Assembly (NCBI GenBank): GCA_027366035.1
Contig: DAHXLK010000023.1
Coordinates: 1-55,434 of the forward strand
Length of the DNA: 55,434 nt
Direction of reading: 5' to 3'
Source: Chlamydiota bacterium
GTDB taxonomy: Bacteria; Chlamydiota; Chlamydiia; Chlamydiales; SM23-39
The translations under genes and the position numbers were made by a program. The notes under the pieces were generated by a model, which was given only the letters and a program-made list of their open reading frames with translations, had not been told where the DNA came from and did not search any database. Below, piece after piece: positions 1 to 55,434 of the stretch (its first letter is position 1; each line of letters begins with the position of its first letter).

Positions 1-199
1 TATATTGCTCTTCCCAATCGCTAGATTCTAATGTGTTAATGAGATGGACAATTTCATCATAAGATAAGCTATCTAGTTTTTTAGCCGGATTTTCCTCCGG
101 ATTTATTTTTCGTACAGGCATAGGAGGTTGAGGATAGAGGGGTAAAACAGGAACAGAAAACAAAAGGAGGAGATGTATAAAACGGTAAAAATATCTCAA
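1..199 (-). CDS. 5' part of a putative exported hypothetical protein (runs off the window start)
   Basis: Hand translation from TTG at 199: MRYFYRFIHLLLLFSVPVLPLYPQPPMPVRK...DWEEQY, open to position 1, with a signal-peptide-like N-terminus. Confidence 0.55.
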   Translation of the reverse strand, partial: MRYFYRFIHLLLLFSVPVLPLYPQPPMPVRKINPEENPAKKLDSLSYDEIVHLINTLESSDWEEQY

Positions 200-282
200 C
201 AAAAAGGACCTTATAATGGTTGTCTTTTATTGAGCTAGGGATGGTATGAAAAAAGAGTTTTCAAAACAAGGAAAGTGAAAAA

Positions 283-308
283 TATAACACCAAAGTTATA
301 ATGTCACC
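283..308 (+). repeat. Orphan IS-end-like motif TATAACACCAAAGTTATAATGTCACC (related copy at 28220)
   Basis: Matches TGTAACACCAAAGTTGTAATGTCACC at 28220-28245 at 24/26 positions. Confidence 0.65.
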
Positions 309-312
309 CTAA

Positions 313-686
313 GAGCTATTCTCTGAATTAAGCCATCTGACTGATCCTCTTACATATCAATCGAATCATCGCCAGATACATCATCGATAAACTTGTCAAC
401 GTCACCGGTTCATAGTTCTTGCTCAAACGCCTAAATTTGCCGAACCGGGCGAAAGTTCTCTCTACTATCCACCTCTTTGCTTCGACAACAAAACCCTTGG
501 TTTCTCGTCGTTTTACAGCCTCTACTTCTACCCCATATCTCTTTGCCCTGACCTGCATACCCTCTCTACAGTGACCTTGCCCCATATCTTTGTCGGATAA
601 ATCATTTGGATAAGCTAATCGATTCATAGTTTCTCCTGTTGTGAGGACAGAAACTATATACTAAAATTTAATTCAGAGAAGGTCTC
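313..686 (-). mobile_element. Internally deleted IS5-family (IS1031-like) element, 374 bp
   Basis: Terminal IRs GAGCTATTCTCTGAATTA (313-330) and TAATTCAGAGAAGGTCTC (669-686), 15/18 match; TAA/TGA flanks; contains a transposase remnant. Confidence 0.8.
328..627 (-). pseudogene. IS5-family transposase remnant (N-terminus joined to C-terminus)
   Basis: N-terminal YPNDLSDKD motif lies close to the C-terminal RWIVERTFA..RRLSKNYE motif; 99 aa, with the catalytic core missing. Confidence 0.8.
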
Positions 687-711
687 TGAGAGACAATCGG
701 CATTGCTGAAA

Positions 712-877
712 GGGACTGTTGAAATCTTTAGCTTTGCCGTTAAAATTTGAGCCTTGCAAAGTCGGTTTGATTTTTTTGAAAGCGACATATCCTGCCAAGG
801 TATAGGAACTTTCAAAAAGATCAAATCCGGGGAAGCAAGGGTAAAATTTTAACCAACCGGGAGATCGAAATAGTCCC
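712..877 (-). mobile_element. ~165-bp palindromic MITE/RPE-like element, copy 1 (full length)
   Basis: Ends GGGACTGTTGAAATCT...AGATCGAAATAGTCCC; internal sequence shared with 8 other copies. Confidence 0.9.
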
Positions 878-903
878 TTTATGCGAGTGGTCTCATCTTT
901 TTT

Positions 904-1269
904 TCATAGTTGATTTTTCAATTCATGAGATGGAGTTTCTTTGGCGAGCAATAAAAAAAGGAAAATCATAAGAAAACCAATCAAACTAAGACTAGGAATA
1001 ATCGGCCTATAGGAACATAGGATCCCATTACAACTGCCAAAAAAAATTTGATAAATAGCAATCCCTCCGCCAAAAAGAGGTAAAAAAAGAAAATAAGGTA
1101 TTAGCCATCTCTGATAAAAAGAAAAGGCAAGAAAACCCACAAGGGTCAAAAAACAAATCCTTTGATAAAGACATAAGTTACAAGCCTCCCAATGCATTAC
1201 TAGGGTAAAAAAGAAGCTAAAAAATGCCCCCGTACTAGCTATCAATAATGCCAATCCAAGATACTTCAT
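904..1269 (-). CDS. dsbB: DsbB-family disulfide bond formation membrane protein
   Basis: WEACNLCLYQR (CxxC-x-YQR) motif, four hydrophobic segments and a second Cys pair; ATG at 1269 chosen. Confidence 0.75.
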   Translation of the reverse strand: MKYLGLALLIASTGAFFSFFFTLVMHWEACNLCLYQRICFLTLVGFLAFSFYQRWLIPYFLFLPLFGGGIAIYQIFFGSCNGILCSYRPIIPSLSLIGFLMIFLFLLLAKETPSHELKNQL

Positions 1270-2499
1270 TTGACTTTTCAATTTCTTAGAGATATCATAG
1301 AGAAAAAACTAAAAACCTTGCAACCTAAGACTTATACTAAAGAAAAACATGGCATCCAACTAGATGCCATCGATAATCATGCTTTCTATGTCATACAAAA
1401 ACTGCGGCAGGCCGGTTATGAAGCCTATCTAGTCGGCGGCAGCATCCGTGATTTGCTCTTGCAAACTACACCGAAAGACTTCGATATCTCTACCTCGGCA
1501 AAGCCCGAAGAGATCAAAAAGTTATTTCGAGGATGTATCCTTATCGGCAAACGGTTTCGATTAGCCCACATCCGCTTTGGGAAAAAAGTGATCGAAGTCT
1601 CCACCTTCCGCTCCGGAGATATCGAAAACTCTACCTTCATCGTACGAGATAATGACTGGGGGTCGGCAGAAGAAGATGTCCTTCGAAGAGATTTTACCAT
1701 CAACGGCCTCTTCTACGATCCGCAGAAAGAATTGCTACTCGATTATGTCGGCGGCTACCTCGATAGCCAAAAAAGGATACTAAGGACGATAGGAAACCCG
1801 GAAATTAGGTTCAGGCAAGACCCTGTCAGAATGATCCGCCTCATCAAATTCCGTGCCCGTTTTGCCCTGAACATCGACCCGGCTGCTGAAGAGGCTCTCC
1901 ATAAATGTAAAGAAGATATCATCAAAAGCTCCCAAGCAAGGATATTAGAAGAGCTCCTCCGGATGTTAGAATCGGGTTCTTCAGAGCCCTTCTTCCGCTA
2001 CCTTAGCGACTACGGCCTTTTGTACCTTTTGATGCCATCTTTAGCCAGGTACCTTACCGATAAACCTGAAGAGACCTTCTCCCTCCTTAAACAGGTGGAT
2101 AAAAATCCTAAAGGGATCCAGCGGCCTATTTTGATGTCGTGTCTTGTCTTTCCCCTTTTTTCTGAAAGGCTCCATGCCCAATCCCAAAAAGAAAAAAATA
2201 TACACCTCGGAATCATCACTGAAGAAGCTAACCACTCTATCGACGCCATCTTCCGCCCTTTTTTTTCCATTCCTAGAAAGATGAAAGGTATTATGGCCTC
2301 CCTCTTAGCTTCCCAATTTCGCTTTACCCCCCTTTCTGATAAGTTCAAAAAACGCCTCCGGATCCCTCGCGATCCCTCTTTTCCGCTATCTTTAGAATTC
2401 TTTAAACTACGAGCAGAAATCTCCTCCCATCTTTTCGAAACCTATCACCTCTGGCATGAAACGCATAAAAAAAGCCCTCATCACCATAGAAGGAGATAA
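1270..2499 (+). CDS. pcnB: Poly(A) polymerase PcnB
   Basis: LVGGSIRDLLL, KDFDIST, LIGKRFRLAHIRF (PAP signature), RRDFTINGL and DPVRMIR motifs; start is uncertain. Confidence 0.92.
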   Translation: MTFQFLRDIIEKKLKTLQPKTYTKEKHGIQLDAIDNHAFYVIQKLRQAGYEAYLVGGSIRDLLLQTTPKDFDISTSAKPEEIKKLFRGCILIGKRFRLAHIRFGKKVIEVSTFRSGDIENSTFIVRDNDWGSAEEDVLRRDFTINGLFYDPQKELLLDYVGGYLDSQKRILRTIGNPEIRFRQDPVRMIRLIKFRARFALNIDPAAEEALHKCKEDIIKSSQARILEELLRMLESGSSEPFFRYLSDYGLLYLLMPSLARYLTDKPEETFSLLKQVDKNPKGIQRPILMSCLVFPLFSERLHAQSQKEKNIHLGIITEEANHSIDAIFRPFFSIPRKMKGIMASLLASQFRFTPLSDKFKKRLRIPRDPSFPLSLEFFKLRAEISSHLFETYHLWHETHKKSPHHHRRR

Positions 2500-2504
2500 A
2501 AAAA

Positions 2505-3242
2505 GTGCTGTCAAAAAATATGCAGTTTATAGGGCCCTCCTTTAAAAAAGGGCCCTACCCTGCCCTCTTCTACTTTGCTTTATCTAAAGAAGAGACTCTG
2601 CATCAAGATCCCTATAACCAGTTAGTTCAGTTCTTGGCAGATAGTCCCATCCGTATCTTCTCCTTCACCCTCCCCTTCCACGAAAAACCGTTCGATAAAA
2701 ATACTGCGATGAAAAAATGGGCTGAAGAAATGGAAAAAGGACACGATTTCTTTCGCCCTTTTTTAGATCAAGTAAAAGATGCGATAAAGTCTCTTATACA
2801 AAATAACCTCACCTATGAAGATACCATCGCGGTAGCGGGGCTGTCTCGAGGGGGGATGGTCGCCTCCCACGTTGCGGCTGAAAACCCCGATATCCGCTAC
2901 ATTCTCGAGTTTGCCCCCGTCACCAACCTCTCTTTTATGAAAAACTTTCACCATATTTCCGATCATCCTCTCGTGAAAAAATATTCGGTCTACTCCCTAG
3001 TACCTCTACTTTGTGATAGACATATTCGCATCTATATCGGCAACTACGACAAGACGGTTGGGACGAAAAATAGCTTTTTATTTTTAGAACAACTAAGCCA
3101 GACAGCCTTGGCACAAAGGATCAAACCACCCAAGATAGAGATGGTCATTTCTCCCGCCATCGGCTATCAAGGACATGGAACTTCTCCTGAAACTTTTAAA
3201 GCAGGTGCCGATTGGATCTTAAAAAAACTCACCTCTTTATAA
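2505..3242 (+). CDS. Alpha/beta hydrolase (esterase-like)
   Basis: GLSRGG nucleophile elbow, D in YDKTVG, and H in QGHGT. Confidence 0.75.
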   Translation: MLSKNMQFIGPSFKKGPYPALFYFALSKEETLHQDPYNQLVQFLADSPIRIFSFTLPFHEKPFDKNTAMKKWAEEMEKGHDFFRPFLDQVKDAIKSLIQNNLTYEDTIAVAGLSRGGMVASHVAAENPDIRYILEFAPVTNLSFMKNFHHISDHPLVKKYSVYSLVPLLCDRHIRIYIGNYDKTVGTKNSFLFLEQLSQTALAQRIKPPKIEMVISPAIGYQGHGTSPETFKAGADWILKKLTSL

Positions 3243-4339
3243 TCGCTCAAGAGCCCAGCGGCGATCTCCATGGGGCAGAACTCGTCAAAGCCCTAAAAGA
3301 AAAAGCCCCCTCCCTACACGTCACAGCCATCGGCGGCCCTCATATGAGGGAACTCGATGTCGAAATGGTGGGAAAGATGGAAGATTTTATGGTCATGGGA
3401 TTTTGGGACGTCCTTTTAGCGTTGCCTAGACTCATACGCCTCTTTTTCCGGGTAAAAAGAAAGATATTATCTCTAAACCCCCAAGGGGTGATCTGCATTG
3501 ACTACCCCGGTTTCAATCTCCGTTTAGAGAGGTCTCTTCGAAAAAGTGGTTATCCGGGCACTCTCATCCACTATATCTGCCCTACCGTCTGGGCCTGGGG
3601 GAAAAAAAGGATACCGATTTTGGCAAAAAATCTTGACCTCCTTTTGACCCTGTTCCCCTTTGAACCGGCCTCGTTTGCCCATACAACCCTGACGGTAAAA
3701 TATGTAGGCAACCCTCTCCTCTTTCTCATTCAAAATCATGCCTATAAACAAATTTCATTAAAAAAAGACCCTGCCCTGTCCCTTGTCGCCCTGTTTCCCG
3801 GAAGTAGAGATACCGAGATCCTCCGCAACCTTCCTTTGCAGCTGCAAGCGGTAAAAGGACTTCCCGTCCAAATCGCCATCTCTTGCAAAAATTTTGTTCT
3901 AATCAAAAAAATCTTGAAAGAAGAAGGGGTCTCTACAGCTACCCTCATCCACCCACAAGAAAACTATGACCTCATGAAACATACTGATTTTGCGATAGCT
4001 ACTTCCGGAACCATCACCTTAGAGCTGGCTTTGCATCTGGTCCCCACCATCGTCACTTTCGCAATAAAACGATGGGACCAGTTTTTGGCTCAAAAAATAT
4101 TTCGTATCGACCTTCCCCACTACTGCCTCGTCAATATCCTAGCGCAAAAAAGGATTTTTCCCGAACTATTTGGCACGGAGCTTACCCTGCGAAAACTGCA
4201 GAAGACGGCCGCTACATTTTTACAAGAAGAAAAAAGGGATAGCTGCAGAAAAGAGTGTGCTATACTACCCACCTTATTAAAAGGAGATAATCCCCCACAA
4301 AAAGCAGCGGAAGCAATTCTTTGGAAAATGCTGCCATGA
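3212..4339 (+). CDS. lpxB: Lipid-A-disaccharide synthase
   Basis: EPSGDLHGA, IDYPGFNL, CPTVWAW, LFPGSR and ATSGTITLELAL motifs. Confidence 0.95.
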   Translation: MDLKKTHLFIIAQEPSGDLHGAELVKALKEKAPSLHVTAIGGPHMRELDVEMVGKMEDFMVMGFWDVLLALPRLIRLFFRVKRKILSLNPQGVICIDYPGFNLRLERSLRKSGYPGTLIHYICPTVWAWGKKRIPILAKNLDLLLTLFPFEPASFAHTTLTVKYVGNPLLFLIQNHAYKQISLKKDPALSLVALFPGSRDTEILRNLPLQLQAVKGLPVQIAISCKNFVLIKKILKEEGVSTATLIHPQENYDLMKHTDFAIATSGTITLELALHLVPTIVTFAIKRWDQFLAQKIFRIDLPHYCLVNILAQKRIFPELFGTELTLRKLQKTAATFLQEEKRDSCRKECAILPTLLKGDNPPQKAAEAILWKMLP

Positions 4340-4393
4340 CTGTCGAAAAACTACCTTTCTTTTTATGAAAATAGCGCCTATACTCATTTATCC

Positions 4394-4849
4394 ATGGAAA
4401 CGTCATCTAAAATTTTTGTTGATCGACTGCAACAAGGCAAAGTAGAAAAAGTTAAAGAAAATTTTGATCCCGCTATCTTACAAGTCGAAGAAAAAGATCT
4501 ACAATTTCCCGAAAAAGTAGCTGTCTTGGGGGGGGCCTATCTCGCTGAAGACCACCTCATCCTTTGTTTTAAAATATCTACAAGAGCCTTAATGCCCTGT
4601 ACGATCTGTAATGAGAGGATCCTAGTTCCCTTAAAAGTAGAAAAGTTTTATCATACTGTCCCAATAGCTGAACTCTCATCCCCCATCTTCGACTACCTAG
4701 AACCCTTAAGAGAGGCCCTGTTGCTGGAAGTTCCTAAATATGTCGAATGTAATGACGGCAACTGTAGTGAGAGAAAAAATATAGAAAAATATTTAAAAAT
4801 AAGACCCAACCACGAAACCCACTTCCCCTTTTCCGGGTTGGAAAATTAG
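4394..4849 (+). CDS. YceD/DUF177 family protein
   Basis: CTIC motif and LREALLLEVP..C motif; conserved position upstream of rpmF. Confidence 0.8.
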   Translation: METSSKIFVDRLQQGKVEKVKENFDPAILQVEEKDLQFPEKVAVLGGAYLAEDHLILCFKISTRALMPCTICNERILVPLKVEKFYHTVPIAELSSPIFDYLEPLREALLLEVPKYVECNDGNCSERKNIEKYLKIRPNHETHFPFSGLEN

Positions 4850-4861
4850 GAGATTTATTTT

Positions 4862-5026
4862 ATGGCAGTCCCTAGAAACCGTACTTCCAATGCAAGAAAA
4901 AATTCTAGGCGTTCACATATGGCAAAAAAACCCAAAAATTTGTCAGAATGTCCCAATTGTGGCAAAATGAGATTACCCCACAGGATTTGCCCCTTTTGTG
5001 GCCAGTACAAAAATAATAATGCCTAG
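4862..5026 (+). CDS. rpmF: 50S ribosomal protein L32 (54 aa, not in ORF track)
   Basis: MAVPRNRTSNARKNSRRSH...CPNCG..LPHRICPFCGQY; AGGAG RBS upstream. Confidence 0.97.
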   Translation: MAVPRNRTSNARKNSRRSHMAKKPKNLSECPNCGKMRLPHRICPFCGQYKNNNA

Positions 5027-6008
5027 AATCGGTATCGACCTGATGGGAAGCGAAAACGCCCCCCGGCTCCTTTTAGGAGCCGTTTTCGAGCTCATCCTGA
5101 CTTTACACCTACCTAGCGCTCGATTCTTCCTGTTGGGCCCCCCCCCGCTGCAAAAAGAATGCGAAAGCCTCCTCACCCGTTTTTCTAAAGCTAAAGGGCA
5201 GATCTTTTTCCAAGAAGCTGAAGAGGTAATCGAAGCTGACGAAAACCCTTTAACCGCTCTAAGACACAAGAAAAACTCCTCTATGGCTAAAGGGATCTTG
5301 CTTTTAAAAGAAGGCAAGCTAGACGCCTTTGTCTCCGCAGGAAATACCGGAGCCATAATAGCGCTATCTTCTTTACACCTACCGTTGTTATCAGATACCG
5401 TCCGCCCTGCGCTCCTCGCTCTAATGCCGACAAAAAAGCAACCTTTAGCCGTCCTCGATATTGGAGCTAATACCCAATATACCGCTGACCATTTGGTACA
5501 ATTTGCAAAAATGGGTGCTGCCTATCAGATGTCTCGAGGGATCAAAGACCCCAAGATTGGCCTTTTGAATATTGGCCATGAAGCTCTCAAAGGGACCTCG
5601 GAGGTCCGATGCGCCTATCAAAAACTGCAATCCTTCCCCAATTTTCGAGGAAATATCGAGGCAAAAGAGGTCTTTCAAGGAGAGGTCGATGTCCTTATTA
5701 CCGACGGCTTTACCGGAAATGTCTTTTTAAAAACAGCCGAAGGGATCGCCAACTTAATACTCGATCGACTGAAGGAAAATATTTCGGAGCAAGAATTTTC
5801 CATTTTAGAACCCTATCTTAACGATCTGCAAAAACACCTGCACTATGCCGAATACCCCGGAGCCCTCTTAGCCGGATTACAAGGGATTGTTATCAAATGC
5901 CACGGCTACTCGAGCCCCAAAGCGATCATGAACGGGATCCGAGGGGCCCTGGAATTAGTAGAGCAAAAGTTTCTAGAGAAATATCTGAAAATTTTTGGTA
6001 GAATATAA
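5019..6008 (+). CDS. plsX: Phosphate acyltransferase PlsX
   Basis: RIGIDLMGSE, VSAGNTGA, RPAL, DGFTGNVFLK and IKCHG motifs; ATG at 5019 overlaps the rpmF end. Confidence 0.96.
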   Translation: MPRIGIDLMGSENAPRLLLGAVFELILTLHLPSARFFLLGPPPLQKECESLLTRFSKAKGQIFFQEAEEVIEADENPLTALRHKKNSSMAKGILLLKEGKLDAFVSAGNTGAIIALSSLHLPLLSDTVRPALLALMPTKKQPLAVLDIGANTQYTADHLVQFAKMGAAYQMSRGIKDPKIGLLNIGHEALKGTSEVRCAYQKLQSFPNFRGNIEAKEVFQGEVDVLITDGFTGNVFLKTAEGIANLILDRLKENISEQEFSILEPYLNDLQKHLHYAEYPGALLAGLQGIVIKCHGYSSPKAIMNGIRGALELVEQKFLEKYLKIFGRI

Positions 6009-6010
6009 AC

Positions 6011-7549
6011 ATGCAAGAAATCCTTATAAATATTGAATCGAAAGAAACTAGATATGCCTTCTTAAAACATGGAAAGCTCCATGACCTCATCTTAGAAAGG
6101 AAAAAATCTCGGCAAATCACCGGCAATATCTATCGGGGTAAGGTAATCAATATCCTCCACAATATCCAATCTGCCTTTATCGATATTAACGAAGAGGAAA
6201 ATGGGTTTATCCATATCTCCGATATCTTGGAAAACACCAAGAAATTTGAAGAGATGTTTGAGATGGACTTCGACCTCGATTACGACATCTCCAAAGTCGA
6301 TGAAAAGAAAAAAAGTGCGAAAGATATCTCTCAGCTCCTCAAGATAGACCAGCCCGTCCTCGTACAAGTAGTCAAGGAGCCCATCGGAACCAAAGGGGCA
6401 AGACTCACCTCTAATATCTCCATTGCCGGAAGATACCTCGTCTTACTCCCCAATAACCCCCGCCGAGGCGTCTCTAGAAAAATCGAAAACAAGGGAGATA
6501 GAGAGAGGTTAAAAAAATTAATCCGCTCTTTTGAAATGCCGCAAGATATAGGACTCATCTGTAGAACGGCAAGCAGCAACGCCACCACCGAAATGCTCAT
6601 TGAAGAGGCAACCGATCTCCTTAGGTCCTGGGAAACTACCATAGATAATTTCCATAAATCGACCGGCCCTACCTGCCTCTTTGAGGAATCGGACCTCATC
6701 AAACGGGCCCTCGTTTATGCCGTCGATAAAAAAGTGGACCGCCTCTTAGTCGATGATTACTCCACCTTTCAAAGATGTAAAAGGCTTTATCACAAATACA
6801 TGGAAGAACATCCTCTCAAGATCGAATTTTACCGCGATAAGGTGCCGATGTTTCAAAGGTTCCATGTTGAAAGAGAGATCGATAAAGCTTTAAAGCGAAA
6901 AATCTGGCTCTCTTGTGGCGGCTATCTTTTTTTTGAAAAGACAGAAGCGATGTATACCGTCGATGTCAATTCGGGGAGGAGCTCTAGCCTTACTACTACA
7001 AATGTGGAAGAGAGTTTAGTCAGGATTAACTTAGAGGCGGCGGAAGAGATAGCGAGGCAGCTTCGTATTCGAAATATTGGTGGACTTATCATTTGCGATT
7101 TCATTGACATGCAGATAAGGAAAAATCAACGGAGGGTATTAGAAAAGCTAAGAGAGTGTATGAAGGAAGACTCTGCAAGATGCACCATCTTAGGGATGAG
7201 TGAATTTGGCCTTGTTGAAATGACCCGGCAGAGGAATCGAGAGTCGTTATTACAAACATTATTTACTTTTTGTCCTTATTGCCAAGGGAGCGGCCATGTG
7301 AAAAATCACGAGAGCGTATCGGTAGAAATTGAACGAATGCTCAAAAAACTCATCTATTCAGAGAAAGAACTTTCGTTAAAACTAGCGATCCATCCGGAGC
7401 TAGATAAATTTTTGGAACTCTCCGATAAACAATTTTTCCTGAAACTATCTCGGTTGAGCGGCGCCCATTTGGAATTTGTCATCGATGATTCGCTTCACTT
7501 GAATCAATTTGAATTTTTCTCTTTATCCAGCCATGAACGAATCGACTGA
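6011..7549 (+). CDS. rne: Ribonuclease E/G family
   Basis: GNIYRGKV S1 domain, KEPIGTKGARLT, DVNSG, GGLIICDFIDM and CPYCQG motifs. Confidence 0.93.
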   Translation: MQEILINIESKETRYAFLKHGKLHDLILERKKSRQITGNIYRGKVINILHNIQSAFIDINEEENGFIHISDILENTKKFEEMFEMDFDLDYDISKVDEKKKSAKDISQLLKIDQPVLVQVVKEPIGTKGARLTSNISIAGRYLVLLPNNPRRGVSRKIENKGDRERLKKLIRSFEMPQDIGLICRTASSNATTEMLIEEATDLLRSWETTIDNFHKSTGPTCLFEESDLIKRALVYAVDKKVDRLLVDDYSTFQRCKRLYHKYMEEHPLKIEFYRDKVPMFQRFHVEREIDKALKRKIWLSCGGYLFFEKTEAMYTVDVNSGRSSSLTTTNVEESLVRINLEAAEEIARQLRIRNIGGLIICDFIDMQIRKNQRRVLEKLRECMKEDSARCTILGMSEFGLVEMTRQRNRESLLQTLFTFCPYCQGSGHVKNHESVSVEIERMLKKLIYSEKELSLKLAIHPELDKFLELSDKQFFLKLSRLSGAHLEFVIDDSLHLNQFEFFSLSSHERID

Positions 7550-8546
7550 AGAGAAGGTGTTTTTAGCCGAATGCCAAAAAATCTATTTAGAAAAAAAACT
7601 TCCTAAAAAAACCTACCAGATATTTTTAGGTTTATTTAACCAGTACAAAAAGGCTGCGCATGGCATTGACATACAAGAGATTACCGCTATCTTCCAGACC
7701 CTTTTTTCCTTCATTATCCAGCAGACTCAGCATCCTTATCCTTTTCCCCCATATCATGAAAAGATCCAATCCCCTTTTGATTACTACAACTTTGGCCTAA
7801 AATTTTTACAACCTCTCATCGATTTTAAAAACAGTAAAGTTTTAGGGCTGGAAAACGTAAAAGAGATAGTGGAGAAATTGCAAAAAAAAGAAAATGTGAT
7901 CCTCTTTGCCAACCACCAGACAGAAATCGACCCTTTAATTATTGATTTATTACTACAAGACTCTTACCCCGAATTTGGAAAAGATATCATCTTTGTTGCT
8001 GGAGAAAGGGTCACTACAGATCCCGCCGCCGTCCCTTTTAGTTTGGGGAGAAATCTCATCTGTATCTACTCCAAAAAATATATCGACCATCCTGTAGCCT
8101 TAAAAGAAAAAAAGCAGCTTCATAACCAACAAAGTATGAAGAGGATGTCAGAACTTTTAAGTGAAGGGGGAAAAGCGATCTATGTCGCTCCGAGTGGTGG
8201 AAGAGATAGGAAAAATCTTGCGGGAGTTATCGAAATCGACCCTTTTGATCCACAGAGTATCGAAATGTTTTTTCTTATGGCTAAACGGTCGAAAAAAGGG
8301 GCCCATTTTTATCCGTTAGCTTTGGCTACCTATGAGCTCCTCCCCCCTCCTGAAACTATTCAAAAAGAGCTTGAAGAAACTAGACCTGTGAATTTTACCG
8401 CCGTTCATCTGGCCTTTGGAGCAAAAATTTCTATGACCCACTTTCCGGGGTCTGATAGTTTAGATCGTCATCTTTTTCGCAAAAATCGTGCAGAATACAT
8501 CTGGAATCTGGTAAAAGAAGCCTATAACCAATTGATCCTATGTTAA
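7533..8546 (+). CDS. plsB: Glycerol-3-phosphate acyltransferase, soluble plastid/chlamydial type
   Basis: NHQTEID (HxxxxD), PFSLGRNLICIYSKK and APSGGRDR motifs. Confidence 0.88.
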   Translation: MNESTEEKVFLAECQKIYLEKKLPKKTYQIFLGLFNQYKKAAHGIDIQEITAIFQTLFSFIIQQTQHPYPFPPYHEKIQSPFDYYNFGLKFLQPLIDFKNSKVLGLENVKEIVEKLQKKENVILFANHQTEIDPLIIDLLLQDSYPEFGKDIIFVAGERVTTDPAAVPFSLGRNLICIYSKKYIDHPVALKEKKQLHNQQSMKRMSELLSEGGKAIYVAPSGGRDRKNLAGVIEIDPFDPQSIEMFFLMAKRSKKGAHFYPLALATYELLPPPETIQKELEETRPVNFTAVHLAFGAKISMTHFPGSDSLDRHLFRKNRAEYIWNLVKEAYNQLILC

Positions 8547-35260: not shown

Positions 35261-37829
35261 TAAAAAGATGACGATAGGTATCTTCATTTTCCATATAACG
35301 TCGCACGACAGCTAAAGAGGGAACTCCATGTTCCCACCATTGCTCAAAAGAGTCGCCCCTTGTGGCGGAGGCTTGTGCCTGTTGTAAAGATACTTCACGA
35401 ATTTTATCGGCAAACGTCATTCCGGGAAAAAGTACTGTAAGGATTTGAAGGTATTGCAATAATCTATCAAAGTTTTCAATAACTACATTCTGTAGTATCT
35501 CTGTAATTGATTCTCCATATTCCGAAAGGTTCCATTCCAGATGTTGGTGAAAATATTCCGCCCACTGCATAGGGGAAGAATAGACATCTTCTTCTTGCAG
35601 AAAAAACGGTAATGTCCCGGCGATATAGGCCATCTTATCTACATCTGCAACCTGTGGTAAGGTTAAAAAAGGAGGCGTATTATGCCCGGTTTGAGTATCA
35701 GAGGCAACAATTTCCATGCATTGACAGTTACGAAGACGCCTGTCTTCATATACCCTTACCTGTTTCTTTATTTTATCGTATTCTTCCGGAGATAGCTCTA
35801 CGACAACTCCTAAATATTGCCTAGCTATGGGATATGGGTTCCCTGTCAACATATTACCCGTGCTCCTATTCACTAACATAGAAGAAACGGAATTATTTGA
35901 AGTAGTTAACCTTACGGGATCTACTAACAACTCCTCTGTAATCTGATCTTTAATGCCCATCTCTTGCTCATCATAAATTTTTTCTACCGTAACGTAACGC
36001 TGCATAGCCTGTGCCATTTGGGAACGAACACGCTGCAACTGATTCAGTGCGAGTGTGCAGGAAGATTTTATCCGGCTATTATCCGGCATTAATTGAGAAC
36101 ACTGCCGCACATTACGCTCTATGTACCGGACCTTCTGCTGCCAGCTGTACAGTTGTTCATGGGATAATGTATCGACATCAAGGGCATATATATCACTGCA
36201 TTCCGAAAGATCAAAAGAAGTCAATTGCATGAGTTGTTCTCTAGATATTACCGACAAGATGTGAACCCTCCTCTCTAGAGAAAGGTCATTGATAATAGAG
36301 GTAATGGCCTCTATAGAAGACTCCTGCAACACTTCAGACAATATCTCTTTGGGAAAACAGGAGATACAAGTAAAAAAATGAGGACGAAAAAAACGGGATT
36401 CTAAGGCAGCGCCAATTATTAACGAAGAAAAACCTTGTAAGGATATGGTATTTATAGGTGTATGGTCTCTATCTATACTCCGCGCTGCCAACCACAATGC
36501 CTGCGCAGCAGACATTTTCTGATTTTCAAAAAAAACATCTGATTGTAATACAGCATACTCACTCATAAGCTCTTGACGTACAGAGCTACCCCTTTTAAGG
36601 TAAGGCATAATAGCATAGAGGACAGTAGGATTTAGATAAGTATCATTGAGTGGTATGAAATCATCAGAAAAAGCAAGGACGTTATTGTTACATTTAAAAT
36701 AAAGGAGGTTAGGCATATTCCATATAGAATTAGACAACGTTTTTAATAGATTATATGAGAGATCAAGAGTCTGTAACGCATAAAGATTTGATATAAAATC
36801 GGGAAGAACTGTTAATAAGTTGTTAGAAAAATTAAATGTGTCAAGCCTAGTCAGATTGCTCATAGAACAAGGCAATTTTTTAATCTGATTGTGCGATAGA
36901 TCTAAATGATGCAACATAGCCCATCCGGACATATTCTGCGGCAGATCCGTCAATTTATTGTAAGAAAGATTCAAAATACGAAGTAGGCTCAAATGCTCCA
37001 TACTTTGAGACAAGCTAGCCAATCTATTGTGAGAAATATCTAATTTGCGTAACTTCCTAAGTTCTTTTATACTATCCGGAATTGTTTTCAGTAAGTTGTT
37101 CTTTATATTTAAAGTGTGTAGTTCAACAAGACTCCCTATCCTATTTGGTAATTGTGTTATTTTGTTTTGAGACACATCTAATACTTTAAGTGCTATAAGA
37201 TCACAAAAAGAATCCGGTAATACTTGCAATTTATTAGACGCAAGCATCAAACCCTGCAAAGAACGCAGCCCACCTAAAGTATTGGGCAAAATGCTCAGAC
37301 AGTTATCATAAGCGCTGATTTTTCGTAAATGAGAGAGCCGGCTCAAAGTATTCGGTAAAGTAATCAAATCATTCTTTTGTACTGACAAAATTTCTAAATA
37401 CGATAATTGCGAAATTTGTAGGGAGATCGAAGACAAATTATTGTTCGATAGATCTAATTCTTTTAAGGATGACAACATCCAGATTGCTTCCGGTAAAGAA
37501 TCTAATTCTAACCCTTGCAGTAGGAGGGTATCTCTGTCATTATCGTAGGCATCTAAGATAGTGTCATAGGCAATTTGGTATTTCTCCTTTTGCCCATGTG
37601 CTACAAGCCATGCATCTAAACTCTCTAAAAATCCCGGAGGATAATTCGTCTGTTCCTCGATCTCCATATTTTGCGATGACGCTGATTGAGATAAAACCTC
37701 CTGCGCTATGGCATCCACAGCCATATAACCCTCTCTTTCTGGGAATGCCTCCGGAGGAGGAATAAGAGGAGCCTCAACAGCAGGGATAAGGGTAGGAGGA
37801 GCCAAAAGCGCATCGTAAAATGGGTTCAT
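35250..37829 (-). CDS. LRR protein with IpaH/SspH-like N-cap and putative U-box-like motif (candidate E3-ligase effector)
   Basis: About 12 23-aa LxxLxLxxNxLxxLP repeats; DQITEELLVDPV motif in the C-terminal third. Confidence 0.8.
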   Translation of the reverse strand: MNPFYDALLAPPTLIPAVEAPLIPPPEAFPEREGYMAVDAIAQEVLSQSASSQNMEIEEQTNYPPGFLESLDAWLVAHGQKEKYQIAYDTILDAYDNDRDTLLLQGLELDSLPEAIWMLSSLKELDLSNNNLSSISLQISQLSYLEILSVQKNDLITLPNTLSRLSHLRKISAYDNCLSILPNTLGGLRSLQGLMLASNKLQVLPDSFCDLIALKVLDVSQNKITQLPNRIGSLVELHTLNIKNNLLKTIPDSIKELRKLRKLDISHNRLASLSQSMEHLSLLRILNLSYNKLTDLPQNMSGWAMLHHLDLSHNQIKKLPCSMSNLTRLDTFNFSNNLLTVLPDFISNLYALQTLDLSYNLLKTLSNSIWNMPNLLYFKCNNNVLAFSDDFIPLNDTYLNPTVLYAIMPYLKRGSSVRQELMSEYAVLQSDVFFENQKMSAAQALWLAARSIDRDHTPINTISLQGFSSLIIGAALESRFFRPHFFTCISCFPKEILSEVLQESSIEAITSIINDLSLERRVHILSVISREQLMQLTSFDLSECSDIYALDVDTLSHEQLYSWQQKVRYIERNVRQCSQLMPDNSRIKSSCTLALNQLQRVRSQMAQAMQRYVTVEKIYDEQEMGIKDQITEELLVDPVRLTTSNNSVSSMLVNRSTGNMLTGNPYPIARQYLGVVVELSPEEYDKIKKQVRVYEDRRLRNCQCMEIVASDTQTGHNTPPFLTLPQVADVDKMAYIAGTLPFFLQEEDVYSSPMQWAEYFHQHLEWNLSEYGESITEILQNVVIENFDRLLQYLQILTVLFPGMTFADKIREVSLQQAQASATRGDSFEQWWEHGVPSLAVVRRYMENEDTYRHLFRNC

Positions 37830-37960
37830 TAATTATCTTCTTTAGATTAACTAATATATTAATTATATATTAAATTTTTTATTTAAAATATATTTGTTTT
37901 ATACTCTATTTAAAATATTATGCTTTAAAAGATTAAAAAAGAAAACGTTTTGAGCTCTTA

Positions 37961-38087
37961 TTGGTTAAAATTTTACCCTTGCTTCCTCGTAATTTTTTAA
38001 AAGTGTCTATAACTTAGCAGGATATGTCATTTTCAAAACAATCAAACCGGCTAAAGCAAGGCTCAAATTTTAAGAGCTATGCTAAAG
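37961..38087 (+). mobile_element. Palindromic element copy 8 (both TIRs lost)
   Basis: TTGGTTAAAATTTTACCCTTGCTTCC...GGATATGTCA...GCAAGGCTCAAATTTTAA. Confidence 0.82.
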
Positions 38088-38137
38088 TGTAATAGGCAAG
38101 ACTTAATCTGACGTTTATGGTAAATTGAAAACGCTGA

Positions 38138-38455
38138 TCACGAAGTTCAGGACAGCCGCCTCCACCACCACCTCCTCCTTTTTGTATTTGCCCACCAGGT
38201 TGGTCGTGCCCTCTTCCTGACCAATGCTGTAATAACGACCCTTATATTCCTAAGTGTTCTACTGAGTTCTGCCTACCTAAATGCCCTCCATTTCAATATA
38301 CAGATCTAACCGCAGTTGTTTGTTTAACTATGATTCCTGCCACTGTTTATGCATTCTTAACGCTCATTGGAAGCTGTGTCAGTTCCTCTTGTCCTACAAA
38401 AAGTTCTCAGACCGCACCTTCTTCGGCAACATATATTGCATTTTGCATCGATTAA
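38138..38455 (+). pseudogene. Start-less Cys/Pro-rich frame followed by a TM helix (105 codons)
   Basis: Hand translation SRSSGQPPPPPPPFCICPPGWSCPLPDQCCNNDPYIPKCSTEFCLPKCPPFQYTDLTAVVCLTMIPATVYAFLTLIGSC...; preceded by an in-frame TGA. Confidence 0.55.
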
Positions 38456-38621
38456 GAGGCTGTTTCAATCTCCCATTTTGTTAAAATTGTGCCATTGTTT
38501 CCCCGGATTTGATCTTTTTAAAGGTGCCTATAAATTAGTAGGATATGTCATTTTCAAAAAAATAAAACCGGCTTTGCAAGGTTCAAATTTTTTGAGCAAA
38601 GCTAAAGATCGAAATAATCCT
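38456..38621 (+). mobile_element. Palindromic element copy 9 (full length, degenerate)
   Basis: GAGGCTGTTTCAATCT...AGATCGAAATAATCCT. Confidence 0.88.
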
Positions 38622-38723
38622 AAAAAAGAAATCGCTATATTTTTTAAAAATTCAAAAAGGTAAACTTTGACTCTTTTATCTATGAACTACTCCAGAATTT
38701 GCATTGTATAATTAAAAGGTAAT

Positions 38724-39521
38724 ATGTCTTCTTTATATACTATCCCTATTTCACCCATCATCGGCCCCTCAACTCCACAACTAGAAAAACAGTCACAACG
38801 ATCTTCCAAAACCCTATTAGAACTACCCGTCGAAGTGCTTGTAAACATCATTAGAAAAATTGGTATAAACAAATTTAAATTAAGGCAACTTTCTAAGTAT
38901 ATGAAATTTGTTGTCGATTATTCGTCGCTAGCGTACAGCATACAATCGCAGTACCTGCCCGATAAAGCTGAGATAGCGGCCCGTTTTTCAAATTATCAAC
39001 CACCTAGAATCTTCATTAATGGGAAAATTAGCATTATTGGGTTAAAAATAATCTTACAATATACTCCACAATTGACAACTCTTTCTTTAGCGTTTTGTTC
39101 CGATGAACACTTACGCATTATCAGTGAATCCGGATTAAAATCCTCTCTTCAGCGCCTAGATATATCCTGTGGCTATGACATTTCTAACGACTCAGTCAAA
39201 CATCTTATAACCCTTGTACATCTTCAAACATTTAAACTACTTAATGGTATCTCGATCACCGACAAAGCTATCCCCCACTTTACAACATTTATTCAAAATA
39301 GCCGGCTGAAGAGTTTGGACCTGTCAGGTTGCTTTATGATTTCCAATCATGGTCTTTCATATCTTCAATCATATGAAAATCTTAAAGAGTTGTTTTTGTC
39401 TTGTGTAAACAAGAGAATTACCCTAGATTTTCTTCTGAAGAAAATCCCTCAAATGAAATGGGTGCAGTTTCCGGCATTAAATAATTTATGTCAGTATTTT
39501 GTTGGCATTGTTTGCTTTTAA
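38724..39521 (+). CDS. F-box/LRR (FBXL-like) protein
   Basis: F-box LLELPVEVLVNIIRKI..LRQLSKYM; Cys-containing LRRs LQRLDISCGYDISND and LKSLDLSGCFMISN. Confidence 0.85.
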   Translation: MSSLYTIPISPIIGPSTPQLEKQSQRSSKTLLELPVEVLVNIIRKIGINKFKLRQLSKYMKFVVDYSSLAYSIQSQYLPDKAEIAARFSNYQPPRIFINGKISIIGLKIILQYTPQLTTLSLAFCSDEHLRIISESGLKSSLQRLDISCGYDISNDSVKHLITLVHLQTFKLLNGISITDKAIPHFTTFIQNSRLKSLDLSGCFMISNHGLSYLQSYENLKELFLSCVNKRITLDFLLKKIPQMKWVQFPALNNLCQYFVGIVCF

Positions 39522-39525
39522 ACTA

Positions 39526-39554
39526 TTGCATGGAATACAAACTCTTATTATAAT
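39526..39554 (+). promoter_or_regulatory. Sigma66/70 promoter for the tsaD-rpmG operon
   Basis: TTGCAT-N17-TATAAT, 13 bp upstream of the ATG at 39568. Confidence 0.7.
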
Positions 39555-39567
39555 TTATCTCCCTAGC

Positions 39568-40536
39568 ATGGTAACCCTTGGAATCGAAACTACCTGTGAT
39601 GAATCGGCAGCTGCCATTGTAAAAGATGGTAAAGAAATCCTTTCCAATATCGTCTATTCACAAGAAGAGCATAAACAGTTTGGAGGGGTCTTCCCCGAGC
39701 TTGCGAGCAGACGCCATGCCGAGCTCATTATCCCCGTTATCGATAGAGCCATTACCTCTGCAGGAATTCGGCCCAAAGAAATTGCCCTCATCGGAGTAGC
39801 TAGAGGGCCAGGGCTTATGGGATCCTTGCTTGTGGGGATAACTGCTGCAAAAGCCCTCAGCCTAGCTTGGAAAATCCCTTTTATTGGAGTGAACCACGTA
39901 GAAGCACACTTATTTGCTCCGATGATGACTGCTCCGAATGATAAAAAGTCCATAGGGGTCGTTTTATCCGGGGGGCATACCTTTTTAGTAGCCATTGAAG
40001 GAGGCTCGTACCGACTCCTCGGAACCACAGTAGATGATGCGATTGGAGAAGCCTTCGATAAGGTAGCTACCATCCTTGGCCTTGGTTACCCCGGAGGAGC
40101 TAAACTAGAAAAACTAGCGCTCCAAGGAGACCCAAATGCCGTCTCCTTTCCTTCCGGGAAAGTCAAAGGATCCCCCCTTAACTTTTCTTTTAGCGGCCTT
40201 AAAACCTCTGTTTTGTATCGAAAAAATGAGGCAAGCCCCGCCGATATTGCCGCTTCCTTTCAAAAATCTGCTTTCCTCGACGTGATAGAAAAAACCCTTC
40301 TCGCTGCCACAATCGAAGGGACAAATAGGGTCTTTTTAGGAGGAGGTGTATGCCAAAATAGCCGGTTACAAGAGATGTTTACACTTAAGGCCCCCCATTT
40401 AGAGCTCTTTTTTGCCCCACCTTATTTATGTACTGATAATGGAGCAATGATCGCAGCCTATGCTTTTTACAAATACCATGAAGGGGATACATTTGATCTT
40501 GAGGCCATGCCCCGAATGGGCTATACTATCCATTAA
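39568..40536 (+). CDS. tsaD: tRNA N6-adenosine threonylcarbamoyltransferase
   Basis: [38 protein letters not shown] and TDNGAMI motifs. Confidence 0.97.
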
Positions 40537-40547
40537 AAGGAAAAATT

Positions 40548-40709
40548 ATGGCAAAGAAAGGTCCCCGAGAAACGATCAAATTAAAAAGCACAGAAACCCA
40601 CGAGTGTTACTGGACAACAAAAAATAAGAGAAACTGCCCTGAGAGGATCGAGCTGAAAAAATTTGATAAAAAGCTGAAAAAACACGTCATTTTCAAAGAA
40701 GCAAAATAA
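40548..40709 (+). CDS. rpmG: 50S ribosomal protein L33 (53 aa, not in ORF track)
   Basis: [15 protein letters not shown]...[29 protein letters not shown]. Confidence 0.97.
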
Positions 40710-40711
40710 CT

Positions 40712-42646
40712 TTGTTTGAATTTAGAGTAGCTCTGAAATACCTCCTTCCAAAAAGGAAGGCGATATCTACCGCCCTAATTTCCTTAATTTCAGTTGTTGT
40801 TATCTCATTAGTCGTCTGGCTTGTCTTAGTGTTTTTATCGGTTACTACCGGTATCGAAAAAACCTGGCTCAAGAAACTCACCGCCCTAAACGCTGCCCTT
40901 CGGGTGACTCCCACCGACGCCTACTTTCAATCCTACTACTACCAAATCGACCGCCTTTGTCTCTCCTCTAACTATGCTTTTAAAACGTTAGGAGAAAAGC
41001 TCACCTCTTCCACTTTAGATCCTTACGATCCTACCGTAGATCCAGAACTGCCCTTAGGCCTCCCGCAGCCGGAAGGGAAAGATTTAGTAAAAGAACTGGC
41101 TTGCGCTTTAAAGGAAATACCCGATATCGCCTTTCAAGACTATGAGATGACAGGCGCTCTAATGAGACTAGCCATGATAAAAGGAGAAAAAACCTCGTTT
41201 TTTTCGCAAATGTCCTACCTCATCTCTCTTGCTGAAAATAACCCCTATCTCTCTTCCTTGCTCCTCCCCCCAACTCTCCAAGATCTCAACCATCTTTTAT
41301 ATACCCTCTCTAAATCTCCCGCAACCTTTCAGCAAGATTCTCCCAAATACCTCCTCCCCGCTAATCAGCAGGAATTACACAACCATTTACAAGCATTTTT
41401 TGCCCATACGAAAATTTTTAAAATAAAAACACCCTCTTTCTACTCTCTGCCCGTCACCTCCCTTCCTGAAGGGGTATTTAAAGGGCAAGTATTGCGCTCA
41501 GGAATCTTGATTGCCAATGACGGAGACCATACGTTGCGAAAAGAAAAAGACGAACTGTTTCTAGAGGACAAAAAAATTGCCATCCATTCTTTACTCCTCA
41601 AAGAGCCACTTGTTTGGGAGGTAGAAAAATCTGGGACCCTTTTCCAAGCGACTTCCTTTCTCCAAGGAGAAAAAATTCAAGCCTCACTCCCCTATCAACA
41701 GGTCCAAATAGTGGAGGCGCAACCTACGACTCATTTCACCAACCCTCCCGCCATTACTCCTTTGTGGGCCTATACCTGCCAAAGAAAGGTCTTTCTGCCA
41801 GAAGGAGGGATCTTGCTTGCAAAAAGCTACCAAGATAGTGGGGTCTCTTTAGGAGATAAAGGCTATCTCTCCTACCTCGCTTCCACCGGCCTTGCTACCC
41901 AAGAGCAAAGGCAACCTTTTTCTATAGCTGGTTTTTATGATCCGGGGATCATGCCGATTGGAAATAGATGCCTCATTGTCCCCATGAATATGGCGCGGGT
42001 CATCGGCGCTGTCACCTCCTCTTTTTCTCCAGATGGCATAGCGGCAAATGGCTTTCTTATCTGGACACAGGATGCTATGAACGCCCCTAAGATTAAAAAG
42101 GAGATAGAGGAAAAATTATCCCTTTTGGGGCTTTCTCCCTACTTTACCGTTGCAACATTTAGAGATTACGAATTTTCTAAAGACCTAATGCTGCAATTTC
42201 AAAGCGATAGGACCCTATTTTCTTTAATCGCCATCCTCATCATCTTCGTCGCTTGTTGCAATATCCTCTCCCTCCTCTTCTTACTCGTTCACGATAAAAA
42301 GAGAGAAATCGCAATTTTACGTGCGATGGGGGCAAGTAAAAAAAGTATCGCCCTCATTTTCGGTGGAGCCGGAACAATCTTAGGAATGGTGAGTAGCGGC
42401 TTGGGCATTGCCTCTGCCATCTTTACCTTAAAACACTTAGACTCCTTGGTCGTCTTTTTAAGCTCTCTACAAGGCCATGCCGCCTTTCAAAAAGCATTTT
42501 TTGGAGACGCCTTACCCAACGAACTCAGCCACGAAGCCCTCCTCTTTGTCCTTATCGCGACCCCCCTTCTCGCCCTTTTTGCAGGGCTAATCCCTGCAAT
42601 CCATGCAGCCAGGTTAAAACCATCACCTATTCTAAGGTCCGAATGA
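40712..42646 (+). CDS. LolC/E (FtsX-like) ABC permease
   Basis: FRVALKYL, VFLSVTTG, KKREIAILRAMGAS and PAIHAARLKP..ILRSE motifs. Confidence 0.85.
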   Translation: MFEFRVALKYLLPKRKAISTALISLISVVVISLVVWLVLVFLSVTTGIEKTWLKKLTALNAALRVTPTDAYFQSYYYQIDRLCLSSNYAFKTLGEKLTSSTLDPYDPTVDPELPLGLPQPEGKDLVKELACALKEIPDIAFQDYEMTGALMRLAMIKGEKTSFFSQMSYLISLAENNPYLSSLLLPPTLQDLNHLLYTLSKSPATFQQDSPKYLLPANQQELHNHLQAFFAHTKIFKIKTPSFYSLPVTSLPEGVFKGQVLRSGILIANDGDHTLRKEKDELFLEDKKIAIHSLLLKEPLVWEVEKSGTLFQATSFLQGEKIQASLPYQQVQIVEAQPTTHFTNPPAITPLWAYTCQRKVFLPEGGILLAKSYQDSGVSLGDKGYLSYLASTGLATQEQRQPFSIAGFYDPGIMPIGNRCLIVPMNMARVIGAVTSSFSPDGIAANGFLIWTQDAMNAPKIKKEIEEKLSLLGLSPYFTVATFRDYEFSKDLMLQFQSDRTLFSLIAILIIFVACCNILSLLFLLVHDKKREIAILRAMGASKKSIALIFGGAGTILGMVSSGLGIASAIFTLKHLDSLVVFLSSLQGHAAFQKAFFGDALPNELSHEALLFVLIATPLLALFAGLIPAIHAARLKPSPILRSE

Positions 42647-43299
42647 TTCTAAATGCAAAAGGACTCTGCAAATCTTTTGACGGTTTGCCTGTTTTATCAG
42701 GAGTCGATCTTACCATCTTAAAAAACAGCTCAGTTGCCATCCAAGGAAGGTCCGGGGAAGGGAAGACGACCCTACTACATATTTTAGGTGGGCTAGAAGA
42801 TTTCGATGAGGGGAAATTAGAAGTCCTGGGAGAAGATATTCGAAAGACACCTATAGCGAAGCTTCGCAGCGAATCTTTTGGATTCATCTTTCAAAATTAC
42901 AACCTCCTATATGACTTTACCCTCTTAGAAAATATCGTAATGCCTGCCCGGATTGCTAGAAGGAGGATAAATAGGGCTCATTTGCACTATATAGAAGAAC
43001 TTTTGGAACAGGTAGGATTACAAGATCGGAAACATTTTCCGGTAAAGTATCTCTCAGGGGGTGAAAAACAAAGGGCCGCTATTGCAAGGGCTTTATGCAA
43101 CAAACCCGATATACTTTTTGCCGATGAGCCAACCGGAAATCTCGACTTTGAAAATGGAGAGATTATCCATAAGCTCCTTTTGGATATGGTAAGGCTCTAT
43201 CAAAAAACCCTCCTTTTAGTGACCCATGAAGAGTCCTTTGCTAGATCGTGCGATCAATGCTATACTCTATCTAAAAATATCCTCACATGCGAATTCTAA
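42643..43299 (+). CDS. lolD: ABC transporter ATPase, LolD-like
   Basis: GRSGEGKT, GFIFQ, LSGGEKQR and ADEPTGNLD motifs. Confidence 0.85.
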   Translation: MILNAKGLCKSFDGLPVLSGVDLTILKNSSVAIQGRSGEGKTTLLHILGGLEDFDEGKLEVLGEDIRKTPIAKLRSESFGFIFQNYNLLYDFTLLENIVMPARIARRRINRAHLHYIEELLEQVGLQDRKHFPVKYLSGGEKQRAAIARALCNKPDILFADEPTGNLDFENGEIIHKLLLDMVRLYQKTLLLVTHEESFARSCDQCYTLSKNILTCEF

Positions 43300-44618
43300 T
43301 CATCGGAACAGGTTATGTCGGCCTAGTAACAGGAGCTTGCTTTGCTGAAATGGGCCATCTCGTTACCTGCTTGGATATTAACGAAGAAAAAATCCGCCTG
43401 CTGCAGCAAGGAAAGATCCCTATCTATGAACCGGGTTTGGAAGAACTCATAACTAGAAACTATGGGCATAGACTCTTTTTCACTACCGATTACCCAAGTG
43501 GAATTAAGGAAAATAAAATTATTTTTATTGCCGTCTCGACCCCATCATTAGAAGATGGTAAATGCGATACCGGCTATATCGAAAAGGTAGCTATTGAAAT
43601 CGGAAAAGAGATTGACTCTTATCGACTCATCGTCAATAAATCAACCGCTCCCATAGGGACTACCACTTTTATCGAAAGGATTATTCAAGATAAACTCCAA
43701 CAAAGAGGGCTTACTACCACTTTTGATATCGCCTCCAATCCGGAATTTTTAAAAGAGGGGTCGGCGATTTATGATTGTATGAAACCCGACAGGATTGTCA
43801 TAGGGACAAAAACCGCTAAAGCAACCACCCTCCTTCGAGAAATTTATGCCCCTTTTTTACTCAACCATGACCGTATCCTTTCAATGGACATCGCCTCTTC
43901 CGAGATGACCAAATATGCAGCGAATGCAATGCTAGCTACTAGGATCTCTTTTATGAACGAAATGGCTTGCATTTGTGAGAAAATAGGGGCCAATATCCAC
44001 CATGTACGCCAAGGGATTGGCTCTGATAGCCGGATAGGGTACAGCTTTCTCTATGCAGGCGTCGGCTATGGAGGCTCCTGTTTCCCTAAAGATGTAAAAG
44101 CTTTAATCTTCCTCGCCAAAGAAAAAGGTTATGAACCTACCCTCCTTCAGGTGGTAGAAGAGATCAATTATAGGCAAAAAAAGTGGTTGTCACAAACTAT
44201 TTATAATTACTTCTCTTCAAGAGGAGGGTTGAAAGGAAAGACAATTGCCGTCTGGGGCCTTTCCTTCAAACCCGATACCGATGATATTCGAGAAGCCCCA
44301 TCGCTTACTCTGATCCGCGAACTCCACGCGGAGGGGGCAATTTTAAAACTCTACGACCCTGTCGCTATGAAAAATACCCGTAATATTTTTTCAGGATGGG
44401 ATAACCTCTTCTTTTGCCAAAATGAAAGGGATGCAGCTATTGGAGCCGATGCGATTGCCTTAGTCACGGAATGGAAACAGTTTCGCAATGTAGATTTCGA
44501 AAAACTCCTTCCTAATATGAAAGGGCGGGCGTTATTCGATGGGAGAAATCAATACCGTTCGTTAGAGATGCAAGAAAAAGGATGGGATTATTTTGGCGTT
44601 GGCATCCCTAGAACATAG
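43287..44618 (+). CDS. ugd: UDP-glucose 6-dehydrogenase
   Basis: GTGYVG, NPEFLKEG, GYGGSCFPKD and FKPDTDDIRE motifs. Confidence 0.95.
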   Translation: MRILIIGTGYVGLVTGACFAEMGHLVTCLDINEEKIRLLQQGKIPIYEPGLEELITRNYGHRLFFTTDYPSGIKENKIIFIAVSTPSLEDGKCDTGYIEKVAIEIGKEIDSYRLIVNKSTAPIGTTTFIERIIQDKLQQRGLTTTFDIASNPEFLKEGSAIYDCMKPDRIVIGTKTAKATTLLREIYAPFLLNHDRILSMDIASSEMTKYAANAMLATRISFMNEMACICEKIGANIHHVRQGIGSDSRIGYSFLYAGVGYGGSCFPKDVKALIFLAKEKGYEPTLLQVVEEINYRQKKWLSQTIYNYFSSRGGLKGKTIAVWGLSFKPDTDDIREAPSLTLIRELHAEGAILKLYDPVAMKNTRNIFSGWDNLFFCQNERDAAIGADAIALVTEWKQFRNVDFEKLLPNMKGRALFDGRNQYRSLEMQEKGWDYFGVGIPRT

Positions 44619-45378
44619 GCTGCAGGAGCTTTTTTCTTCTCCATCCTTACGTCAAAAACCTCTCTATGAAGCAGCCCAATATGCTTTAGAAGGGGGAAAA
44701 AGGCTCCGTCCTAAAATTGTCCTCGATACCGCTACTACTTTCGGCTGCCCTTTACCAAAAGCTATCGATGCGGCTGTTGCTATCGAACTTCTTCACACCT
44801 ATTCGTTAATCCATGATGACCTCCCTTGCATGGATAACGACGACTATAGAAGGGGAAAACCAAGTGTCCATAAAGTCTACGGAGAGGGGGTGGCTGTCTT
44901 AGTTGGAGACTGTCTCCTTACCGAAGCCTTTCATACCCTTGCCTCTTCAAAAAAACTTACTTTAAAAGAAAAAAAAGAGCTTATCCAAATCCTTGGAAAA
45001 CGCTCGGGAAAAGAAGGGATGATCGCAGGACAATATCTCGATATTACCTCGGCAAACCAAAAAATCAGCCTGCGAGATCTCTATTTCTTAACCCTTCAAA
45101 AAACAGCGGCCCTCCTCTCCGTCTCTTTCGTCTTTGGAGCCGTTGTTGCCCACGCCTCTTTACAAGATAGAAAAGTCCTTCACAACTTTGGCGTTCGCTA
45201 TGGCCTCGCCTATCAGATCGCAGATGACTTGCAAGATACCGATATCGGAAAAACTACCCTCGTTTCTTTACTGGGAAAAAGATGGGCCCAAGAGACTATA
45301 AAAAACCTAAAAGGACAAGCCAAAGGTAAACTATCCATGCTATCCAGACCCGCTCCTTTGCTTTTAAAACTCCTTTGA
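44593..45378 (+). CDS. ispA: Polyprenyl (farnesyl/geranyl) diphosphate synthase
   Basis: GGKRLRP, HDDLPCMDND..RRG and QIADD motifs. Confidence 0.9.
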   Translation: MALASLEHRLQELFSSPSLRQKPLYEAAQYALEGGKRLRPKIVLDTATTFGCPLPKAIDAAVAIELLHTYSLIHDDLPCMDNDDYRRGKPSVHKVYGEGVAVLVGDCLLTEAFHTLASSKKLTLKEKKELIQILGKRSGKEGMIAGQYLDITSANQKISLRDLYFLTLQKTAALLSVSFVFGAVVAHASLQDRKVLHNFGVRYGLAYQIADDLQDTDIGKTTLVSLLGKRWAQETIKNLKGQAKGKLSMLSRPAPLLLKLL

Positions 45379-45411
45379 AAGATCTAGTTCTCATTTTTAG
45401 AAAAAGAAGAT

Positions 45412-46059
45412 ATGCTAAAGCTAATGTTGTATACCTATCCTATCCAACACAGTTTCCTCAAACGATCCTTCGATATTTTTTTTAGCTTAGCCATCCTCTG
45501 CATCTTTTCTCCCGTTTTTCTTATCCTCTCTATAGGGATTAAGTGCAGCTCCCCAGGACCCATTTTCTATACTCATATCCGGACGACAAGGGGTGGGAAA
45601 AAATTTAAATGTCTAAAATTTAGGACGATGTATGTAAATGCCGATAAGTTATTACAAAAAATCTTATCGGAAAATCAAAAACTAAAGAAAGAATGGCTCA
45701 TTTTCTACAAATTGAAAAAGGATCCTAGAGTCACTCCTTTTGGAAAATTTTTACGAAAAACCTCATTAGATGAACTTCCCCAATTTATCAATGTCCTCAA
45801 AGGGGATTTAAGCGTGGTAGGTCCCAGACCTGTCATCGAAGAAGAACTTATCCAATACTTTGGAGAAAAAGCGAAAAAAATTTTATCGATTCGCCCCGGT
45901 GTCACCGGCCTTTGGCAAGTATCGGGGAGAAATGGGATAACTATGCAAGAAAGGGTCCTTATAGAAGAAAGCTATGTCGAAAGCCATAACTTCTTAAAAG
46001 ATCTCATTATCATTTTAAAAACCATACCGGCTATCTTTTTTTCCAAGGGGGCTTATTGA
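45412..46059 (+). CDS. Undecaprenyl-phosphate sugar phosphotransferase
   Basis: KRSFDI, KFRTM, DPRVT, SLDELPQ, VGPRP and PGVTGLWQV motifs. Confidence 0.92.
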   Translation: MLKLMLYTYPIQHSFLKRSFDIFFSLAILCIFSPVFLILSIGIKCSSPGPIFYTHIRTTRGGKKFKCLKFRTMYVNADKLLQKILSENQKLKKEWLIFYKLKKDPRVTPFGKFLRKTSLDELPQFINVLKGDLSVVGPRPVIEEELIQYFGEKAKKILSIRPGVTGLWQVSGRNGITMQERVLIEESYVESHNFLKDLIIILKTIPAIFFSKGAY

Positions 46060-47042
46060 TGTCCATCTTCGTTACTGGAGGGGCAGGCTATATTGGAAGC
46101 CACGTATGCAAAAAATTAAAAGAAGAAGGTTTTTCCCCTATCACCTTTGACAACCTTTCTACTGGGCATAAGGAGATGGTAAAATGGGGCCCTTTATTTG
46201 TGGGAGATCTTATCAATATCCTAGATATTGAAAAGGCCTTCTCCCTCTACCGGGTTCAAGCAGTCATCCACTTTGCCGCCTTAGCCTTAGTCCAAGAATC
46301 GATGGTCCATCCTGAGCTTTATTATCAAAATAATGTCGTCGGTTCTTTGAACCTTTTACAAGTATGCCAAAAATTTGGGGTAAAATCTATCGTCTTTTCC
46401 AGTACCTGTGCTACTTTTGGCATCCCCAAAAAATTGCCGATTACTGAAAAAACTCTGCAACACCCCATCAATCCCTATGGGGAAAGTAAGCTCATGGTGG
46501 AAAAGATGTTAATGTCTATGGAAAAGGCTTACGGAATCCGGTATGCGATTTTACGATATTTTAACGCCGCAGGGGCCGATTTTAGTGGTGAAATCGGAGA
46601 AAACCACGAGCCAGAAACTCATCTCATCCCCCTCATCCTATCTGCAGCGCTGAAAAAAACACCCAACATTTCAGTCTATGGCACCGATTTTCCTACCAAA
46701 GATGGAACGGCTGTGAGAGATTATATCCATGTCATTGACCTGGCAAATGCCCACATTTTAGCCCTCAAATATCTGATGGAAAAAAGGAAAAGCCTTGCCC
46801 TCAACTTAGGATCGGGAGTAGGCCGCTCGGTATCCGAAGTAATTACTGCAGTGGAGCAGTTTACCCGCCAAAAAATCGAAAAGGTCTTACAAAAAAGGAG
46901 GGAGGGAGATCCCCCCATACTCATTGCGGCGAATGGTCAGGCTAAAAAATTATTAGGCTGGCAACCAAAATATTCAGATCTAAGTACCCTTATCGAAAGT
47001 GCTTATAATTATTATGAAACACATTCTTTTGTGGGCCGTTAA
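46059..47042 (+). CDS. galE: UDP-glucose 4-epimerase
   Basis: GGAGYIGSH, FSSTCA, YGESK, LRYFN and RDYIHV motifs. Confidence 0.95.
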   Translation: MSIFVTGGAGYIGSHVCKKLKEEGFSPITFDNLSTGHKEMVKWGPLFVGDLINILDIEKAFSLYRVQAVIHFAALALVQESMVHPELYYQNNVVGSLNLLQVCQKFGVKSIVFSSTCATFGIPKKLPITEKTLQHPINPYGESKLMVEKMLMSMEKAYGIRYAILRYFNAAGADFSGEIGENHEPETHLIPLILSAALKKTPNISVYGTDFPTKDGTAVRDYIHVIDLANAHILALKYLMEKRKSLALNLGSGVGRSVSEVITAVEQFTRQKIEKVLQKRREGDPPILIAANGQAKKLLGWQPKYSDLSTLIESAYNYYETHSFVGR

Positions 47043-47559
47043 CCAAGGTCCTATAAAACTAAAGCTCTATTTGGCCCTCTTGTCCTCTTGTCTATTTTTC
47101 TTTATCGTCCCTCCCCTTTTCCCATCCTGGAAAGTTTTCCACTTTGTCCCTTGGTTGGCGCTAGTAATTACCTATAGTACTTTTTTACGATCGTTATGGA
47201 GTGCTTTTGTTACCGGCCTTTTATTAGATCTTCTCAGTGCTACCACTTTTGGAATGCACACTTTAAATTTCTCTATTGTCACTGCCTATCTTTTTACGAA
47301 AAGAAGATACTTTATTAAAGAAAACCCATATAATCTCTCCTTGTTTACTACCATATATTCCTTTACCCTTACCCTCCTATATACTCTCCTTTTTTTTATC
47401 TTTGACAGGAGGTGGCTAGTTTCCGGAAAATGGATCGTAACGGACCTTCTCCTATTTTCCCTTTTTGATGGAATGTATGCATACTTTGGATTTACACTTC
47501 CGTTTTCCTTATGGGAATCTTTGGAGAAAAAATGGAAAATAAAATATGGGATTAAGTGA
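47014..47559 (+). CDS. MreD-like membrane protein
   Basis: AFVTGLLLDLLSATTFGMH resembles the MreD GLLxD...G motif; about five TM segments; start is uncertain. Confidence 0.6.
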   Translation: MKHILLWAVNQGPIKLKLYLALLSSCLFFFIVPPLFPSWKVFHFVPWLALVITYSTFLRSLWSAFVTGLLLDLLSATTFGMHTLNFSIVTAYLFTKRRYFIKENPYNLSLFTTIYSFTLTLLYTLLFFIFDRRWLVSGKWIVTDLLLFSLFDGMYAYFGFTLPFSLWESLEKKWKIKYGIK

Positions 47560-48370
47560 TTTCAATCAGATACCCTTCTCCGAAATGACCCTCGTAGGGG
47601 TAGAAGCGGCTGTAAAAGCAGCAAAGGTGTTAAAAAAAGGGTTTGGAAGCAGTTTTTCCATTTCCAGCAAAAGGACCCCCAATGACCTCGTAACCGAATA
47701 CGATAAAAAATCAGAAACTCTTATTATCGAACAGCTAAAGAAAAAATATCCCAAGCATAGCTTTCTCTCCGAGGAATGTGGAGAAATCGGAGAAAATACC
47801 GACGATGTCCAGTGGATCATCGATCCCTTGGATGGGACAGTCAATTTTGCCCATGGAATCCCAAGTTTTGCTATAAGTATCGGTGTCAAAGTCAAAAATG
47901 ATGTCGAAATCGGTATCATCCATCATCCTTTAACCGAAGAGCTCTTTATCGCCGAAAGAGGGAAGGGTAGCTTTGGTAACGGAAAAAAGCTGCAAGTCTC
48001 TTCCGTCACTGATGTAAGACGCTCTTTTTTAGCGACAGGCTTTCCCTACAATGTCACTGAAAACCCCCATCACTGCATTGAAAGTTTTATTGAGCTCATA
48101 AAAATGGGGGTCCCGATACGGAGGATAGGATCGGCAGCGCTAGATTTTAGCTATGTAGCCTCCGGAAAATTCGATGGATTTTTTGAAGCGTCGCTTGCTC
48201 CATGGGATGTAGCAGCGGGTAAGCTGATCGTAGAACTAGCAGGGGGGAAAGTCTCTACCTGGGAAGGAGAAAAGCTTCATATCGATGCTTACGACTCCCA
48301 ATTAGCAAGTAACGGTCTTTTGCACGATACACTGGTAAAAATACTTCATGACAAATATCCTAAACGGTAA
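47546..48370 (+). CDS. suhB: Inositol monophosphatase SuhB family
   Basis: DLVTEYD, WIIDPLDGT, GSAALD and PWDVAAG motifs. Confidence 0.92.
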   Translation: MGLSDFNQIPFSEMTLVGVEAAVKAAKVLKKGFGSSFSISSKRTPNDLVTEYDKKSETLIIEQLKKKYPKHSFLSEECGEIGENTDDVQWIIDPLDGTVNFAHGIPSFAISIGVKVKNDVEIGIIHHPLTEELFIAERGKGSFGNGKKLQVSSVTDVRRSFLATGFPYNVTENPHHCIESFIELIKMGVPIRRIGSAALDFSYVASGKFDGFFEASLAPWDVAAGKLIVELAGGKVSTWEGEKLHIDAYDSQLASNGLLHDTLVKILHDKYPKR

Positions 48371-49205
48371 AGCTTTAAGCCTATCCCTACAGCAAGAGCT
48401 GAAAAAATCTATTAACGCCCTAACAACAAGAAAACCAACCCTTGCCTTTATCTTGGTTGGCCATCATCCTCCCTCACTTATCTATGTCGAGAGGAAAAAA
48501 AAAGCTACCGCATTTGTTGGCATCCGCTCCATAATCTCCCACTTGAACGAAAATATCTCTGAAAAGATGCTTATCCAACAGATCCAAAAATATAATAATG
48601 ACCCTTCAATAGACGGGATTTTAGTCCAAATGCCATTACCTCCGTCGATATCCCCTTATCCAGTTATTCAAGCCATTCACCCAAACAAAGATGTCGACGG
48701 GTTCCACCCCCTCAATTTTGGCAAACTCCTTCTAGGAGAAAAAGATGGCTTTATCCCTTGCACCCCCTTGGGAATCCAATGTCTTTTAGAAAAAAATCAG
48801 ATTGCCATAGAATCCAAACATGTAGTTATTGTAGGGAGAAGTAATATCGTAGGAAAACCCCTTGCCGCCCTCCTCATGCAAAAGAAAAAAGGAGCTAACG
48901 CCACGGTTACTATCGCCCACTCGCAAAGCAAAGACCTTCACAAAATCACTCAAGAGGCCGATATCCTCGTATCGGCAATCGGAAAGCCTAGATTCCTTAC
49001 TCAAAATATGGTAAAAAAAGGATGTGTCGTAGTGGACGTGGGGATTACCCAAGTGCAAGGAAAGCTCGTAGGAGATGTCGACTATGAAAAAGTGGCCCCT
49101 ATTACTGCGGCCATCACCCCGGTACCCGGAGGTATCGGGCCTATGACAATCGCCATGCTTTTAAAAAACACCTATCTTAGCTTTCAGCGGAGGGAAAAAA
49201 GATGA
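48348..49205 (+). CDS. folD: Methylene-THF dehydrogenase/cyclohydrolase
   Basis: KDVDGFH, PCTP, GRSNIVGKP and TPVPGGIGPMT motifs. Confidence 0.97.
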   Translation: MTNILNGKALSLSLQQELKKSINALTTRKPTLAFILVGHHPPSLIYVERKKKATAFVGIRSIISHLNENISEKMLIQQIQKYNNDPSIDGILVQMPLPPSISPYPVIQAIHPNKDVDGFHPLNFGKLLLGEKDGFIPCTPLGIQCLLEKNQIAIESKHVVIVGRSNIVGKPLAALLMQKKKGANATVTIAHSQSKDLHKITQEADILVSAIGKPRFLTQNMVKKGCVVVDVGITQVQGKLVGDVDYEKVAPITAAITPVPGGIGPMTIAMLLKNTYLSFQRREKR

Positions 49206-49792
49206 AAACGGCATTTTTTGATCTGGGAAATGTCCTAATTTTTTTTAGCCATGAAAAAATGTGTAGACAGCTTGCCGACGTGCTACAAACTTCCTATGAA
49301 AAAATCTATGACCTTTTATTTCATCAACATATCGCTAAAGATTATGAACTTGGCCTCATAGACTCAGAAGAGATGTACAACCGCCTCTCGACATCTTTAA
49401 AAAGGAGAGGAGATTTTCTCACCTTTTTACAAGCCGCCTCCAATATCTTCGAACCTAATGAAGCCATCTACCCGATCATCGAAAAGCTGAAAAAAAATGG
49501 GGTCCGCCTCACCCTTTTATCCAATACAAATGAGGCCCATTTTAATTACGCCTATTCCCATTTTCCCATCCTCCGCCTCTTCCATGATAGGATCCTATCT
49601 TATGAAGTGAATTTGCAAAAACCGGATCCGGCTATTTTCTATAAAGCCCTCACAAAAGCAGGTAGTGATAATTTCTATACTGACGACCTTTTAGAAAATA
49701 TTCAGGCAGCTAAAAAAGTAGGGTTAGATAGCGAACAGTTTACCTCTACCCAAAATCTTTATACCCAGCTCACCGGTAGAGGGTTTTTATAA
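49202..49792 (+). CDS. HAD-family phosphatase (YihX-like)
   Basis: FFDLGNVL, LSNTN, KPDPAIF and TDD motifs. Confidence 0.88.
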   Translation: MKTAFFDLGNVLIFFSHEKMCRQLADVLQTSYEKIYDLLFHQHIAKDYELGLIDSEEMYNRLSTSLKRRGDFLTFLQAASNIFEPNEAIYPIIEKLKKNGVRLTLLSNTNEAHFNYAYSHFPILRLFHDRILSYEVNLQKPDPAIFYKALTKAGSDNFYTDDLLENIQAAKKVGLDSEQFTSTQNLYTQLTGRGFL

Positions 49793-51693
49793 TGTCTAAA
49801 AAGAAAAAACGGCATACCCTTACAGGCACATTAAGTCTCCATCCTAGAGGATTTGGATTTGTCATCCCGGAAAAGGGGGATAAAGATATTTTCATACCCA
49901 AACACCTTACTAACGGGGCAGTCGATGGCGATACTGTCGAAGTAATCTCTTTTCCAAAAGCTTCCTCTAAAGGTCCGGAAGGAAAAATCGTCAAAATCCT
50001 CAAACGGGGGAGGAAACACCTAGCGGGGATCGTCCTATATCCTATGAATAAAGACCATCTCTACCTAGTTTACGCACCTCTACTTTCCAAAGAAAAAAAA
50101 GTCCTCCTCTCCTGCAAAGATAAAACTCTGAAGTCGGGCGATAGGATTATTATGAAAATAACCAACTGGAATAATGAAAATAAAGAAACCGAAGGGGAGC
50201 TGAAAAGCTATATCGGCCATATCACCGATCCAAGTGTAGATATCTCGTGTGCCATAGAAGAATTTGAGATTCTATCTCATTTTTCTCCTGCTGCCGTGGA
50301 AGAGGCTAAAGCTTTTGGCTCCGAAGTCAAGGGAAAACAGCTCGAAGGGAGGGAAGATTTTACGAAACTGCAAACCATCACCATCGATCCCGATACGGCT
50401 AAAGACTTTGACGATGCCATCTCCCTAAACAAAGATACGGAAGGCAACTACCACTTAGGAGTCCATATTGCCGATGTCGCCCACTACGTAACCTCCGGAT
50501 CGATACTAGACAAAGAAGCCTATAGCCGGGGTAATTCTACCTATTTTCCCGGAAAATGTATCCCCATGCTCCCGGAAACGCTATCCAACGGCCTCTGCAG
50601 TTTAAAACCGGACACTACCCGACTTACCGCATCGGTTTTAATGACCTTCAATCCCAAAGGAGATCTTTTAAGCTCTAAAGTAGTAAGGTCCTACATCTAC
50701 AGCCAAAAACGATTCACCTACCGGGAAGCCTTACGGGTGCTAGAGGGAAAAAGTCAAAGTCCTTTTCTCCCTCTTTTGAAGGAATGTGTTAACTTGTGCC
50801 ACCTTTTGAAAACTAAAAGGATGGAGAGGGGAAGTATCGACTTTGCCCTTCCCGACGCCATTTTAGAAGTAGACGCTAAAGGCAACCCTATAAAAATGAA
50901 AATAGAAGCATACGATATTACCCACCAACTTATAGAAGAGTTCATGCTCAAAGCAAACGAGACGGTTGCAAAGACATTAGCAGAAAAAGGGAAAATGCTG
51001 ATCTATCGAATCCATGAAAAGCCAAGCAAAGAAAACTTTCATGATTTTTACTCTTATACAAGAGCCCTAGGATTTAAGCTCCCCGACTCTCCGACTAATT
51101 CCGACATCCAAAAACTTTTTAAAACGGCTAAGGACTCTCCCCATTTACAAAGACTGTCTGTCGCCTTCATCCGGTCGATGAAACTCGCCTTCTACTCCCC
51201 TGATAATATCGGCCATTATGGCCTCGCCCTTACCCACTATGCCCATTTTACTTCACCGATCCGCAGATATTCCGATCTTATCATCCAAAGACTCCTTTTT
51301 GGAGAAAAAATTATAGAAGATGACCTGGTAGAGATTGCCAATATTTGTTCCAACCGGGAAAGAATTAGCATGCGGGCGGAAACTTCTGTAGTCACTTTAA
51401 AAAAACTTCGTCTCTTACACCAATATTTTTCTGAAGATCCCAAGCGAAAATACAAGGCAACAGTTACCCGTATCAAACCCTTCGCCCTTTTCTTTGAGCT
51501 CACCGACTTTCTCTTAGACGGCTCTTTACATGTCTCTGAACTGGGTAACGACTTCTACCAGTTCAGCCAAGCTACCCACTCTTTCCGAGGAGAGAGGACT
51601 GGAAAACTCTACTCTATTTCAGATGCGATTACCGTATCCGTTATCGGCATCGATTTTATCTACCAAGAAGCCAAATTTGCCCTTGTTCGATGA
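49792..51693 (+). CDS. rnr: Ribonuclease R (RNB family)
   Basis: HPRGFGFV, TIDPDTAKDFDDA and HFTSPIRRYSD motifs; C-terminal S1 domain. Confidence 0.95.
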   Translation: MSKKKKRHTLTGTLSLHPRGFGFVIPEKGDKDIFIPKHLTNGAVDGDTVEVISFPKASSKGPEGKIVKILKRGRKHLAGIVLYPMNKDHLYLVYAPLLSKEKKVLLSCKDKTLKSGDRIIMKITNWNNENKETEGELKSYIGHITDPSVDISCAIEEFEILSHFSPAAVEEAKAFGSEVKGKQLEGREDFTKLQTITIDPDTAKDFDDAISLNKDTEGNYHLGVHIADVAHYVTSGSILDKEAYSRGNSTYFPGKCIPMLPETLSNGLCSLKPDTTRLTASVLMTFNPKGDLLSSKVVRSYIYSQKRFTYREALRVLEGKSQSPFLPLLKECVNLCHLLKTKRMERGSIDFALPDAILEVDAKGNPIKMKIEAYDITHQLIEEFMLKANETVAKTLAEKGKMLIYRIHEKPSKENFHDFYSYTRALGFKLPDSPTNSDIQKLFKTAKDSPHLQRLSVAFIRSMKLAFYSPDNIGHYGLALTHYAHFTSPIRRYSDLIIQRLLFGEKIIEDDLVEIANICSNRERISMRAETSVVTLKKLRLLHQYFSEDPKRKYKATVTRIKPFALFFELTDFLLDGSLHVSELGNDFYQFSQATHSFRGERTGKLYSISDAITVSVIGIDFIYQEAKFALVR

Positions 51694-52253
51694 TTCCCTT
51701 AAGTTTTTTCCTCCGTTCGGATGTAGTAGAAATCGCAAAAGAGCTGATTGGAAAAAAACTTTTCACTTGTTTTGATGGAGAACTTACCGGCGGGATCATT
51801 ACCGAAACGGAAGCCTATGCAGGAATCCTAGACCAGGCAAGTCACGCCTACCGAGGGAGGAGGACTCGTCGAAATGAGGCAATGTACCTAAAGGGAGGGG
51901 TGGCCTATGTCTATCTCTGCTATGGCATCCACCATTTATTGAACATCGTCACCAATAAAGAAGGAGATCCTCATGCCGTCTTGATACGAGGGATAGAACC
52001 AACGACAGGCATTGCACGGATGCAACAAAGAAGGGGCGGGACAAAAAATATCGCCTCAGGTCCCGGTAATGTGACTCAAGCCCTTGGCATTACTCTATCT
52101 GCGAATACCCTCTCGTTATTAGGGCCTCAAATATTTCTCACAGAAGGGGTCTCTCCTAAAGAAATCGAAATAGGTCCAAGGATTGGGGTAGAATATGCCC
52201 AAGAAGACGCACTACTTCCTTACCGCTTTGTACTTAAAGGAAAAAATCTTTGA
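51690..52253 (+). CDS. 3-methyladenine DNA glycosylase (AAG/MPG type)
   Basis: ETEAY, YVYLCYGIH, AVLIRG, GPG and GPRIGV motifs. Confidence 0.93.
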   Translation: MIPLSFFLRSDVVEIAKELIGKKLFTCFDGELTGGIITETEAYAGILDQASHAYRGRRTRRNEAMYLKGGVAYVYLCYGIHHLLNIVTNKEGDPHAVLIRGIEPTTGIARMQQRRGGTKNIASGPGNVTQALGITLSANTLSLLGPQIFLTEGVSPKEIEIGPRIGVEYAQEDALLPYRFVLKGKNL

Positions 52254-52497
52254 ATAAAATGCTGTTCGATGAAATGCAACAAATTAAGGAGCAGTCCCTT
52301 GATCGAAGTGCAGTGCGATTTACATGGACCATGGATTGCGTAAGGAGAGTTCTTCAGAAATGATTTGACGAGATGCATAACATATTATACCCTCTTGCGA
52401 AAAGTTGCTAAACTCGAGACTCTAACAGACGGCAAACCGGTTTCCAAGCTCCGGCACTGGATTAAAGAGATATAGGACACATTACCCCCTAATATAA

Positions 52498-53547
52498 ATG
52501 ACACCAAAAAAAATAGTAATCATTAAAAGGGAGTTAAGGAAAAAAGGGGGGCTGGAAAAACAAACATTACACCTAAGTCTAGGGCTGCAACAAAAAGGAT
52601 TTGATCTTACCCTTTTGACAAAAGATCCTGACCCTTTACCCGGGATTCCTACCGTATCTTTGGTGACCAAACCTTTTGAAACGGCGGCCCGTAGATGGCT
52701 TTCTCAAAACCCCTCCCCTATCATTTTTGGAATGGACAGAGACCTTTTTTTGACACACATGCGCGTAGGCAACGGGGTCCATGCCGTTTACCTAAAACGT
52801 CTAGGAAATTTTCGACAGTGGTTTGCCAAATTGCAGCCGCACCATAGACATATATTACAGCTAGAAAAAAACTCCTTTAGTAACCCCCGTTTACAAAAAA
52901 TATTGGTAAGCTCCCATATGGTCAAAGAGGAAATTATTTCCTGTTATCCTGTTGATATTAAAAAAATTGCGGTGATCCCCAGTGGCGTGGAGTGGGAGGA
53001 GATAGAGCCCTATTTTTTAACCTGGGAAGAGGGGAAAAAAGCCCTTTGCAAGCAATTTGGAGTAAGCCCACACCTCTTTCATTTCCTCTTTATAGGCAAT
53101 AACTATCAAAGAAAAGGGTTACATCTCCTCTTAAAAGCTTTTGAAAAAATAAAGGATCGTGACTTTTGTCTATGGATCATTGGAAAAGATAAAAATCTAT
53201 CCCGCTATCGATCGAGCCCCAACTTCCGTTTTTTAGGCCCCCAAGAAAACATCGTCCCCTTCTATCAACTTGCCGATGTGATGGTAATTCCTTCCCTTTA
53301 CGATCCATTTGCTAATGTTACTTTAGAAGCCCTTGCTATGGGCCTCTTTGTCATCTCTTCTCCTTATAATGGAGGAAAAGAGGTCCTTACTTCGTTGACA
53401 GGGATGGTTTTTGACAACCTTGCTGCAGCCCTACAACTGTCTATGGAAAAGCATAAAAAAACACCTTCTAGCTCCCTTTTCATTCGAAATAGTGTAAAAC
53501 ACCTCGACTTTTCCCATTATATCACTCAACTCATCGACCTCCTATGA
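52498..53547 (+). CDS. Glycosyltransferase family 4
   Basis: GGLE, RKG and PSLYDPFANVTLEALAMG motifs. Confidence 0.9.
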   Translation: MTPKKIVIIKRELRKKGGLEKQTLHLSLGLQQKGFDLTLLTKDPDPLPGIPTVSLVTKPFETAARRWLSQNPSPIIFGMDRDLFLTHMRVGNGVHAVYLKRLGNFRQWFAKLQPHHRHILQLEKNSFSNPRLQKILVSSHMVKEEIISCYPVDIKKIAVIPSGVEWEEIEPYFLTWEEGKKALCKQFGVSPHLFHFLFIGNNYQRKGLHLLLKAFEKIKDRDFCLWIIGKDKNLSRYRSSPNFRFLGPQENIVPFYQLADVMVIPSLYDPFANVTLEALAMGLFVISSPYNGGKEVLTSLTGMVFDNLAAALQLSMEKHKKTPSSSLFIRNSVKHLDFSHYITQLIDLL

Positions 53548-54785
53548 ACCTCTCTTATCTTCTCCTCCGTTGTATCACCTTCCCTTGCAGGTATCTTCCT
53601 CTTAAAGCTTTGCATAGAATTGGAAACATTTTGGGGATCATGGCATTCTACCTCATGCGCAACTACCGGAAAAGAACTCTTAGCAACCTCGCTTTAGCTA
53701 CCGATTTACACCTGACAGCTAAAGAGCATATCCATATCGCCAAAAAATCGTTTCAAAACCTTGCGATCAACTGTTTAGAGTTTCCAAAATTCGCTTATGA
53801 AAAACACTTAGAAAAAATAGTCGTTTGCGAAAATCCAGAAACAGCCAATGCAATTATCTCTACTGGAAAAGGGATTATTTTTTTTTGTGGCCATCAATCC
53901 AACTGGGAGGTCCTCTTCCTCGATGGGACAAGGAGAATGCAAGGGATGGCCATTGGAAAGCCTATCAAAAACAGGGAGCTATACCGGTGGATCGTATCTA
54001 TTAGGCAACGTTTTGGAGGAAGGATCATCTCTCCTAAAAATGCGATCAAAGAGGGGCTAAATGGGCTAAAAAAAGGGGCTTTTATAGGGATACTGGGAGA
54101 TCAGGGGATGCCGGATAGCAACTACTCGTTTCCCTTTTTAGGAAGGAGGGCGTGGACAACAACGGCACCCGGACTCCTTGCTTATAAAAGCGGTTGTCCC
54201 ATCATCGTAGCTACTACTAGGCGTATTTCAGGGGGTTATAGGATCCATTACTCCGACCCCCTATGGCCCGATCTAAATAACTCTATGGAAAAAGAGACGA
54301 TCCGTCTAATGAATGCCTCCTTACAGCTTTTACAAGCAAGCATCCACCAATCTCCCGGTGAATGGCTATGGCAACATAATCGGTGGAAGCAGCAAACGCC
54401 AAAACATGTGAAAAAGCCCTATAGAAAAGACTGCATTTGCATCATTCTTCCTCAAGAACAAAAAGATTTTTTCTACATCCACAAACATCTCCCTACTCTG
54501 AAACAAATCTACCCTAGGAACTTTCTCTACCTTATTGTCCCTTATAAATACCACGATCAACCCCTCATTGAGGTCGATGAGGTAATCTATTATGAACATA
54601 TCTCTGAGACTCTCCTCAATGACTATCGTTTTAAACTCATTTTCAACTTCACCCCATTTGATAAGATCAAAAAACACTATGAAAAACTGAGTGCTTTTTC
54701 CGTCCTTACTTTGCAAGACTTGAAAAAAAGCGTACCCTTTGAAGAAAATCTCTCCGAAGTTTTTAAAAAGTCTTTATGCCGATAA
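53544..54785 (+). CDS. htrB: Lipid A late acyltransferase (LpxL/HtrB family)
   Basis: GHQSNWE, GDQ, FLGR and PGEWLWQHNRWK motifs. Confidence 0.88.
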   Translation: MNLSYLLLRCITFPCRYLPLKALHRIGNILGIMAFYLMRNYRKRTLSNLALATDLHLTAKEHIHIAKKSFQNLAINCLEFPKFAYEKHLEKIVVCENPETANAIISTGKGIIFFCGHQSNWEVLFLDGTRRMQGMAIGKPIKNRELYRWIVSIRQRFGGRIISPKNAIKEGLNGLKKGAFIGILGDQGMPDSNYSFPFLGRRAWTTTAPGLLAYKSGCPIIVATTRRISGGYRIHYSDPLWPDLNNSMEKETIRLMNASLQLLQASIHQSPGEWLWQHNRWKQQTPKHVKKPYRKDCICIILPQEQKDFFYIHKHLPTLKQIYPRNFLYLIVPYKYHDQPLIEVDEVIYYEHISETLLNDYRFKLIFNFTPFDKIKKHYEKLSAFSVLTLQDLKKSVPFEENLSEVFKKSLCR

Positions 54786-55429
54786 ATCGCTTTTTTACCG
54801 AAGAGCTCTTAGAAAAGGGAAAGACTATTACCCTGGCCGCTCAGGAAGAAAAACATCTGAAAGTGCTACGAGTATCTTTCAAAGATGAGATAGAAATCGT
54901 AAATGGTAAAGGAGAACTGGGTTTAGGCCGGCTCACAAAAAAATTTCAAATCACTATCCATGAAGTAATAAAAGAAAAACCTACAAACCGCCAACATATT
55001 TTAGCAATGAGCTTGATCCGTAAATTAGACCTCGTCATCGAAAAAACAGTGGAACTTGGGGTCGATGCCTTGTATCTCTTTCCTGCAATAGAGTCGGAGA
55101 AAAAAGGGCTATCTGAAAATGTAAAAATGAGACTGCAAACCATAGCTATCTCAGCTATGAAACAGTGTGGAAGACTCTGGCTCCCCCCTATCGAATTATT
55201 TTCCTCCCTTCAAACGGTCCCACTTTCAGCAACTGTTCTTTTTGGAGACCCTACCGGAGAACCTTTTCGTCCGGTTTCTAATGATTCGATACTATTTATT
55301 GGCCCTGAAAAAGGCTTCACGGAACAAGAACTACACTATCTACAAAACAAGGGAAAAGGGGTAAGATTGCATCCAAATATTCTAAGAGCCGAAACAGCTG
55401 CTATTGCAGCTGTCTGCCTGCAAGCTTAG
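54776..55429 (+). CDS. rsmE: 16S rRNA m3U1498 methyltransferase
   Basis: HLKVLR, EKTVELG, AMKQCGR, IGPEKGF and ILRAETA motifs. Confidence 0.94.
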   Translation: MPINRFFTEELLEKGKTITLAAQEEKHLKVLRVSFKDEIEIVNGKGELGLGRLTKKFQITIHEVIKEKPTNRQHILAMSLIRKLDLVIEKTVELGVDALYLFPAIESEKKGLSENVKMRLQTIAISAMKQCGRLWLPPIELFSSLQTVPLSATVLFGDPTGEPFRPVSNDSILFIGPEKGFTEQELHYLQNKGKGVRLHPNILRAETAAIAAVCLQA

Positions 55430-55434
55430 AGAAG

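What the first reader, a model, noticed from the sequence alone, without database searches (positions are those of the whole stretch)
712..38621. Abundant ~165-bp fully palindromic mobile element (9 copies in 55 kb): a possible chlamydial analogue of Rickettsia palindromic elements
Seen: copies at 712, 23669, 27125, 29743, 30615, 31531, 35096, 37961 and 38456, in both orientations. The element pairs with itself along its whole length in nested arms: a 16-bp TIR; TTAAAATTTTACCCTTGC / GCAAGGCTCAAATTTTAA (16/18); CCGGATTTGATCTTTTT..AAG / CTTTCAAAAAAATCAAACCGG; and a central CCT-TAGC-AGG loop. Exact 5-bp target duplications flank copies 3 (TTAAA) and 4 (ATACC), and a 4/5 match flanks copy 2. No transposase lies inside it, and its ends do not match either IS5 in this window. 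Known: RPEs, ERIC and Correia elements are similar-sized hairpin MITEs. Inference: this is a non-autonomous element moved in trans by a DDE transposase (GGRRCTGTT ends recall IS1182/IS5-type IRs) and may be very numerous genome-wide. I know of no described chlamydial family like it, but I could not search.
Basis: partly seen in the sequence, partly recalled or inferred. Interest (0 to 1): 0.9.

Follow-up and report, generated by a model that had tools for sequence, protein, structure and literature searches.

The report
Hairpin MITE family in environmental chlamydiae
A 165-base, non-coding, hairpin-forming mobile element makes up about 2.5% of this small chlamydial genome, and it belongs to an apparently undescribed family of such elements found in many environmental chlamydiae.

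Summary
The window has 6 full and 3 partial copies. The 1.32-Mb assembly has 256 loci (141 full length) on 51 of 57 contigs, 2.55% of its bases. The element is a MITE of about 165 nt with terminal inverted repeats. Its two arms are 75% alike, so it is an imperfect hairpin, not a full palindrome. It makes 5-bp AT-rich target duplications (28 of 126 exact, against 1.4 expected). Loci lie mostly between genes and often right at stop codons. Its ends and duplication length match a 1187-bp IS5-family insertion sequence that is intact and multi-copy in two Simkaniaceae genomes. This genome keeps only a degraded copy of that IS, whose end equals the MITE end over 16 nt.

The element is also a divergent member of a superfamily. 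A covariance model finds it in 43 of 151 sampled Chlamydiota genomes and in none of 5 non-chlamydial controls. Members share a conserved polarity, covarying stems and an invariant-flanked apical stem-loop, and they carry one of two types of end (4-bp or 5-bp duplications). Five literature searches and Rfam turned up nothing like it. No empty site was found, and two thirds of the copies lack a clean duplication.

The parts
712..877 (-). Full-length MITE copy 1; no target duplication
   Evidence: nhmmer model positions 1-166, E 5e-55; sequence read. Lies 27 nt from the 3' end of a DsbB-like ORF, 904-1281.
23669..23836 (-). Full-length MITE copy 2; flanking 5-mers match in 4 of 5
   Evidence: nhmmer 1-166, E 1e-52; flanks. 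Starts 2 nt after the stop of the LptF/LptG-like ORF 22513-23667.
27125..27289 (+). Full-length MITE copy 3; exact 5-nt duplication at 27120-27124 and 27290-27294
   Evidence: Covariance-model match 27125-27289 at 133.6 bits. Fold.
29743..29910 (+). Full-length MITE copy 4, inserted in the 3' part of an LRR_6 gene; exact 5-nt duplication at 29738-29742 and 29911-29915
   Evidence: Differs by one base in a T run from the copy at C11:9245-9412, which has different flanks. ORF 29176-29799 now ends at a stop inside the element.
30615..30746 (+). Truncated copy 5: left tip present, last 35 or so positions missing
   Evidence: nhmmer model positions 1-132, E 4e-38; sequence.
31520..31611 (-). Half copy 6: one arm only
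   Evidence: nhmmer model positions 1-87, E 2e-19; sequence.
35096..35260 (-). Full-length MITE copy 7, wedged between two convergent ORFs and overlapping both stop codons; no duplication
   Evidence: nhmmer 1-168, E 9e-50. The ORFs are 34341-35096 (+) and 35250-37829 (-).
37948..38094 (+). Degraded copy 8: both tips lost, internal deletion
   Evidence: nhmmer model positions 8-161 in 147 nt, E 4e-29.
38456..38623 (+). Full-length but diverged copy 9; mutated tips, no duplication
   Evidence: nhmmer 1-168, E 1e-49; sequence.

Best explanation
This is a miniature inverted-repeat transposable element (MITE). It is about 165 nt long, has no gene of its own, and its two arms pair into one long imperfect hairpin.

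Inferred mechanism. The DDE transposase of an IS5-family insertion sequence binds the two inverted tips and moves the element. It makes a staggered cut of 5 bp in AT-rich DNA, and repair of that cut leaves the 5-bp duplication. Because the preferred targets resemble stop codons, and because insertions inside genes are lost, copies pile up just past gene ends, above all between convergent genes.

After insertion, copies decay neutrally. The partner IS is now only a wreck in this assembly, so most copies are fossils, though at least one pair is nearly identical.

The element is one divergent lineage of a hairpin-MITE superfamily spread through environmental chlamydiae. The internal body is conserved across that superfamily, while the tips come in two types that go with 4-bp or 5-bp duplications.

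What is shown: the repeat, its ends, the duplications, where copies sit, the matching IS, and the superfamily.

What is inferred: that this transposase is the one that moves it, and that it moved recently.
For: Copies.
- 256 loci, 141 of them full length, in both orientations (73 + and 68 -), on 51 of 57 contigs.
- In an alignment of 139 flanked copies, conservation stops sharply at the tips.

Target duplications.
- The flanking 5-mers are identical in 28 of 126 copies, against a shuffled mean of 1.4 (maximum 4).
- There is no such signal at lengths 2-4 or 6-9.
- A further 13 copies have one mismatch, against 8.0 expected. The exact duplications are 84% A+T.

Partner IS.
- C2:10864-10879 equals the commonest MITE tip over 16 nt. 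It lies 155 nt past the stop codon of an N-terminally truncated 259-aa DUF772/DDE_Tnp_1 ORF.
- Relatives of that ORF at 78-79% identity are intact (324-330 aa) and present in at least 6 copies each in G171 and G141.
- That IS is 1187 bp long. Its spacer from stop codon to end is 153 nt. Its left end shares its first 11 letters with the MITE tip.
- It carries exact 5-nt AT-rich duplications in 4 of 7 copies read, and 4 of 5 matching in a fifth.
- Elements with the same end type occur in the IS's own genus: one copy each in G141 and G171, and at least 11 full copies at 98-100% identity in G221. Of 7 G221 copies read, 4 have exact 5-nt duplications.

No coding capacity. There is no transposase inside the element, and no Y1 transposase in the genome.

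Where copies sit.
- 191 of 256 loci are strictly intergenic, in a genome that is about 88% coding by crude ORF calls.
- Density is 2.8 per kb in convergent spacers, against 1.1-1.3 per kb in tandem and divergent spacers.
- A stop codon lies within 5 nt of the element edge, or inside it, in 36 of 137 full copies. For random points in spacers the figure is 1.4%.

Recent movement. Copies at C30:29743 and C11:9245 differ by one base yet have different flanks.

Neutral decay after insertion. Among 117 copies, changes mostly break pairs: 563 broken cells against 48 compensated. Double changes number 80, against 66.7 expected.
Against: - 85 of 126 copies have two or more mismatches between their flanking 5-mers, about what chance gives. 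Shifting boundaries by up to 2 nt rescues only 7 of them. I found no reciprocal flank swaps (0, against 0.3 expected).
- The assembly (94.5% complete) holds no intact partner transposase. The local remnant lacks its N-terminus and is fused to a piece of another IS.
- G221 has a young burst of copies, yet no such transposase was found in it.
- End identity with the intact IS is limited to 11 letters, and that IS sits in a different chlamydial family.
- NCBIfam places the transposase below the cut-off of both IS1182 (155 bits against 270) and an IS5 model (135 against 140).
- Outside this genome, elements with this end type sometimes show 4-nt duplications (2 of 7 in G221).
- No empty site was seen.
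Confidence: 0.8

Rival explanations
1. The hairpin is itself a selected, structured nucleic acid, either RNA in read-through transcripts or single-stranded DNA during movement. On this reading its body carries a function or a recognition site, and the transposon ends are merely its vehicle. This rival overlaps with the best explanation and does not exclude it.
For: Covariation across 11 family representatives.
- 89.5% of cells pair, against 76.4% in shuffles (0 of 500 reach the observed value).
- 34 of 55 pairs show changes on both sides, against 15.5 expected (0 of 500).
- Slid controls give only 10-20 such pairs.

Conserved polarity. In all 35 sources one strand fits the covariance model better, by 12-88 bits where both strands are listed. 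This includes elements not used to build the model.

Apex. It has the same letters on both flanks, 3 freely covarying base pairs and a 4-6 nt loop. The 3' flank is present in 31 of 32 distinct elements, counted by eye.

Internal loop. An asymmetric internal loop is conserved in sequence on both sides in 9-10 of the 11 families.
Against: - Within this genome, copies decay without compensation. Any constraint therefore acts on the propagating master copies, not on the inserted ones.
- There is no orientation bias relative to neighbouring genes (48 same, 44 opposite).
- Promoter-like and terminator-like sites are at background level.
- No Rfam family matches.
- Related sequences can beat shuffles without any structure, though the slid controls argue against that here.
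- This genome's own lineage has lost the conserved internal-loop letters.
Confidence: 0.3
2. It is a MITE, but a different transposase moves it. Candidates are the IS5-type gene in the window (28329-29147) or an IS that did not assemble.
For: - The genome holds several other DDE_Tnp_1 genes or fragments (8 matches).
- Near-identical MITE copies imply recent movement, yet the proposed partner is broken.
- 24 of 114 contig ends lie within 250 nt of an element, so repeats are under-assembled.
Against: - The window's IS has quite different 17-bp inverted ends.
- Only the G171-type IS shares both the end letters and the 5-bp duplication.
- tblastn found no further copy of either candidate type.
Confidence: 0.12
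3. It is a REP/REPIN-like or other hairpin element, moved as single-stranded DNA by an HUH (Y1) transposase.
For: The hairpin runs the whole length of the element, and its apical stem-loop is conserved.
Against: - No Y1_Tnp match in the genome; the same search hit 6 of 14 control genomes.
- The element has terminal inverted repeats and target duplications, which HUH elements do not make (the latter point is established knowledge, recalled).
- At 165 nt it is several times longer than REPs, which are 20-40 bp (passage of PMC3733652).
Confidence: 0.03
4. It is not mobile: the repeat spread by recombination or duplication, or is an assembly artefact.
For: Two thirds of copies lack a clean duplication.
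Against: - 256 loci with unrelated flanks on 51 contigs.
- A sharp length mode at 165-166 nt (66 of 126 copies).
- Exact 5-nt duplications about 20 times above chance.
- Related families in many genomes, with copy numbers from 1 to more than 100 within one genus or family.
Confidence: 0.02

Closest known systems
Bacterial MITEs derived from, or cross-mobilised by, IS elements (general class; defined in PMC3733652, passages seen, with RUP, NEMIS and Bcr1 as examples)
   Same: Small size, no coding capacity, terminal inverted repeats, target duplications, many dispersed copies, and ends shared with an autonomous IS.
   Different: The body is not a simple internal deletion of the partner IS: beyond the first 11 letters the IS ends and the MITE arms are unrelated. 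The same body occurs with two different end types and two duplication lengths across a phylum.
ERIC elements of Enterobacteriaceae (recalled, not tested here)
   Same: Imperfect palindromes of about 130-170 nt. They are conserved in sequence across many genera, vary greatly in copy number between species, are intergenic, and can form RNA hairpins.
   Different: ERIC has no agreed transposase partner. Here the ends and duplications point to an IS5-family enzyme. I ran no sequence comparison, because I held no ERIC sequence.
Correia / NEMIS elements of Neisseria (recalled; NEMIS is named in PMC3733652)
   Same: An abundant hairpin MITE of about 100-160 nt with inverted ends, sitting next to genes. 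It has a central protein-binding site, which makes it a precedent for a conserved centre.
   Different: Correia elements duplicate 2 bp (recalled) and are confined to one genus. This superfamily makes 4-bp or 5-bp duplications and spans many chlamydial families.
Rickettsia palindromic elements (RPE)
   Same: Palindromic repeats of similar size in a reduced genome of an obligate intracellular bacterium.
   Different: Many RPEs are inserted in frame inside working genes (passage of PMC3733652). Here 0 of 256 loci lie inside an ORF longer than 170 aa, and the one clear genic insertion truncates its gene.
IS5-family insertion sequence of G171 (record CP073762.1, titled Simkaniaceae bacterium) and of G141
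   Same: Same first 11 end letters, same 5-bp AT-rich duplications. A 79%-identical transposase remnant in this genome has a MITE-identical end.
   Different: It is 1187 bp long and encodes a 324-aa DDE transposase, whereas the MITE encodes nothing. NCBIfam scores it below the cut-offs of both IS5 and IS1182.

Membership tests
MITE | Short (about 70-300 bp) with no coding capacity | tested here: met
   Length mode is 165-166 nt (66 of 126 copies). No transposase domain inside. One frame of the consensus is open for 54 codons, but it only gives rise to spurious 80-170 aa ORFs.
MITE | Terminal inverted repeats | tested here: met
   The tips pair over about 9 + 5 positions in the consensus, and conservation ends sharply at the tips. 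Positions 10-12 come in two variants at both ends.
MITE | Target site duplication of fixed length | tested here: met
   5 bp: 28 of 126 exact, against 1.4 expected. No signal at other lengths. However, 85 of 126 copies show no duplication.
MITE | Many dispersed copies with unrelated flanks | tested here: met
   256 loci on 51 of 57 contigs.
MITE | Ends and duplication length shared with an autonomous IS | tested here: met
   The G171/G141 IS shares 11 end letters and 5-bp duplications. The C2 remnant shares 16 letters.
MITE | Presence/absence polymorphism (empty sites) | tested here: inconclusive
   The collection holds no genome of the same genus. Public-run contigs break at the elements and none skips one exactly. 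Flanks of a relative's copy do not align in its congeners. Indirect support comes from a pair of copies one base apart at different loci.
IS5 family (for the partner transposase) | DDE_Tnp_1 catalytic domain with a DUF772 N-terminal domain, scoring above a curated IS5 model | tested here: inconclusive
   Both Pfam domains are present in the local remnants. For the intact 324-aa protein, NCBIfam gives IS1182 155.4 bits (cut-off 270) and IS5_4 135.3 bits (cut-off 140). I could not consult ISfinder.
Rickettsia palindromic elements | In-frame insertion inside functional protein genes | tested here: not met
   20 loci lie 'inside an ORF', but every one of those ORFs is 80-170 aa and built largely from the element's own open frame. 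The LRR gene at 29176-29799 is truncated, not extended in frame.
REP/REPIN with RAYT | Associated Y1 (HUH) transposase; 20-40 bp palindromes; no target duplication | tested here: not met
   PF01797 finds nothing in the genome. The element is 165 nt long and has duplications.
Any Rfam RNA family | Match at the family's gathering score | tested here: not met
   0 matches in the window at gathering score. At the E-value threshold, the best hit is a plant microRNA precursor model at 32 bits against a gathering score of 144, which is a generic long-hairpin match.

The most novel reading that the evidence does not exclude
The 165-nt body is a structured module that has been kept for a very long time across environmental chlamydiae. 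It has a fixed polarity, stems held together by compensatory change, a conserved asymmetric internal loop, and an apical stem-loop with invariant flanks. On this reading it survives by swapping its outermost tips to exploit whichever IS5-type transposase is available, giving two end types with 4-bp or 5-bp duplications. The structure, as single-stranded DNA or as RNA, would be needed for its propagation or would serve the host, for example in transcript processing or stability at gene ends. It would not be a by-product of having two similar ends.
Probability: 0.3. Interest if true: 0.8.

Novelty: new member of a known kind. Interest (0 to 1): 0.6.

Why it matters
Chlamydiae are usually described as repeat-poor. 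The Waddlia genome paper says classical chlamydiae almost completely lack repetitive elements, and it counted only repeats over 200 bp (PMC2878342, passages). Expansion of transposable elements in chlamydiae was reported as new in 2022, on the basis of transposase genes alone (PMC9723776, abstract and passages).

A 165-nt element that gene-based surveys cannot see has several consequences here:
- It fills 2.5% of this genome.
- It lies within 250 nt of about a fifth of the contig ends.
- It sits on gene ends.
- It has cut at least one gene.

Related elements occur in over a quarter of the sampled Chlamydiota genomes. This bears on assembly quality of chlamydial MAGs, on annotation of gene 3' ends, on genome rearrangement and reduction in these symbionts, and on gene flow between them. 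The partner transposase also has 63%-identical relatives in a Rickettsia endosymbiont.

The covariance model built here is a ready marker for these elements. The conserved structured core makes it possible to test directly whether bacterial MITEs need more than their tips.

Tried and rejected
Collection scan for the element by DNA pattern. I did not do this; see the last paragraph.

The search of earlier findings.

Empty sites, three attempts.
- No genome of the same genus is held.
- The look-up of sequencing runs listed 4 DNA runs from one study, holding 0.07-0.34 of the sampled words. No RNA holder was listed.
- Laying those runs on window 22500-39500 gave short, low-depth contigs that stop at the elements. 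The only joints ran from element to element, and none skipped exactly one copy. This says nothing either way.
- For a relative's copy (L183), the flanks did not align in two genomes of its genus.

Missing duplications.
- I tested whether recombination between copies had swapped flanks. There were 0 reciprocal pairs among 85 copies, against a null of 0.3.
- Boundary shifts of up to 2 nt rescue only 7 of the 85. The deficit remains unexplained.

Selection on pairing inside this genome. Rejected: changes mostly break pairs.

Partner for the other end type.
- The second local transposase fragment (P0002, C16) has a similar-looking end on its far side.
- It was not found in 5 genomes rich in that end type. 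It is rare and distant in the order: 7 of 301 genomes at E 1e-20, the best at 44% identity and with stop codons.
- The DDE_Tnp_1 hits in those 5 genomes are fragments with no element arm beside them, apart from one half copy.
- That partner stays unidentified.

Other negative results.
- Promoter or terminator role: consensus scans are at background, 45 against 38.8 and 17 against 16.1.
- Plasmid collection: no match for either end type.
- Rfam: nothing.

Automatic end-finding on relatives. It slipped by a base or more in 18 of 41 rows, where the duplication extends the inverted repeat. I left those rows out of the 13-of-16 count. The G384 count (4 of 4) and most of the G229 duplications were read by eye.

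Supplementary tables of PMC9723776 (transposase families of Rhabdochlamydia) are closed. They may name the IS.

Full report
THE REPEAT IS REAL

The repeat finder groups the nine places into overlapping families. A profile built from six window copies finds 457 matches counting both strands, which collapse to 256 non-overlapping loci in the 1,323,692-base, 57-contig assembly in which the window is contig C30.
- 141 loci cover the whole profile (73 on one strand, 68 on the other).
- 152 loci cover at least 150 profile positions.
- Loci lie on 51 of 57 contigs and add up to 33,755 bases, 2.55% of the assembly.
- 24 of 114 contig ends lie within 250 nt of an element.

Its density (0.16 per kb) is slightly below the genome's (0.19 per kb).

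ANATOMY

In an alignment of 139 flanked full copies, conservation drops to background exactly at the two tips. Both tips could be placed in 126 of the 139 copies, and the length mode is 165-166 nt (66 of 126).

The consensus folds into a single long imperfect hairpin.
- Consensus: -61.3 kcal/mol as RNA, -35.4 as DNA.
- 117 individual copies: mean -56.8, against -28.0 for shuffles.
- Window copy 3: z -7.9 as RNA and -4.7 as DNA.

It is not a perfect palindrome. The arms agree in 63 of 84 columns, and 17 fixed differences define a left and a right arm. Positions 10-12 of the tip occur in two variants at either end, in all combinations.

TRANSPOSITION SIGNATURE

The five bases before and after the element are identical in 28 of 126 copies. 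Shuffled pairings give a mean of 1.4 and a maximum of 4. Lengths 2-4 and 6-9 give no excess. Another 13 copies have one mismatch, against 8.0 expected. The exact duplications are 84% A+T.

Against this, 85 of 126 copies show no more flank similarity than chance. Neither boundary shifts (7 rescued) nor reciprocal flank exchange (0 pairs) explains it.

Copies average 91% identity to the consensus (range 70-98%) and 85% to each other. One pair, C30:29743 and C11:9245, differs by a single base in a T run while lying in unrelated flanks.

WHERE COPIES SIT

I used crude ORF calls: 1180 ORFs covering 88% of the assembly.
- 191 of 256 loci are strictly intergenic.
- The 20 loci 'inside an ORF' are all in 80-170 aa ORFs that exist mainly because one frame of the element is open.
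- Convergent spacers carry 2.8 elements per kb, against 1.3 for tandem and 1.1 for divergent spacers. 57 of 110 convergent spacers hold at least one element.
- There is no orientation bias in tandem spacers (48 same, 44 opposite).
- A stop codon lies within 5 nt outside the element edge, or up to 40 nt inside it, in 36 of 137 full copies. For random spacer points the figure is 1.4%.

In the window, copy 4 sits in the 3' part of an LRR_6 gene with an exact duplication, and the gene now ends at a stop inside the element. Copy 7 overlaps the stops of two convergent ORFs.

THE PARTNER

The genome has eight DDE_Tnp_1 matches and two DUF772 matches. The window's own IS5-type gene (272 aa, DUF4096 + DDE_Tnp_1) has different inverted ends.

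The local remnant on contig C2:
- A solo tip identical to the commonest MITE tip over 16 nt lies 155 nt beyond the stop of a 259-aa, N-terminally truncated DUF772/DDE_Tnp_1 ORF.

Intact relatives:
- Searching 401 genomes of the order with that protein gave 20 with matches.
- These include at least 6 identical copies of a 324-aa ORF in G171 and at least 6 of a 330-aa ORF in G141, at 78-79% identity.
- Copy-to-copy comparison bounds the IS at 1187 bp.
- Its left end shares its first 11 letters with the MITE tip, and its right end differs at position 4.
- The spacer from stop codon to end is 153 nt.
- 4 of 7 copies have exact 5-nt AT-rich duplications, and a fifth has 4 of 5.

NCBIfam scores the protein below the cut-offs of both IS1182 and IS5.

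The search for related loci names G171's record as a Simkaniaceae MAG and another genome of that genus as Candidatus Neptunochlamydia. It also shows 53-69% identical multi-copy relatives in a Rickettsia endosymbiont, a Patescibacteria genome and several proteobacterial MAGs. NCBI taxonomy places Simkaniaceae in Chlamydiota. The 'chlamydial' label therefore holds.

A SUPERFAMILY

BLAST with the window copy found little in 40 relatives. Across 400 genomes of the order it picked up partial matches in G384 (same family) and G229 (another family, 98 candidates).

Aligning these shows homologous elements of 160-170 nt whose arms differ in a compensatory way. With the G229 element as query, 16 of 400 genomes matched at E 1e-4 or better, across seven families. 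Only two candidates per genome were scored, so this is a floor.

Structure across eleven family representatives, aligned as A2:
- RNAalifold predicts 55 pairs, 34 of them with kept changes on both sides.
- Pair counting gives 89.5% paired cells, against 76.4% in shuffles.
- 34 pairs have both-sided changes, against 15.5 expected. None of 500 shuffles reaches either value, and slid controls give 10-20.

A covariance model built from A2 gave:
- Matches in 43 of 151 sampled genomes of the phylum at E 1e-3 or better. By my count of the table, 39 of these are at 1e-6 or better.
- 30 of 90 genera have a match.
- Family f7 has 13 of 22, f43 has 11 of 18, f31 has 5 of 17, and the window's own family f1 has 5 of 18.
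- Family f35 has 0 of 27. Its main genus (0 of 23) has genomes of 1.0-1.2 Mb where listed. I guess, without testing, that these are the classical chlamydiae.

Five non-chlamydial genomes that carry the related transposase served as controls. They gave nothing below 1e-4 and two marginal 32-bit hits.

POLARITY AND APEX

On 35 loci, every element fits the model better on one strand. The margin is 12-88 bits where both strands are listed, and this includes elements outside the training set.

In 32 distinct elements, the apex consists of the same few letters on each flank, three base pairs that vary freely but stay Watson-Crick (at least eight combinations), and a 4-6 nt loop. By eye, 31 of 32 keep the 3' flank. 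The exception (L211) has the whole apex flipped.

Nine or ten of the eleven families also keep an asymmetric internal loop whose letters are conserved on both sides. The window's lineage has lost it.

TWO END TYPES

Reading the ends of further elements separates two types.

First type (ends as in L207):
- It goes with 4-nt duplications: 13 of 16 automatically bounded elements, and 4 of 4 in G384 by eye.

Second type (ends as in window copy 4):
- It is found in this genome, in G221 and G099 (Simkaniaceae) and in G063.
- G221 has at least 11 full copies at 98-100% identity.
- Of the 7 G221 copies read, 4 have exact 5-nt duplications, 2 have exact 4-nt ones, and one has 4 of 5.
- G141 and G171, which hold the intact IS, each have one copy of this type.
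- No transposase of that kind was found in G221, G195, G269 or G063. G099 has fragments of it at contig ends.

PRIOR KNOWLEDGE

Five full-text searches found no description of a chlamydial MITE.
- The paper on transposable-element expansion in Rhabdochlamydia uses neither 'MITE' nor 'palindrom' (find mode).
- The Waddlia genome paper counted only repeats over 200 bp (find mode).
- The REP survey mentions chlamydiae only in a reference title.
- I could not reach ISfinder or the supplementary files.

VERDICT

It is a new member of a known kind. It gains interest from its spread across a phylum and from a conserved, polar, covarying core that simple MITE models do not require.

Noticed in passing
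window 28278-29151: A compact IS5-type insertion sequence of about 874 bp. It has perfect 17-bp inverted ends and a 272-aa DUF4096 + DDE_Tnp_1 transposase (ORF 28329-29147). It lies between the L13/S9 ribosomal protein genes and the LRR gene. Its ends are unrelated to the MITE ends.
   Followed up: partly
window 29176-29995: An LRR_6 repeat gene is cut by MITE copy 4. If the element and one copy of the 5-mer are removed in silico, the frame runs on for 26 more codons to a stop near 29995.
   Followed up: partly
G000 contig C16:95703-96487 (L029 204-988): tRNA-Leu(TAA) is followed 8 nt later by half a MITE (72 nt). That half is fused directly to the truncated 3' side of a 203-aa IS5-type transposase fragment (P0002). 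The far end of this fragment recurs at 97% identity on C2 and C34. It may be a deletion intermediate or a nested insertion.
   Followed up: partly
G000, e.g. C55:32422-32587, C16:55929-56093, C46:68728-68894: A few copies score highly on both strands. About 8-10 of 117 copies carry left-arm letters in their right arm. This suggests that one arm is occasionally re-copied from the other.
   Followed up: partly
L211 (G093) and L025 (G229): The central 30 nt or so (the apex) lies in the opposite orientation to the arms, as if flipped within the hairpin.
   Followed up: no
L032 and L051 (G171 IS copies a and b): The 5-mers flanking two identical IS copies look exchanged between the copies. This would fit a rearrangement by recombination between them.
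   Followed up: no
L064-L099 and L101-L118: The partner transposase has multi-copy relatives in a Rickettsia endosymbiont genome (63% identity, dozens of loci) and in a Patescibacteria genome (58%). This points to exchange of this IS among host-associated bacteria. The MITE model found nothing in those genomes.
   Followed up: partly
G221: A burst of copies 96-100% identical to each other, carrying the 5-bp-type ends, in an assembly where no matching transposase was found.
   Followed up: partly
L236 and L237 (G171 and G121): Two species of one genus share the same left flank at a copy of the element but have different right flanks. This may be an old orthologous insertion followed by a rearrangement.
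   Followed up: no
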